This document shows positions 1-64,000 of a stretch of 64,000 bases of DNA, piece by piece. Position 1 is the first letter of the stretch. Each line of letters opens with the position of its first letter. The notes under the pieces were generated by a model. That model was not told the origin of the DNA, made no database searches, and saw only the letters and a program-made list of their open reading frames with translations. The position numbers and the translations under genes were made by a program. This stretch comes from Terriglobia bacterium (GTDB lineage Bacteria > Acidobacteriota > Terriglobia > 20CM-2-55-15). The stretch is from NCBI GenBank assembly GCA_963664115.2, contig CAXWPJ010000002.1, forward strand, positions 544,001 to 608,000. The letters are read 5' to 3'.

Positions 1-82
1 CGCACGGAGAGGGGGCATTTCGGGTACTTCCGCTCTTATTGCACTATCATTTCCTCGTCAATCACGCTTGTTCAGGGGCTAG

Positions 83-2401
83 GTGGACACTATGGAACGG
101 GCACTTCATTCCTCCAGGTCTCGAACGCGAAACAGATTCAAGTATGCGACCGTTTCCGTTTTAACCCTGTTCCTGATCAGTTGTACGCCGACGCTTCGCC
201 AACCTACGCCCACCACCGGGCCTCTGGCCGTACTGCGGCCGGAGACGCTGGCCGATCAGGTGGAAGTCATTCGCACAGACTATGGTGTGCCGCACATTTA
301 CGCGGACAACCTCCAGGCACTGGGCTATGCGCTGGGTTACCTCCAGCTCGAAGATTACGGCAACCGCGTGGCGATGGGAATGGTCCGCGCCCGAGGCGAA
401 CTGGCACGCTATCAGGGCCGGCGCGCACTGGACTCTGATTTTGAGAGCCGGCCGTACTACCTGCGTGCGAGGGAAGTCTATTTCCAACTCGAACAAGGCA
501 CTCGTGACGTCTACGAAGGCTTCGCGGCCGGGGTCAACCGTTACATCGAAAGCTACCCGGAGGAGTTCCCTTCATGGATGCGTCCCCAGTTCACTGGCCA
601 TGATGTAGCGGCACTCTATGTTTATCGGCCTAATCCGCGCCAGGTGCGGCGCTGGATCGAGCGCATTCGAGCTGCGGATGAAGCCCCCCTGCTGAACCCG
701 GGCCTAAACCCAGGGCAAGAATTGGCGCTCGGTGGGAATCAAAGGAAAGAATCCGCCCAGCATAGCTGGGACACGCAAAGCTGGGACGTCTCTATAGAAG
801 AAGGCTCCAGTGCCTGGGCTCTGGCCCCGGACCGTACGGTCTCAAACGCCGCAATTCTGATGCGCAACCCACACCTGGGCTGGGATGCGGGCTACTGGGA
901 GGTCCACGCCGTCATCCCCGGCCGACTGGATTTTTATGGCGACTTCCGTATCGGAGGTCCCCTGGGGATCATCGGTGGATTTAACTCCCAGCTCGGCTTC
1001 GCGACGACGAACAACTCGGTGAACAGCACGGAAGTCTACGCGCTGGAAGCCGATCCGGACCGGGAGGATCACTACCTGCTCGACGGCACGTCCGTACCAA
1101 TTCTTAGCGAATCGCTGACGCTGGCCTATCGCGACGGCGATGGATACTCCATGGAGACGCGGGAACAGCTCTCGACCCCCGTGGGTCCGGTCATCTATCA
1201 GAAGCACGGCCGAGTCTATGTGCTCCGGACGCCACAAGACGGCGAGTTCCGCGCCGGTGAGCAGTTCCTCAGGCTGATCCAGGCGACGAACCTGGAGGAG
1301 TGGACCGAGGCGATGCGCTTACGCGCTCACCCGGGCTCCAACTTCACCTACGCGGACGCCGAAGGTAATATCTTCTATATCTGGAACGCAGCCATTCCTG
1401 TCCGCCCACATCCGCCGGGCGGAAATCTGGCAGTCCCGGTCACGCGGATGGATCAGATCTGGACTGAGCTGCACGACCTGGAATCCTTACCCCAAATCTT
1501 AAACCCGGAAGGCGGCTACCTCCGGGACGAGAATGACGGGCCATGGTTCGCTAACATGCGCGAGCCTCTCGCTCCGGACGACTATCCCGACTACTTCGAA
1601 GAGAACGAGTTCGGACTGCGCAGTCAGCACTCCGTTTTGCTGTTAGACAATGACAGCCGCGTTTCGCTCGAGGATGTCGTCCGGCTCAAACACAGCTACC
1701 GCATGCTCCTGGCGGACCGCGTCAAGAACGCACTGATTCAGGCAGTTCGCGAGCTCGACCAGACGATACCCGGGGCGCATGAAAGCAGGGGTGAAGCGAT
1801 CGCCTTGCTGGAAGCCTGGGACAATACGGCGACCCCCGAGAGCCGGGGATCGGTGCTCTTCACCGAATGGTGGCGGATCTACACCGAGACTCTCGGAGCT
1901 GCGGATGGAGGCGGGAACGCCGACGACCCGGAACTGTTTGCCGAAGAGTGGACCGCAGAACGACCGATGGATACGCCTCGCGGTCTGGCGTATCCGGATC
2001 TCGCTGCTCGCCTGTTCGACGATGCCCTCGACGAAACAGTGCGGCGCTTCGGTTCTTTGGACGTCGCCTGGGGTACGGTCCACAGGGTCCGCCGCGGCAG
2101 CGTGGACGAACCGGTCGGGGGCTGCCCCGGTGCGCTGGGATGCTTTCGGGTCCTTAACTTCACGGACGATAGCGATGGCAGGCGCCATGTGGACGGCGGT
2201 GACGGGTGGGTCATCGCAGTGGAGTTTACGGATCCTCCCCGCGCCTATTCCATCCTCGGATACGGTCAGAGCGCGAGGGAGGACTCACCCCATTACGCCG
2301 ATCAGGCGGCTCTCTTTGCACGCGGCGAGATGAAGAGCGTGGCCTACACGCGAGAAAGCGTGGAGCGAAGGGCCATCCGCCGCTACCGGCCGGGATATTA
2401 G
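83..2401 (+). CDS. Penicillin acylase family Ntn-hydrolase (acylase), probable lipoprotein
   Basis: Motifs IRTDYGVPHIYA, EEG|SSAWALAP (beta-subunit N-terminal Ser), NPHLGW, and C-terminal YGQS..SPHYADQA; lipobox-like LISC. Confidence 0.9.
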   Translation: MDTMERALHSSRSRTRNRFKYATVSVLTLFLISCTPTLRQPTPTTGPLAVLRPETLADQVEVIRTDYGVPHIYADNLQALGYALGYLQLEDYGNRVAMGMVRARGELARYQGRRALDSDFESRPYYLRAREVYFQLEQGTRDVYEGFAAGVNRYIESYPEEFPSWMRPQFTGHDVAALYVYRPNPRQVRRWIERIRAADEAPLLNPGLNPGQELALGGNQRKESAQHSWDTQSWDVSIEEGSSAWALAPDRTVSNAAILMRNPHLGWDAGYWEVHAVIPGRLDFYGDFRIGGPLGIIGGFNSQLGFATTNNSVNSTEVYALEADPDREDHYLLDGTSVPILSESLTLAYRDGDGYSMETREQLSTPVGPVIYQKHGRVYVLRTPQDGEFRAGEQFLRLIQATNLEEWTEAMRLRAHPGSNFTYADAEGNIFYIWNAAIPVRPHPPGGNLAVPVTRMDQIWTELHDLESLPQILNPEGGYLRDENDGPWFANMREPLAPDDYPDYFEENEFGLRSQHSVLLLDNDSRVSLEDVVRLKHSYRMLLADRVKNALIQAVRELDQTIPGAHESRGEAIALLEAWDNTATPESRGSVLFTEWWRIYTETLGAADGGGNADDPELFAEEWTAERPMDTPRGLAYPDLAARLFDDALDETVRRFGSLDVAWGTVHRVRRGSVDEPVGGCPGALGCFRVLNFTDDSDGRRHVDGGDGWVIAVEFTDPPRAYSILGYGQSAREDSPHYADQAALFARGEMKSVAYTRESVERRAIRRYRPGY

Positions 2402-2827
2402 GGTCGGGGGAAAGCGGAGCCGATACCTCACGCCGGACGCCGGATTCTCGAATAAGAACACTCCCCCAAGGGACGGTTCGGCGTTTTGTCCGCCGAGAAA
2501 GGTAACGGACTCCGCCGACACCACACCCTCAAAAGGTTCCCCTCCAATTCGGGAGCTGTGTCTTCCTTCGACGAAGCGGGCCGGCGGACCCAGTACGAAG
2601 GTCATCGATAGCGTCATGCTGTCTTCGCCCCGCGTGAACACGCCGGTGGCTTCGACATCGGCACCTCGTCTCTGCCCCGACATGGACGCGACAACGACGG
2701 GCCCCAGCGCTATCCATTCTGTTTCTTCGAAACTCTCCAGGCCCGGATTCGCTGGTCCACAGGCCGACAGAAAAAGAATCGATGCGAGGGTTGGGGCCAA
2801 CCGCACAAAGGATGGAAGACGTTTCAC
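2285..2827 (-). CDS. Hypothetical lipoprotein
   Basis: Signal peptide with lipobox LSAC; start overlaps the stop of the upstream hydrolase; 3' end overlaps the convergent acylase by 117 bp. Confidence 0.6.
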   Translation of the reverse strand: MKRLPSFVRLAPTLASILFLSACGPANPGLESFEETEWIALGPVVVASMSGQRRGADVEATGVFTRGEDSMTLSMTFVLGPPARFVEGRHSSRIGGEPFEGVVSAESVTFLGGQNAEPSLGGVFLFENPASGVRYRLRFPPTLISRPVAADGPSLHAFSRVGHALHLAACKESRLIGVMG

Positions 2828-3654
2828 CCGAGTTCCGTGGCTACGCCTGAGTGAAGCGACAGGAACGCGGATACCGCTTCGTTGAACCGCTCCGGACGTT
2901 CAAGATTCGAAATGTGGCCGGCTCCCGGAATGAGGACCAGTTGCGCACCCGGAATTCGCTGGGCCATTTTCCGGGCAATGGACACGGGCGTCAATCGATC
3001 CAGTTCTCCCGACACCACCAAAGTGGGGACTGCTATGTCTTCCAATTCCCCAACGGCGTCTTGCAAAGCCAGGGCCCGGGCGGTTTTTACGTAGGAATCC
3101 GTGCGCAGGTTGGACAGGCTTTCCAACAGAAGCGTGAGCGCGGTCTCTGGCGCACCGGGCGCCAGCAACGATGCGGCAGATGAGGGAGCCAGTTCGGCCG
3201 GTGTGGCGCCCTCGCCGAGTGGTTCGATTCGAGCGGACAGAAAGCCTTTGACAGCATCATCTCCCAGAGCGCGAAAGCTTGGAAACGTATCGGCCAGCAC
3301 CAGGCTGGCTACACGCTGGGGGTGAGCGAAATAGAAACACTGGGCGATCATCCCTCCCATTGAAAGACCTACGAGATGAACCCGCCGAGCGCCGAGGTCA
3401 TCGAGTGTCGCGAGAAGATCGCCGGCGAAATCGCGGGCAAACACGAGTTCGCCTTCATGATCTTCGCTCTCGCCGTAGCCCGGAGCGTCCCACGCCATAG
3501 CCCGATGCGTTTGACCAAAATGAATGAGCTGCGGGGACCAGTTCTCTTTCGTACTTCCCAAGCCATGGAGAAACATCACGGCCTCACCCTCGCCTGAAGT
3601 CGCTACGGAAATTCGAGGCGTCGTCGGGAGCAGTCTGGATGCAACTCTAGCCAC
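2824..3654 (-). CDS. Alpha/beta hydrolase (3-oxoadipate enol-lactonase-like)
   Basis: LHGLG, GLSMGG nucleophile elbow, GELD, GAGH; GTG at 3654 overlaps the dioxygenase stop (the ORF-track start at 3885 is likely too long). Confidence 0.85.
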   Translation of the reverse strand: MARVASRLLPTTPRISVATSGEGEAVMFLHGLGSTKENWSPQLIHFGQTHRAMAWDAPGYGESEDHEGELVFARDFAGDLLATLDDLGARRVHLVGLSMGGMIAQCFYFAHPQRVASLVLADTFPSFRALGDDAVKGFLSARIEPLGEGATPAELAPSSAASLLAPGAPETALTLLLESLSNLRTDSYVKTARALALQDAVGELEDIAVPTLVVSGELDRLTPVSIARKMAQRIPGAQLVLIPGAGHISNLERPERFNEAVSAFLSLHSGVATELG

Positions 3655-4663
3655 CGGGCTGTTCTCTCCAGCACCCCAAACGTTCCTGTGCCCCTTGGTC
3701 TGAGAACGAGAACAGGACCGCATCCGCGCTGACTTGATGCGAGTAAGCTTCCCATGTTGGCAGCACGAACACGTCGTTCTCGGACCAATCGATCGAGGTT
3801 GATTCCAGCCGGGTACACCCGCTGCCGCTGACCACGACGCACACGACGCTGTCGGAGGACCGATAACGTTCCCCGCTGAAGTCACCGGGGAAATAGCTCA
3901 GATATGCGGCCATGGTGGGCAAGGGGTCGCTGCCGGTCGTTGGATCGAGATATCGAAGACGATATCCGTGCGAGGGATGGGCAGTACCCGATTGGCAGTG
4001 GCCATCCAATCGACGCTTCATCGTGACCCACTCGTAATGCCAGTACGGCGTATCGGTCGAATCATCGGGTGCGAAAGGCTTTCCGGGACGAACCTCGGGC
4101 TGTTCCGTCTCCCTTGAGGATTCAAAGAAGGTGGCATCGAATAGCTTGACGATGGCGTTGTCCACGCCGTCAAGCCATATCACTTGATTCCCGGAATCGT
4201 TCACGTGGCCATGCCACGTCCAGGGTGGGGTGACGATCAGATCGCCCGGACGCATCGGAACTTCGCGACCGTTGAGTATCGTCGCGGCGCCTTCACCGCT
4301 TAGGACGAATCGAAATGCGCTCTGAGAGTGACGGTGCTCGGAGGTGCGCTCACCGGGCAAGAGTAGCTGCAAACAGGCGTAGAGAGTTTGTGTCGTCCCA
4401 GAAAATGGTGGAAGCGCCGGGTTGTTACAAACCAGTACCCGCCGATCCGCGAACTCCGGGGACACTTTCCTGCCGATCTCATGTAACAACGGCAAGACGG
4501 TGGCGGCGGGCCAATGTGCCGGAACAAGCCGGGGATGGGGTTGGGCGGGGATATACGAACTGGAGTCAATCCATAAAGGCTGAAGATGGGCCTCCCGGAC
4601 AGCGGTATACAGTTGTTTCAGATCACCATCGTCTGCCATGTCGGGTTCCTTCGCGACGGACAC
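3647..4663 (-). CDS. Gentisate 1,2-dioxygenase-like bicupin
   Basis: RRVLVCNNP, LQLLLPGE..HRHSQSAFRF, TPPWTWHGH, WLDG, FSFSD motifs. Confidence 0.85.
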   Translation of the reverse strand: MSVAKEPDMADDGDLKQLYTAVREAHLQPLWIDSSSYIPAQPHPRLVPAHWPAATVLPLLHEIGRKVSPEFADRRVLVCNNPALPPFSGTTQTLYACLQLLLPGERTSEHRHSQSAFRFVLSGEGAATILNGREVPMRPGDLIVTPPWTWHGHVNDSGNQVIWLDGVDNAIVKLFDATFFESSRETEQPEVRPGKPFAPDDSTDTPYWHYEWVTMKRRLDGHCQSGTAHPSHGYRLRYLDPTTGSDPLPTMAAYLSYFPGDFSGERYRSSDSVVCVVVSGSGCTRLESTSIDWSENDVFVLPTWEAYSHQVSADAVLFSFSDQGAQERLGCWREQPGG

Positions 4664-4972
4664 GAACTACTTGCCGGATGGCCCTCGATCGCGGGCCGTC
4701 AAGCCGGTCGCAATTATCAATTGTATCTTGCCGGTAGGCATAACTGCACCTCACAGTCAGTCCCTCGTGCAGCACTCGAATCGAAGTGGATTCGGAAGGC
4801 GGCACACCTCGGCATCGTTTATCAAGCGAATCGAGGAAATTGACTGCTTATTGAGGCGGTGCTAGTGTGAACCCGGCGCCGAGGCGCGGTGAAAATGAGC
4901 CGCTGCCCGTGGCCGCGCAAACTTCGAGTCGAATGCACCTGGACAATTACTGAAGGAGGATCAAAGAAGCGA

Positions 4973-5899
4973 ATGAAACTAGGATTTGGCTTACCCAATA
5001 TCGGCCCGGTGGCGAGCCCGGACGCCATCATCAAGGTGTCAAAACGCGCAGAAGAGCTCGGCTACGACAGCTTATGGGTCGTTGAACGCTTGCTCAGCCC
5101 TCTAAACCCTCAGACACCTTACCCCGGGACGCCAGACGGCTCGTTGCCCCAGCAGTACAGGAGTGTTCTCGACCCTCTGCAAGTCCTGAGCTTTGCGGCC
5201 GCGAACACCTCTCGCGTCTCATTGGGTACCAGCGTATTAGTCATGGGGTATCGCAATCCCCTGGTGTTGGCGCAAAGCCTGACGGCCATCGATGTCCTGT
5301 CCGGTGGCCGGCTGATCGTCGGGTTCGGGCAAGGCTGGTCGAAGGACGAATTCGACGCGGTCGGCACTTCGATGGCGTCGCGCGCTGGAATGGCCGATGA
5401 GTTTCTCCATGCACTGAAAGCGGTCTGGACTGACAATCCGGTGGAATTTCAAGGGAACCATTTTCAGATTCCTCCGTCCTATATCGATATCAAACCCGTG
5501 CAGAAACCGCATCCACCAATCTTTCTTGCCGCCTATGCGCCGGCTGCAATGCAACGCGTCGCGACGCTCGGTGACGGTTGGATGCCCGCCGGAATTCCAA
5601 TAGAAGGTATGGCGCAGATGATGGAAGGGATCCGGGGAATGGCGAGCCAGTCCGGTCGCGACCCGTCTGAACTCAAGATGATCGTTCGCGCAAACATCGA
5701 AATATCCGACCGTTCTGCCGGGGCGGAGCGCGCGGTTTTTTCCGGCACATTGGACGAGATAAAGGCCGATATCACCCGTGTCAAAGACATGGGAGCTGAT
5801 GAGGTGTTTCTAGATCCCCTGTTCTCTCCCGAAGCTACTACCGCGGAGGGCATCCTGGGTGTGATGGAGCAATTTAAGCCATCCGCCTTAGGTATCTAA
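4973..5899 (+). CDS. LLM-class (luciferase-like, probably F420-dependent) oxidoreductase
   Basis: AEELGYDSLWV, LDPL..LSFAAA.T, DVLSGGRL, KPVQKPHPP; AGGAGG upstream of ATG 4973. Confidence 0.85.
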   Translation: MKLGFGLPNIGPVASPDAIIKVSKRAEELGYDSLWVVERLLSPLNPQTPYPGTPDGSLPQQYRSVLDPLQVLSFAAANTSRVSLGTSVLVMGYRNPLVLAQSLTAIDVLSGGRLIVGFGQGWSKDEFDAVGTSMASRAGMADEFLHALKAVWTDNPVEFQGNHFQIPPSYIDIKPVQKPHPPIFLAAYAPAAMQRVATLGDGWMPAGIPIEGMAQMMEGIRGMASQSGRDPSELKMIVRANIEISDRSAGAERAVFSGTLDEIKADITRVKDMGADEVFLDPLFSPEATTAEGILGVMEQFKPSALGI

Positions 5900-6010
5900 C
5901 GCAATCGGCATCCAGGAAACTGACACCGGTCCTTTCAAATCATGAAACTCGTTGGGGAGATGCCGATTCGAGTGCACGCCCTCGACAGGACCTCCCTTCT
6001 AACGCGACAA

Positions 6011-6994
6011 CTATTCCGAATCGATCGCGCCTGGTCTAGAAAACGGAAGGTTGTCAATATCGACGTTGCCGCCGCTGAGCACTACGCCGACACGACCCAG
6101 GTCTGTGAGTTGTGCAAACTCCTGAGACAGAGCTGCAGCCAGAGAAGTCGCCCCGCTGGGCTCCACTACCAGCTTCATGCGTTCCCACAGTAGCCGCATG
6201 GCGCGCAGAATTTCGTCGTCTTTCACGCGGATCACGGCTTCGACGCAGTCGCGTAATACCGGCCAGGTAAGGTCTCCCAGGCTGGTCAACAGTCCGTCGG
6301 CGATCGTTTGTGGATCGAGGGACGGAATGTAGCGATTTTCGGATTTGGAGCGGTACGCGTCGTCCGCTCCATTGGGCTCGGCTGCAAAAATTCGGAGTCG
6401 AGGGTTCAATCCCCGAGCTGCGAGCGCAACTCCCGAGATCAGACCCCCCCCTCCAATTGGAACCAGCAGCGCGTCCAGGTTGTTGACCTGATCCAATAGT
6501 TCCAGCGCAACCGTTCCCTGACCCGCGATGATGGCGGGGTGGTTATAGCCGGAAATGCGTGTAGCGTTTTTTTTTGCAAGTACTGTGGCAAGAGTTTCTT
6601 CGCGAGCTTCGAGGGTCGGTTCACACAGATACACACGTCCGCCATAGCCCTCGACAGCGTGTCGCTTGACGATCGGGGCGTCACTTGGCATCACGATGTG
6701 TGCGGCAATTCCGCGAATTCTGGCCGCATACGCCAGCGCCTGACCATGATTGCCGCTGCTGTTCGCCGCCACCCCCCGCGCGGCTTGATCATCACTCAGG
6801 GACAGCACGGCGTTGACTGCGCCGCGGGCCTTGAAGGCACCGCAACGTTGCAGGTTCTCGCATTTGAAGAACAGGCTCCGGCCTGCCAGGGCGTCTAAGG
6901 TTTGGCTGGTGATTATCGGAGTCCGGTGGACGTGAGGAGCAATGCGAGCCGCTGCTCGACGAATGTCATTCAGATCGACAACGTAGCTGCCCAT
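6011..6994 (-). CDS. PLP-dependent serine/threonine dehydratase (serine racemase family)
   Basis: FKCENLQRCGAFKARGA, SSGNHGQA, GGGGL, VVEPSGA, LSGGNVD. Confidence 0.9.
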   Translation of the reverse strand: MGSYVVDLNDIRRAAARIAPHVHRTPIITSQTLDALAGRSLFFKCENLQRCGAFKARGAVNAVLSLSDDQAARGVAANSSGNHGQALAYAARIRGIAAHIVMPSDAPIVKRHAVEGYGGRVYLCEPTLEAREETLATVLAKKNATRISGYNHPAIIAGQGTVALELLDQVNNLDALLVPIGGGGLISGVALAARGLNPRLRIFAAEPNGADDAYRSKSENRYIPSLDPQTIADGLLTSLGDLTWPVLRDCVEAVIRVKDDEILRAMRLLWERMKLVVEPSGATSLAAALSQEFAQLTDLGRVGVVLSGGNVDIDNLPFSRPGAIDSE

Positions 6995-7132
6995 TACGGA
7001 TTCGGCACGCAACGCTTCAATTCTTCGAACCTCTTACTGCTCCACGAATCGAGGCCAACCTTCGAGTTCACCGATCTCACTCCCGACCGCGTAAAGGGAA
7101 GGAGGTGGTCCTCATATCGTAATGTCGACCCT

Positions 7133-8941
7133 TCATCGAGCGATAAGCTCGCCGGGAAGAACGGGGGTGTTTTTCGGTAGAACACGGGCACGCGTGGCTT
7201 GCTCGAAGTCGTATCCATAGCTCAGTAGCTTGGGCTCACTATAGGCCTGGCCCATGAAGGAGATCGTGATGGGCAGGCCGTCGCTGTTTGTACCGGCGGG
7301 CACGACCAGTTCTGGGTAACCGCTGTAGCTGGCAATGAGCAAAGCCGATTCGTTGCCGGTCGCACGGGACCGTCCGGCTTGTGTCTGCTTGCTTCCGTCC
7401 GACAGCGCAGCGAGCAAAGCCGTTCGGCCCTCAGCCAGAGCCGCGCGCGCCCCAGCCGCGTCCTCGGTTCGAATGAGTGAGGCCGGGCGCGCCGCCGTCG
7501 GATAAACGATGGCATCGAGTGCGTAATTTGCGAAGACCGCCTCGGTGCCTGATTTCACCAGTGCAATGCCGTCGTTCACGGCTGCCAGATAAACAGGATC
7601 GTCAAGATCGAGGGCATAGGCGGCTGTGTACTGCAGGGCAAAGGCTTTTTCCGGGCTGCTGTCCAGGTAGCAACTGCCCGGGGCATTGGCCCGGGCAGTG
7701 AGTTCGTCGACGGTTCTGGGAGATCCGGGCCTGAGGGTCTCGAAGTAGTCCGCGATCTGAGCCTTGAATTCGGCGTTCCGGATCAACGGGAAGATCGGCT
7801 CCTTCATCGCATGCACATAGTCCGGGAACCGAACCGGATCGACGATGACCGCCCCGAGCCTCTCCAACACCACCATGGCTTCGTCGAAGACGCGGATGGT
7901 CTCGGGATCGGAGCCCAGGAAATCGCGGCCAATTCCGATGCGGGCGCCGACGAGCGAACCGACTTCGAGAAACTGGGTGTAGTCGGTCTCGAACCTGCCG
8001 GCGCTCTCCTGTGTGATTGCATCGGCGGGATCGACTCCCGCCATGACGCCCAGGACAAGCGCAACATCATAAACACTCCGGGCCATCGGACCCACGGTAT
8101 CCAGGCTCAGGGTAAGCGGCACGAGCCCGGTGCGGCTGAGCAGGCCGAGCGTAGGCCGGAGGCCAACGATTCCGTTGGCCGAGGACGGATTGCGAACGGA
8201 TCCGCGAGTATCACTGCCAAGGCCGAACTGTGCGAATGCGGCCGCGATGCCAGCGCCCGTGCCGCCGCTGGAACCGGCCGGGGCACGCCTTAGGTCGTGA
8301 GGATTTCGGGTTTGACCGCCTATCGAACTGAAACCCTGAGGAACGGCTCCGGCTTTTAGAACAGCAGCGTCCGTTGCGCCGGCCACGCTGCCACCGCCTG
8401 AAGCGAATTCGCTCAGATTGTCCTTGGAGAGAAGAATGGCACCGGCGTCTCGAAGTTGATTAACGACATACGCGTCTGCGGGCGGAACGGAGCCGGCGAG
8501 CAGGCACGAACCGGCGGTCGTGGGCAGATCGACGGTGCCGATGTTGTCCTTCAGGGAGAAAGGGATGCCGTGGAGCGGTCCGCGAACCCGCCCGGCCCTG
8601 CGCTCGACGTCGCGTGCCCGGGCTTCGCCCAGAGCCCTCTGGTTGAGGGAGATAATGGAATTAATAGTCGGCCCTTCTTTATCGTAAGCTTCGATGCGGG
8701 CCAGATAGAGTTCCATGAGTCTCTCAGCGGTGAGGGTACCGTTTTCAAAGGCGGCCTGCAGATCGGCGATATTCGCGTTTCCCAGATTTAGAGTCGCCGC
8801 ACGGGTCGTGTCCGTCAGCGTGGGGCTGTTCTGAGCCCTCGCCTGCGAGGAAACGACACCTGTGATCAAAATAGGAATCAGTAGTCCCACCGACAGAACC
8901 ACGACAATGATGCGCTTCATATTCCTCGCTTTCTGGCTCAA
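7133..8941 (-). CDS. Secreted amidase-signature family enzyme
   Basis: GPLHGIPFSLKDNI, GSSGG, GSDTRGSVR (Ser-cisSer-Lys triad); N-terminal signal peptide. Confidence 0.9.
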   Translation of the reverse strand: MSQKARNMKRIIVVVLSVGLLIPILITGVVSSQARAQNSPTLTDTTRAATLNLGNANIADLQAAFENGTLTAERLMELYLARIEAYDKEGPTINSIISLNQRALGEARARDVERRAGRVRGPLHGIPFSLKDNIGTVDLPTTAGSCLLAGSVPPADAYVVNQLRDAGAILLSKDNLSEFASGGGSVAGATDAAVLKAGAVPQGFSSIGGQTRNPHDLRRAPAGSSGGTGAGIAAAFAQFGLGSDTRGSVRNPSSANGIVGLRPTLGLLSRTGLVPLTLSLDTVGPMARSVYDVALVLGVMAGVDPADAITQESAGRFETDYTQFLEVGSLVGARIGIGRDFLGSDPETIRVFDEAMVVLERLGAVIVDPVRFPDYVHAMKEPIFPLIRNAEFKAQIADYFETLRPGSPRTVDELTARANAPGSCYLDSSPEKAFALQYTAAYALDLDDPVYLAAVNDGIALVKSGTEAVFANYALDAIVYPTAARPASLIRTEDAAGARAALAEGRTALLAALSDGSKQTQAGRSRATGNESALLIASYSGYPELVVPAGTNSDGLPITISFMGQAYSEPKLLSYGYDFEQATRARVLPKNTPVLPGELIAR

Positions 8942-9427
8942 TCCCGTTCTGTGAACGATCAGTCAGAATTAATCTAACCGATCCGCGTCTGTTCAAACTT
9001 TGGGCAGTGCGTTGTTGGCAATCTCGATACCGAGTGCGTGTCACCCGCTTTACACACGTCTCCCGACCCGCCCTCAGCGACCGCAGCCAAGATGCTGTAG
9101 TGGCCAAACTCGGCTGAATTTTGTCACTAAGGTGCCCCTCTTAGAGGAACGGAGGAAATCTAACTACATCGTGGATTTATACGCAAGAAAAGTCTCACAT
9201 CCCGACCTTCGACGGACAACGGAATCTTCCAGCGGTAGCGGTTCCCAAGCTGCGAGACGTGCCCGGCTGATTCCGGAGGGGGCGATGCGACCACAAGAGC
9301 TTTACGGGGAGGCGATCAACAATGTCGGCCCCGAAAAGTGCTTTCCATGGAAGGAGTCCCCACATTTTCCACTGCAGTGAAAAAGGCCCGGCAAAAAGCC
9401 GAGCCTTCAATTCATTGACTTTGCAAG

Positions 9428-9499
9428 AGGCGCCGACCGGATTCGAACCGGTGCATAAAGGTTTTGCAGACCTCTCCCTTACCGCTTGGGTACGGCGCC
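9428..9499 (-). tRNA. tRNA-Cys(GCA), CCA not encoded
   Basis: Minus strand GGCGCCGTACCCAAGCGGTAAGGGAGAGGTCT-GCA-AAACCTTTATGCACCGGTTCGAATCCGGTCGGCGCCT folds as a cloverleaf with U discriminator. Confidence 0.95.
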
Positions 9500-9556
9500 A
9501 TATGTGCTCAGAGGACCATTATACCTGGGCCCAAGCACCGGGTAAAACCGGCAGCG

Positions 9557-10060
9557 TCAGGGGAATAGACTCAAATCCTCGCCTTTGCGAAGTTTCGCAA
9601 TGTAAGCAATCTGTCCCAGGTGATAGCCGAAATGTTCAATGGAATGATAGACGGCGTGCAGTCGCGTGACATCAAAGCTTTGCACAGTGATCCTGTCGGT
9701 GAGGGAGGATTCCCTCAGGTTCGCTAAGGTTTGATCTGCTGCAGCGGCCGTCGTTTCGACCGTTTCCATGAGCTCTGCTAACGATCGTCCGCCCTCTGCC
9801 TCGAACTCGGAAGGACGATCCCGTTCATCGGATGCACCGCCAACTCCGCTGACGATCCACTGCCGAAGATTCCCGGACATGTGCAGTAGGAGGTTGCCAA
9901 CACTATTACTCGCTTCGTTCGGACGCCACCAAAGGTCTTCTTCGGAGATCATTTCGACAATCTTCCGAAGTTTGGGCAGGTAATCCCCCATCAGTAGAGT
10001 ACGTGACGCTTCTATGAACTCGGCAGGCGCATTGGCCACGTTTTCAGGCGTAGGTCTCAT
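9557..10060 (-). CDS. DinB/DUF1572-like protein
   Basis: WWRPNEASNSVGNLLLH..GNL..W, RDR.SEF, HFGYHLGQI. Confidence 0.85.
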   Translation of the reverse strand: MRPTPENVANAPAEFIEASRTLLMGDYLPKLRKIVEMISEEDLWWRPNEASNSVGNLLLHMSGNLRQWIVSGVGGASDERDRPSEFEAEGGRSLAELMETVETTAAAADQTLANLRESSLTDRITVQSFDVTRLHAVYHSIEHFGYHLGQIAYIAKLRKGEDLSLFP

Positions 10061-10139
10061 AGTCAGTCGGTCATCAATCTAGCAGCACTGTGAATCGAAA
10101 ACCGATGTAGGGAGAGGCCTGGCTAAAGCTGGATCGAGA

Positions 10140-10571
10140 TCAAAAACTCTGGATGGCCAGGTCTTCGGATTCATGGATGTCGAACACGCTGTTCAGGCGA
10201 GAAAACTCGAGTAATTCTCGGACCTGACTGTTCAGGTTGGCCAGCTTCAAACGTCCCCAGGGCGTGCGGCCGGTCGCCTCACAACGCGGGCACGGCTCCC
10301 ACTCAACCTGGTCATTTTGAAAGACCGAAGCACCGCACTCATCGCAGGTGTTCTGGGTAACGGTCCCATGTCCCAGGACCAACTCACCCAGGCCGCTGCT
10401 GTCGATATAGCTAACATTTTGAAGGTTGAGCAGGATGTCCTTGCTGCCCTGTGCCACCTGGTCCCGGATCGCCTGGCGAAATATATCCGATCCATCTCCG
10501 GCCGTGATCCGCCCCGAAACATCGATGACGACCACGTTCCCGACCAAGCGCGTTTCAAGTTTCAGGCTCAT
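10140..10571 (-). CDS. STAS-domain anti-sigma-factor antagonist with inserted CxxC..CxxC zinc ribbon
   Basis: VVIDVSGRIT, LNLQNVSYIDSSGLGELV, LKLANL; GGAGGT RBS before ATG 10571; insert CDEC-x14-CPRC. Confidence 0.85.
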   Translation of the reverse strand: MSLKLETRLVGNVVVIDVSGRITAGDGSDIFRQAIRDQVAQGSKDILLNLQNVSYIDSSGLGELVLGHGTVTQNTCDECGASVFQNDQVEWEPCPRCEATGRTPWGRLKLANLNSQVRELLEFSRLNSVFDIHESEDLAIQSF

Positions 10572-10958
10572 GGAAACAACCTCCGTCCATCGCATATATC
10601 GAGAACTACTCTTTAACCACAGACCCGATGCAGCAAGATTGAATCACTTATCCGGCAGAGTTGCAAGCGGGTGCGTGGAACGTTGGGCCCGCTGCTAATA
10701 GTGCACAGCCCGTGGCGACTCACCTCGGGCTGTACTGAGTGAACCGGGTCTGCGGTGCATCCCTTTAGGTGATTAGTTTTCAATGACGCGAACCGTGTCC
10801 AGACCAGCCACATTCAGGGTGAAGCTGAGAGGCACCCGGGACACCAGGAACGGGTTTTTATTCCTCCGCCGATCAAGTCGGAGAGGTGATCCTGTATTGT
10901 ATTGCGCAGCAGCTGGAAGGGGCAGAATCGTGAACTTGGCCACAAACATGGAGTATTG

Positions 10959-11753
10959 ATGCGCATAGCCTCCTGGAACGTTAACGGCATTCGTGCTGCA
11001 GTCAAGAAAGGCTTTGCTGCTTCGTTTGAGAGCCTGAACGTTGACGTGATTTGCATTCAAGAAACCAAAGCCCAGGACGATCAGGTTCTGGAGGCCCTCG
11101 CCGATATTGACGGCTACCGAATTTATACGAATTCCGCCGAGCGGAAAGGCTATTCAGGCACCGCAATACTGTGCAGACGCGAGCCACTGTCCATCCGCAG
11201 AGATATCGGTGTTGCCTCACACGATCAGGAAGGACGCGTCCTCGCCATCGAACTGGATTCCTGTTTCCTGGTGACGGTTTATACGCCGAACTCCGGCAAT
11301 GAACTCAAACGCCTGGGATATCGACAACAATGGGACGCGGATTTTCTCAAGTGGGTAAAAAGGCTGGAGCGAGAAAAACCAGTCGTGCTCGGTGGCGACT
11401 TCAACGTGGCGCATACCGACATCGATCTTGCCCGCCCCAAACCCAACTACAACAAGAGCGCGGGATATACTCAGGCTGAAATCGACGGGCTGGATAATCT
11501 GGTCGCGTCCGGATTCGTGGATACCTTCAGATACCAGTATCCCGACGCAATCAAATACAGCTGGTGGAGCTACCGCGGGGGTGCTCGTCAAAACAACGTG
11601 GGATGGAGAATCGATTATTTTCTTGTATCGGAGTCGCTGACCCCACACATCAGGAACGCCGACATTCTCAATGGGATCATGGGTTCGGATCACTGCCCCG
11701 TATTGCTGGAGCTGAGCATCGGAAAATCGCTGAAGGGCGCCCGGTCGCGATGA
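10959..11753 (+). CDS. xth: Exodeoxyribonuclease III (AP endonuclease)
   Basis: SWNVNGIRA, QETKA, GDFNVAH, GWRIDYF, GSDHCP. Confidence 0.95.
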   Translation: MRIASWNVNGIRAAVKKGFAASFESLNVDVICIQETKAQDDQVLEALADIDGYRIYTNSAERKGYSGTAILCRREPLSIRRDIGVASHDQEGRVLAIELDSCFLVTVYTPNSGNELKRLGYRQQWDADFLKWVKRLEREKPVVLGGDFNVAHTDIDLARPKPNYNKSAGYTQAEIDGLDNLVASGFVDTFRYQYPDAIKYSWWSYRGGARQNNVGWRIDYFLVSESLTPHIRNADILNGIMGSDHCPVLLELSIGKSLKGARSR

Positions 11754-11796
11754 TTGGTTATAGTGGAAGTATCTTATCCAACGAGGATCAACCAAG

Positions 11797-13008
11797 GTGA
11801 TGCGTCAAGCAATTAAGGTGTTTTGTTATTTCGGAGTTCTACTTGTGGCGGGGTCTCCCCTGTTCTCGCTTGCCACCCCCCAGAGAGGTGGAAACAGGAT
11901 TCCTATCGCAGCAGGCGAGGGATGCCCCCCGGGCACGACCGAAGTTCGCCCACTGCAATGCCAGGCACCGGAAATGCCCGCACCCAGCATCGTGGATTAC
12001 CGGCCCCAATCGACACTCGTGGCCGAGGAGCATCTGGTTCCGCGGGCGAAATATCCGGTTGTCGATATCCATGGTCACGCGAATTCGCTGGCTGAACCCG
12101 GCGTCATCGAGGCCATGGTCCGGGAACTGGACGCGCTCAACATCCAGGTGTACGTGGCTGCCGACAACCTGAGCGGTGACAGGCTTGAACGTACTCTGGA
12201 TGCGATCGGGGCCAGTCCACACCGTGACCGCTTTCGCGTCCTGGCCGGGATCAACTTCGGTGACATGGAACCCGAATGGGGGCAAAGAGCCGCAGGCGAG
12301 ATCGAAGCGGCCATCCGGGCGGGCGCGATCGGCGTCGGGGAGGTCTCCAAGAGTTTTGGCCTGACGCTCACAAAACCCGACGGTTCCCGTCTCCGCATCG
12401 ACGATCCGGATCTCGACCCGATCTGGGAAACCCTGGCGCGGCTTGGGGTCCCGGCCTTCGTTCACACCGCCGAACCGCCCGAGTTTTTCGAAGCGCCCGA
12501 TTACGAAAACGAACGGTGGCTGGAGTTGGCTTTGTTTCCGAATCGCCGGAACTACGGGCCGGACCACGTCGGCTTCGACGCACTCATGACCGAACGAGAC
12601 AACCTGTTCCGGAATCACCCGGACACGCAGTTCATCGCTGCCCATTTCGGCTGGCACGCCAACGACCTGGGTCGCGCAGCTCGATTGCTGGACGAGTTTC
12701 CAAATGTGAATTTTGAAGTCGGCGCGATTCTTTATGAGCTGGGACGCCAGCCCAAGGCCGTAAATGACTTCTTCACGCGCTACCAGGACCGAATTCTTTT
12801 TGGGAAGGATAGCTTCCAGCCGAGCGAGTTTCCTTACTACTGGCGCGTCTTCGAGACCACGGACGAATACTTCGATTATTACCGTGACTATCACGCCTTC
12901 TGGAAACTGTACGGCGCGGGTCTGCCCGATGAAGTATTGAAGAAGCTTTATTACCAGAACGCAGTGGGACTCCTGCCCGGATTGCCCCAGACCGGATGGC
13001 CCGAGTGA
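11797..13008 (+). CDS. Secreted amidohydrolase family protein
   Basis: VDIHGH metal motif, AAHFG, QDRILFGKD, VLKKLYYQNA; signal peptide. Confidence 0.85.
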   Translation: MMRQAIKVFCYFGVLLVAGSPLFSLATPQRGGNRIPIAAGEGCPPGTTEVRPLQCQAPEMPAPSIVDYRPQSTLVAEEHLVPRAKYPVVDIHGHANSLAEPGVIEAMVRELDALNIQVYVAADNLSGDRLERTLDAIGASPHRDRFRVLAGINFGDMEPEWGQRAAGEIEAAIRAGAIGVGEVSKSFGLTLTKPDGSRLRIDDPDLDPIWETLARLGVPAFVHTAEPPEFFEAPDYENERWLELALFPNRRNYGPDHVGFDALMTERDNLFRNHPDTQFIAAHFGWHANDLGRAARLLDEFPNVNFEVGAILYELGRQPKAVNDFFTRYQDRILFGKDSFQPSEFPYYWRVFETTDEYFDYYRDYHAFWKLYGAGLPDEVLKKLYYQNAVGLLPGLPQTGWPE

Positions 13009-13146
13009 ACCCAGGAATCACCGCTGTTGGTTTAGTGACAGCAGTGAATGACAACGTGATAACGATCACGCCGCTTTCCGGGGTCCGGATCTGGCTGAAG
13101 TCCGGGTCCATTCGTTTTCAATCTCACGCATTAAGGAGTCGCTCAC

Positions 13147-13545
13147 ATGAGTGCTGACGAACCCCAGATCACACGGACCGAGATCCTCGAAGCCACCGAG
13201 AACATGCTGCAGTTGCAGCTCTACGTCATTCATACGACGCCGACCCAGGGAATGGGACCGGTGATGGCCAAGCTCGAGGCGCATCTCAACTATCAGCAGG
13301 AAATGGAACGAACGGGTGTCTACGTGGGTGCCGGTCCGCACTGGGAGGACGACGAAGAAACCTGGAAGGGTGATGGCATGATCGTCTTACGTGCCAACAA
13401 CCTGGCCGGAGCACGTCTGGTTGCGGAGAACGATCCCATGCATTCGGGCGGCGCGCGCCGTTTCACCGTCCGTCCATGGCTGGTCAACGAAGGCACGGTC
13501 AGCGTGAAGCTGAATTTCTCTGCGAGTACTTACCAGGTCAGCTAA
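13147..13545 (+). CDS. YciI family protein
   Basis: HL.YQ, AGP, GMIVLRA, DPMH..GAR.F.VRPW. Confidence 0.8.
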   Translation: MSADEPQITRTEILEATENMLQLQLYVIHTTPTQGMGPVMAKLEAHLNYQQEMERTGVYVGAGPHWEDDEETWKGDGMIVLRANNLAGARLVAENDPMHSGGARRFTVRPWLVNEGTVSVKLNFSASTYQVS

Positions 13546-13589
13546 GATTCCGACAGCGCTCGGAGCACTCCGGTCCCGAAGAAACGCCG

Positions 13590-13612
13590 GGTTTCGGTGT
13601 TAACCCGAAACC
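13590..13612. terminator. Hairpin between convergent genes (possible terminator)
   Basis: GGTTTCGG-7nt-CCGAAACC. Confidence 0.4.
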
Positions 13613-13637
13613 AGGAGCATTGAAGGCTGGAGCCACG

Positions 13638-13721
13638 CTATCGTGTCGCCACCACGTCGCCCCACTCGGTCGGAATGTCGAGAGCTGGGTTCTGATCGAA
13701 GAAGTTGAACGGCATGATTTG
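13638..13721 (-). pseudogene. C-terminal remnant of a copper amine oxidase gene
   Basis: Reads QIMPFNFFDQNPALDIPTEWGDVVATR*, matching the conserved PxxFFDxNPALD tail of Cu amine oxidases; in-frame stop directly upstream. Confidence 0.6.
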
Positions 13722-13747
13722 TCAGGACTTGATCCCGGAAAAGTACG

Positions 13748-15640
13748 TCACGGTTCAATACTGCTTTCGGGAAGAGTTGCTGCGATTGCCATCGTGGCCC
13801 ATGCCGTCCCTGCCGATGAAATCCATTGGTGACGTCCAAACGGAAAACCGCTCTCGAAATAAGATTGAGTCGGAAACGAACGGCTCTCAACGAGCCAGGA
13901 TCCATCCTGATATTGGCTTTCTCGAAGGAATTGAACCCCACGGCGGTGCGTATCGCCGGTCACGGAGACAGCGGCCTCACGCAGAGCGAACAAAGAGAGT
14001 CCCGTTGCATATGCATCAGTTTCCAAGTCGGCGAGTTGCGACCAACCTCCATTGACTTCCTGCAGGGCAATAATGTCGTCGATCGCAAGGTCTATATCGT
14101 TTTGAGGGGCACCGCTCCAAACCAGCCCCAGCAGTCGCATAGCCCTTTCTTCAGCGGAATGGGCTGCGGCATCCATCAGCCAGCGCTTTGCCTGTTCGAG
14201 GCTTTCGGTGACTTCATTGTTCCGTCCTGCAATCGGATATAAAGAGAGGACACGGACTCCCATGGCCGTGTGGCTGATCGAGCTGTATTCCATTGGAGGT
14301 CGATTGATACCATTGCCAATCCAGCTGCCGTCAGGCATCTGCGTCGCTAAAGCATAGTGAGTGAACGAAGCTGTCATGTTATCCATCGGATACGCTTCCT
14401 CCGCAAGCGCCATCGCCACATAACCGACCGTCAAGGCGATCTGGCCAATGCGCTGTTGGCCCTGCATCATTTCGTCCGCTCCTAGTTTGTAGACCGCGAG
14501 AATGTCGTCTAGATTTTGGCGTACCAGCTCATCGTTCACGTCAATGCCCTTTCGACGGGCGACGGCAGCGGCCATGGCCGGCAGCGTGTTGTTGTGACAC
14601 GTAATGCATGCCCGACTCTCGAAAGCAGGCGGACTAGCTTCGAGCAATAATGAAACGCTCCGGCTTACCGATGTACGGGAATCTGAGACACTTCCGGCTT
14701 GCGGAGAGGGAAAAGTCTGTTGTCGCGGCCCACTGCCTCGAGTCGCACCGTATCTCTGCAGCACATCGATTCTGGCTTGGTCCGACCGATAAAATGCCCA
14801 GTCCAGTGGTCGTTCTCCTTCTGTGGTCTCGGCGTTCGGATCCGCTCCGTTCTCTAGCAACACTTCCAGGATTGCTGCTGTACCGGATTCGGAGGAGGCC
14901 CCTGAATGTAGTGGCGTCCGACCATAGGAACCCAGGCTCACATTGACGTCCGCGCCCATTTCAATCCATCGAGTGATCAGTGACGCATCTTGCCAGCGAG
15001 CGGCACCGTCCAAGATTGCCAGATCAGCAGTCTCCCGTAAGGACATTAGATACTCGATCGTCGGCAGGTGAAGCCGCCCATGCGCGATTGGTTCGTTCGG
15101 GTCCAAGCCTCTGTCGACCAGAAAACGGACAACTCCTACGTCAGCCTGCCTGATTGCGAGCCGCAACGCATTGGCACCGGACGCGTCCTCAGCATGGACA
15201 TCCGCGCCGTATGCGATGAGAAGTCCGAGCACGTCTACCGACTGAGGAAAGGTCGCGGCGACAAGTAACGGCGTTCGCCCGAGTGTTACCGACCTCGCGT
15301 TGACTTCCGCACCGTGTTCCAACAGGAGTCGGGCCTTGGCCGAATCAGGCATCGCCCAAATCAACGGCGGTGTTCCGGCAGCGTTACTTCGGTTCGGATT
15401 CGCCCCACCTTCCAGCAACACCTCAACGCATTCGACGTCCGCAAAAAGCGTCGCGAGCATCAGCGCGGGAACACCCTCTTCGTCGGTGATATTGGGATTT
15501 ACGCCGCGCTCGATTAGCTCGGCAACGGTCTCAGTGTCACCGCGCCGGATAGCTGGCAACAATGCGTCCTGCCCGCTATTGCTCTGGGCCGACACAGATA
15601 GCGCGAATAACGCGATCGGTGCGAGTCGAAAGAACTTCAT
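13748..15640 (-). CDS. Secreted ankyrin-repeat protein with CxxCH motif and prenyltransferase/squalene-cyclase-like C-terminal repeats
   Basis: Signal peptide; ankyrin motifs (GRTPLLVAA, GRTPLHSGA, GERPLDWA); CITCH; Q.PDGSW, Q..NGGW, Q.QDGSW repeats. Confidence 0.85.
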   Translation of the reverse strand: MKFFRLAPIALFALSVSAQSNSGQDALLPAIRRGDTETVAELIERGVNPNITDEEGVPALMLATLFADVECVEVLLEGGANPNRSNAAGTPPLIWAMPDSAKARLLLEHGAEVNARSVTLGRTPLLVAATFPQSVDVLGLLIAYGADVHAEDASGANALRLAIRQADVGVVRFLVDRGLDPNEPIAHGRLHLPTIEYLMSLRETADLAILDGAARWQDASLITRWIEMGADVNVSLGSYGRTPLHSGASSESGTAAILEVLLENGADPNAETTEGERPLDWAFYRSDQARIDVLQRYGATRGSGPRQQTFPSPQAGSVSDSRTSVSRSVSLLLEASPPAFESRACITCHNNTLPAMAAAVARRKGIDVNDELVRQNLDDILAVYKLGADEMMQGQQRIGQIALTVGYVAMALAEEAYPMDNMTASFTHYALATQMPDGSWIGNGINRPPMEYSSISHTAMGVRVLSLYPIAGRNNEVTESLEQAKRWLMDAAAHSAEERAMRLLGLVWSGAPQNDIDLAIDDIIALQEVNGGWSQLADLETDAYATGLSLFALREAAVSVTGDTHRRGVQFLRESQYQDGSWLVESRSFPTQSYFESGFPFGRHQWISSAGTAWATMAIAATLPESSIEP

Positions 15641-15753
15641 CGTTCCACCATATTTTCCGATCTCCAGCCAAGTTTCGACAATACTTCTCCCATCGCACCC
15701 TTACCGATTGGTGTGCCGATCTCGTAGTGGTCGAGTTTGGCGCCGGGTTCCAT
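15637..15753 (-). pseudogene. N-terminal remnant or short ORF derived from a Hanks-type Ser/Thr kinase
   Basis: MEPGAKLDHYEIGTPIGKGAMGEV... (38 aa) contains kinase subdomain I GxGxMGxV; its TGA overlaps the ankyrin gene ATG. Confidence 0.65.
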
Positions 15754-15938
15754 AGTTGCGGTCTGTCAGAACAGTGTTTAGAAGGCTGGGGGCAGTCTAT
15801 AGAAGGAGTGGGATACGGGGCAACGAATTCTCGACTTCCAGCAAGATGAATTGTCAGGACTTGCGAATGGATTGCAGGGCTATATAGATTAGAACTTTGT
15901 CTATGGCGCCGGCACTCGTTCCTTGAGTGTTTACAGTT

Positions 15939-16253
15939 TCAAACTTCGATCTCGATATCCTGCTCCGCAACACGGACGTTGTAGCAACGAACCGGCGTGA
16001 ATGCCACACGCGACAGGGCTTCACCGGTTGTGATATCAAACTTAGCGCCGTGCCATGAGCAAGTGACCGCCTTCCCTGCAACACGACCGCCCGACAGCGG
16101 GGCGCCCTGATGCGTGCACGAGTCGCCGATCGCATAGTAAGCTCCATCCACATTGAAAACGGCAACCTGCTTGCCACTCACATAAACCGTTTTCCCTTGC
16201 CCGTCGGGAATGTCCTCTTTCTTCGCCGCTTTTACAAACTTTCCCATCCGCAA
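15939..16253 (-). CDS. Rieske [2Fe-2S] ferredoxin
   Basis: CTH...CSWHG Rieske ligands; AAGGAG upstream. Confidence 0.9.
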   Translation of the reverse strand: MRMGKFVKAAKKEDIPDGQGKTVYVSGKQVAVFNVDGAYYAIGDSCTHQGAPLSGGRVAGKAVTCSWHGAKFDITTGEALSRVAFTPVRCYNVRVAEQDIEIEV

Positions 16254-16504
16254 TCTCCTTCACCCTCGACTGAAAACATCATACTTAAACTTTCAAAGAA
16301 TTGTTTGACCTCCAGGCGACATCAAAGGTCTTCGTACACCTCGTTTTTTTCCGAAAAACCAGACGTTGCCAGACTCATTTGCTACGTTAGCCGCGGGCTC
16401 TCATCTTGTTTGCACAAAACAGGAAACGGGCTAAGAGAATTGGCTTTCGAGGAACGCTCGTCCCTTGTCTGTAAGCTGAAACACCCCGGCGTCATCGTCC
16501 ACAA

Positions 16505-16690
16505 TGGTAGTTCACGACGATGCCCCATTCGGCAGGCAGTTCCTCGACATCTGGGAGACTGACACTAAATCTATAGTAGAGTCATGCTGCATGACCGATG
16601 ATCTCGCCCCGACAGCGGCGCCAGTGATAGCTGGATCGGGTGAACATCATGCCGCACATCTGGCGGTCATGGTCCCAAGTTGACAGTTCC
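16505..16690 (-). mobile_element. Degraded IS6-family left end with transposase N-terminal remnant
   Basis: Terminal GGAACTGTCAACTT (16690-16677); MMFTRSSYHWRRCRGEIIGHAA*LYYRFSVSLPDVEELPAEWGIVVNY resembles IS6 transposase N-termini, with an internal stop. Confidence 0.7.
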
Positions 16691-16771
16691 GTTGAGAATG
16701 CTTTTAATTCGCCTATCCCTGGGTGGAAGCTGGCATTGCCGGTTGGAGATATCCTGTATGGAGGTCTTAAA

Positions 16772-17203
16772 GTGAGGAAACGAACTTGGACCGTTCTCTC
16801 TATGATTGCGGCTCTGGGTATAATTTCGATCCCTGTTCTCGGTCATCACGGAACCAACGTCTCTTACGACCACGAAAATCCTCTTACCTTCGAGGGCGTC
16901 GTAACGGAGTTCCGGTTCACGAATCCCCACGCGCAACTCTTATTCGACGTGACGGACGAACGGGGCGACTTGGTTCATTGGGCCACCGAGCTGACGAATC
17001 CTTCCAACCTGGCCAGAAACGGCTGGGGCCGGAGACGATCGATGGAGGCCTTGAAACCGGGGACTCCGATCACCGTTATTCTGTTCCCATCTAAGGCCGG
17101 TACGACCGTCGGAGTGGCCTCTAGGATTCTGAACGAGAATGGTGAGCAGGTCTTGATCGAGAGAAGACAGCAGCTCCCGGAAAGACTCCCGGAGAACCAA
17201 TAG
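16772..17203 (+). CDS. DUF6152-like secreted protein
   Basis: Signal peptide then HHG....YD, G.VTEFRF.NPH, W..E...P..L.R.GW; GGAGGT RBS before GTG 16772. Confidence 0.75.
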   Translation: MRKRTWTVLSMIAALGIISIPVLGHHGTNVSYDHENPLTFEGVVTEFRFTNPHAQLLFDVTDERGDLVHWATELTNPSNLARNGWGRRRSMEALKPGTPITVILFPSKAGTTVGVASRILNENGEQVLIERRQQLPERLPENQ

Positions 17204-17391
17204 CGGACAGCGTTCGATCCCCTGCAAGGCCGGAAGGACCGAGTCGTCGCCGGGCTCAGCGACACCGTGGTCAGGCCGGACCACCAACGAGAACGGTACT
17301 TTCCAGACTTGGGAGCAGCGCTTGTCTGCGATGATACTGCCGGGAGGGGCGAGTCTGTGCCACAGTTACCAAAAGTCTCAGGAGGGTTAAG

Positions 17392-18258
17392 ATGCGCAAT
17401 TCGCCCGTGATCTGGGCCATCGCTGTCGTGGCTATTCTGATGTGTTCGCCGGAAACGTTCGCCCGGCAATCTGACCCCCACGACCTGTCGGGAATCTGGA
17501 GTCGCAACGCGCAGTACTGGGGCGGGGGCGGGGTGTGCCCGGGGTGCGGCGACCGCGGCTTTGGAAACGAGGTGCCGCAAATGACTCCCGATGGAGAGGC
17601 TCGCTTCAACCTCAACAAGCCCTCGTACGGGCGTTATCTGGGAAGTGATGAAGCGATTATTTACGCCGAAGAAGAGCACATCGGCCGCCGCAGGGCCGTC
17701 CCCCCCGGTGTGGGCAACGATCCCGCGGGGTTCTGCAATCCCTACGGTTTGACCCGGGCGCTGCTATCTCCGAATCCTGTCGAGATGGTGCAGACTTCGG
17801 ACCGGATATTCCAGTTCTTTGCATGGACACGTCAGTGGCGTGAAATCTGGCTGGATGGAAGAGATCTTCCCTCCCAGCCCGACCTCCCGCGCTGGTACGG
17901 GTACTCGGTCGGCCGATGGGAAGGAGACACGCTGATCGTCGACACGGTCGGTTTCGACCCGAGAAGCTGGGTCGATCATTTCGGTTATCCCCACAGCGAT
18001 CAGATGAAGCTCCAGGAGCGCTACCGGCGCGTGGAGCCGGAGACCCTGGAGCTGACCATGACACTCACCGACCCGCTGACGTACGAGGCACCGTGGGAGA
18101 GCGAGCGGAAGATCTTCAGGTTGGCGCCAAGGGACGTCATGACATACGACGGGTGGTACGGAATTCTGGAAGAACCCTGCGCTCCGGTGGATGAAGTGGA
18201 TTCCTTCAACAGCACGATTCGGAATCCTGCAGCCGGTGTCGGGGGGGTGGCCCGGTAG
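17392..18258 (+). CDS. Secreted hypothetical protein (type commonly found beside DUF6152 genes)
   Basis: DLSGIW, DP...C.P.G, WYGYSVGRWEGDTL.VDT.GF, HSD...L.ERY, DP..Y..PW; AGGAGG RBS. Confidence 0.8.
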   Translation: MRNSPVIWAIAVVAILMCSPETFARQSDPHDLSGIWSRNAQYWGGGGVCPGCGDRGFGNEVPQMTPDGEARFNLNKPSYGRYLGSDEAIIYAEEEHIGRRRAVPPGVGNDPAGFCNPYGLTRALLSPNPVEMVQTSDRIFQFFAWTRQWREIWLDGRDLPSQPDLPRWYGYSVGRWEGDTLIVDTVGFDPRSWVDHFGYPHSDQMKLQERYRRVEPETLELTMTLTDPLTYEAPWESERKIFRLAPRDVMTYDGWYGILEEPCAPVDEVDSFNSTIRNPAAGVGGVAR

Positions 18259-18376
18259 CTGCGGCATCACCCATTCCTATGCTCGATGTAATTCGAACGA
18301 CCCTGTGGTTTTTCCACTTTACCTTGTAGGAACTTCGAATTTCAGACCTGGAATTTACGGCCCTAAAGCCGACCCG

Positions 18377-18805
18377 CTACACCTTCGCCTCGTCTCCTCG
18401 AAAGTGCCGCTTTGCCAGGAAGCACCCCAGGAATGCGGGTATGGCCATCATCTGGTGGTTGATCTCGGCGCCCCGACTCGGTGCGCCCAGTTCCTGCATG
18501 AATGGCGTGCCGACCCAGAACGGCCCATAGAATCCGATCATGAGTATGAGCACGACCCACCAGCTAACCGGGGTTCGGACACTTTGCGCTGCGAACAAGA
18601 TCAACAGGATGGCAACCATTGCGCCCAAATCGCCGCCCAGCTCCCTAAAGAAATGGTGATAGCTGTGCGTCTGGATTCCCGCGACGAGCAGGTGCCGTTC
18701 ACTACCAATGTGCCCAGCCGTTGCACTTAAGCTGCCCCAGCCGAGCAAAAAACCAAGGATCACCAGAGCGCGGGCAGTCCAAATATTCGTCAAGAAGCTT
18801 TTCAT
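18377..18805 (-). CDS. Hypothetical membrane protein (about 4 TM segments)
   Basis: Hydrophobic segments; GGGGG RBS-like sequence before ATG. Confidence 0.65.
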   Translation of the reverse strand: MKSFLTNIWTARALVILGFLLGWGSLSATAGHIGSERHLLVAGIQTHSYHHFFRELGGDLGAMVAILLILFAAQSVRTPVSWWVVLILMIGFYGPFWVGTPFMQELGAPSRGAEINHQMMAIPAFLGCFLAKRHFRGDEAKV

Positions 18806-19191
18806 CGTTTCCCCCTCTTGATTTTAGTCACATGCATTCTAGATCAATCCCGGGATTCAAGGGAGTCGTTCCTCGTCATACCTACCCTTTCCTCCGCTGG
18901 GGACCAGGCTATGGGGAAACGAACACGCCGGGGTCCCAAGTTGCTGATACTGCACGGTGTGCTCCTCGGGTACGCACTATGGGCGGAAACGGAAGAGGGC
19001 TCTTACCATGGGAGATGGGGGTAAATCGGAACGGGAAGGGACGCAGTTTCGGGGCTCATCGACGTGGGGTTGGTTACGTCCCACGCGAGTCTTAGAGTCA
19101 TAGCCTCCTGCCTGTGAAATCACCTAAAGCCCGACACTTTCCTGGTCGATACACAAAGGGAGTGAACCTTTCGAAAACAGCGGGGTGATCA

Positions 19192-19413
19192 ATGAAAGAT
19201 TACTGCAGCTGCGGATCTCACAATCCCGATCAGACTACACTGAATGGCGGAATGATCATCTGCCCGGACTGCGAAAAGCCAATCTGTTGTAACGCCGTTC
19301 TTCTGGGTCTGACCCCGGAACCGCCCCACAGCGCGGAGATCGGAGATGGAGCGCATCTCATTTGCTGGCGACATTGGGACATTGTTGCACCACCCAACCG
19401 GCATGCGGTTTGA
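19192..19413 (+). CDS. Small Cys-rich hypothetical protein
   Basis: 73 aa with CSC, CPDC, CC and C..H; GGGGTG upstream. Confidence 0.45.
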   Translation: MKDYCSCGSHNPDQTTLNGGMIICPDCEKPICCNAVLLGLTPEPPHSAEIGDGAHLICWRHWDIVAPPNRHAV

Positions 19414-19736
19414 ATCCTCATAACCCACTCCAAGGGACTCGAACTCTTTCCTGATTCCTCGCCCACATTCAGCCTGTCCGCTTTTCCTTTTCTGAAGTCA
19501 AACCTGGGCATATAATCCCGGAGGGCGCGCTCCACTTTCTTCAAGAATTAGCGCTCCCGTGCTCGGCTGACCCTCTCGAAGATGGCCTTTCGGCGGGTTG
19601 GCCGGGCCCCTCTTATTATTCCCCATTGTCAAAGAGACGTGTCACGGACTCCCGATCAAAAAAACGCTGCGTCACTTTCGGAGATCGGGTATCTCCGAGG
19701 TATGGGAGATATCAGGATCCATGTCTCTCGAATCGC

Positions 19737-19916
19737 TTATCCTGCCGTTCGTAAACCGATCAGTTCGCCATATGCCAGGACGTGACCCTCGATCCCGGCG
19801 AGGACATCGGCTCGGGTGTTCGATTCAGGGCTGATTGCATCGACGTCCAGGGCATAATCGCGGAACTGGTACTGATGCCGGCCCAGTGGTGGACAGGGCG
19901 GAAGGCCATGGTATCC
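19737..19916 (-). pseudogene. C-terminal remnant of a YbhB/YbcL (PEBP-like) gene
   Basis: GYHGLPPCPPLGRHQYQFRDYALD...TRADVLAGIEGHVLAYGELIG; stops immediately upstream. Confidence 0.65.
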
Positions 19917-19984
19917 TCGTCAGAATCACTCATTAACGACCGGTAAGCGCTGAATAAATTCAGCCTTCACTTCGAGTAAAGAAA

Positions 19985-20698
19985 ATGAAAAAACAACTCT
20001 TCGTAGCCATCATTCTTGCGGGCGTCGTCCTCACTGGCAACGCAAGTGCCGAAGTCATCGAAAAGGAAGGGACTTTTGGAGGAATGCGAGTCGACTACAT
20101 CGTCGTCCTTCCAGATGGATTCGATCCTTCAAACGAATATCCTGCCGTACTCGCCTTCGCAGGCGGCGGGCAGACGATGAGGACAACGCGGAACGCGGTG
20201 GGGAACCATTGGGCCGGGGAAGCCGAGAAGCAGGGCTACATCGTCGTCAGTCCCGCTGCTCCGATGGGACAGTTGTTTTTCCGGGCGGGCGCTTTGATCG
20301 TCCCCGCTCTTCTGGACGAGATCCTTCGGGACTACAAGGTGGAAGGAAGTAAGTTCCACATCGCCGGCCGCTCTAACGGAGGACTGAGCGCCTTTCACGT
20401 CGCCGCATCCTATCCACAGTACTTTCGCTCTCTGACAGGCTTCCCGGGCTTCCTGCGGGATGCAAACCGGGAGCGGGTGGGGGCCCTCACCGGACTGTGC
20501 ATTTACCTGCATGTCGGAGAGTTTGACGACGGCTGGAGGCAGGCAATGATGGGACAGGCTGAAATGCTGCGTGACCAGGGCTTCCGGGTCCAGTTTGCAG
20601 TGGAGGACGGCATGGGACACGCGCTCGACAGCCTGGCGGGGGACGGATCGAAACGATTGTTTGAACACTTCGCAGACTCCGCCGCAAACTGCGAGTAA
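19985..20698 (+). CDS. Secreted esterase-like alpha/beta hydrolase
   Basis: Signal peptide; GRSNGG nucleophile, GEFD, GMGH. Confidence 0.8.
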   Translation: MKKQLFVAIILAGVVLTGNASAEVIEKEGTFGGMRVDYIVVLPDGFDPSNEYPAVLAFAGGGQTMRTTRNAVGNHWAGEAEKQGYIVVSPAAPMGQLFFRAGALIVPALLDEILRDYKVEGSKFHIAGRSNGGLSAFHVAASYPQYFRSLTGFPGFLRDANRERVGALTGLCIYLHVGEFDDGWRQAMMGQAEMLRDQGFRVQFAVEDGMGHALDSLAGDGSKRLFEHFADSAANCE

Positions 20699-21616
20699 TC
20701 AGGCGTCGCCGCCGGGGGATCCCTCGGCCTCGATAAAAATCCGCTTCACTTCAGGATAGGCACCCTTGATTTGCCGTTCAAGGCTGCGTACGGTCTCCTC
20801 GATATCAGTGGCCGTGACCTGACCTGCGAACTTAACACCGAGATTCAGAAGGATGAAATCCGGCCCCATGTGCAAGGTCAAAACTTCGTTTATGTGGAGC
20901 ACGTCAGGCGAGGCATTCACAAGTTGGCGGATTCCCGAGATGACCGGCCCGTTCGCAGACTCGCCGATCAGCAGGCCTTTGGTTTCGTAGGCCAGCCAGA
21001 TCGCAGTGCCCCCCAGAATGACCCCGATCAGGATGGACGCCACGCCGTCGAACACAGCCATTCCGGTCGCCTGGGTCAGGGCCACGCCGGCGAATGCGAC
21101 ACACAGTCCCAACATCGCCGCGGAGTCTTCAAAGAGAACGACGAACAATGTGGGATCCTTGCCTCGCTGAATCGCTTCGACATAACTCCACTTGCCCTTG
21201 GTCTTCGTAAATTCAACCCAGGCGAAGTACCAGGCCCCACCCTCAAATATCATCGCCAGGCCCAGCACGACATAGTTAACGGTAGGATTTTCGATTTCTG
21301 TGGGCCGAACGACAGCGGCAACACCCCCATAGATAGAAACGCCGGCTCCGACGCCAAAGATCATAATCGCAACAATGAAACTCCAAAAATAAACTTCCTT
21401 TCCGTACCCGAAAGGAAACTGTGGGTCTGGGGGTCTCTCCGCGCGCTTCAAACCGTAGAGGAGCAGGATCTGGTTGCCGGTATCGACGAGAGAATGGATG
21501 CCCTCCGACAGCATTGCGGAACTACCCGTCAGAAAGGACGCGGCGAACTTAGTCACAGCGATCAGCGCATTGCCGGCGAGGGCAGCGAAGATAACTTTCT
21601 TTGAGGATCCAGCCAT
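20699..21616 (-). CDS. Cation diffusion facilitator (CDF) transporter
   Basis: SEGIHSLVDTGNQ, FPFGYGKE.YFW, EDSAA. Confidence 0.9.
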   Translation of the reverse strand: MAGSSKKVIFAALAGNALIAVTKFAASFLTGSSAMLSEGIHSLVDTGNQILLLYGLKRAERPPDPQFPFGYGKEVYFWSFIVAIMIFGVGAGVSIYGGVAAVVRPTEIENPTVNYVVLGLAMIFEGGAWYFAWVEFTKTKGKWSYVEAIQRGKDPTLFVVLFEDSAAMLGLCVAFAGVALTQATGMAVFDGVASILIGVILGGTAIWLAYETKGLLIGESANGPVISGIRQLVNASPDVLHINEVLTLHMGPDFILLNLGVKFAGQVTATDIEETVRSLERQIKGAYPEVKRIFIEAEGSPGGDA

Positions 21617-21636
21617 GGATTACCGCGAACCAGCCA

Positions 21637-22599
21637 CTACCGTGAGGGCGTAAACCGGTTGACCTCTATGGTGTCGCCTATTTCGATACGCATCAGATCT
21701 TCACCCAACTCAAGGGCTCCGTCGTAGTTGATCCGTGTGGAGGCCACGAGGTCATCGAGAGAGGGTGCCGGGATCTCAGAATCGCCACGCAGGGTGAGGT
21801 GGGAATACACGGCGAGTCTGGGGTTTACGCGATCGAAAACTATTCCGGCAGCCTCGGGAGTGGTGTGATGCGCGATGATCAGTCGTTCTCCTTCCGACCT
21901 GGCTAGAAGCGCGTCACTCGCTGCTGCGACCTCATGAATGATCACGTCGGTACCTTCAGCGTATCGGATAAGGTTCTCGCTGAACCGCGTATCGCCGGAG
22001 ATGACGACAGACCGTCCGAGATAATCCACCCGATAGCCCATCGCAGGCTTTATCAAATCACCATGGTCGACATCGAACGCAGTCACCCGCACCCCGTTTC
22101 GCTCAAACACAACACCCTCGGTGACATCTTTGGCGACAATCGCCACGCCTTCGGGAAGATAGTTCTGATCCGCAACCCGGATCCGGATATCGGCTTCATA
22201 CGCCTGCTCCAGACCAGCCATCATGGCTTCGGTCCCACCCGGTCCCCAGATCTGGAACGGCGTCATGCGGCCACCGAAGCCGGGAGAAAGCCAGCCGGTC
22301 AGCCAGAGATCCGGAATACCCACGGTGTGATCGGAATGAAAGTGAGTGAGGAAGACGCCGGTCACTGCTCGTAGCGGCATCCCGAGCTGAAACAAACGCT
22401 GCGTCACTCCTCGCCCGACGTCAAAGATCAATTTTTCGTCCCCCGCTTCGACCAAAGTACTCGGACCGAAGCGGTCCATCAGAGGCGGTGGCGCGCCGGT
22501 ACCCAGAAGCGTCACGGTGAGCTCCTGCCCATAAACGGCCTGCTGAGCTACGAGCAGGAAACACAAGGTAAAGACGCTCCGTAACATTATTAAGGTCAT
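21637..22599 (-). CDS. Secreted MBL-fold hydrolase (RNase Z/arylsulfatase-like)
   Basis: LLGTG, THFHSDH, ISGDT, HHTT; signal peptide after ATG 22599. Confidence 0.85.
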   Translation of the reverse strand: MTLIMLRSVFTLCFLLVAQQAVYGQELTVTLLGTGAPPPLMDRFGPSTLVEAGDEKLIFDVGRGVTQRLFQLGMPLRAVTGVFLTHFHSDHTVGIPDLWLTGWLSPGFGGRMTPFQIWGPGGTEAMMAGLEQAYEADIRIRVADQNYLPEGVAIVAKDVTEGVVFERNGVRVTAFDVDHGDLIKPAMGYRVDYLGRSVVISGDTRFSENLIRYAEGTDVIIHEVAAASDALLARSEGERLIIAHHTTPEAAGIVFDRVNPRLAVYSHLTLRGDSEIPAPSLDDLVASTRINYDGALELGEDLMRIEIGDTIEVNRFTPSR

Positions 22600-22716
22600 T
22601 GGGACATATCTCCTGGTCCGGGTGCTCGGGAACTTCCCGCACAACGGGATCATCCTGGATCTCATGAAAACTGCCGTGGACCTGTCCAATTGTTCTCTTG
22701 CTCACGCCAAGCGGTC

Positions 22717-23886
22717 CTATCCAACCCAACGAACAGATATCTTGCGGATCCTCTCAATGGCTTCCAGTATGTTATCGAGCGAGTTCGCATAACTGAATCG
22801 AAGGTAACCGGCACCGTGTTCACCAAAACCATCGCCACTGAGACAGGCCACACCGGCTTCATTCAGGATCATGTCGGCCAATTCTTTTGAAGCGATACCG
22901 GTTGCGGTGACGTTCGGAAACGCGTAAAAAGCTCCAGCAGGGGGCAGACACGTGAATCCCGGAATTGACGCGAGGCCCCGAACGATGGCGTCACGCCGCC
23001 GCTGAAACTCCGCGACCATTTCGTTCACACAATCCTGGGGGCCTTCGAGTGCGGCCAGACCGGCCCGCTGAGTGAAACTGGCCGTGCACGAATTGGAATT
23101 AACCATTAACTTCGCCACAGCCTCGGCCAACCAGACCGGCATGACGCCATAACCGAGACGCCAACCCGTCATCGAATAGCTCTTCGAAAAGCCATCGAGA
23201 ACAATCGTCTTTTCCAACATCCCGTCGCAGCCAGCTATCGACGCGGGATTGGAATCGTACGCGATTCGAGAGTAAATTTCGTCGCTCAGGATCATGACAT
23301 CCCTTTCGCGGCAAAGGTCTGCGATCAGCCTCAGATCTTCCCTGGGCATCACACCGCCAGTCGGATTGCCGGGGGAGTTCAAGATTAACATCTTCGTCTT
23401 CTCGGACAAGCGGTCGGCAAGGACGTCGAGATCGAATGAGAAGCCGCGGCTCTCAAGCAACGGTATGGGGATAGGCGTCGCCCCAAGAAAACGGATCATA
23501 GATTCGTAAATGGGGAACCCCGGATCCGGATATATCACTGCATCACCCTGTTCAAGGAGCGCAATCATCGTGAAAAACAGGACGGGCTTTCCTCCCGGAA
23601 CCACACAAACGTTTTCTGCGTCGACGGTGACACCACGCGTACGCGAAACGTACGCCGCGATGCTTTCGCGGAACTGGGGAAATCCCGGCGGCGGCCCGTA
23701 CTTGGTCACACCGTCATCCAGCGCTTTCTTGCCCGCTTCCACAATATGAGCCGGCGTTGGAAAGTCGGGCTCGCCTATTTCCAGGTGGATCACACTCCGT
23801 CCCTGCGCTTCGAGAGCCCGCGCCTTCGCCAGGACTTCGAATGCAGATTCGATCTGCATTAAGGACATTTTTTCGGCAAGTTTCAC
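22717..23886 (-). CDS. Class I/II PLP aminotransferase (aspartate aminotransferase-like)
   Basis: IGEPDF, NSPGNPTG, SDEIY, GFSKSYSMTGWRLG. Confidence 0.92.
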   Translation of the reverse strand: MKLAEKMSLMQIESAFEVLAKARALEAQGRSVIHLEIGEPDFPTPAHIVEAGKKALDDGVTKYGPPPGFPQFRESIAAYVSRTRGVTVDAENVCVVPGGKPVLFFTMIALLEQGDAVIYPDPGFPIYESMIRFLGATPIPIPLLESRGFSFDLDVLADRLSEKTKMLILNSPGNPTGGVMPREDLRLIADLCRERDVMILSDEIYSRIAYDSNPASIAGCDGMLEKTIVLDGFSKSYSMTGWRLGYGVMPVWLAEAVAKLMVNSNSCTASFTQRAGLAALEGPQDCVNEMVAEFQRRRDAIVRGLASIPGFTCLPPAGAFYAFPNVTATGIASKELADMILNEAGVACLSGDGFGEHGAGYLRFSYANSLDNILEAIERIRKISVRWVG

Positions 23887-24110
23887 GGCTGCTATTGTTC
23901 GAGTTCCTTCTGATTCATGGGGTCGGGACTATTGATCCATAACGACGAATCGTACTGTCGCCGTGGCTGCGCGATGTCAGGACGAAGGTTCCTGTCGAAC
24001 GGCTTCATTGTTATCACAACGGACCTCGGTTCGAAAGTCAGCTCGTAAACAATGTCCTTTTTCCTATGATAGGGTGTCGTTCAGGAGCGAAAGGATAAGG
24101 AGCCCACCTC

Positions 24111-24254
24111 GTGCAATGCCCACGCTGCGAGTCCGAGAGCATCAGGCGCTCCCGCCGCAATCTGATGGAGCGGGTCCTGTTGTTTTTTCTGCTTCCCTAC
24201 CGTTGTCGAAGCTGTGAAACTCGATTCTATCGACTGCGTTTTTTCACCCGCTGA
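24111..24254 (+). CDS. Small zinc-ribbon protein (47 aa, not in the ORF track)
   Basis: AAGGAG RBS, GTG start; MQCPRCESESIRRSRRNLMERVLLFFLLPYRCRSCETRFYRLRFFTR with two CxxC motifs. Confidence 0.7.
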   Translation: MQCPRCESESIRRSRRNLMERVLLFFLLPYRCRSCETRFYRLRFFTR

Positions 24255-24283
24255 TCCCGAACCGAGGCAGGAGATTTCCCGGA

Positions 24284-24613
24284 ATGAAGATAACTGACGA
24301 AACACAGCGGTCCATTCTGGCTCTTTTGACTGAAAGCCCTCTGAAGGCAGATGCGTTCGTTTACGGTTTCGATCTCAACGTCCTCACAGCTGTGTCAATC
24401 AAGGTCAAGGGACAGGAGCACTTCTATTACACGCTCCACCCATCCGAAATCGAGGGCAAACCATGGGAAGTCAGAGAAAGTCCCGGGGCTTTATTCCACG
24501 GAGCGGAAACAAGCCGGTTCCCCACTCTCGAGGAGGCCATCGCCTACATCGGTGACTGGCTGGGCCGGGTTGAAGCCCAGGTCGAGGGCCGAAAATCACC
24601 CGAGAGTCCATGA
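24284..24613 (+). CDS. Hypothetical protein
   Basis: AGGAG RBS; stop overlaps the GNAT start (ATGA). Confidence 0.65.
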   Translation: MKITDETQRSILALLTESPLKADAFVYGFDLNVLTAVSIKVKGQEHFYYTLHPSEIEGKPWEVRESPGALFHGAETSRFPTLEEAIAYIGDWLGRVEAQVEGRKSPESP

Positions 24614-25572
24614 ACGCAGCCATGACACAAGACGCCGGGATACGCATTCGGGGCCTGGAAGAGTCTGAGCTGCCCGAAGCCAACCGCATCTTGCGGATGG
24701 CGTTCGGCACATTCCTCAAAGCCGAAGATCCGGCAGCGCTGTTCCCGGGCCGCGATCTGGTTTCGACCCGTTGGAGGGCCGACCCGTCGTCCGCCATCGC
24801 TGCGGAACACGAGGGAAAACTCGTCGGCACGAATTTCGTCACCAATTGGGGAAGCTTCGGTTTCTTCGGCCCGATAACCGTTCTTCCAGAATATTGGGGC
24901 CGAAAGGTCGCTCAGCTGCTTCTGGACCGAACCATGTCCGTATTTGACGACTGGGGTATTTCCCATCGCGGTCTATTAACTTTTCCGGACAGCCCCAAGC
25001 ACATCCATCTCTACGAAAAATACGGCTTCAGGGCCGGTCACCTGATCCCCGTCCTCGGCAAGGATGTGGCCCCTCAAACAGGAGCGGAGTACACCCGGCT
25101 CTCGGCCCTCTCTGAACAGGACCGTCTTGGAGCGATCGATGCGTGTGGTGAGCTGACGCGGGAGATCCTCGACGGTTTGGACTTGAAGAAAGAACTCGGG
25201 GCAGTCCTTGAACAGAAGATCGGTGAAACCTGTCTGATCTTCGAAGCTTCGACTCTGGTTGCGTTCGCCATTTGCCACTGCGGACCCAACACAGAGGCTG
25301 GAAACAACACCTGCTACGTCAAGTTCGGGGCGGTCCGGCCTTCGGGCAAGGAGAGCACACACTTCAAACGCCTGCTCCAGGCATGCGAGGCCCTGGCTGC
25401 CGAGCAGCGATTGAGTCTTCTATCCGTCGGTGTGAACATGGGGCGATGGAAGGCCTACTCCCAACTCACCGCATCAGGATTTCGGACACGATTCACCGGG
25501 GTTGCAATGGAAACCCGCCCGGAGCGTAGCTACAACCGACCTGAGGTCTACATCATCGACGACTGGCGATAG
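24610..25572 (+). CDS. Tandem GNAT-family acetyltransferase
   Basis: GPITVLPEYWGRKVAQLL, LYEKYGF acetyl-CoA motifs. Confidence 0.85.
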   Translation: MNAAMTQDAGIRIRGLEESELPEANRILRMAFGTFLKAEDPAALFPGRDLVSTRWRADPSSAIAAEHEGKLVGTNFVTNWGSFGFFGPITVLPEYWGRKVAQLLLDRTMSVFDDWGISHRGLLTFPDSPKHIHLYEKYGFRAGHLIPVLGKDVAPQTGAEYTRLSALSEQDRLGAIDACGELTREILDGLDLKKELGAVLEQKIGETCLIFEASTLVAFAICHCGPNTEAGNNTCYVKFGAVRPSGKESTHFKRLLQACEALAAEQRLSLLSVGVNMGRWKAYSQLTASGFRTRFTGVAMETRPERSYNRPEVYIIDDWR

Positions 25573-25630
25573 GGTTAGGGTCGTTAAGAAGGGCTGAAAG
25601 CCCACAATTGTAAGTTTCGACTCTCAACCG

Positions 25631-25762
25631 CTAATTCTTTTTCCCGAACCAACTCACGTCTTCCGGATCGATCAGGTCCGGCACCGTCCAGCCGTCCAGA
25701 TCGTACTCGCCCATGCACGTATCGACGAACTCTTGCATGCGGTCTGAAAATTCGAACGCCAT
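25631..25762 (-). pseudogene. C-terminal remnant of an HpaB/PheA-type two-component flavin monooxygenase
   Basis: MAFEFSDRMQEFVDTCMGEYDLDGWTVPDLIDPEDVSWFGKKN* resembles the HpaB tail (VDRCLSEYDQNGWTVPHL). Confidence 0.65.
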
Positions 25763-26175
25763 CAGTCATCGCTGAACTCCTCTGGCGTTAAAATGCACCT
25801 GAAGGACGAAACTCGGACCGGATCTTCTCCCCGTCTTCAGGTGTGAGCCATCGCTCCTCCACCAGACGATCCACGGACTCCAGAAACCGCTGGGCGTATC
25901 CGTCAAAGCTTCCGTACACAGCTTCCAGTTGTGACCAGGTGAATGAGACCCAGTAGCCGTTGTCGCTACAGCGGAAGGGAGTGCTTCCGCCCCTCCGTCC
26001 TGGATAGAAAGTGGCCGTCGGCACGTCCAACCAGGGTGTCCGCAGTCCCCCAAGCGCGTTGCCGAACTCGTCGTTTATGAAATCGCTGCCCGAAAGCGCC
26101 AGGAACTCGGCCCTCGGCGGTGGCGTGCCCTCACGCACCCACCGATCCAGCTTGGCAAAGGCCCCTGCAAAAACA

Positions 26176-27560
26176 GAGTTATTGTCAAAAGTGGTGTTTA
26201 GGAGATTGATTCAAGCGGCGGCCTGATCGACTTGTGTCGCTTCGACACCATCGTTGAATTTCACTCCGATGATTACCTTGCTCAGATCATCGAATCCTCG
26301 TAATCGTCGCCAATTGTTCTCAGCGCACTGGCCCAGTTTGAACATCATGTGCAGCATGCCATCCCGTGTCAGGCAACCTCTGGATCGCTTCGTTCGGTGT
26401 CGAATGGTGGCAAAGGTCGACTCAATGGGATTCGTCGTTCTGATGCTCTGCCAGTGCTTGGCCGGAAAGTCGTAAAAGGCCAGCAGTTCCTCTCTGTCTT
26501 TCTGCAGGCAGAGTGTGGCTTTCGGATACTTCGGTTCATAGGTTTCAATGAACAAGTCGAATGCCTTCTCGGCGTCTGCCTTCGTCTCGGCCTGCCAGAT
26601 CGAGTGCAGGGCCTGTTTCGCCTTCGCCTGGACCGACTTGGGCAGGCAGTTGAGGACGTTCATGACTTTGTGCATCCAGCAACGTTGTTGACGTGTCTCG
26701 GGATAGATTTCCTCCAGTGCGGCCCAGAACCCCATCGCACCGTCACCGATGGCCAACTTCGGAACATTCATCCCACGGGACTTCAGCTTCAACAAGACCT
26801 CGCGCCAACTCTGTGTCGATTCCCGTACACCGTCTTCGATCGCCAGGAAACGCTTCTCTCCGCGTTCATTCACGCCGATCACGACCAATGCACACAACTT
26901 GGTTTGTTCCGCCCGAAGTCCGCTGTAGATGCCGTCGGCCCAGACATAGACCCAGCGATCTGCATCCAAACGCTCCTCGCATCCGAGGCGGTACTGTTCG
27001 CCCCAAACCTGTTTCAACCGCGATACCGTGCTCGCCGACAGACCCTGCGCCTGGGGACCGACAAGAACTTTTAGGGCCTCACCCATCTCGCCGCTGGAAA
27101 CGCCTTTCAAATACAACCACGGCACCGCTGCTTCCAGCGACTTCGTCTTCCGAATGTACGGTGGTACCAGGGCCGATCGGAACGTCACAGCTTCGCCCGT
27201 CTTGGCACGGACCTTCGGGATTTGGACTGTTACCGGACCCAATCCCGTCTGCAGTTCGCGTTCCGGCAGATAACCGTTGCGTACCACCCCGGCGTTTCCT
27301 GTCTCAGTTCGCCGGCCACCGTGCTGGGATAGCAGCTCTGCCAATTCGGCTTCCACTGCGCGTTGGATCAGTTGCTGTGCCCCAACTCGTAGTAGTTCTG
27401 TTACTGGATCCTCAATCGTTTCTCGACCTTCCGGTCCATTCACGTTACTCTTGCTCACAGTGGCGTATCTCCTATGGTTGCTTTGAAGTTTTGTCACAAC
27501 AAATCAACCAGATACGCCGCTCTTATTCAATCCCTCAAACACCAGATTCGGTTATAACTC
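26176..27560 (-). mobile_element. IS256-family insertion sequence
   Basis: Imperfect terminal IRs GAGTTAT..TGGTGTTT..GATTGA; 9-bp target duplication GCAAAAACA at 26167-26175 and 27561-27569. Confidence 0.95.
26211..27497 (-). CDS. IS256 (mutator) DDE transposase
   Basis: RNGY, YVWADG, GDGAMGF, QRCWMHK, RTTNPIES. Confidence 0.95.
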   Translation of the reverse strand: MTKLQSNHRRYATVSKSNVNGPEGRETIEDPVTELLRVGAQQLIQRAVEAELAELLSQHGGRRTETGNAGVVRNGYLPERELQTGLGPVTVQIPKVRAKTGEAVTFRSALVPPYIRKTKSLEAAVPWLYLKGVSSGEMGEALKVLVGPQAQGLSASTVSRLKQVWGEQYRLGCEERLDADRWVYVWADGIYSGLRAEQTKLCALVVIGVNERGEKRFLAIEDGVRESTQSWREVLLKLKSRGMNVPKLAIGDGAMGFWAALEEIYPETRQQRCWMHKVMNVLNCLPKSVQAKAKQALHSIWQAETKADAEKAFDLFIETYEPKYPKATLCLQKDREELLAFYDFPAKHWQSIRTTNPIESTFATIRHRTKRSRGCLTRDGMLHMMFKLGQCAENNWRRLRGFDDLSKVIIGVKFNDGVEATQVDQAAA

Positions 27561-29260
27561 GCAAAAACATAGGGCTGCGGAAAGCTGTTGATCAGTCCGA
27601 AAGGCTCGCACTCTGCCGGGAATATCCATTGAGCCGAAATCGGAGGGACTCCCATGGCCGCAAGGTCTTCGACCGGAGGATAGTAGCGGTACTGCGATTC
27701 GTCGAAGTGGCTGGCGCCGGGGACTTCGTACTGCCGGAAGCGGTAGCCCCTCACGTCACTGTCCGGCCGGCGGATGGACGGAGAAATGCTGCCTTGAGCA
27801 ATGATTTGAATGACTGGCGCACCGACGTCCTGAATTATTCGTCTGGGGTCGCTATCCCCCAGTGGTTCCTCACACGCATTCAGAGTTCGAGGGCCACCGC
27901 TTTCCTTGATGAGATAAGCGTCATAAACCGGAGCTCCGTTTGCCAGCCTCACGTTTCTATGAATCGCGTTCGCGTAAGTCGGCAAGTCGCCGCCCGACTG
28001 CATGCCGGCATAAACGTACTCCACTTCGAAGCCCGAGAGCGGGCTCGATGCTCCCCCGGACTTCAACAACGCGCCGACCTGGCTGATCACATCCCAACGG
28101 ATGCCCTCCTCGGACCTCGGGAAGAACTGAGCCGGCCGGTCCCAGGAATCCCGACGCACGCGCCCGCAGTCTTCCACCGGTCGGGGATACGCAAGGCGTC
28201 CATAGCGGCGAATATCGAACATCCGGAGTGCACCGATATTTCTAGAGAAAACGGTCACCGCGACCCACGCATGCCCTCTGGAGAGCAGGTGTTGATTGAG
28301 CTGGCCCCAAATCGCATAGGTGTCGAAGCCGGCACCCTGGTTGGCCACGTCTACCAGAACCGTACCGCTGAAGTCGCCCGAATCCCCGGGGCGGCGCACG
28401 AAAATACGCGTCGTGTACTCGAGACCCGGTGTCCTCACAGTGAGACCGCCATCCATCTCCCAGTCGTAAACGTTAGCCGAACCGCTGATGAAAAATTCCT
28501 CTTCCACGTAGCCGTACGTGGACAGATCAATTTCCGTCTGCGCGACGTGCGCTGCGGCAAAGGGATGGGAGTCTTCCGTAACAGGTATCGGACCGGTGCT
28601 GGTGGGAATCGATACGATCAGAGGCGAGAGCGAACCCTGGGCCCAAATGGAAGGGCTGAGCTCGGACGACATCGTAAAAACGACGAACACCGTTAAGACA
28701 ACACGCAACAAGACAATAATCAACGAAACTGCAGGTCGTGGGGGCAATCGCATCCTGGTTTTCCTCCGCAAGCTGACCCCGGCCTGGTTCCCTCGTGTGT
28801 CGCCATCGGGGCCCAAACGGCTATCCTACACCTGCATGCATTGAAACGCTTCTCAGATTCGCTCGGTGGGAGTCGATCCACTGTCAGAGGGTAAGAAAGG
28901 GCAGGAAGGAAAGTCTAAAGAACCGGCCACTCCGTGGCAAACAAGGGCAAGAAAAGAAGGGCACAAAAATGCAATCGGGCCAGTCGGCGCGGCTTCCACA
29001 CCCCCATGGTGATGTGAATGCGCCAAACGTGACCACCGGCCAAACCCCAGATCTAAGAGCTCTTTTTCGATGCCCCGAACGGCTTGTGGATTGCTCCACA
29101 CTCCGCCTGGAATCAACGCGCCAAGTGGCCTGTTTGGTTGCGGCCAAACCAGCCCAATCGCAGATGTAATATTGTGCCTTTTTGAGTTGCCGTCAACGCG
29201 AAAGATTTGCGTGAATTTTGGGTCCGGAAGTTTGCCGTGATGATGCCCCAATGACGGGCT

Positions 29261-29479
29261 TCAGGACACTGAAGGGGATGTCCTGGGGAAATCATGCATA
29301 TCCAGCAACTGGTCCAACTGGTCGACGTACTCGGATTCCTGACCGCTTACCTGCTCGATCGCAGCAGACAACTGCTGGACTTCTTTCGGATCGAGGTGGC
29401 TCATGATTTGAGAGGCAAGGTCTTCGCCAAGCAGGACCATGAGCGCTGCAGCAGAGTTCTTCCTCGCCTCTAGTTCCAT
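29261..29479 (-). CDS. Stand-alone FliG N-terminal-domain-like small protein (or fliG remnant)
   Basis: AAALMVLLGEDLASQIMSHLDPKEVQQLSAAI resembles FliG N-termini ([29 protein letters not shown]). Confidence 0.6.
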   Translation of the reverse strand: MELEARKNSAAALMVLLGEDLASQIMSHLDPKEVQQLSAAIEQVSGQESEYVDQLDQLLDMHDFPRTSPSVS

Positions 29480-29628
29480 ACCCTGCTATTCGGCATAAAT
29501 CGATCCAGGCATTACTCCTGAATCCAAAAATGCCGCCAAAGCACAGCAATTTTCGTGGGGAGAATCGCCCGTGACCTTTTCCAAGGACGGACGTATAATC
29601 CCGGGCAGGAATAACAGGAGGATGTTCT

Positions 29629-30072
29629 ATGACTTACAGAGTTTTTGTTCTGGCGGCTGCACTCTTGATTGCACTACCCGCCGCCGCCCAGAATGCAGGC
29701 GGTCGATGGAGGGCGACGGTACTCGGACCTGGCGGAGAGGTATCGATGGTGTTTAACTTCGAAGTGAATGAAAACGAACTGAGCGGGACCATTTCGATGG
29801 GGCCGATATTCGGAGCCCCTATCGAAGAAGGAATGGTTGATGGCAACCAGATCTCGTTCAAGCAAACGATTCAAGGCCGTGGCGGCGGTAGCGGCACACT
29901 CACGCTGGACTATAGCGGGACAGTAAGCGGTGACGAGATTGCATTCACTCGAGTTTCCGCAACCGGAGGCGGCGGAGGCGATGGTGACGGTGGCGGGCGT
30001 GGTGGCCGGGGTGGCCGGGGACGCGCTGACCTCCGTGACGAAATCGAATTTACTGCCGAACGGGTGCAGTAA
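29629..30072 (+). CDS. Secreted hypothetical beta-rich protein with Gly/Arg-rich loop
   Basis: AGGAGG RBS, signal peptide (ALPAAA), G.W, GGRGGRGGRG. Confidence 0.75.
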   Translation: MTYRVFVLAAALLIALPAAAQNAGGRWRATVLGPGGEVSMVFNFEVNENELSGTISMGPIFGAPIEEGMVDGNQISFKQTIQGRGGGSGTLTLDYSGTVSGDEIAFTRVSATGGGGGDGDGGGRGGRGGRGRADLRDEIEFTAERVQ

Positions 30073-30191
30073 GTCCGCCGGAACTCGCGTCTTCCCTGCA
30101 GATCAGCCCGATCAGGGCCGACCGGGTGATACCGGCCAACCATCCTCCTAAAAGCTCAAATTCAGAAGTTAAAAGTGAACGGCGAGGATCG

Positions 30192-30940
30192 TGTACGTCG
30201 TCAGAATAATTCGGACAAAAAGACCATTTAGCTAAGAGACGATTTTGAAGTTATACCACTCCCATCCTAAGGTTCTCGATTTTGCGTCGAGCCAGCGTTT
30301 TTCTTTTGATCTGGTCACGACGTGCAAGGATCTGCTGATCCCTCCCGAAGAACACGTCAGCCGGTGTCACGTTGTTCAGAGATTCGTGATACCGATGGTG
30401 GTTGTAGTGTTCGACCCATTGCGCGATCGCCTGCTCAAGTTCCCACGGATAATAGTAGTGTTCCAACTTGACCACGTTCTTCATCGAACGGTGATAGCGT
30501 TCGATCTTGCCCTGTGTCATCGGGTGATAGGGCGCACCCCGGGTGTGTTCCATACCACGACGTTGTAAATAGTCTTTGAGTTCGTGCGATACGTAGCAGG
30601 GGCCGTTGTCGCTCAACAATCGCGGTCGGTGCCGGACTTGTACTTGTCCGACATCTGTCGCCTGTAGTGCAACGTCCAGCGTGTCCTGAACGTCAGATGC
30701 GGCCATGGTTTGAAAGAGCTTCCAGGCGATGATGTAGCGAGAGTAATCGTCCAGCACGGTCGACAGGTAGTACCAACCCCAACCGACGACCCTGAAGTAA
30801 GTGAAATCAGTTTGCCAGAGTTCGTTCACACGCCGGGTTGGCTGCTGGAAGTGATCGCTGGCCGTCATCACGATGTATGCGGGACTGGTGATCAGGTCGC
30901 ATCTCTTCAGAATCCGATACACGCTGGATTCGGAGATGAA
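30192..30940 (-). mobile_element. Truncated IS3/IS481-type element (integrase core and one end)
   Basis: ORF 30251-30922 with WQTDFTY, LDDYSR, SDNG, GKIERYH; terminal TGTACGTCGTCAG at 30192; N-terminal half missing. Confidence 0.85.
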
Positions 30941-31162
30941 GGGCTACAACAGCAACGAGTGCACTCACCTATTGGTGACTTAAAGGATTCGGGAGCGCAA
31001 CCGCCGGACCGGCCCCCCCACGCCGGAGGCATTCATCAGCGTCGGGGTCACTGTTCTCTCAGAATCCACGATCGGACTGCGTCACTCATTACCGGTCACC
31101 TCCTTCGATAACCTGCCACCGCGCTTCCTGCTAAACTGACTGCAAAAGAAGGGAGGACACGG

Positions 31163-33586
31163 ATGAGTGTTCCCGCGGAACTTACTGCCGATGCGCTCTA
31201 CAGGCGCTCGGACCCTAAGGCGTTCGATTTCAAGACGACAGCTGATATAGAAGATGATCTAGAAATCGTCGGTCAGCCGCGTGCTGTCGAGTCCGTCCGC
31301 TTCGCGGTGGGAATGACGCACGAGGGATACAACATCTTCGCGCTGGGCCCTCCCGGGACCGGACGTCAATTTATCATCGAGCACTTCCTGAACGAAGAAG
31401 CCGCCAACCGTCCAGTTCCGTCGGATCTCTGCTACGTCAGCAATTTTAAAGAACCTAACAAACCCAAGCTTCTCCAACTTCCAAAAGGCATCGCCAACGA
31501 ACTGAAGAACGATATGAGCGAGTTGGTTGAAGAAATATTAACGATGCTGCCCGCCGCTTTCGAAAGCGAAGAGTATCAGGCTCGATTGCACTCGACCCAG
31601 CAGGACTTCAAGGAACAACACGAACACAAACTCGAAGGGCTTCAGGAGGATGCCAAAGCGAAGGGCTATAGCATGTTGCAAACGCCGGCCGGCGTCGTCT
31701 TCGCACCCCTCAAGGATGGCGAAGTCGTATCACAGGAGGCTTTTCAGGAACTCGCGGCAGAGGAACAAGACCGTCTGGAAAAGGAAGTCGAGGACTTACA
31801 GCAGGCGCTGCAAGCCATTCTTCGCCGCGTGCCCCGAATGGAACGAGAACTACGGGGACGACTCCGGGAGCTCCAGAAGGAAATCACAGAATTTTCCGTA
31901 GGACACTTGATCGACGAACTGAGGGAAAAATATGCCGCCCTCCCACCCATCCTGTCTCACCTCGACGCGGTCCAGGACGATCTGATCCACCACGCGCGTG
32001 ATTTCATCCAGCCGCGGGATCCACAGACGGGGGTGGCGCCGTCTCAGGATGGCACGATGGTAGTCCGGCGCTACGGGGTCAACGTCCTCGTCGACCACAC
32101 GGATACCGAAGGCGCTCCTGTGGTTTACGAGGATCATCCCGTCCATGAGAACCTCGTGGGACGGATCGAACACGAGTCGCAGATGGGCACGCTGGTGACC
32201 GACTTCAACCTCATCAAACCCGGCGCCATCCACCGGGCCAATGGCGGTTTCCTGATCATGGATGCCCGTCGCGTGCTGATGCAGCCCTATGCCTGGGAAG
32301 GCCTGAAGCGAACCCTGAAGTCCAGGCAAATTCGCATCGAATCCCCGGGACAGGCACTGGGTATGGTCAGTACGGTGTCGCTGGAGCCTGAACCGGCGCC
32401 TCTGGACATCAAAGTTGTGCTGATCGGCGATCGCACGCTGTATTACCTGTTATGTCAACACGATCCGGATTTTGGAGGTCTCTTCAAAGTCGCAGCCGAC
32501 TTCGACGATCGACTCGACCGCAGTGAGGAAAACGAAAATTTGTATGCGCGTCTCATCGCGGGCCTGATCCGGAAGGATGCGTTGCGGCCCTTCGAGAGCG
32601 GGGCCGTAGCGCGTGCGATCGAGCACAGTGCACGTTTGGTGGGAGATTCCGAACGCCTCAGCGGACACATCGGAACTCTCGGAGATCTGCTACGGGAATG
32701 TGACTACTGGGCCAAGATTTCCGGCAAAGACACCGTCTCGGACGTAGAAGTCGACAAGGCGATCGACGCACAGGTGCGACGCGTCGACCGGATTCGGGAG
32801 CGGCTACAGGAAGAAGTCCTCAGAGAAACCGTTTCCATCGACACGGCCGGAACCCATGTGGGGCAGGTCAATGGGCTGGCAGTACTCCAAATGGGAGACT
32901 TCGCTTTTGGTAAAGCCAGTCGAATTACCGCGCGAATCCGCCTGGGAAAGGGAGAGGTTCTTGACATCGAACGGGAGGTCGAACTCAGCGGGCCAATCCA
33001 TTCCAAAGGCGTACTGATCCTGTCGGGCTACCTCGGTGCCCGCTACGCGGCCGAGCGGCCCTTGTCGCTTTCAGCGACACTGGTCTTCGAACAGTCCTAC
33101 AGCGGTGTCGACGGAGACAGCGCCTCTTCAACTGAACTCTATGCCCTGCTCTCTGCGATCTCCGGCGTTGAGATCAAACAGTCTCTGGCTGTTACCGGAT
33201 CCGTCAACCAGTATGGCCAGGTTCAAGCGATCGGTGGGGCCAACCATAAGATCGAAGGTTTTTTCGATTTGTGTCAAGCCCGCGGTTTGACCGGAGACCA
33301 GGGCGTTTTGATTCCTCGATCGAACGTCAAACATCTCATGTTACGACGGGATGTCGTCGAGGCAGTCGCGGCCGGACAATTTCATATTTACCCCGTCGAA
33401 ACGATCGACGAAGGAATCGAATTACTGACCGAAGTCGAAGCCGGTACGGCTGATGAGGCGGGGAAGTTCTCCCCTGAGAGTATTAACGGCCGAGTCGAGC
33501 GGCGTTTGAAGGAACTATCCGAGGTTCAGATCGCGTTCAACAAGTCCCAAGGAGAACCCGATTCTCAAACGAAAGACGGCCGATGA
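31163..33586 (+). CDS. Lon-like ATP-dependent protease (AAA domain plus S16 protease domain)
   Basis: GPPGTGR, PGAIHRANGG, GQVNGL, FEQSYSGVDGDSAS (catalytic Ser), KIEGF. Confidence 0.92.
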   Translation: MSVPAELTADALYRRSDPKAFDFKTTADIEDDLEIVGQPRAVESVRFAVGMTHEGYNIFALGPPGTGRQFIIEHFLNEEAANRPVPSDLCYVSNFKEPNKPKLLQLPKGIANELKNDMSELVEEILTMLPAAFESEEYQARLHSTQQDFKEQHEHKLEGLQEDAKAKGYSMLQTPAGVVFAPLKDGEVVSQEAFQELAAEEQDRLEKEVEDLQQALQAILRRVPRMERELRGRLRELQKEITEFSVGHLIDELREKYAALPPILSHLDAVQDDLIHHARDFIQPRDPQTGVAPSQDGTMVVRRYGVNVLVDHTDTEGAPVVYEDHPVHENLVGRIEHESQMGTLVTDFNLIKPGAIHRANGGFLIMDARRVLMQPYAWEGLKRTLKSRQIRIESPGQALGMVSTVSLEPEPAPLDIKVVLIGDRTLYYLLCQHDPDFGGLFKVAADFDDRLDRSEENENLYARLIAGLIRKDALRPFESGAVARAIEHSARLVGDSERLSGHIGTLGDLLRECDYWAKISGKDTVSDVEVDKAIDAQVRRVDRIRERLQEEVLRETVSIDTAGTHVGQVNGLAVLQMGDFAFGKASRITARIRLGKGEVLDIEREVELSGPIHSKGVLILSGYLGARYAAERPLSLSATLVFEQSYSGVDGDSASSTELYALLSAISGVEIKQSLAVTGSVNQYGQVQAIGGANHKIEGFFDLCQARGLTGDQGVLIPRSNVKHLMLRRDVVEAVAAGQFHIYPVETIDEGIELLTEVEAGTADEAGKFSPESINGRVERRLKELSEVQIAFNKSQGEPDSQTKDGR

Positions 33587-34443
33587 CGGGGGGGAGCAGG
33601 CCGGGTGGGGAGGAGGGCCGGGTGGGCCGCATTCTCGTCGCGCTGGACGCGTCACCAGCCAGCCTGGCAGCCCTGGAAGTGGCAGCACGACTGGGTGCGG
33701 CATTGAAGGGCGAACTGTATGGAATTTACGTGGAAGAGGAAACCTTGCTCCGCGGGGCCGAGTTGCCCATCACGAGCGCGGTCGGATCCTTTTCAGGCGC
33801 AATTCGCCAGGTCGAACGGCCGGAGCTCGAAAGGCACATGAGGACACAGGCAGCAAAAGCCAAACATGCCCTGGAATCCATTGCCGTCCAGGCGCAACTG
33901 CCCTGGTCCTTTCGCGTCGCCCGAGGTGCGGTCGCTGAAGAGCTTCTCCGGGCAGCCGATGATGCGGACTTGATCAGCCTGGGACGCTGCGGTTGGTCCT
34001 TGATCGAGTCCCACCGCATTGGAACGACAACCCAAACGATCCTTGCACGAACAGATACCCCAGTCCTCTTGCTCCGTCGCAGGCTTCGCATGGGACAATC
34101 CGTGGTCACGGTTTACGACGGCAGCGAAGCGGCCCGAGCCGCGCTTAGACTGGCCACTGCAATTGCCTACGACGTAGTCACCCCCCTGGTGATCGTCTTT
34201 CCGACCACCGGCAATCCCGCCGACGAGCTCAGGCTGAGCGTCCAAAGTGAGTTTGAAGTGCTGGGCGTCAATCGCAGTGTTCGGTACCGAACAGTAGTCC
34301 ATAGGGATGCTGCTCTGTTGGAAGCCGTGACTCAGGGGGAAGACGCGGGAATTCTGATACTTCCAACGGGTGACGTCTTCGATAAAGGCTTTAACGAACT
34401 CCTCACTCACCTTGAATGCCCCCTACTGGTCGTCAGACGATAG
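33583..34443 (+). CDS. Universal stress protein (tandem USP)
   Basis: RILVALDAS, GTTTQTIL....PVLLL, YDGS, CPLLVV; start overlaps the Lon-like stop. Confidence 0.85.
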   Translation: MTGGSRPGGEEGRVGRILVALDASPASLAALEVAARLGAALKGELYGIYVEEETLLRGAELPITSAVGSFSGAIRQVERPELERHMRTQAAKAKHALESIAVQAQLPWSFRVARGAVAEELLRAADDADLISLGRCGWSLIESHRIGTTTQTILARTDTPVLLLRRRLRMGQSVVTVYDGSEAARAALRLATAIAYDVVTPLVIVFPTTGNPADELRLSVQSEFEVLGVNRSVRYRTVVHRDAALLEAVTQGEDAGILILPTGDVFDKGFNELLTHLECPLLVVRR

Positions 34444-34549
34444 TTCCTCTGTAAATAGTCGATGTATCTGCTTTTTAACCCTACAGGTCCGTTATTCGGA
34501 ACCCGATAAGTGAGATTGAGAAGTACAAAAAGACAGGGGAACCGTAACA

Positions 34550-36187
34550 ATGGCGCACGACCTGGGATCAGATTCCCATGACCCACAACCTGAGGAATAC
34601 TCTGAGTTCCGTGACATTACCGACGCCAATCCCGACGGTGTAGTCATCGTCAACAGCGCAGGCCAGATTCTTTTCGCGAATCCATCAGCCGCACAGCTCT
34701 TTGGCCGGTCGGCCCAAGAATTGAAAGGAACGGTATTCGGCTATCCCGTCATGGCGGCGGATCGCACGGAGCTGACAATAGCCACGCGGCAGGTTGAGAT
34801 GCGCGTCGCACGGGCCACGTGGGACGGAGAATCCGCTTTCCTTGCCTCGCTCCGGGATGTCACAAAACGGGCGCAGGCCGAAGCAAGCATGATGAGCCTG
34901 AGCACGGCACTCGAAGAAGCCAATCAGCAACTGCAGAAACTGTCAACAATTGATCCGCTAACGGAAACTCTGAATCGACGCGGGATCGAAAACGCGCTGT
35001 GGAACGAACTGGAAAGGGACCGGCGATCGGGATCGAATCTGGTTGCGGTCCTGCTTTCATGTGACGACCTCAAGAGCATCATCGAAAAGCTGGGCCATGC
35101 GGTCGGCGACGTCCTGCTCAAGACGATCGCGGAACGTCTAAAAACGGCCCTGCGCCCTTCAGACCAGATTGCAAGAATTTCCAGAGATAAGTTTCTAGTG
35201 TTGCTACCCGACACGCGGACTGCAGAAGGCCGTCAAGTTTCCGAAAAACTGCGTCACGCGGTATGGGCCTCTCCACTGGCCCTGTCGCCACATCCCTTGA
35301 GCGTGTACATGGGCGTCGCCGTCGTGCAGGCACCGAAAGAAACGTGTTCGATCGAAGAAATTCTCGAACTTGCCCACAGCGCACTCAAGACCGATTCTCA
35401 GCCTGAAGAAGCGGCCGCCCCCCGAACGGCGATCTCCACTACTGTCACGTCCCAGGTACCGAGCGTGTCTGACCTCACGACTGCGATAGAAAATGGCAGC
35501 TTTCACGCTGTGTCCCAGCCAATAATGGAGCTGGCTGGAGAGGAAGTCGTGGGCCACGAACTCCTGAGCCGCGGCCCGATAGGAGCCCTGGAGATGCCAG
35601 TCGACTTCTTCAGGCTCGCGCTGGAATCCAATATGCTGGCATCGGTCGACCTCTCATGCCTCAAGGCCTGCGTTGCCGTCAGCAAGCGCCTGATGCCCAG
35701 AGGCAAGTTGCATCTGAATCTATTTCCCTCAACCATCCTGGGAACTCCAAGCGAACGCTTGATGGATCTCCTCGCCGACACCGATGAAGCGGTGACTTTC
35801 TGCATCGAAATCAGCGAGCAACAGTTCATTGGGGATCCCGCATGCCTCCGTGAACACGTCGCTGCATTCAAGGCAAAAGGCATCGAGGTCTCCATCGACG
35901 ACGTAGGATTCGGCCGCAGCTGCCTGGAAACCCTGATCATGCTGGAGCCTGACGTCGTGAAAATCGACCGAGCCTACGTCGACGGCGCCTCGAAGGATCC
36001 AAACAAGAGACGGCTGCTCTCTCGGCTGGTCAAGGTATCCAAAGCACTGGGAGCGGAAATCGTTGCCGAAGGCATCGAATCCCGTGACGATCTTGAACTG
36101 CTCCGGGATTATGGAGTTCGTTACGGCCAGGGGTGGTTGTGGGGAAAGCCGGACTGTTCCTACATCGAATACCCGATAGCATCTTGA
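34550..36187 (+). CDS. PAS-GGDEF(degenerate)-EAL protein, probable c-di-GMP phosphodiesterase
   Basis: PAS (N.SA.QLFG); GGDEF site reads SRDKF; EAL motifs ELLSR, EISE, IDDVGFG, KIDR, AEGIE, GQG. Confidence 0.88.
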   Translation: MAHDLGSDSHDPQPEEYSEFRDITDANPDGVVIVNSAGQILFANPSAAQLFGRSAQELKGTVFGYPVMAADRTELTIATRQVEMRVARATWDGESAFLASLRDVTKRAQAEASMMSLSTALEEANQQLQKLSTIDPLTETLNRRGIENALWNELERDRRSGSNLVAVLLSCDDLKSIIEKLGHAVGDVLLKTIAERLKTALRPSDQIARISRDKFLVLLPDTRTAEGRQVSEKLRHAVWASPLALSPHPLSVYMGVAVVQAPKETCSIEEILELAHSALKTDSQPEEAAAPRTAISTTVTSQVPSVSDLTTAIENGSFHAVSQPIMELAGEEVVGHELLSRGPIGALEMPVDFFRLALESNMLASVDLSCLKACVAVSKRLMPRGKLHLNLFPSTILGTPSERLMDLLADTDEAVTFCIEISEQQFIGDPACLREHVAAFKAKGIEVSIDDVGFGRSCLETLIMLEPDVVKIDRAYVDGASKDPNKRRLLSRLVKVSKALGAEIVAEGIESRDDLELLRDYGVRYGQGWLWGKPDCSYIEYPIAS

Positions 36188-36191
36188 TAGA

Positions 36192-36278
36192 AAATGGGGT
36201 CAGAGCCCTAATTCCCCAATTTACCTCTACAGTTATTAGAGTTCTAAAAATTGGGGAATTAGGGCTCTGACCCCATTT
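36192..36278. repeat. Perfect 31-bp inverted repeat (REP/REPIN-like) between convergent genes
   Basis: AAATGGGGTCAGAGCCCTAATTCCCCAATTT (36192-36222) and its exact reverse complement (36248-36278). Confidence 0.9.
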
Positions 36279-36304
36279 CTACATCCCGCCTGGTCAAGAA
36301 GAAG

Positions 36305-37147
36305 CTAGAAGAGAGCTGTCGAACGTCGTTTCCAATCTTTACCTTTGTCGGATGCGATTCCCTCCATGGCCTCAACGTGGCTGCCACTCTGCGTGAGGAC
36401 ATGATGCAAATCGTTGCCTATGCTGATGAACGTGAAGTCTTTCTCCAGGAATTCGCCTACACGATCGGTTCCGAACAGGAACAACCCTAGAATAACGTTG
36501 TTCTTTTGAGCCGCTGCTCGCAGCTTGTCGGTGGCTTCCTGGAGTTCGTCCGAAGTGTACATCAGGGGAAATTCGTACTTCTCGTAGAGCCCCATAGACA
36601 TACACAGGTCATTCTGCCCGAGGAACAGAATGTCCACTCCAGGTACTGCGGCGATCTCGTCCATGTTCTTGATACAGTCTGCCGTTTCGACCTGCAGAGC
36701 GACGATAACGTTGTCGTTGGCCGCACCCGCATATCCCAACAAGCCCTCTTTGTTCATACTTCTCTGTGGGAAGTAAACAGATCGGGTTCCGGCCGTCGGA
36801 TACCGGCAGCAACTGACGGCCTGGCGGGCCTCGTCCGCGGTGTTGATATACGGCACCAGAACTCCGGTAGCCCCGTCATCGAGCGACTGCTGAATTCCTG
36901 CGCGATCGCTGTAGCCAGTTACTCGGACCAAGGAAATCGCCCCACCACTGGATACGCCCCCAATCATCGTCGCGAGGGTTTCATATCCCATCGGGCCGTG
37001 CTGGTTATCCACAAGGAGCCAGTCGTAGCCGCTGTAGGCCAGTTGCTCCGCGACAGTAGGACTGTGTGCGTTCAGGAACAGGCCCATCTTGGGACTGCCC
37101 CCCCGCAACTGCTTCTTGAAATCGGCGCCGGTCAGCATTTCACTCAT
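36305..37147 (-). CDS. HpcH/HpaI aldolase family protein
   Basis: GYDWLLVD.QHG, LD.GA.GVLVP, QVET, FLG.NDL. Confidence 0.88.
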   Translation of the reverse strand: MSEMLTGADFKKQLRGGSPKMGLFLNAHSPTVAEQLAYSGYDWLLVDNQHGPMGYETLATMIGGVSSGGAISLVRVTGYSDRAGIQQSLDDGATGVLVPYINTADEARQAVSCCRYPTAGTRSVYFPQRSMNKEGLLGYAGAANDNVIVALQVETADCIKNMDEIAAVPGVDILFLGQNDLCMSMGLYEKYEFPLMYTSDELQEATDKLRAAAQKNNVILGLFLFGTDRVGEFLEKDFTFISIGNDLHHVLTQSGSHVEAMEGIASDKGKDWKRRSTALF

Positions 37148-37457
37148 TAGCTAGTCTCCCTTCATATGTAATCTCTCTCGAATTACCTGCGGTGCTGGCC
37201 GCATATATTAGTACGCCTGAGAGCATCAGTCCACGAACAGCGGATACATACTCAAAATTTAGCAGGTTTCCCCCGCACCGATCCGACGGAGGAGAGGGCT
37301 TGCAAAATATCGAAGCGAGCCCATGCGTCCGAAGAAGATGATTGGATCAAGAAAATCACCTGCATTTTAATTCCGATTAACCGACAGGTATTCCATCGAG
37401 AAGGGTTCCCGAGCTACAATGGGGAGTTGGTCTGGTCCCTGTGGGCTTGTCTTTCAT

Positions 37458-39095
37458 ATGCAGCTTTCAGTAAATAACGTGACGATGCGCTACGGCGCCC
37501 GCTTCCTGTTTGAAGAAGTCAATGCCAACTTTATTTCCGGAAGGCGTTACGCGATTACCGGGCCGAACGGCGCAGGCAAGTCCACGCTGATGAAGATTCT
37601 GACCGGTGAGATCGATTCTTCGAAGGGATCGGTGACGCGGCCCAAGAAAATGGGAGTCCTCTCCCAGGATCATTTTGCCTTTGACGCGCATCGTGTGATG
37701 GATGCGGTGATCATGGGAAATCCCGGATTGTGGGAAGCCCTTAGAGAGCGCGCCGCTCTGTACGCCAAAGATCCCAGCACTCTGACCGACGATGATGGAA
37801 TGCGCATTGGCGAACTTGAAGGCATCGTCGGCGACGAAGGCGGCTACACCGCGGATGTCGACGCCTCCATTTTGTTGAACGGCCTGGACATACCTGACAA
37901 CTTTCACGACCGCAAGATGAGCGAGCTGCAGGGCGGCCGGAAAGTCCGAGTCCTGCTCGCGCAGGCCCTGTTCGGCAGTCCGGAAGTGTTGCTGTTGGAC
38001 GAGCCCACCAACAACCTCGACCTCGATTCGATTCACTGGTTGCAAAACTATCTTCGCGCGTATGCCGGATGCCTGATCGTAATTTCGCACGATCGTCATT
38101 TTCTCAACGACGTCTGCACACATGTTGCAGACATCGACTACCAGACAGTGATTACCTACACCGGTGGCTACGACGACATGGTGCTGGCGAAAACACAGGT
38201 GCGCGCCCGGATCGAATCCGGCAATGCTCAGCGTGAAAAAAAGATTGCGCAGTTGCGGGAATTTATTTCCCGCTTCGCGGCCGGCACCCGTTCATCGCAG
38301 GTGCAGTCCCGGAAGAAAGAAGTGGAACGGCTTCAGACCTCTGTCCTCGCGAAGTCCAATATTCAACGCCCGTTCATTCGATTCGACGTCGTGCGGCCCT
38401 CAGGAAGACATCCGCTGGAAATCGAGGGACTCACGAAATCCTATGGCGGCGCGGCCGGCAAATTGGATGTGTTCGGGGATTTCCTTGCCTCGGTGAGCCG
38501 CGGCGAAAAGATCGCCATAATCGGAAGAAACGGCGTCGGGAAGACCACGCTTTTAAAATCGCTGATTCGGAACGCCACCGGTTTTATTGATGCCCCCGAT
38601 CAGGCGTTCCCCCTCGATTCCGGAGAGGTGAACTGGGGACATGAAGTCAGTGTCGGGTACTTTGCGCAGGATCACCGGGACTCTATTCCAAACGGCGTCA
38701 GCGTTATCGAATGGCTGCACAGCTTCGATCCCAGCGCTTCCCAAGAAGAGCTGCGTGGCCTACTCGGCCAGATGCTCTTCAGCGGCGACGATGCGCTCAA
38801 GAAGACGGATGCCCTTTCCGGAGGCGAAGCGGCGCGGATCATTTTCTGCCGCCTGATGCTGCAGAAGCCCAACTTCCTGATTCTGGACGAGCCAACCAAC
38901 CACCTGGATCTGGAAGCCATCAATGCCCTCAACTTCGCGCTGCAGCGCTACCCGGGTACTCTGTTGCTCGTGACTCACGATCATGACGTGATCGACGAAG
39001 TCGCTACCCGCATCTGGAACTTCGACCATGGACGGATCGAGGATTTCAAAGGGACCTACGGGCAGTTCCTCTCCGAGTCTGCACAACTGGTATAA
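37458..39095 (+). CDS. ABC-F family ATPase (YbiT-like)
   Basis: Two ABC cassettes (GPNGAGKST, GRNGVGKTT, LLDEPTN), no TM segments. Confidence 0.9.
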   Translation: MQLSVNNVTMRYGARFLFEEVNANFISGRRYAITGPNGAGKSTLMKILTGEIDSSKGSVTRPKKMGVLSQDHFAFDAHRVMDAVIMGNPGLWEALRERAALYAKDPSTLTDDDGMRIGELEGIVGDEGGYTADVDASILLNGLDIPDNFHDRKMSELQGGRKVRVLLAQALFGSPEVLLLDEPTNNLDLDSIHWLQNYLRAYAGCLIVISHDRHFLNDVCTHVADIDYQTVITYTGGYDDMVLAKTQVRARIESGNAQREKKIAQLREFISRFAAGTRSSQVQSRKKEVERLQTSVLAKSNIQRPFIRFDVVRPSGRHPLEIEGLTKSYGGAAGKLDVFGDFLASVSRGEKIAIIGRNGVGKTTLLKSLIRNATGFIDAPDQAFPLDSGEVNWGHEVSVGYFAQDHRDSIPNGVSVIEWLHSFDPSASQEELRGLLGQMLFSGDDALKKTDALSGGEAARIIFCRLMLQKPNFLILDEPTNHLDLEAINALNFALQRYPGTLLLVTHDHDVIDEVATRIWNFDHGRIEDFKGTYGQFLSESAQLV

Positions 39096-39239
39096 GCGCA
39101 CCCGCATCCGTGCTTCGTCTGGGTCCACTGAACATTTCGCTTCCCGGGATCGGGGCCGCAGTTGAAGCCCTGGGAATCGCCGCAGGACTGAGTCGCCACT
39201 GGAGCCGAACAGCACCCACGCCTTCAGTTCGAGTTACCA

Positions 39240-40787
39240 TTGGAAAACACGATGACTAACGAAGACACGCAGGCCACCTGGGAGTATCACGACGCAACAA
39301 AGCACTCGCACTTGAGCGTCCGGACAAACGCGCATTGGTTGGATTGGTCGAATCATCCGAATCCGTTCAAGATCTATCCCAAGCTCGAACCAATCCGGCT
39401 GGATCCCGTGGTTGCCAGGAACGAGGTTCCTGCGCTTGCAGTGGTCGCGGAAACCGGGGCCAGTCTGGAGATCGATAATTCGCCAGATCTGAAGAGCCTG
39501 AGCCAGCTACTGTACTTTTCAGCCGGCGTCGTCAAGAAAGTCGATTACGCTAGCGCCACACAGTACTTTCGGGCCGCATCCTGCACGGGTGCTCTTTACG
39601 AAATAGAATTGTACATCGTCTGCGGCACTCTCCCGGGACTCAGCGCGGGCGTGTACCAGTTCGGTCCGGGCGACTTCAGCCTGCGACGACTGCGCGAAGG
39701 AGATTTTCGAGGCGTACTGCTCCGTGCAACAGCAAACAATCCAGCTGTGGCTCGGGCACCCGCAACCATTATCTGCACAGGCACCTACTGGCGGAACGCA
39801 TGGAAGTATCAGGCCCGGGCCTACCGCCACTTCGGTTGGGACAACGGAACGATTCTTGCGAACATGCTGGCAATCGCCGCATCTCTCCGTCTCCCGGCAC
39901 AGGTAACATGCGGATTCGTGGACAGGCAGATAAATCAATTGCTGGATTTGGACACTGAACGCGAAGTAGCGTTCTCGATGATTCCCCTGGGAAGTTCTTC
40001 CGACCCTCCCCCGCCTCCCCCGGAGGACGTCCGACGGCTGAACCTTGAGACCGTGCCTGTTTCAGAAAGCGAGACCCATTACCCTGAAATGAGTCTGATG
40101 CATGAGGCATCGTCGCTCCAGAACGTAGACGAAGTTGTGGCATGGCGCGAGGGCATGCCAATCGCCCGGACATCGCCATCTCCCAACCAAGTGATCTCCC
40201 TGAGTCCACTGCCGGACGATGAAATTTCGAACGAGGGCATCGAGAGCGTAATCCTCAGACGCGGGTCCACGCGGCAGTTCGCGCGAGTACCATTGACGCT
40301 TGAACAGCTCTCGACGATGCTCGACCGGTCGATGCGCGGCATTCCCGCGGATTTCCTGGATCCTCTCGGCTCGCAACTCAATAGCGTTTACCTCATCGTA
40401 AATGCTGTGGACGGAATCGAGCCCGGTTCCTACGTCTACCACCGCGGAGACAAAGAACTGGAACGTTTGAAGCAGGGCGAGTTCCGCGGTGTGGCGGCGC
40501 ACCGGGGTCTGGACCAACAGCTTCCTGGCGACGCCAGTGTCGCGGTCTTCTTACTGGCTGAAATTAAACCAATTCTGGAAAGATTCGGGAACCGGGGTTA
40601 CCGCGCCGTTCAGCTCGAAGCAGGAATCATCTGCGGAAAACTCTATCTGGCCGCATACGCACAGCGGCTTGGTGCTACGGGCTTAACGTTCTATGACGAC
40701 GAGGTCATCGAGTTTTTCTCACCCCACGCGGCCGGTAAGAGCGCGATATTCCTAATGGCGCTCGGCAAGAGCGTCAAGCGTAAGTAG
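39240..40787 (+). CDS. SagB/ThcOx-family (tandem nitroreductase-fold) dehydrogenase
   Basis: YH..TKH, RAASCTGALY, WKY..RAYR, RRGSTR.F, GATGLTFYDDE. Confidence 0.85.
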   Translation: MENTMTNEDTQATWEYHDATKHSHLSVRTNAHWLDWSNHPNPFKIYPKLEPIRLDPVVARNEVPALAVVAETGASLEIDNSPDLKSLSQLLYFSAGVVKKVDYASATQYFRAASCTGALYEIELYIVCGTLPGLSAGVYQFGPGDFSLRRLREGDFRGVLLRATANNPAVARAPATIICTGTYWRNAWKYQARAYRHFGWDNGTILANMLAIAASLRLPAQVTCGFVDRQINQLLDLDTEREVAFSMIPLGSSSDPPPPPPEDVRRLNLETVPVSESETHYPEMSLMHEASSLQNVDEVVAWREGMPIARTSPSPNQVISLSPLPDDEISNEGIESVILRRGSTRQFARVPLTLEQLSTMLDRSMRGIPADFLDPLGSQLNSVYLIVNAVDGIEPGSYVYHRGDKELERLKQGEFRGVAAHRGLDQQLPGDASVAVFLLAEIKPILERFGNRGYRAVQLEAGIICGKLYLAAYAQRLGATGLTFYDDEVIEFFSPHAAGKSAIFLMALGKSVKRK

Positions 40788-41155
40788 GTCTTCAAGGCTG
40801 AGGATTCTGGCGAAGGGTCCTCCACAGACAGGCCGCCAGGTCGGGTGGAGCAGGATTACTCTGTCAACTTTCGAACTATCGAGACATCTCCAACTGAAAC
40901 CGACCTGGGCTGACCGGAGGGCGGCACATCCAGTCATCACGAACAAAGAAACGAGAGATTAATGAAAGCGGCCAGCCAGAAACATCTATCCTTTGCCTTA
41001 TTCTTGCAGATACAATGGGGCTCACAAAACAAGTTGCTAATCCTGTTTAGGTACCCTTGTCTCTGTTCGGAAAGTAGTTCGATCTTGTTCGGCACCCTCC
41101 TTTCCCTCAAAGCTAGCGAAGTTCCTCTACATACAATCAATTTCAAGGAAATTAA

Positions 41156-41440
41156 ATGACTCAAAAAATGTACGTTGGTAATCTGTCGTTCCAATCGACA
41201 GAAGGCGATCTTGAGAGCCTGTTTGCGCAGGTCGGCGAGGTCGAATCAGTCCGCATTATTACAGACCGTGACACGGGCCGATCCCGGGGCTTCGGTTTTG
41301 TAGAAATGAGCGATGAGAATGCCGCAAAGGCTATTGAGCAGTTCAACGGAACCGAGTTGGACGGTCGCGAACTCACCGTTAATGAGGCAAGACCTCAGGT
41401 GCGGCGGGATGGCGGCGGAGGCGGAGGCGGCCGCTACTAG
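41156..41440 (+). CDS. RRM RNA-binding protein with Gly-rich tail
   Basis: MYVGNL (RNP2), RGFGFVEM (RNP1), VNEARP. Confidence 0.92.
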   Translation: MTQKMYVGNLSFQSTEGDLESLFAQVGEVESVRIITDRDTGRSRGFGFVEMSDENAAKAIEQFNGTELDGRELTVNEARPQVRRDGGGGGGGRY

Positions 41441-41450
41441 AATATTCCAG

Positions 41451-41484
41451 AACGACACGGCAGCGCTGCTGCCGTGTCGTTTCT
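41451..41484 (+). terminator. Intrinsic terminator-like hairpin, possibly bidirectional
   Basis: AACGACACGGCAGC-GCT-GCTGCCGTGTCGTT between convergent genes. Confidence 0.7.
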
Positions 41485-41527
41485 CAACTCTCCGGCATCT
41501 CTCCCGTCAGAGTTCGCCTCTCGTCCC

Positions 41528-43183
41528 CTACAGACCCTTGTAGTCCGGTCCACCCCCCCCTTCGGGTGGGATCCAGTTGATGATCTGATAGGGGTCCATA
41601 ATGTCGCAGGTCTTGCAGTGGACGCAATTGGAAGCAGCAATCGCGAGGCGGGACTGCCCGTCCTCGTTGGTTTCCATGCTATAGACCGCAGCCGGACAGA
41701 AATACTGACACGGATTTCCATACTCCTCGGTACAGCGGGTGTGGCACAGATCGGGCTCAAGAACCACAAGGTGAACAGGCTGATCTTCTTCGTGCGCGGT
41801 TCCCGAGTTGTAGACGTCGGTCAACTTATCGAACGTTAACATCTGATCGAATTTCACTTCACTGTTCGGATCATACGAAGCTGGGAATTCCGGTCGCATG
41901 CACATGCGCTTGTGTCCAGGTTCACTGGCATACCGGTTCGAGAGGCCCCGCCCTCGGGTCAACATCTGTAAACCGGCGTGAAGCAGGCCTCTCCAAAGTC
42001 CTTTGTTAAATCCCTGGTGAAAGTTACGTACTTTCCATAGCTCGTCTTTGATCCAGCTGTCTTTGACCAACACCTCAAACCGCTGCATTCGGGAAGCCGA
42101 GTAATCATTCGACCGCATCGCTTCCAACGCCGCCTCCGCAGCGAGCATTCCACTCTTCAGAGCGAGGTGGATGCCCTTCAATCGCATTGAATTGAGGAGC
42201 CCTCCGGAATCACCCACGATCATGCCACCGGCGAAATAACATTGAGGCATCGCCCAGTATCCACCCTCAGGGATGGCTTTAGCGCCGTAAGCAACGAGCC
42301 GGCCACCCTCGATCGCACTCCTTACAAGAGGATGTTCCTTGAACTGCTGAAACTTACGGTGAGGATCCAGGAGCGGATCCTGGTAGTCGAGACCTACAAC
42401 GAGGCCAAGCGACACCTGGTCGCGATCCATGTTGTAGATGAACCCACCCCCAAATTCTTTTGACGCGAGCGGGAATCCCATGGTGTGAACGACCCGTCCC
42501 CGGTGCTCATCGGACCCGGGAACCTCCCACACTTCCTTGATCCCCACAGAGTAGACTTGTGGATTCCGGCCAACATCCAACCCGAAGCGTTCCACGAGCT
42601 GTTTTGTCAACGATCCCCGGGCGCCTTCGGCCAACACCGTCAATTTCGCGCGTATGTCGATACCTGGCTCGTAGTTCCCTTTCGCTTGGCCCTGACGATC
42701 AACGCCCTTGTCCCCGGTGCGGACGCCGACGACCTGACCGTTCTCAATCAACAATCCGGCCCCGGAAAAACCCGCAAATATATCGACATCGCTGTCTTCG
42801 ACAAGCTCTGCCAACCAAAGGACAAACTTGTTCAACGAGATGATGTAGTTGCCCGCATTGCGAAGCGGCGGCGGGATGATCGGCAGGCCCAGTTTCCACT
42901 TCCGGGTCAAATAGTAAACATGGTCCTCTTCGACCTTACTTTCGACAGGAGCACCTTTCGTTAACCAGTCGGGCATGAGTTCGTCTATCCCGCGTGGATC
43001 GAATACCGCTCCGGATATGATGTGCGCTCCGATCTCTTTGCCTTTTTCGAGAACAGCGATCGAAGCGTCTTTCCGTCCGCTCCGATCCAGCAGTTGCCTC
43101 AGGTGGTAGGCCACCGCCAGCCCTGCGGGCCCGGCGCCCACGACAAGAACGTCGAACTCGATGATTTCACGTTCAGGAGACAT
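41528..43183 (-). CDS. Electron transfer flavoprotein-ubiquinone oxidoreductase
   Basis: GAGPAG FAD motif, KGIHLA.KSG, C-terminal CPA..Y and CVHCKTCD 4Fe-4S motif. Confidence 0.93.
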   Translation of the reverse strand: MSPEREIIEFDVLVVGAGPAGLAVAYHLRQLLDRSGRKDASIAVLEKGKEIGAHIISGAVFDPRGIDELMPDWLTKGAPVESKVEEDHVYYLTRKWKLGLPIIPPPLRNAGNYIISLNKFVLWLAELVEDSDVDIFAGFSGAGLLIENGQVVGVRTGDKGVDRQGQAKGNYEPGIDIRAKLTVLAEGARGSLTKQLVERFGLDVGRNPQVYSVGIKEVWEVPGSDEHRGRVVHTMGFPLASKEFGGGFIYNMDRDQVSLGLVVGLDYQDPLLDPHRKFQQFKEHPLVRSAIEGGRLVAYGAKAIPEGGYWAMPQCYFAGGMIVGDSGGLLNSMRLKGIHLALKSGMLAAEAALEAMRSNDYSASRMQRFEVLVKDSWIKDELWKVRNFHQGFNKGLWRGLLHAGLQMLTRGRGLSNRYASEPGHKRMCMRPEFPASYDPNSEVKFDQMLTFDKLTDVYNSGTAHEEDQPVHLVVLEPDLCHTRCTEEYGNPCQYFCPAAVYSMETNEDGQSRLAIAASNCVHCKTCDIMDPYQIINWIPPEGGGGPDYKGL

Positions 43184-43260
43184 GGAAGCAGGATAGCAAA
43201 CCGGGAAAGCTCCGGAACAGAACGACCGAGTTTAGGTATCCGGCGTCGATTCCGCAGTCG

Positions 43261-44505
43261 TTAGTTGAAACGTTTAAAGAGAAGAGCGGCGTTGGTGCCA
43301 CCAAATCCGAAAGAATTCGACAACACGTACTCGAGATTGGCATCCCGGCTTTCATTGGGAACGTAGTCCAGGTCGCAGTCGGGATCCGGATTTTCGTAAT
43401 TGATCGTCGGCGGTATGACCTGGTCCTGGAGCGCAAGTACACTGATCCCGGCTTCGACGGCTCCCGCCGCACCCAAAAGGTGTCCGATCATAGACTTGGT
43501 CGAGCTGACTGGGATCCCTCCCGCACTGTCCCCGAACAAGCGTTTGATGGCCATCGTTTCCAGGCGGTCGTTAGGAGGTGTGGACGTGCCGTGGGCGTTA
43601 ATGTAGCTAACTTTATCGGGCGAAACGTCCGCGCTCTTCAGAGCGTTCTGCATCACCCGGTAGCCACCATTTCCATCGTCCGATGGGAGCGTAATGTGAA
43701 AGGCATCGCCACTCATGCCATATCCGATAATTTCGGCAAGAATGGGAGCGCCGCGCTTCTTCGCCATTTCGAGCTCTTCCAGAATTAGAATCCCGGAACC
43801 TTCACCCATCACGAAACCGTCCCGCTCGAGATCGAAAGGTCGGGAGGCCCGTTCGGGCTCGTCATTACGACTGGAAAGAGCCCGCATGGCAGCAAATCCA
43901 CCGATGCCCATCGGGGTAATTGCTGATTCAGAGCCCCCGGCAATCATGATGTCGGCACCGTCTCGACGGATCAACTCGTATGCATCGCCGACTGCATGCG
44001 CGCCCGAGGAACATGCCGTGCACGGTGCAGCGTTGGGACCTCTGGCTCCGAAGCGAATGGAAACCTGTCCGGCCGCCAGATTAATGATGCTGGATGGTAT
44101 AAAAAACGGGGAGATCTTGCGCGGGCCGCCCCGTATGAGGTTGTAGTGTTCCCGCTCGATAATGTTAAATCCACCAATGCCGGAACCGATGAATACTCCG
44201 GATCTTTCGGAAAGCTCCGACGTTATTTCCAGACCTGACCGTTCCATCGCAAACGCGGAGGCGGCTATCGCACAATGGATAAACCTATCCATCTTCTTGA
44301 CTTCTTTCTTCTCGATCCAGTTGAGAGGATCAAAACCACTCAGCTCTGCCGCGATCTTTGTGGAAAATTGTGTCGTGTCGAATTGGGTGATCTGAGTGAC
44401 TCCGCTTCGACCCGCACGCAGACCTTCCCAGCTCGCATCTGTTCCGATACCGAGCGCGGTGACAAGTCCGACACCAGTGACAACGACTCTCCTCTCCAAG
44501 GTCAA
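43261..44505 (-). CDS. fabF: Beta-ketoacyl-ACP synthase II
   Basis: RRVVVTG, TACSSG, NAHGTST, GHLLGAAG, NSFGFGG. Confidence 0.95.
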   Translation of the reverse strand: MTLERRVVVTGVGLVTALGIGTDASWEGLRAGRSGVTQITQFDTTQFSTKIAAELSGFDPLNWIEKKEVKKMDRFIHCAIAASAFAMERSGLEITSELSERSGVFIGSGIGGFNIIEREHYNLIRGGPRKISPFFIPSSIINLAAGQVSIRFGARGPNAAPCTACSSGAHAVGDAYELIRRDGADIMIAGGSESAITPMGIGGFAAMRALSSRNDEPERASRPFDLERDGFVMGEGSGILILEELEMAKKRGAPILAEIIGYGMSGDAFHITLPSDDGNGGYRVMQNALKSADVSPDKVSYINAHGTSTPPNDRLETMAIKRLFGDSAGGIPVSSTKSMIGHLLGAAGAVEAGISVLALQDQVIPPTINYENPDPDCDLDYVPNESRDANLEYVLSNSFGFGGTNAALLFKRFN

Positions 44506-44521
44506 TAGCCTCCGAAACCGC

Positions 44522-44767
44522 TTACTTTTTGGGCCCGTGAGCTTCGATGTAATCTATCGCTTCCTTCACGGTGGTGATCTTTTCAGCGGCATCGTCTGGA
44601 ATCTCAATCCCAAACCCCTCTTCCAGCGCCATGACCAACTCCACCGTATCCAGGGAATCTGCTCCCAGGTCATCGATGAACGAAGCCGTGGGTGTGACCT
44701 CCGATTCGTCGACACTCAACTGTTCGACGATTATCGCTTTGACTTTTTCTTCAACCGAAGAAGACAT
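44522..44767 (-). CDS. acpP: Acyl carrier protein
   Basis: [18 protein letters not shown]. Confidence 0.97.
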
Positions 44768-44867
44768 TTATACAACCTCCGTCTTTCAAATGATTCTCAA
44801 TACGCACCTTAGAAGCGAGAAACTCGGAGCAGAACAACGAGGGCCCGATGAACCCGTGAAGTCCTCT

Positions 44868-45815
44868 TCACTGTAGAGTGTGCAGAGTGGCCAAGGCCTG
44901 GTCCAGCGAAGCCTCGTCCTCTGCGTTTAGCATTGTAACCGACTTTTCGATGGAACGAAGCAGCCCCGTCAGGACCTTACCCGGCCCAACTTCGATAAAC
45001 GTGTCGACTCCCGAATCGAGAAGAAATCGCACGGTCTCATACCAACGGACCGGCCTGGAAGTCTGTCTCCGCACCGCCTCGCGTGCTTCGGAACCGGTCC
45101 GAACCTCCTCGGCGTCTACGTTCGTCACGATGGGAAACCGCAGGTCTCCGAAATCGATACCATCCAGATCTTCAGACAGGCGCTTCTGGGCTGGCAGCAT
45201 CAGACTGCAATGGAATGGCGCACTCACCGGGAGTAGCAATGCTCTACGGGCACCGGCGCTCTTGGCCGCATCAATGGCTCGTTCGACGGCTGGCCGATGG
45301 CCGGCAATTACGATCTGGGTCAGCGAATTGAAATTGGCTGGCGTCACCACCTCCGATTCCTGGACGCGCTCGCAAACGGAGCGAACCTCATCGGAATCGA
45401 GTCCAAGTATTGCCGCCATCGCACCCTCGCCCACGGGAACGGCTTCCTGCATGTAACGTCCACGATTTCTCACCAGGGACACGGCACTCGCAAAATCGAG
45501 TGAGCCCGCAGCAACCAGGGCGCTGTACTCGCCAAGGCTATGCCCCGCGACAAAATCCGGCACGACACCGCGTTCCGATAGGACGCGGAAAGCCCCCACG
45601 GCGGTCGTCAATAGAGCCGGTTGCGTGTTTTCGGTAAGCTTCAGCTCTTCCTCGGGACCCTCAAAGCACAGCTTGGATATGGGAAAGCCCAGTGTCTTAT
45701 CCGCTTCCCCGAACAGGGCGGCCACAGATGGAAAGCTCCCGGCCAGATCCCGGCCCATGCCTGCGTACTGGGCCCCTTGACCCGGAAACATGAGAGCGAT
45801 TTTGCGGGATGCCAT
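44868..45815 (-). CDS. fabD: Malonyl-CoA:ACP transacylase
   Basis: FPGQGAQ, GHSLGEY, VSAPFH, EVGPG. Confidence 0.95.
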   Translation of the reverse strand: MASRKIALMFPGQGAQYAGMGRDLAGSFPSVAALFGEADKTLGFPISKLCFEGPEEELKLTENTQPALLTTAVGAFRVLSERGVVPDFVAGHSLGEYSALVAAGSLDFASAVSLVRNRGRYMQEAVPVGEGAMAAILGLDSDEVRSVCERVQESEVVTPANFNSLTQIVIAGHRPAVERAIDAAKSAGARRALLLPVSAPFHCSLMLPAQKRLSEDLDGIDFGDLRFPIVTNVDAEEVRTGSEAREAVRRQTSRPVRWYETVRFLLDSGVDTFIEVGPGKVLTGLLRSIEKSVTMLNAEDEASLDQALATLHTLQ

Positions 45816-45848
45816 GTAAAGGATGTAAAGAAAAACGGCGGGTTGGCG

Positions 45849-46925
45849 TTAACTGATGACGCCGGAGCGATACACCTTAGTATCACTCTCGACGGCTTGT
45901 TCTGGATTGGAAGGGGCCGGCTTTGTCAGGCCTAGCTTATGAAACTCCCGCTCGAACTCTTCGTTGACATTTTGTTCGCAGAACTCGTGGGCCACTCGAA
46001 TTGCGTTCTTTATCGCATTCGCGTTCGACCGTCCGTGACAGATGATGCCGATTCCCTTGATGCCCAGCAGTGGAGCGCCCCCGTATTCGGAATAGTCCAT
46101 TCGGCGGCTGAATTGCTGAAACGCCTTCTGGGCGAGAATGTAACCGACCTTTGCCGAAAGCGTCCGCCGAAGCTCGTCCCCCAGCATTGTCGTTACAGTT
46201 TCTATGAGACCCTCACTCAACTTGAGTGCGACGTTTCCTATGAAACCGTCGCAGACGATGACATCAACCTCACCCTTGAAAATTTCTCTACCTTCGACGT
46301 TGCCAACAAAGTTCAGCGGAGCCTGTTTCAAAGTCTTGAAGACTTCCTTCGTCAGTTCATTCCCTTTCGAATCTTCCTCGCCGATGGACAACAATCCGAT
46401 TCGCGGGCGGCGAATGCCGAATATGAAACGCGAATATATGTCCCCCATGATCGCGAACTGCACCAGATGTAAAGGTTTGCAATCAACATTCGCACCCACA
46501 TCGAGCAGGATCGAGGGTTTTCCCTTCTGCGTCGGCAGAACGGTTGATAGGGCCGGCCGGTCCACCACCGAAAGCGAGCCTGCGACGACCTTGGTCGCCG
46601 CCATCACGGCGCCCGTGTTTCCGGCACTGACGACACCGGAAACGCGGCCCTCACTCATCAGGTTGGCGATGATACGAATTGAAGAATCTTTTTTCCGGCG
46701 GAGCGGGCTCATCGCAGATTCTTCCATACCAACAACCTCGCTGGCATGGTGGACATCGATGGACAGGCCGGAAGTCTCGTGGTTGCCGAGCGCCATTTCA
46801 ATCGGTTTCGACTGGCCTACAAGCACGACATGAACGCCGTATTCGGCCGCGGCAAGCACGGCGCCTTCGACTTCCACTGCCGGAGCATGATCGCTCCCCA
46901 TTGCGTCGACTGCGATTTTGATCAC
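45849..46925 (-). CDS. plsX: Phosphate acyltransferase
   Basis: IAVDAMGSD, SAGNTGA, DGFIGN..LK, GGAPLLG. Confidence 0.95.
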   Translation of the reverse strand: MIKIAVDAMGSDHAPAVEVEGAVLAAAEYGVHVVLVGQSKPIEMALGNHETSGLSIDVHHASEVVGMEESAMSPLRRKKDSSIRIIANLMSEGRVSGVVSAGNTGAVMAATKVVAGSLSVVDRPALSTVLPTQKGKPSILLDVGANVDCKPLHLVQFAIMGDIYSRFIFGIRRPRIGLLSIGEEDSKGNELTKEVFKTLKQAPLNFVGNVEGREIFKGEVDVIVCDGFIGNVALKLSEGLIETVTTMLGDELRRTLSAKVGYILAQKAFQQFSRRMDYSEYGGAPLLGIKGIGIICHGRSNANAIKNAIRVAHEFCEQNVNEEFEREFHKLGLTKPAPSNPEQAVESDTKVYRSGVIS

Positions 46926-46934
46926 GGGATAGAT

Positions 46935-47117
46935 TTATTCTTCGGCGGTCTCTATGACTTCACGGCCTTTGTAATAGCCACAGTGAGGACAGGCACGATG
47001 GGGCTGCCTTATCTCGTGACAGTTGGAGCATTCCGCAAGCGCGGGCAACGTCAAAGAGTCATGAGTGCGCCGTTTGTTCTTGCGCGATTTTGAATGTCTA
47101 CGTTTTGGATTTGGCAT
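46935..47117 (-). CDS. rpmF: 50S ribosomal protein L32
   Basis: MPNPKRRHSK, CSNC..CPHCGYY. Confidence 0.97.
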   Translation of the reverse strand: MPNPKRRHSKSRKNKRRTHDSLTLPALAECSNCHEIRQPHRACPHCGYYKGREVIETAEE

Positions 47118-47138
47118 GACTTAGTTATTAACTCCGAC

Positions 47139-47786
47139 TCAACTGGGATTCTCCAACTGCTTCTTAAACTCTCTAAGAACTTCGAACGCCGGATTGATCC
47201 CCCGAAGGGAACATTCACAAGTATCTTCGTTCAGGTGGATTCCACAGACCGCACACAGTCCACGGCAATCCGCGCGACACAGCGGCTTCATTGGAAGCGC
47301 GAGCAACACCTGCTCCTGCATGATCTCGTTCAACGGCAACTCAGAACCGGTCACAAACGACGTCTGCGTTTCGGATTCTTTCAATTCGATGTCTTCGTGT
47401 TCGGCGTAGATCAGACTTTCGCGTTGCTGGAAGAACACGTCGAACTCTCTTCGAACCGCCTGTCGAACCGGATTGAGACACCTCACGCACTCCAGTTCCA
47501 GCTCGGTCACCACTTCTCCGGACAGGCGGAAATTGGAACCCTTCCGCTCTATGAATCCCGACCAGTCCAGCGGTTTGATCTGCCGAATTCCAATTTCGGC
47601 AAAATCCAACTCGCCGGGTGCCAGAGACCCTTCGAGAAGCAATCGCTCCGTAGGGAGATCAACCAGATCGATATTTACGGCGCCGGAAAAGCGCTGACGA
47701 TCGGGAGAAGTCCTGGATTTCACGTTCACTCTACAAACCCCTGAAACGAAGCCCAGCCCGGTCAATCCCTGCTGATCTGTCGACAC
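47139..47786 (-). CDS. DUF177/YceD family protein (true start probably downstream, near 47729)
   Basis: CVRCL, LALPMKPLC..DC.GLC..CG; canonical position upstream of rpmF. Confidence 0.9.
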   Translation of the reverse strand: MSTDQQGLTGLGFVSGVCRVNVKSRTSPDRQRFSGAVNIDLVDLPTERLLLEGSLAPGELDFAEIGIRQIKPLDWSGFIERKGSNFRLSGEVVTELELECVRCLNPVRQAVRREFDVFFQQRESLIYAEHEDIELKESETQTSFVTGSELPLNEIMQEQVLLALPMKPLCRADCRGLCAVCGIHLNEDTCECSLRGINPAFEVLREFKKQLENPS

Positions 47787-47793
47787 AACGCGA

Positions 47794-48501
47794 TCAGGAG
47801 GGTTCCTCGGCGGATTCGACGAGCGTCAACCGTCTCAGCGCACGGTCCGCGTCCTCACGGTACGGCGAATTGGGATAATCGCCCACCACAGATTGGTAGT
47901 ACGCTCGCGCCTCGTCGGGCATCGATGTTGCCTCATGGAGCCGTCCCAGTTCGTATAGAACTGCGCTCTTCGAATAGCCTCCTGAATCGGCTAGCTCCTG
48001 ATAAACCTCGATCGCACGCTCCAAATTGTCCTGCTTCTTATAGGACTCCGCCAACGCGACACGCGCAACCTGGTTGACCATTTCGTCGCCCGATTCAACC
48101 AACTCGGTGAGGATCGCAATCGCCTGGTCGGAATCCCCCAGTCCTTCATGACTCAGACCGGCATAGTACCGGGCGATCTGGGCCGCAGGCTGATCGGGAT
48201 GGTCGGCCTCAACACGGGCCGCTTCTACCAAAGTGGCCTGGAATCTTGACTCATCGGTGGTGTCTTCAGTGACTGTCGAGTAAATCCGGATGACTTCGGC
48301 CAGTGCGTTCTGGGCTGCTGCTTCGCGATTCGCCGCGGTCACGTTTAAGACGATGACAACCGTAATGCCGACCACCACAGCGCCCACTGCGATGGCGATG
48401 GGCTTTCCATGTTCCACAACATAGGTGGTCGACCGCTCCAGAACCGACGTGATCTCATCCTTCTGGACAATTTCTTTCCGAGTCAACCTCTTGCGTGCCA
48501 A
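47794..48501 (-). CDS. Membrane-anchored TPR protein (YfgM-like)
   Basis: N-terminal TM helix followed by TPR-like helices, YP.SPY. Confidence 0.8.
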   Translation of the reverse strand: MARKRLTRKEIVQKDEITSVLERSTTYVVEHGKPIAIAVGAVVVGITVVIVLNVTAANREAAAQNALAEVIRIYSTVTEDTTDESRFQATLVEAARVEADHPDQPAAQIARYYAGLSHEGLGDSDQAIAILTELVESGDEMVNQVARVALAESYKKQDNLERAIEVYQELADSGGYSKSAVLYELGRLHEATSMPDEARAYYQSVVGDYPNSPYREDADRALRRLTLVESAEEPS

Positions 48502-48714
48502 CGGACTGACCTCCTCGGCCTACAAACAACAGTTACCAGACTGCAATCGATTCCAAACCTATTGATTTTAAGCTAGCAATGGGACAAACACAAGCCAGGC
48601 TGACCGCGCCCGGGCTTTCCCATCTTTTCCAATTAACTGACTCATAATCTCAGTTCTCAAACGTCTAATTTATGACTCGGCCGACAAAACGAAACTGAAG
48701 CGACAGAGGGTAGG

Positions 48715-48900
48715 ATGCAAAGGACCGGCAAGACCTGCGAACAACAAGGCTTCTATCGATCGAACGACTGCGGCTATGAAACCGAAATCCTTGAGGGACA
48801 AGAGTTTCCTGAGTGCCCGGTCCACGACCGGCCCGCAACTTGGACCCTCATCAAAGCGACGGTTCGAGCCCGAAAGCGGAGAGCGAAATCAGCACGATGA
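48715..48900 (+). CDS. Small YjzC-like/zinc-ribbon-like protein
   Basis: TG..C...G.Y...CG.......G..FP.CP......W.L pattern; GAGGG RBS. Confidence 0.65.
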   Translation: MQRTGKTCEQQGFYRSNDCGYETEILEGQEFPECPVHDRPATWTLIKATVRARKRRAKSAR

Positions 48901-48910
48901 CTGTTTAGCG

Positions 48911-48947
48911 ATGACCCCGGAAGGACTCGAACCTCCGACCTCCGGTT
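48911..48947 (-). other. att-like duplicate of the tRNA-Arg 3' half
   Basis: 33/37 identical to 49881-49917; identity stops at the anticodon loop. Confidence 0.85.
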
Positions 48948-48989
48948 CCCTCTTCCTCCACTCTCACGGATAGATTAGCCAGGGGATGC

Positions 48990-49826
48990 TTATTGCTTGC
49001 CCTCATCGCGCTCCAGCTTTATTGCCCTGACGAGGTATTCGAAAGCAATCTTAGACTTGACGAACACATCGACCGATTCCTCGTCCGTTTTCAAATCGAG
49101 AGCATCACTGAACAGGTCGCAGAGCGGGTCCAGTGGATCCTGAGCTCTTGACTCAAGGGGCGGGGACACCATCTTGGATACCCACTCGATTTTCTGCTTC
49201 GCACCGTTCGAACTTCTTACTTCTTCCCAGTCTCGCAGTTCCTCATCCGATGCGTCAGCGTTTCGAGCCGCTTCGGCGCCCTGTTCCAGCATGCCGTCCA
49301 GTGTATGTCCGACAACCCGGCGCAAGTAAGATACGGCTCCGATGCCGAAATTCGAGTTCCGGTTACTCAGCGCTTGCCGATAAAGTTTCAGGTCAGAATC
49401 CGACAGCAAGTTCGAAATTTCACGGGAAACATCGAGGAAGTAGTGAAGAGGCGGGTACTGGCCAATTTTCTGAAACAGACCACCCTCCTCCGTCAGATAC
49501 CAGTAAAACGTAAAATAAACCTCTCGCCGATCGCAAACCTGGCACTTGTAGATAGCGTCGTGGGGTTCGGTGTTGAGGTAAATCCGACCCTCCGCGCCCA
49601 CTCCGCCTCCCGTCCGTCTCCAACGCTGTTCGGTTTTGCAGGTCTTACAGGGAAGAATAATCTCTTGAGGGAGGACTCCGAAAGTCGCGTCCTCTGAGTC
49701 GAGGAAGTGCCTGTCCTGTTCGCTATATTCAAATCGTCTGTATAGAGGCCAGGACTGAAGCACTTCGATCAGCCCCTCCGTTAATTCACGAAAGACTTCA
49801 AGTCCGTCCGGCATCTGCTGCGTCAT
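48990..49826 (-). CDS. Hypothetical protein with N-terminal CxxC/CxxC and DUF4145/HEPN-like C-terminal region
   Basis: CKTC, CQVC, KIGQYP, LYRQAL......GIGA.SYLRRV. Confidence 0.7.
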   Translation of the reverse strand: MTQQMPDGLEVFRELTEGLIEVLQSWPLYRRFEYSEQDRHFLDSEDATFGVLPQEIILPCKTCKTEQRWRRTGGGVGAEGRIYLNTEPHDAIYKCQVCDRREVYFTFYWYLTEEGGLFQKIGQYPPLHYFLDVSREISNLLSDSDLKLYRQALSNRNSNFGIGAVSYLRRVVGHTLDGMLEQGAEAARNADASDEELRDWEEVRSSNGAKQKIEWVSKMVSPPLESRAQDPLDPLCDLFSDALDLKTDEESVDVFVKSKIAFEYLVRAIKLERDEGKQ

Positions 49827-49881
49827 GAGTTCTCTATTAACTTCTGGCTCTTCATGGCCCCTTTTCCTTCTATATTCCGCA

Positions 49882-49955
49882 TGACCCTGGGCGGACTCGA
49901 ACCGCCGACCTCCGGTTTAGGAAACCGCTGCTCTATCCACCTGAGCTACAGGGCC
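49882..49955 (-). tRNA. tRNA-Arg(CCT), CCA not encoded
   Basis: GGCCCTGTAGCTCAGGTGGATAGAGCAGCGGTTT-CCT-AAACCGGAGGTCGGCGGTTCGAGTCCGCCCAGGGTCA cloverleaf; TGCTAGAAT extended -10 just upstream. Confidence 0.95.
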
Positions 49956-50082
49956 GTATCGTAATTCTAGCAAGTTACGGAAACTTTTCGGGAGCGTCTG
50001 GGCCCCTTGTGCCCTCAATTGTGCCTAGACAGTCCCCGGAATTGGACGGGCCCGCGTCCATGCTAATCGGAGGTAACGCAAT

Positions 50083-50280
50083 ATGGTAACTTCCCACGAG
50101 ACTTTGGCAAACCTACCGGCTCAGCTCTACAAATACTCCAGTCTCCAAGAAAAACGTGCGGACTGGATTGAACAACTGTTAGTCGACGGAAGGCTATATT
50201 TCCCCAGACCAGCTCAGTTCAACGATCCCCTTGATTGTCGCATTCCCCCAACCTTTGAAGCATCAGAGCTGAAGATGCTG
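50083..50280 (+). pseudogene. N-terminal fragment of a DUF2971-like protein
   Basis: GGAGGT RBS; LYKY, LYF..P.QFNDPLDC, then reads into non-homologous sequence. Confidence 0.6.
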
Positions 50281-50523
50281 ACCCCGACCCAACCGAGCCA
50301 CACTAACAGCCGAAACCACCCGTACCACGCAAACATACCCAAAGCCGTGGACAGAGGGAATTGCCAAATTCTGGACAGAGGCATACCGTTAAGCGTCACG
50401 TCGATGAGAGCATAGGGGCCTTAAAGGCAGGAAGGGTATGCGGTGAATCTCTTCAATCGAGCGGAGGGTTCGCGCTCCGGAATCCTAGGTCGTTATTGCA
50501 GGGTACTTGGCCGTCTTTTTCTC

Positions 50524-50918
50524 CTAAAAGAATTTCACTGTATACGAGAACCGGACGCCGCGCCCGATTTCCGGCGCGAGATCCTTGATGAAGCTCACGT
50601 GATTCCGGTACAGCGTATCGCCGATGTTGAAAACCGCCATGGCGAGGTGATGCGAGAAGTGCTGCCGGGGAATTGTGTACGACGCTTTCAGGTTTGCGAC
50701 GGTGTAGCCGGAGGTGGGTGTTTCGGTCGTGAAGACATCACGACGCGCGTCGGCCATCACGATCTCAGGCTTAATGCTCAAGCCGCCATAGACAATCTCC
50801 AAGCCGACGGTTCCGCGGAGGGGAGGGATGCGCGGAAGAGGCAGCGAGCTCTGCCTGAGTTTGGTATCCACCGAGTCCAGAGCTAGGTTGAACCAAAGGT
50901 TCTCATGAACTCCGATGT
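50524..50918 (-). pseudogene. C-terminal fragment of a TonB-dependent receptor
   Basis: LPRIPPLR, ET.T.GY, N...Y.NH.S..KD.APE.GR, terminal Phe; truncated at the IS1380 end, with no continuation beyond the IS. Confidence 0.8.
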
Positions 50919-50922
50919 CTAG

Positions 50923-52771
50923 CCCCTGAACAAGCGTGATTGACGAGGAAATGATAGTGCAATAAGAGCGGAAGTACCCGAAATGCCCCCTCTCCGTGCG
51001 AAAAAAACCTTGAACAGATTCTTCGGAAAAGGAGGCATTTCAGATGAACGATTATACGCGCAAGAACATGAGGAACCGCAAGCGGCGAATCGAACGTCGG
51101 CTTGGGGACCGGCATTGGACGGATCAGGTAGAGCCGATGTTTTCGGCGAGCAACATTCAGTACGAGATGGGAGAGCGGACGCGGGGCACATCGGTTGGTG
51201 GTATCGGGACGATGCAACTGGTGGCGCGGCGGACCGGGCTGATCGAAGCCATCGACAAGGGCGTGCATGTGTTGAAGCGGCACCTGCCGTATCACGAGTC
51301 GGATCACGTGCTGAACATCGCCTACAACGCCTTGAGCGGAGGAACGTGCCTGGAAGACATCGAACTGCGGCGCAACGATGCGGTGTATCTGGATGCGCTG
51401 GGAGCGCAACGGATTCCGGATCCGACGACGGCGGGAGACTTCTGCCGGAGATTCGAGGCCGACGACGTGGAGTGTCTGATGGAGGCAACCAATCAAGTCC
51501 GGCTCGGAGTCTGGCGACAGCAACCGGCGGCGTTTTTCGAAGAAGCGGTGTTGGACGCGGACGGGACACTGGCCGAAACCACGGGGGAATGCAAGCAAGG
51601 GATGGACGTGGCCTACGACGGGACGTGGGGATATCACCCGCTGATGATCTCGCTGGCCAACACCGCCGAACCGCTGTATCTGGTCAATCGTAGCGGCAAC
51701 CGGCCGTCGCATGAAGGAGCCGCGGTCCGGTTCGACCAAGCCATCGCATTGTGCCGGCATGCGGGGTTTCGCCAGATCCTGCTGCGCGGGGACACGGACT
51801 TCAGCCAGACCCGGCATCTGGACGGATGGGACGACCAGCAGGTGGGTTTCATATTCGGGATTGACGCGATGGCGAACCTGAAGGCCCGGGCCGATGAACT
51901 GGAGCCGCGCCAGTGGAAGCGCCTGGAACGGCCCGCGAAATACGACGTGGCGACCGAACCGCGCCAACGTCCCGACAACGTGAAGGAAGAGATCGTTCGG
52001 CAGCGCGGTTTCGACAATATCCGCTTGCAGGGTGAGGATGTGGCCGAGTTTCGGTATCGACCCGGAGCCTGCGATCGGGACTACCGTGTCGTCGTGGTGC
52101 GGAAGAATCTGTCGGTGGCCAAAGGAGAGCAGGTGTTGTTTGACGACATCCGGTACTTCTTCTACATTACCAACCGTTCGGATCCGGCCGACCAGATTGT
52201 GATGCGTGCCAATCAACGGTGCAATCAGGAGAATCTCATTGAGCAGTTGAAGAACGGCGTTCAGGCGTTGCGGATGCCGGTCGGAGATCAGACCAGCAAC
52301 TGGGCCTACATGGTGATCGCGTCACTGGCCTGGACACTGAAAGCGTGGTTTGCATTGCTGCTTCCCGAAACCGGACGTTGGGGCCAAAAATATCAGGCTG
52401 AGAAGCAAACCGTGCTGCGCATGGAGTTCAAAACCTTCTTGAACGCTTTCATGCTTGTGCCGTGCCAACTCGTGCGCACCGGGCGGCGCATTCTGTTCCG
52501 GATCCTGGCCTGGAACCGGTGGTTGCCGGTCTTGTTCCGCGGGGTGGATGTGTTGCGTCAGCCTCTGCGATGTTGACCCGATCATGACTCTGAGCCCGGG
52601 CGATCGAGGTCCCGGTTTCTGTCAACCGTCCAACACCAGCGAGGCTGAACTGAAACAGATTCAACAGAAACTCGATACCTGGAACAGGCCATCCGGGAAC
52701 GGGATTCTATGCCTCGAATTCTATCGGCGCGAACTGGGCCTCGGCGGACTGGTTATGCGCTTGTTTTGGGA
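50923..52771 (+). mobile_element. IS1380-family insertion sequence
   Basis: Ends CCCCTGAACAAGCG and (reverse complement) TCCCAAAACAAGCG; flanked by CTAG at 50919-50922 and 52772-52775. Confidence 0.88.
51044..52576 (+). CDS. IS1380 transposase
   Basis: PDPTT.GDF, LD.DGT, GYHPL, R.GN, RGD..F, R...EN.I..LK. Confidence 0.92.
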   Translation: MNDYTRKNMRNRKRRIERRLGDRHWTDQVEPMFSASNIQYEMGERTRGTSVGGIGTMQLVARRTGLIEAIDKGVHVLKRHLPYHESDHVLNIAYNALSGGTCLEDIELRRNDAVYLDALGAQRIPDPTTAGDFCRRFEADDVECLMEATNQVRLGVWRQQPAAFFEEAVLDADGTLAETTGECKQGMDVAYDGTWGYHPLMISLANTAEPLYLVNRSGNRPSHEGAAVRFDQAIALCRHAGFRQILLRGDTDFSQTRHLDGWDDQQVGFIFGIDAMANLKARADELEPRQWKRLERPAKYDVATEPRQRPDNVKEEIVRQRGFDNIRLQGEDVAEFRYRPGACDRDYRVVVVRKNLSVAKGEQVLFDDIRYFFYITNRSDPADQIVMRANQRCNQENLIEQLKNGVQALRMPVGDQTSNWAYMVIASLAWTLKAWFALLLPETGRWGQKYQAEKQTVLRMEFKTFLNAFMLVPCQLVRTGRRILFRILAWNRWLPVLFRGVDVLRQPLRC

Positions 52772-52810
52772 CTAGCTAGAACCTGCGTTGCTGCCAGGGG
52801 TAGTGCCGCC

Positions 52811-53070
52811 GGGGACAGAGCCCTCTGGCGCCATTTTTCGAGTGTCCAAACCTAAGCGCCATGGCCGTTGGAAAAATGGGGCCTGAGTGCTCTGTCCCCT
52901 TACTGCGGGGAGCAGAAATGGTACGTGAGCGGGGAGCAGAAATTGGGCCTGAGTGCTCTGTCCCCTTACTGCGGGGAGCAGAAGTGGTATGTGTGCGGGG
53001 AGCAGAAATCGGGCTTGTGTCCCCTTTCTGCGGGGAGCAGAAATGGCACCTGAGTGCTCGGTCCCCCTAC
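52811..53070. repeat. REP-like cluster: inverted pair plus tandem mosaic array
   Basis: 52811-52838 is inverted to 52872-52899 (25/28); four AAAT-G-rich..GTCCCC units interleaved with five GCGGGGAGCAGAA units. Confidence 0.85.
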
Positions 53071-53288
53071 TTGGCCTTTACACTCGACTGAAAGCCGGCA
53101 TCCTTGTGGGATCCGTCGCAGAACGGTTTGTTGGCCGATGCACCGCAACGGCAGAGCGAAACAGCGGGACGCCCGGTGAGGTCAAATTCTTGACCCTCCG
53201 CATCTTTCAGGGCAAAACTGCCCGAGACTCTCAGTGGTCCATTGTCGATTGCGACGATGTTGGTTGTTTCGCCGGTTGATTCGCCCAT
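53067..53288 (-). CDS. CDGSH iron-sulfur domain protein
   Basis: NGPL.V.G, LCRCG.S.NKPFCDGSH. Confidence 0.92.
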   Translation of the reverse strand: MGESTGETTNIVAIDNGPLRVSGSFALKDAEGQEFDLTGRPAVSLCRCGASANKPFCDGSHKDAGFQSSVKAK

Positions 53289-53392
53289 TCAGGTGATCCT
53301 TCTTCTCTTTTGATCGATTGTAATCCCTTGAAAATACATTACTAAGCGGCTGTGTTCCAGCCAGAGCCCGCTTACTCTACCACATATAGACA

Positions 53393-53420
53393 TTGTCTCG
53401 GATCAGCCTGGTGGTATAAT
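53393..53420 (+). promoter_or_regulatory. Sigma70-type promoter for the dksA/traR-like gene
   Basis: TTGTCT-N16-TATAAT with extended -10 TG. Confidence 0.55.
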
Positions 53421-53628
53421 CCCGCGCTCTGCTTGTCGTTTCGGAAAAAATTTGGAGGAGCCGGACTTCGGGCTGAAACGAAACGGGGTCAAGCAACGTC
53501 TATTAGATGTTCACATTGCTTGAAGTGGCCCCCGAATTGCCTACATTTGAAAAGGGAGAGCACATCCCGAAAGCCAACTGGACTTTTACGAAGGATAGGT
53601 CCAGGGAAGCAGGTCCAAGGAGGAGAAG

Positions 53629-54024
53629 ATGGACAAGAGAAAACTAGGGCGACTCCAGAAGGCGCTGTCTGACGAGCGCGAGACCCTGGTACGGACAATG
53701 AACCGGAATCGTGTGGCTGAAGAAGAAATTCTTGTTGAGAAGACGGAAGATGAGGGCGACCTCGCCCTGATCAACCACAACAAGGAACTCCGCTACAATC
53801 TTCACGAATCGGATTTTCGCCGACTGACGGCGATCGAGGATGCGCTCAAGCGCATTCAGCGGGAAGAGTACGGCGTGTGCACGGAGTGTGAGCAAGACAT
53901 TAACGAAAAGAGACTCGTCGCGGTCCCGTGGGCGATGACGTGTATCGCCTGCCAGGAAGAGGTCGAGCGGGAAGATGCCTCAGAGACCACGATGGCGGGC
54001 GTGACGCGTCAATCCCGAAGCTAG
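53629..54024 (+). CDS. TraR/DksA family C4 zinc-finger transcription factor
   Basis: DEGD coiled-coil tip, YG.CTEC...I..KRL.A.P....CIACQ; AGGAGG RBS. Confidence 0.92.
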   Translation: MDKRKLGRLQKALSDERETLVRTMNRNRVAEEEILVEKTEDEGDLALINHNKELRYNLHESDFRRLTAIEDALKRIQREEYGVCTECEQDINEKRLVAVPWAMTCIACQEEVEREDASETTMAGVTRQSRS

Positions 54025-54036
54025 ACCACCCCCTAC

Positions 54037-54759
54037 CTATCGTATCAACATTTGGGCGATCAGAAAGAGACCGACCCCGGCGAACACAACGAATGCCAGT
54101 TTCACGCCGGGTTCGCGATTAACCTCCGGCATCAGGTCCGAGGCGGCCACGTAAAGCGTGGCGCCAGCGGATATAGGAAGCGCATAGGACGGCGAACTGC
54201 CGGTTGACAAGACCGCGACAACCCCACCTACAGTTGAGACACCCAGTAGCACAGCGGCGTTAAGAGATTGTCGTCCGGAAAAACCCGAACTCAGCGCTAT
54301 CGAGGAGACGGTGAAACCGTCGGGAATCTTGTGAATCAGCACTGCAAAAAAGACCAATAAACCTGTTCGCGTGGATATTTGAAAGCCCGCCCCGATCGCC
54401 ACGCCGTCGAAGAAAGTGTGAACGAGAAGACCGACTAATGCAGATAGACCGACAGAGCGGTTGACCATCTCTTCGTGGTGTGTTTCCTCACCGAAATGCA
54501 GGTGAGAAGCGATGGTGTGTTCGAAGGCGTGGACGATTAGGTATCCCGCAAGAACCCACATCGGTGCGTCGTCGACGATTGCCAGACTTTCGGGCAACAT
54601 CTCGAGAAATACGGCGCCCAGCATGAACCCCGATCCCAGGGCAATGAAGTAACGTAAGCTCGACCGTGCCCAGCGGTGCGTTGTCACCATCGCTCCACCG
54701 AGCACGTTCGTGCCGGCGGCGACGACGGCCAGTAATAGCGGTAGCAGGTATGAGGGCAT
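54037..54759 (-). CDS. ZIP family metal transporter
   Basis: His-rich loop HLHFGEETHH, HTFFDG, HKIPDG, DLMPE. Confidence 0.9.
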   Translation of the reverse strand: MPSYLLPLLLAVVAAGTNVLGGAMVTTHRWARSSLRYFIALGSGFMLGAVFLEMLPESLAIVDDAPMWVLAGYLIVHAFEHTIASHLHFGEETHHEEMVNRSVGLSALVGLLVHTFFDGVAIGAGFQISTRTGLLVFFAVLIHKIPDGFTVSSIALSSGFSGRQSLNAAVLLGVSTVGGVVAVLSTGSSPSYALPISAGATLYVAASDLMPEVNREPGVKLAFVVFAGVGLFLIAQMLIR

Positions 54760-54841
54760 TTGACCTTGAATCAGTTGAAAGTGATGAGTTAAGAGCTGAA
54801 ATTTTGGGGGCGCCTCTTAAACTCTTAGCTCTTAAGTTACT

Positions 54842-55906
54842 TCATCCACTGTGTCTGACGTTCACGATGTCGCCGTCCTGGACCTCGTATCCTTTGCCTT
54901 CGAGCCGCAACAGTCCTTTATCCCTCAGAGGTCCAAAACCGGGGTGCTCCCTGAAGTCGGCAAAATGTGCGACCTCTGCTCGAATGAAATGCTTTTCAAG
55001 GTCCGTGTGAATGACACCCGCCGCTTTCTGGGCCGTTGTGCCCTTTCGGATCGTCCATGCCCGACACTCATCTTCGCCCACGGTTAAGAAAGAGATGAGC
55101 CCAAGCAAGTGATAGGTCGAGCGGATCAATCGGACCATCCCTGTTTCCGTCAGGCCATAGTCTTCAAGGAAGCTGTCGAGATCCTCGGGCGGGAGTTCTG
55201 TCATCTCGGCTTCCAATTTTCCGCAGATATAGACTCTTTCCGTATTGGGCGGTGAGTCTTTTGCCGGGTCCTGGCTCAGTTCCCCGATCTGATCTTCTCC
55301 ACGGTTAATGGCATAGATCATAGGCTTCTCGGAAAGGAACGCGAAACCTCGCATGCGTTTGCGGTCCGTCTCGGGTATGTCCATCTCGCGCAACGGGTGC
55401 TCGGATTCGAGCCAATTTTGGGCCTGAACAAGAAAATCGCGTTCGCGTTCCAATTCTGCGTCTTTCAGCTTCTTGAGATCCTTGTTGAGCCGTTCAAGCC
55501 GTTTTTCAACCGACGCGAGATCGGCAAGTATCAATTCGGCATCGAAGTTTCGGATGTCGCGCTCGGGGTCGATGGAGCTTTCGGAATGGGGGACGGCCGC
55601 GTCATCAAAAGCCCGGACCACATGAACCATGGCGTCGACGTCCCGAACAGGATCCAGAGCCAGGTCCCTGCCTTTACCGCGCACAAGTCCAGCGACATCA
55701 ACGAATTCCACCGTTGCGTAAGTCACCTTAAGCGGTTCAAACACGGATGCCAGGAAAGCCACTCTCTCGTCCGGCACCTGGACGACACCTACGTTCGGCT
55801 GTGATTTGCGGCCTCTTTTTGAGACCACATCGATGGCCGCTCGAGTCAGGATTCTGAAAATTGTTGTTTTGCCGGCCTGGGGGAGACCGACGATTCCGGC
55901 TTTCAT
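54842..55906 (-). CDS. ychF: YchF/Obg-family ATPase with TGS (DUF933) domain
   Basis: GIVGLP..GKT, DVAGL, AG.IHTD....FIRAE, LRLEGK.Y.V.DGD. Confidence 0.85.
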   Translation of the reverse strand: MKAGIVGLPQAGKTTIFRILTRAAIDVVSKRGRKSQPNVGVVQVPDERVAFLASVFEPLKVTYATVEFVDVAGLVRGKGRDLALDPVRDVDAMVHVVRAFDDAAVPHSESSIDPERDIRNFDAELILADLASVEKRLERLNKDLKKLKDAELERERDFLVQAQNWLESEHPLREMDIPETDRKRMRGFAFLSEKPMIYAINRGEDQIGELSQDPAKDSPPNTERVYICGKLEAEMTELPPEDLDSFLEDYGLTETGMVRLIRSTYHLLGLISFLTVGEDECRAWTIRKGTTAQKAAGVIHTDLEKHFIRAEVAHFADFREHPGFGPLRDKGLLRLEGKGYEVQDGDIVNVRHSG

Positions 55907-55988
55907 TGGGAGGGTCTCAAAATAGCCGTTGTGCTGTGTCGCTGCATGGGTAAGTGAAACCTTAGCATATATTTCCGCAATTTTTAGG

Positions 55989-56044
55989 TTGACAGGCTCT
56001 GGACCTGTAAGTAGATTGATGTGGACAGAAGTGGTCCAAAGTAG
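55989..56044 (+). promoter_or_regulatory. dcw operon promoter with MraZ-binding boxes
   Basis: TTGACA-N17-TAGATT followed by GTGG/GTGG/GTAG at 10-bp spacing (56021, 56031, 56041). Confidence 0.7.
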
Positions 56045-56064
56045 TCTATATAGGACTCAACGCT

Positions 56065-56496
56065 ATGCTTCGTGGCAATCAACCAGCAAGAATCGACGAA
56101 AAAGGCAGATTGAAGATTCCAACTGTCTTCCGCGGAGACATAGAAGATTCCTGGGGCAGCGATTTCTACGTCACCAGCATCACCGGTCAATCCGTCCGAG
56201 TTTATCCCTTATCTGTCTGGCAAGAAATAGAAGAACGACTCACCAATCTTCCTGCCTTTAACCCTACCAAAAAAAGATTTCTGGACCGAACGAACTACTA
56301 CGGCCAGTTATCCTCCATGGACAAACAAGGGCGGATTCTCATTGCTCCCCATTTGCGGGAGTCGGCTGACATGACGGGCGAAGTCGCTGTCTTGGGATAT
56401 TTGAATTATCTGGAGGTGTGGAACGACACCAGATATCTGAAACGGCTTGAGGATGAGCCGTTTACCGACGAAGACGAGGAGCAGTTGGGAATATAA
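56065..56496 (+). CDS. mraZ: Transcriptional regulator MraZ
   Basis: Two D.KGR/D.QGR SpoVT-AbrB repeats, LEVW. Confidence 0.95.
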   Translation: MLRGNQPARIDEKGRLKIPTVFRGDIEDSWGSDFYVTSITGQSVRVYPLSVWQEIEERLTNLPAFNPTKKRFLDRTNYYGQLSSMDKQGRILIAPHLRESADMTGEVAVLGYLNYLEVWNDTRYLKRLEDEPFTDEDEEQLGI

Positions 56497-56508
56497 CCGT
56501 GCCAAATC

Positions 56509-57369
56509 ATGCATCCCCATACGCCGGTCCTGCTCGAAGAAGTTTTGCATTATCTGAACCCCCAATCGGGGGGGCACTTTATAGACGCCACACTGGGCGC
56601 GGGCGGTCATGCTGCGGCGATTCTCGAACGTACCGCTCCGGGTGGACGATTGTTGGCTATCGATCACGATGCGGATGCACTGGCAGTGGCCCGCGAAACG
56701 CTGACTGCGCACGAGTCGAGAACGATATTCGTTCAGGCCAATTTCAGCGAGATCGCTGACGTCGCCGCCTCGGAAGGCTTTCCGGAGGCGGATGGAGTGT
56801 TGGCTGATCTTGGAGTTTCCTCAATGATGCTCGATCAAGCAGAGCGCGGATTTTCTTTCCAATCGGATGGTCCGCTCGATATGAGGATGGATCAACGTCA
56901 GCAAGTGACAGCTGCTGACATCGTCAACCACACCAAGGAACGAGAACTGGCCGACATTATTTACCAGCTGGGAGAAGAGCGAAGGTCGCGTCCCCTGGCC
57001 CGGGCCATTCTCCGGTCGCGGCCACACCATACCACCCGTGATCTGGTCCGAGCGATTGAATCAGTCAGCGGTAAGCCCCGCTACGGACGGATTCATCCAG
57101 CGACTCGGACCTTCATGGCCCTACGCCTGGCTGTGAACCATGAGTTGGAAAACCTGGAAACATTCTTAAACGTTGCTCCTGACCTCTTGAAGAAAGGCGG
57201 GCGCATGGTCGTGATCAGTTTTCATTCACTCGAGGATAGGATCGTGAAGCACCGGATGAGGGCGCAGGGCGGCGTCCTTACCAAGAAGGTGATTCGGGCC
57301 CAAGACGCCGAACGCGATCGAAACCCGCGTGCACGCAGTGCCAAGTTACGCGCCGTGGAGAGAAACTAA
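56509..57369 (+). CDS. rsmH: 16S rRNA m4C1402 methyltransferase
   Basis: H.PVLL.E, DATLG.GGH, DLGVSS, PLDMRM, FHSLEDR, NPRARSAKLR. Confidence 0.96.
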   Translation: MHPHTPVLLEEVLHYLNPQSGGHFIDATLGAGGHAAAILERTAPGGRLLAIDHDADALAVARETLTAHESRTIFVQANFSEIADVAASEGFPEADGVLADLGVSSMMLDQAERGFSFQSDGPLDMRMDQRQQVTAADIVNHTKERELADIIYQLGEERRSRPLARAILRSRPHHTTRDLVRAIESVSGKPRYGRIHPATRTFMALRLAVNHELENLETFLNVAPDLLKKGGRMVVISFHSLEDRIVKHRMRAQGGVLTKKVIRAQDAERDRNPRARSAKLRAVERN

Positions 57370-57785
57370 TGTCCACCATCGATATCCACTTCGACAAGAA
57401 GATCGACAACTCCCGCATAGTTCGAGAGCCCGACGCACGGTGCCGCCGTGAGTACATGTGCCTGACTCTGCTGGGTGCGATGTTTGTCCTGGGGATACTG
57501 TTCTATGCCTGGCAGCAGTATCAATGGATACAGTATGGGTATCGGATTGAAGAGTCGCACCGGCAGATTGAAGAACTTGCCGAGGTGGGACGTCAGCTTC
57601 GTGTCGAGCGTGCGACGCTGGCCAATCCTCAAAGAATCGACTCGATTGCCCGGACAGAATTGGGAATGGTAGGACCGGGGGCCGGTCAGATCGTGGTGGT
57701 CGAAACAGATTTCGGCTCCACCGACCGGGCTGAGCCTGTCGAAACCTTGTTGGCTCGAAGAGAATTTGCTGGCAATACCCGCTGA
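57369..57785 (+). CDS. ftsL: Cell division protein FtsL
   Basis: One TM helix plus coiled coil, P.RI..IA...LGM; position after rsmH. Confidence 0.88.
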   Translation: MSTIDIHFDKKIDNSRIVREPDARCRREYMCLTLLGAMFVLGILFYAWQQYQWIQYGYRIEESHRQIEELAEVGRQLRVERATLANPQRIDSIARTELGMVGPGAGQIVVVETDFGSTDRAEPVETLLARREFAGNTR

Positions 57786-57879
57786 GTGGCCAGTGGCCCC
57801 GACCGGTTGTGCCGCAGCTTGCTAAACATTTGAGAGTGGGGAGAAACGTCCCTTCGATCTTCCTGATGAACGGAGTGCA

Positions 57880-59937
57880 ATGGGAGTAGGAGGCGCTGCA
57901 ATTCACAGACGGCTCATCGCAATTGCGGTTTTGATGGGCGTTTGGGGCATTGCGATTGGCGCGCGTCTATATTCAATTCAAGTTGTCCAGTCCGAAGACT
58001 TCAGGAGTCGCGCCGAGCGCCAGCAGCAGCGTGTCCTGGAAATCAGCCCGCACAGAGGCACTATTTACGACCGCCACGGCAACGAACTTGCAGTAAGTAT
58101 CGAAGTCGACTCCCTGTATGCCGTGCCTTCAGAGGTTGACGATCCCGCGGCAACGGCTGCGATCCTTTCCGAAATACTCGAAGTTCCATCTCCGTCCCTG
58201 GAGTCCCGGCTGGATTCCGAGCGGTCCTTTACTTGGCTGGAACGAAAAGTTACAGCCAGTGAGGCCGCTCGAATCCGGGCGGAAGACATCGACGGCCTGT
58301 ATTTTCAAAAAGAGCCAAAGCGCTTCTATCCCAACCGCGAGCTCGCATCTCACGTGCTGGGATTCGTCAACATCGACGACCATGGTGGCAGCGGTGTCGA
58401 ATATCGTTACGACGCAGTAATCGGAGGTACCCCGGGCAAGCTCGTCGTGATGACTGATGCCCGTGGTCGCAGCTTCCACAGGCTTGATCAGGCTCCGACC
58501 GGTGGTGCCAGCCTGACGACGACGATCGATCGGACTATTCAATACATCGTCGAAAAAGAGATCGCGCAAGTCATCCAGGACACCGGAGCCGCAGGAATGT
58601 CCGTCATCGTCATGAACCCGGACAATGGCGAGGTTCTCGCGATGGCGAACTATCCGGAATTCAATCCCAACGAATACGGACGGTCTCCCGAGCGCAGTTG
58701 GTCCAATCGCGCCATCAGTCACGTTTATGAGCCGGGGTCGACGTTCAAGATTGCGACTGCTGCTGCCGCTTTCGAAGAGAATTTGACCGAGCTTGAGGAA
58801 TTGATCGACTGCCAGATGGGTTCCATTGTGCTTTACGGTCATCGAATCCGGGATCACCAGCCCTTCGGAGTTCTGTCGGTGCGCGAGATCATGCAGTACT
58901 CCTCCGACGTAGGCATCATCAAATTGGGTCTTCGTTTGGGTGATGAGCGCTTAGCCAGCTATATCGATCGTTTCGGATTCGGGCGGCGAACCGGCATCGA
59001 TCTCCCGGGTGAAGAACGCGGTCTGACCAAACCGGCATCGGACTGGTCCGCGGTGTCGGTGGGTGCTATTTCAATGGGGCAGGAGATCGGCACGACAGCC
59101 CTTCAGATCGTCAATCTTGTTTCGATGGTAGCCAATGGTGGCATATTGTACCGGCCCTTCGTCGTGAAGAGAGTTGATGATCCCAGGACGGGGGCAAGCG
59201 AGGAAACGCCCTCCATGGGTCACCGCGTCATGAGCCTGGAGACTGCGGCGCGACTCCAGGACGCGCTGCGGACAGTTGTCGCTGATGGAACGGCGCGGCG
59301 GGCGCAAATACCGGGTTACACGGTAGCGGGAAAAACGGGAACCGCTCAGAAATTCGATCCGGAAACCGGCACCTACTCCCTCACCAAACACGTCGCGTCT
59401 TTTGCGGGCTATGCCCCGGCCGTCAATCCAAGGATTTCGGCTATCGTCGTCATCGACGAACCCCAGGGTCCCGATGGTGGTGGTGAGGTCGCCGCCCCCG
59501 TGTTCAAACGCATAGTCGAGCAAATCCTTCGATATGAGTCAGTACCCACGGATTCCCCTGAGGACGGGCCCGGGTATACGGAAGAAAACGAAAATCCCGC
59601 TCCCCCGGGTCCGAGAGCCCTTCCCCCCAGCGATGTTATTGGGAACCAGTGGGACGTCGTCGATGCCTCCCTTGAGGAGGATTCCGGTTTTCCGGCTGCA
59701 TTGCCTGAGCAAGACGCACCGCATCAATACACTCCGGTTGGCATCCCTGTTCCTGCTTTCTACGGAAAATCACTGCGACAGGTGGCCGACCTCAGTCTGC
59801 GGCTGGGGCTGCGACTGCAATTGAGCGGCTCCGGCATAGCGGTGGCGCAGAATCCAGGACCAGGGACGCCCGTTCCGGCAGGTACTCGCATTCAGGTTCA
59901 GTTCTCCACGACTCGTGGCGCGGCCACCAGTCCGTAG
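57880..59937 (+). CDS. ftsI: Penicillin-binding protein 3 with C-terminal PASTA domain
   Basis: RG.I.DR.G, EPGSTFK, SSD, KTGTAQK. Confidence 0.93.
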   Translation: MGVGGAAIHRRLIAIAVLMGVWGIAIGARLYSIQVVQSEDFRSRAERQQQRVLEISPHRGTIYDRHGNELAVSIEVDSLYAVPSEVDDPAATAAILSEILEVPSPSLESRLDSERSFTWLERKVTASEAARIRAEDIDGLYFQKEPKRFYPNRELASHVLGFVNIDDHGGSGVEYRYDAVIGGTPGKLVVMTDARGRSFHRLDQAPTGGASLTTTIDRTIQYIVEKEIAQVIQDTGAAGMSVIVMNPDNGEVLAMANYPEFNPNEYGRSPERSWSNRAISHVYEPGSTFKIATAAAAFEENLTELEELIDCQMGSIVLYGHRIRDHQPFGVLSVREIMQYSSDVGIIKLGLRLGDERLASYIDRFGFGRRTGIDLPGEERGLTKPASDWSAVSVGAISMGQEIGTTALQIVNLVSMVANGGILYRPFVVKRVDDPRTGASEETPSMGHRVMSLETAARLQDALRTVVADGTARRAQIPGYTVAGKTGTAQKFDPETGTYSLTKHVASFAGYAPAVNPRISAIVVIDEPQGPDGGGEVAAPVFKRIVEQILRYESVPTDSPEDGPGYTEENENPAPPGPRALPPSDVIGNQWDVVDASLEEDSGFPAALPEQDAPHQYTPVGIPVPAFYGKSLRQVADLSLRLGLRLQLSGSGIAVAQNPGPGTPVPAGTRIQVQFSTTRGAATSP

Positions 59938-60027
59938 GTCTGCTACTTGCGGTGAGGCCACTGGAGCTTTCAGGCAGGGGGAAAGTGGAGCCGGGTCAGA
60001 CCGAAACCCTTAGGCAGGGCATTCTGG

Positions 60028-61491
60028 ATGAAGTTGGACCAACTGCTGGCGAACATCGACGTCCTGTCAAGATCGGGCGATGGCCAAGTGGACGTTACCG
60101 GAGTTCAATACGACTCGCGAAGGGTCGAGCCCGGTTTTGTGTTTGTCGCGGTCCGGGGTGAGCGGGTTGATGGAAACGATTTCGTAGATGCAGCTCTCGA
60201 ACGCGGTGCCGCGGCCATCGTTTCCGAGGCTGCCCCGATCGGGTCTGCGCCGTGGGTTCGGGTGCGCTCAGACCGTCGAGCGTTGGCAGCACTGGCAGCA
60301 AGTTACTTTGGACGGCCGACCGATCAACTGAAGCTGGTCGGTATCACGGGCACCAACGGGAAGACAACAACAGCCTATTTAGTCGAATCGATCGTCAGAG
60401 CGGCAGGCTATCCGGTCGCCCGTCTGGGCACGACCGATCATCGGGGGCCCGGTTTCCGGCAGGGGGCAAAGCTGACGACCCCGGAAGCGCCCGATCTTGA
60501 ACAGATGTTTCGTTCCACCGTCGATACCGGATGCGGCCATGCCGTCATGGAGGTTTCGTCTCATGCGATAGCGTTAAAGCGCGTCGAGGGCTTGTCTTTC
60601 GATGTCGTCGCGTTTACGAACTTGAGCGCGGAGCATCTGGATTTTCATGGCGGAATGGAGGACTACTTCAGTGTGAAGCAGAGATTGTTCACAGGATTGC
60701 AAGGAGTACCGCCTCCCGCGGCCGTTCTTAACAGAGATGACAGGTACTTCGAAGCGCTCAGCGAGTCGGGAAACAGCACGTGTCTGTCTTTTGGGATGAC
60801 ATCCGATGCGGACATCTTTCCGAAGGAATTCAGTTTCGGTTGGCATGGGCTCACAGCCGAATTTGAGACGCCACGCGGGGTCGTGGATCTGAAATCCGAA
60901 TTGATGGGTCGGCTGAATCTTTACAACGTAGCTGCGGCGGTGGGCATCGGAATCGCTTTAGAGTTGCCGACACTATCGATAGTCGATGGCGTCGAAGCGC
61001 TCCGGAACGTGCCCGGCCGGTTTGAGTTCGTCGATCACGGCCAGCGTTTCCGGGTCATTGTGGACTACGCGCACACCGGTGATGCTCTGCGAAAAGCCCT
61101 GACCGCAGCACGAGAGATCACAGAAGGAAAGTTGATCGTAGTTTTTGGAGCGGGCGGTGATCGCGATTCTTCCAAGCGTCGGGAGATGGGAGCGGTCGCG
61201 GCAAGCTGCAGCGATTTTGCGGTACTCACGTCGGATAACCCGCGTAGCGAAGATCCGCTTGGAATCATCGGGATGATAGCAAAAGGTTTTCCAGCTAAGG
61301 GTAAGCGATACACGTCGGTTCCGGACCGGCGCGAGGCCATACGGCTCGCAATCGGACGGGCAGAGAAACGGGACACCGTTGTTATAGCTGGAAAAGGCCA
61401 CGAAGCGTATCAGGTCGTTGGGGATGTCCAGCTGCCGTTCGACGATCGGGTTGTCGTTGGAGAGTTACTCGATGAACTTAACTCTCGGTGA
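60028..61491 (+). CDS. murE: UDP-MurNAc-tripeptide synthetase
   Basis: GITGTNGKTT, MEVSSH, DYAHT, DNPR, AGKGHE. Confidence 0.96.
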   Translation: MKLDQLLANIDVLSRSGDGQVDVTGVQYDSRRVEPGFVFVAVRGERVDGNDFVDAALERGAAAIVSEAAPIGSAPWVRVRSDRRALAALAASYFGRPTDQLKLVGITGTNGKTTTAYLVESIVRAAGYPVARLGTTDHRGPGFRQGAKLTTPEAPDLEQMFRSTVDTGCGHAVMEVSSHAIALKRVEGLSFDVVAFTNLSAEHLDFHGGMEDYFSVKQRLFTGLQGVPPPAAVLNRDDRYFEALSESGNSTCLSFGMTSDADIFPKEFSFGWHGLTAEFETPRGVVDLKSELMGRLNLYNVAAAVGIGIALELPTLSIVDGVEALRNVPGRFEFVDHGQRFRVIVDYAHTGDALRKALTAAREITEGKLIVVFGAGGDRDSSKRREMGAVAASCSDFAVLTSDNPRSEDPLGIIGMIAKGFPAKGKRYTSVPDRREAIRLAIGRAEKRDTVVIAGKGHEAYQVVGDVQLPFDDRVVVGELLDELNSR

Positions 61492-62866
61492 GATATCCAC
61501 TGCCGTCGGCGGTCAGGCGGTGGAGAACGCTGAAGTCAAGGTTCGGGGCTACTCGATCGACAGTCGATCGATAAAGCCGGGAGAGTTGTTCCTTGCGATC
61601 AGCGGACCGCGATTTGATGGGCATGACTACGTTGACGAAGCTCGGCGCAAGGGAGCTGCTGGTGCGGTGGTCTCAGTCGCACGCTGTGGTGGAATAGGGA
61701 ATCTCCCCTGCATCGGGGTCGACTCTACGGTCGAAGCGTTGGGGCAACTCGCGCGAACGGTGCGGCGGCGTTGGGGACGCCGGATCATTGCGATTTCGGG
61801 CAGTGTCGGAAAGACGACGACCAAGGAAATGGTCGCGACCGTGCTTGGTGGGAGTTTTCGGATACTCCGTTCGGTTGGGAATATGAACAACGAATATGGT
61901 CTTCCACTGTGCTTGCTTCGTGCGGAACCCTACCATGACGTCGCCGTATTGGAGATGGGCATGTCGGCTCCGGGTGAGATTCGAAAGCTGGCCTCCATTG
62001 CAGAACCTAACGAAGGGGTGATTACCAATGTCAGCTCCGCCCACCTTGAGTTTTTTGATTCCGTCGACGCGATTGCCGCCGCTAAAGCCGAATTGCTCGA
62101 GGGATTGGTCGGTGAGCGGCGTGCGTATTTGAACAATGACGATTCCAGGGTCCGTTCGATGGCGCGACGTTTCGACGGGGAGATCGTCACCTACGGAGTG
62201 CGTTCGGTGGCTGCGTTTCGTGTGACCCGAATCGAGCCTCTTGGACTGGAAGGGACGGCCTTCACACTGCACCATGGTCGGCGGGACATCAACTTTGTAC
62301 TCCCCTTGCTGGGAGACCATAACGTGGCCAACGCCGCAGCCGCAATTAGTGTTGCCGTCATGCACGGCATCGAATGGGACGATATACGTCGGGCGGTGGA
62401 AGGCATGGTGCCCCAACGCATGCGCGGTAGCGTTATCCAGTTTCGTGAGGGATTTGCGCTTATCGACGACTGCTACAACTCGAGTCCCAAGGGCCTGACG
62501 GAAATGATCCGAACGCTGGCCAAGGTGCCGGGTTTTGAGCGCCGTATCCTCGTTGCCGGCGAAATGCTGGAACTGGGAGACGCGGGACAAAAATTGCACG
62601 CTGCCTGTGGCAAGGAAGCCGCCAAAGCGGGAATTGACCTCATTGTTGGAGTGCGGGGCAACGCAGAGGCGTTGATCGACGGTGCCCGAGAGGCGGGTGT
62701 CGATGAGTCCCGTTTGGTGTTCGTGCGCGATGCTGTCGAGGCCGGAGATTTTCTGACCCGCACCGTTGGAACCGGTGACCTGGTGTTGTTGAAAGCGTCT
62801 CGAGCGGTAGGCCTGGAACAGGCGATCGATACCGTCCGACTCTCGTTTACGAGTTTGGAGCCGTAA
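61472..62866 (+). CDS. murF: UDP-MurNAc-pentapeptide synthetase
   Basis: SIDSR, GS.GKTTTKE, EMGMS, D.YN..P, GEMLELG, KASR. Confidence 0.95.
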   Translation: MNLTLGEISTAVGGQAVENAEVKVRGYSIDSRSIKPGELFLAISGPRFDGHDYVDEARRKGAAGAVVSVARCGGIGNLPCIGVDSTVEALGQLARTVRRRWGRRIIAISGSVGKTTTKEMVATVLGGSFRILRSVGNMNNEYGLPLCLLRAEPYHDVAVLEMGMSAPGEIRKLASIAEPNEGVITNVSSAHLEFFDSVDAIAAAKAELLEGLVGERRAYLNNDDSRVRSMARRFDGEIVTYGVRSVAAFRVTRIEPLGLEGTAFTLHHGRRDINFVLPLLGDHNVANAAAAISVAVMHGIEWDDIRRAVEGMVPQRMRGSVIQFREGFALIDDCYNSSPKGLTEMIRTLAKVPGFERRILVAGEMLELGDAGQKLHAACGKEAAKAGIDLIVGVRGNAEALIDGAREAGVDESRLVFVRDAVEAGDFLTRTVGTGDLVLLKASRAVGLEQAIDTVRLSFTSLEP

Positions 62867-64000
62867 TGCTGTACCACCTGCTATGGGAGGGCATCTACCC
62901 TTTAAGCGAGCAGTGGTCCGCACTCAGCGTGTTGAGCGTCTTCCAGTATATTACGGTACGGACGGCTATGGCGAGTATGACGGCACTGCTGCTGAGCCTT
63001 CTGCTGGGACCATCCTTGATCGGAAGGCTTCGGAAGTTACAGATTGGACAAAACATTCGCCAGGAAGGGCCCGAATCGCATCAGTCCAAGGCCGGAACCC
63101 CGACGATGGGAGGTATTCTCATCGTCGTGGCTATCGTCGTATCGACGCTGTTGTGGACCGATTTGACGAATCCTCTCGGATGGTTGTTGGTGGGATCCAC
63201 GATCGCTTTTGGCTTGGTCGGATTTGCAGACGACTACTTGAAAGTCGTAAAGAAGCGTTCGCTTGGATTGCGGGCCCGCGCCAAGATCGGCGCACAGCTG
63301 CTGATCACCTGCACTATCGGCTGTTTCCTGATCGACCTGGCGGCCCGGGGGTTGTTCTCGACGCGGTTGACCGTGCCGTTTTTCAAAACTTTCACTCCGG
63401 ACCTCGTGCTGTCGGCGTTTGCAGGTACGCCCATGTTCTTCCTGGGCTATCTGCCGTTTCTGCTTTTTATTGGCCTCGTCGTTGTGGGGTCTTCGAACGC
63501 CGTCAACCTGACCGATGGGCTCGACGGTCTTGCGATCGGATCGGTATTAATCGCGTCCGGAGCGTTGACCGTTCTGACCTATGTCACCGGACACCTCTTG
63601 TTTTCCGAGTACCTGGACCTTCAGTACATTCCTCCTGTCGCTGAAGTGACGATCTTCTGCGGATCCATGGTTGGTGCGAGCATGGGTTTCCTCTGGTACA
63701 ACGCCCATCCGGCCGAGGTGTTCATGGGAGACGTGGGGTCTCTCGCGCTCGGGGGTGCCATCGGAACCGTTGCAGTTGTGATCCGGCAGGAGCTCCTGCT
63801 GATTCTGATCGGAGGCATCTTCGTCGTGGAAGCACTATCGGTCATGGCGCAGGTCCTGTCGTTCAAGTGGCGAGGTAAGCGTATTTTTCGGATGGCGCCT
63901 CTGCACCACCATTTCGAGTTGGGGGGATGGGCCGAATCGAAGGTCATCATCCGGTTCTGGATCGCAGCGCTGCTGTTCGCGATGTTCAGTTTGTCGACTT
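62866..64000 (+). CDS. mraY: Phospho-N-acetylmuramoyl-pentapeptide transferase (runs off the window end)
   Basis: ATG overlapping the murF stop; GTPTMGG, NAVNLTDGLDGL, FMGD.GS, MAPLHHHFE. Confidence 0.95.
   Translation, partial: MLYHLLWEGIYPLSEQWSALSVLSVFQYITVRTAMASMTALLLSLLLGPSLIGRLRKLQIGQNIRQEGPESHQSKAGTPTMGGILIVVAIVVSTLLWTDLTNPLGWLLVGSTIAFGLVGFADDYLKVVKKRSLGLRARAKIGAQLLITCTIGCFLIDLAARGLFSTRLTVPFFKTFTPDLVLSAFAGTPMFFLGYLPFLLFIGLVVVGSSNAVNLTDGLDGLAIGSVLIASGALTVLTYVTGHLLFSEYLDLQYIPPVAEVTIFCGSMVGASMGFLWYNAHPAEVFMGDVGSLALGGAIGTVAVVIRQELLLILIGGIFVVEALSVMAQVLSFKWRGKRIFRMAPLHHHFELGGWAESKVIIRFWIAALLFAMFSLST

Follow-up and report, generated by a model that had tools for sequence, protein, structure and literature searches.

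Signals are thought to enter partner-switching circuits at the phosphatase or the kinase, the STAS protein being a passive relay. The described proteins closest to the one analyzed here are RsbV and SpoIIAA of Bacillus (PDB 6m36, 1th8 and 1tid), with which it shares the STAS fold and the phospho-serine motif. RsbV touches RsbW with helix a3 and the l2 and l4 loops, involving the residues D23, Y53, S56, R84, R87 and I91 (PMC7340262). In an AlphaFold2 model of the Bacillus pair, Q73 of SpoIIAA contacts the regulatory domain of SpoIIE; the Q73A variant hyperactivates sigma-F, and R67, located on the same helix as Q73, is a phosphatase specificity residue (PMC11418112). The mycobacterial RsfA is a redox-controlled, cysteine-bearing STAS antagonist of anti-SigF and is inactivated by a disulfide between its two redox-responsive cysteines (PMC7693655). 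In Chlamydia, the Rsb network is composed of RsbW, RsbV1/RsbV2 and RsbU and acts on the primary sigma-66 (PMC4552016).

In the window analyzed here, i.e. the whole stretch of 64,000 nucleotides, a STAS protein is encoded that differs from RsbV and SpoIIAA by a 30-residue Cys4 insert, by its orphan gene and by the exchange of the contacts R84 and I91 for Q and F. An RsbW-like kinase and SpoIIE phosphatases are found in the same genomes, as in the Bacillus systems, whereas no SigB/F/G-type sigma factor scored over the cut-off in 35 genomes. Unlike in RsfA, the four cysteines lie in an added module, the phospho-serine motif is kept and no SigF-type sigma factor is found in these genomes. The chlamydial network is alike in that at least two STAS antagonists accompany one kinase and the target is not SigB-type, but in the accessible part of that report no insert is described (PMC4552016). 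No STAS protein carrying a zinc ribbon as an insert was found described in the literature searched (few subscription papers), and the main text of a review on STAS-only proteins does not mention zinc, cysteine, insertion, redox or metal (PMC8256260). An earlier note, made from the letters of the window alone, had not recognized the architecture, which agrees with this search. The protein is a real and conserved variant of a well-known switch that is apparently undescribed, and the mechanism proposed for it below is inferred.

Results

The protein has a canonical STAS core

The gene is read from position 10571 to 10140 and encodes 143 amino acids followed by a stop codon (Table 1). An alternative ATG at 10595 would add eight residues; the methionine at 10571 is the start in most homologues. 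The Pfam STAS profile PF01740 scored the 143-residue protein with 40.7 bits (cut-off 22.6), while the NCBIfam anti-anti-sigma profile TIGR00377 remained slightly below its cut-off (52.4 versus 53.45 bits), because the insert splits the match. In an AlphaFold2 model based on a 97-sequence alignment (mean pLDDT 93.2) the STAS core was complete. The best structural matches obtained with Foldseek were RsbV and SpoIIAA (E 2e-8), and comparison of the model with SpoIIAA by VIA aligned 112 of the 143 residues (Z 18.1, rmsd 1.7). S58 and the whole DSSGLGE motif were present in all of the best 120 of 2726 protein-search matches. The description in the earlier note of an otherwise canonical STAS protein retaining the phospho-motif YIDSSGLG is thus borne out by profile, fold and conservation. 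Its designation as an anti-anti-sigma protein is supported as far as STAS homology goes; since no SigB/F/G-type sigma factor was detected over the cut-off in 35 genomes, we use it as a homology label only.

Table 1. Positions of the STAS gene, its insert and Ser58, and adjoining features within the window.
Feature	Position	Strand	Evidence
STAS protein gene with four-cysteine insert (P0001)	10140..10571	minus	PF01740 match, fold matches
30-codon insert T75-P104 (C76, C79, C94, C97), helix 2 / strand 4 loop	10260..10349	minus	alignments, models
Ser58, counterpart of the phospho-acceptor SpoIIAA S58 / RsbV S56	10398..10400	minus	alignment to solved chains
DinB/DUF1572-family gene, downstream; linked only in one branch of the order	9557..10060	minus	
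tRNA-Cys, following the DinB gene; listed for context only	9427..9499	minus	
Promoter-like element TTGCAA, 17 nt, TTCAAT; putative function	10638..10666	minus	upstream of the STAS gene

Contigs from metatranscriptomes overlapped part of the STAS gene in three of four runs (two studies), one of them covering 234 bases without mismatch; such contigs are no proof of transcription. Between 10692 and 11900 no run out of four gave RNA contig coverage, which is uninformative on expression.

The four-cysteine insert is conserved in length and sequence

In a BLASTP alignment with the kinase-linked STAS paralogue of the same genome, the two sequences differed by a single gap of exactly 30 residues, in line with the roughly 30 extra residues with four cysteines that had been claimed from the sequence. 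The cysteines are spaced as C-x2-C-x14-C-x2-C. Among the best 120 of 2726 matches the insert was always present, with a length of 30 residues in 119 and of 31 in one. C76, C94 and C97 were invariant and C79 was kept in 119; of the other positions, G69, Q73, W91 and W105 were found in all 120 and F84 in 119. The four cysteines are therefore near-invariant, and the insert is not unique to one sequence. Another 79 loci were collected from metagenomes by an insert pattern that itself fixed C76; two of them were incomplete, and the remaining 77 all kept C79, C94, C97, W91 and W105. A rough Nei-Gojobori estimate on 28 distinct coding sequences (71 pairs) put the insert at dN 0.17, dS of about 2.0 and dN/dS of about 0.09 and the core at dN 0.06-0.09 with dS 1.1-1.2, dS being near saturation.

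In the full model, the insert is flanked by a two-strand stalk (E74-76/E102-104). Modelled alone (pLDDT 80), its top fold matches were zinc ribbons but weak, as for MCM (Z 5.4, rmsd 2.9, 44 residues aligned), and rubredoxin-type iron sites were also among these weak matches. On the sequence level ribosomal S27ae was closest, again weakly (E 0.012), and no ribbon donor family emerged, as searches of Pfam, of PDB sequences and with Foldseek gave nothing significant. With the MCM zinc domain, ribosomal S27ae and the AccD ribbon the insert shares two CxxC knuckles, in its case on a predicted beta-ribbon, a likeness at the weakest level of matching; it falls below every Pfam cut-off and below Foldseek significance. 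From the models, it is predicted to form a zinc ribbon-like beta structure that would bind zinc. Motifs with two CxxC pairs can be zinc-free, as reported for 5 of 14 haloarchaeal proteins tested (PMC11241148). A search for fused forms yielded no protein of 252-2000 residues matching residues 66-112 (three candidates, none with E<=0.01), which is weak evidence.

The gene is confined to one order

Within the window's order, which comprises one family, 33 of 35 genomes carry the gene, mostly as a single copy. Two copies are present in one genome, and for one frameshifted copy (G440, on the same contig as locus L014) we suspect a sequencing error. The gene was not detected in 16 relatives belonging to other families or in any of 400 other genomes of the phylum (E<=1e-32, nine candidates scored per genome). 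A model of the insert only, searched against 401 genomes of the class, recovered 32 of the family's 34 other genomes and gave only weak matches elsewhere. Another family showed such weak matches in 9 of 74 genomes, and the three that were opened belonged to the ribbon of a different enzyme, which we take to be the beta subunit of acetyl-CoA carboxylase. Among the matches listed, carriers were labelled Terriglobia or Acidobacteria, including '13_1_20CM_2_55_15' and 'gp5', presumably Acidobacteria subdivision 5.

G007, a single contig that is 96% complete, is without the gene, which is therefore dispensable there. Relative to a sister genome, synteny ends within the upstream gene. The apparent deletion at this locus of G007 (L189) removes the STAS gene together with its promoter element and a portion of the gene upstream.

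Cysteine-rich inserts occur repeatedly in the same loop

A search of 50% representatives retrieved more acidobacterial STAS proteins with Cys-rich inserts (Cys3His or Cys4) in the loop that joins helix 2 to strand 4. In P0127 and P0285 the knuckles are C-x2-H and C-x2-C, and P0155 and P0159, the latter with three cluster mates (P0270-P0272), also carry Cys-rich inserts there. Of 118 relatives listed for P0127, only P0285 had a Cys insert and three had a Cys-free insert of 12 residues. The rare forms come from short assemblies. In a tree calculated without the inserts (53 of 137 rows, 112 columns), the insert family of the order formed one clade (99/97), while P0127, P0285 and P0159 nested among insert-less proteins labelled Pyrinomonadaceae (100/98). 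On the same data, a single origin of all 16 Cys-insert rows was rejected by the AU test (p-AU 0.0006). Independent Cys-rich insertions at the same loop thus make this a case of convergent domain insertion.

The gene stands apart from other partner-switching genes

In the window, the STAS gene is neighbored by a DinB-family gene and an exonuclease III-family gene, and the remark that no anti-sigma or sigma gene is adjacent was correct. Matches to RsbW, SpoIIE or sigma factors beside the gene were found in none of 108 loci (0/79 from metagenomes, many of them short, and 0/29 from genomes). As no phosphatase or other gene is consistently located beside it, no dedicated partner is named. Two arrangements prevail. 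In one, a MoxR ATPase gene precedes the STAS gene (67/79 metagenome and 14/29 genome loci) and an EttA-like ABC-F gene follows it (65/79 and 14/29); in the other, the STAS gene is followed by a DinB-family gene (5/79 and 13/29) and often by tRNA-Cys. MoxR or the EttA-like ABC-F protein as an obligate partner is weakened as a candidate, the gene being located away from MoxR in the window's own branch. The best match to the EttA-like ABC-F protein in the window's genome reaches only 35%. In the MoxR branch, a rhomboid protease whose N-terminus bears a Cys cluster (L013:3462-4310) and small Cys-rich open reading frames (L013:2672-2977; L014:1138-1443) recur near the gene.

In the DinB branch, the promoter-like element precedes the gene: 14 of the 35 order genomes have one copy immediately before it, and the backwards-pattern control gave no hit. 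It has the geometry of a sigma-70 promoter, with TTCAAT replacing the usual -10 box. It precedes the STAS gene in four genera although the upstream genes differ, and is nearly unique per genome. A regulon for the element was rejected: it is essentially single-copy, the next best site in the window's genome scoring 17.8 versus 43.1 bits. G023 has one second exact copy, ahead of an unrelated gene.

The window's genome contains eight STAS matches, two SpoIIE phosphatase domains and one RsbW-like kinase, the gene of which overlaps a canonical STAS gene. This pair (G000 C8:39443-40224) is conserved across the order (L132-L160). Within it the kinase occupies C8:39784-40224 and the STAS gene C8:39443-39787; the SpoIIE domains are encoded at C12:135117-136874, as part of a GAF-GAF-SpoIIE protein, and at C10:77782-78438. 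An RsbW-like kinase was detected in 34 of 35 order genomes, directly followed by a canonical STAS gene in 25 of 30 loci read, and SpoIIE domains in all 35, with 1-11 copies each. Therefore, few kinases and many phosphatases would be common to several STAS paralogues. The SigB/F/G-type sigma profile TIGR02980 was over its cut-off in none of the 35 genomes and in 1 of 14 control rings. Sigma factors encoded by the window's genome are FliA, two RpoD-like proteins, one protein of 284 residues and several ECF factors. Two near-identical STAS genes (G000 C12:5847-6242 and C2:203082-203477) adjoin the same transposase genes, which suggests a mobile duplicate.

Substitutions map to the kinase face and the insert to a putative phosphatase-facing site

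Contact residues were transferred by alignment to the solved chains, with file numbers shifted by one to match the serine of the published work. The RsbV contacts D23, Y53, S56, R84, R87 and I91 correspond to T23, Y55, S58, Q116, D/E119 and F123. For the comparison with 25 kinase-linked paralogues, 116 full-length carriers were used, after 4 of the 120 had been dropped as fragments or frameshifted. T23, Y55, S58 and D/E119 agree with the kinase-linked paralogue. Position 116 is Q in 115 of 116 carriers versus R in 25/25 paralogues, position 123 is F in 116/116 versus I in 25/25, and position 24 is A/S/T versus I/M/L; other fixed differences are L/M66, G69 and Q73. Such a kinase face would be just as compatible with a protein that RsbW has ceased to phosphorylate.

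The insert begins 17 residues past the phospho-serine, where helix 2 ends. The earlier note had placed the helix after the phosphoserine near the kinase contact surface; the insert is joined to this helix but is outside l2, l4 and a3, the RsbV elements that touch RsbW. Its junction aligns with Q73 of SpoIIAA, the residue that faces the SpoIIE regulatory domain in the predicted model of the Bacillus pair. Given this site and the position outside the kinase contacts, the ribbon would act in the selection of a phosphatase or target.

Discussion

We propose, with about even confidence, that the protein is a phospho-switch STAS protein in which a structural zinc ribbon acts as a docking handle that chooses its own partners. 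S58 would be phosphorylated by the RsbW-like kinase of the order, and the Cys4 ribbon, a predicted structural module, would bind zinc. The ribbon would then be used to select its own phosphatase or target, and the protein would not be a mere duplicate of the kinase-linked RsbV. The output would not be SigB/F/G but possibly a sigma factor of the primary, FliA or ECF type, or else a protein that is no sigma factor. Alternatively, the insert might be a built-in thiol or zinc sensor. Its Cys4 site would then come unfolded on oxidation or loss of zinc, helix 2 would move and binding to the kinase or phosphatase would change, providing a one-component stress input. The four near-invariant cysteines are joined directly to the phospho-serine helix, and RsfA is a precedent for redox inactivation of a STAS protein through two cysteines (PMC7693655). 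Furthermore, the insert is usually negatively charged (net charge below zero in 99 of the best 120 of 2726 matches), a DinB/thiol-transferase-like gene lies downstream in one branch, and other lineages have different Cys-rich inserts at this loop. However, the closest folds, all of them weak matches, are structural zinc ribbons (MCM, ribosomal proteins), the DinB link is missing at most loci, and the loop also accepts the 12-residue Cys-free insert seen in 3 of 118 proteins listed. The conserved aromatics suggest a packed module: judged from the alignments, the invariant F84, W91 and W105, together with G69 and the fixed length, would fit a folded binding module equally well. We consider sensing by the insert unlikely.

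Comparably improbable is that the protein has left the RsbW circuit and its ribbon contacts a different protein in an MlaB- or SypA-like role, for example the MoxR ATPase or the ABC-F protein. The fixed Q116, F123 and A24 on the kinase face and the frequency of both neighbors in the metagenome loci (67/79 and 65/79) would fit such a role, and STAS-only proteins with non-sigma targets have been described (PMC8256260), but the complete invariance of DSSGLGE is what would be expected if phosphorylation persists, and in the window's branch the gene is away from MoxR and the best ABC-F match of the genome is distant. Least likely, with only a slight chance of being right, is a tolerated passenger, i.e. 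a zinc ribbon that landed once in an insertion-tolerant loop and was kept only to stay folded. The loop does take several unrelated inserts, Cys-free ones included, and the gene was lost in G007; against this speak a clade in which no insert-less member was seen (27/27 in a separate quick tree, 120/120 among the best of 2726), a fixed length, conserved surface residues and a host domain in which particular positions have diverged in parallel. Across lineages, metal knuckles of the Cys4 or Cys3His type may have entered the loop between helix 2 and strand 4 several times independently. The loop would then be a plug-in site that yields one-component zinc or thiol sensors, the order-wide protein being an ancient, fixed case feeding a circuit without SigB-type sigma; this broader view is doubtful at present.

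Under the docking-handle reading, an order-wide STAS paralogue with a folded module would have specificity, and possibly sensing, built into the relay itself. It points to an uncharacterized SigB-less Rsb circuit in Acidobacteria, and as a small soluble protein with a defined set of kinases and phosphatases it is amenable to direct tests. The gene is also a clean marker for one uncultured acidobacterial order.

Further STAS forms were noticed. Five proteins of about 295 residues (P0160, P0200, P0234, P0236 and P0239) consist of a STAS domain, a CxxC...CxxC linker and a second STAS-like domain. In the ESM Atlas, the whole protein retrieved only STAS clusters at 0.85-0.88, mostly of 131-137 residues and labelled Chloroflexota (few records), and their loop may contain another insert.
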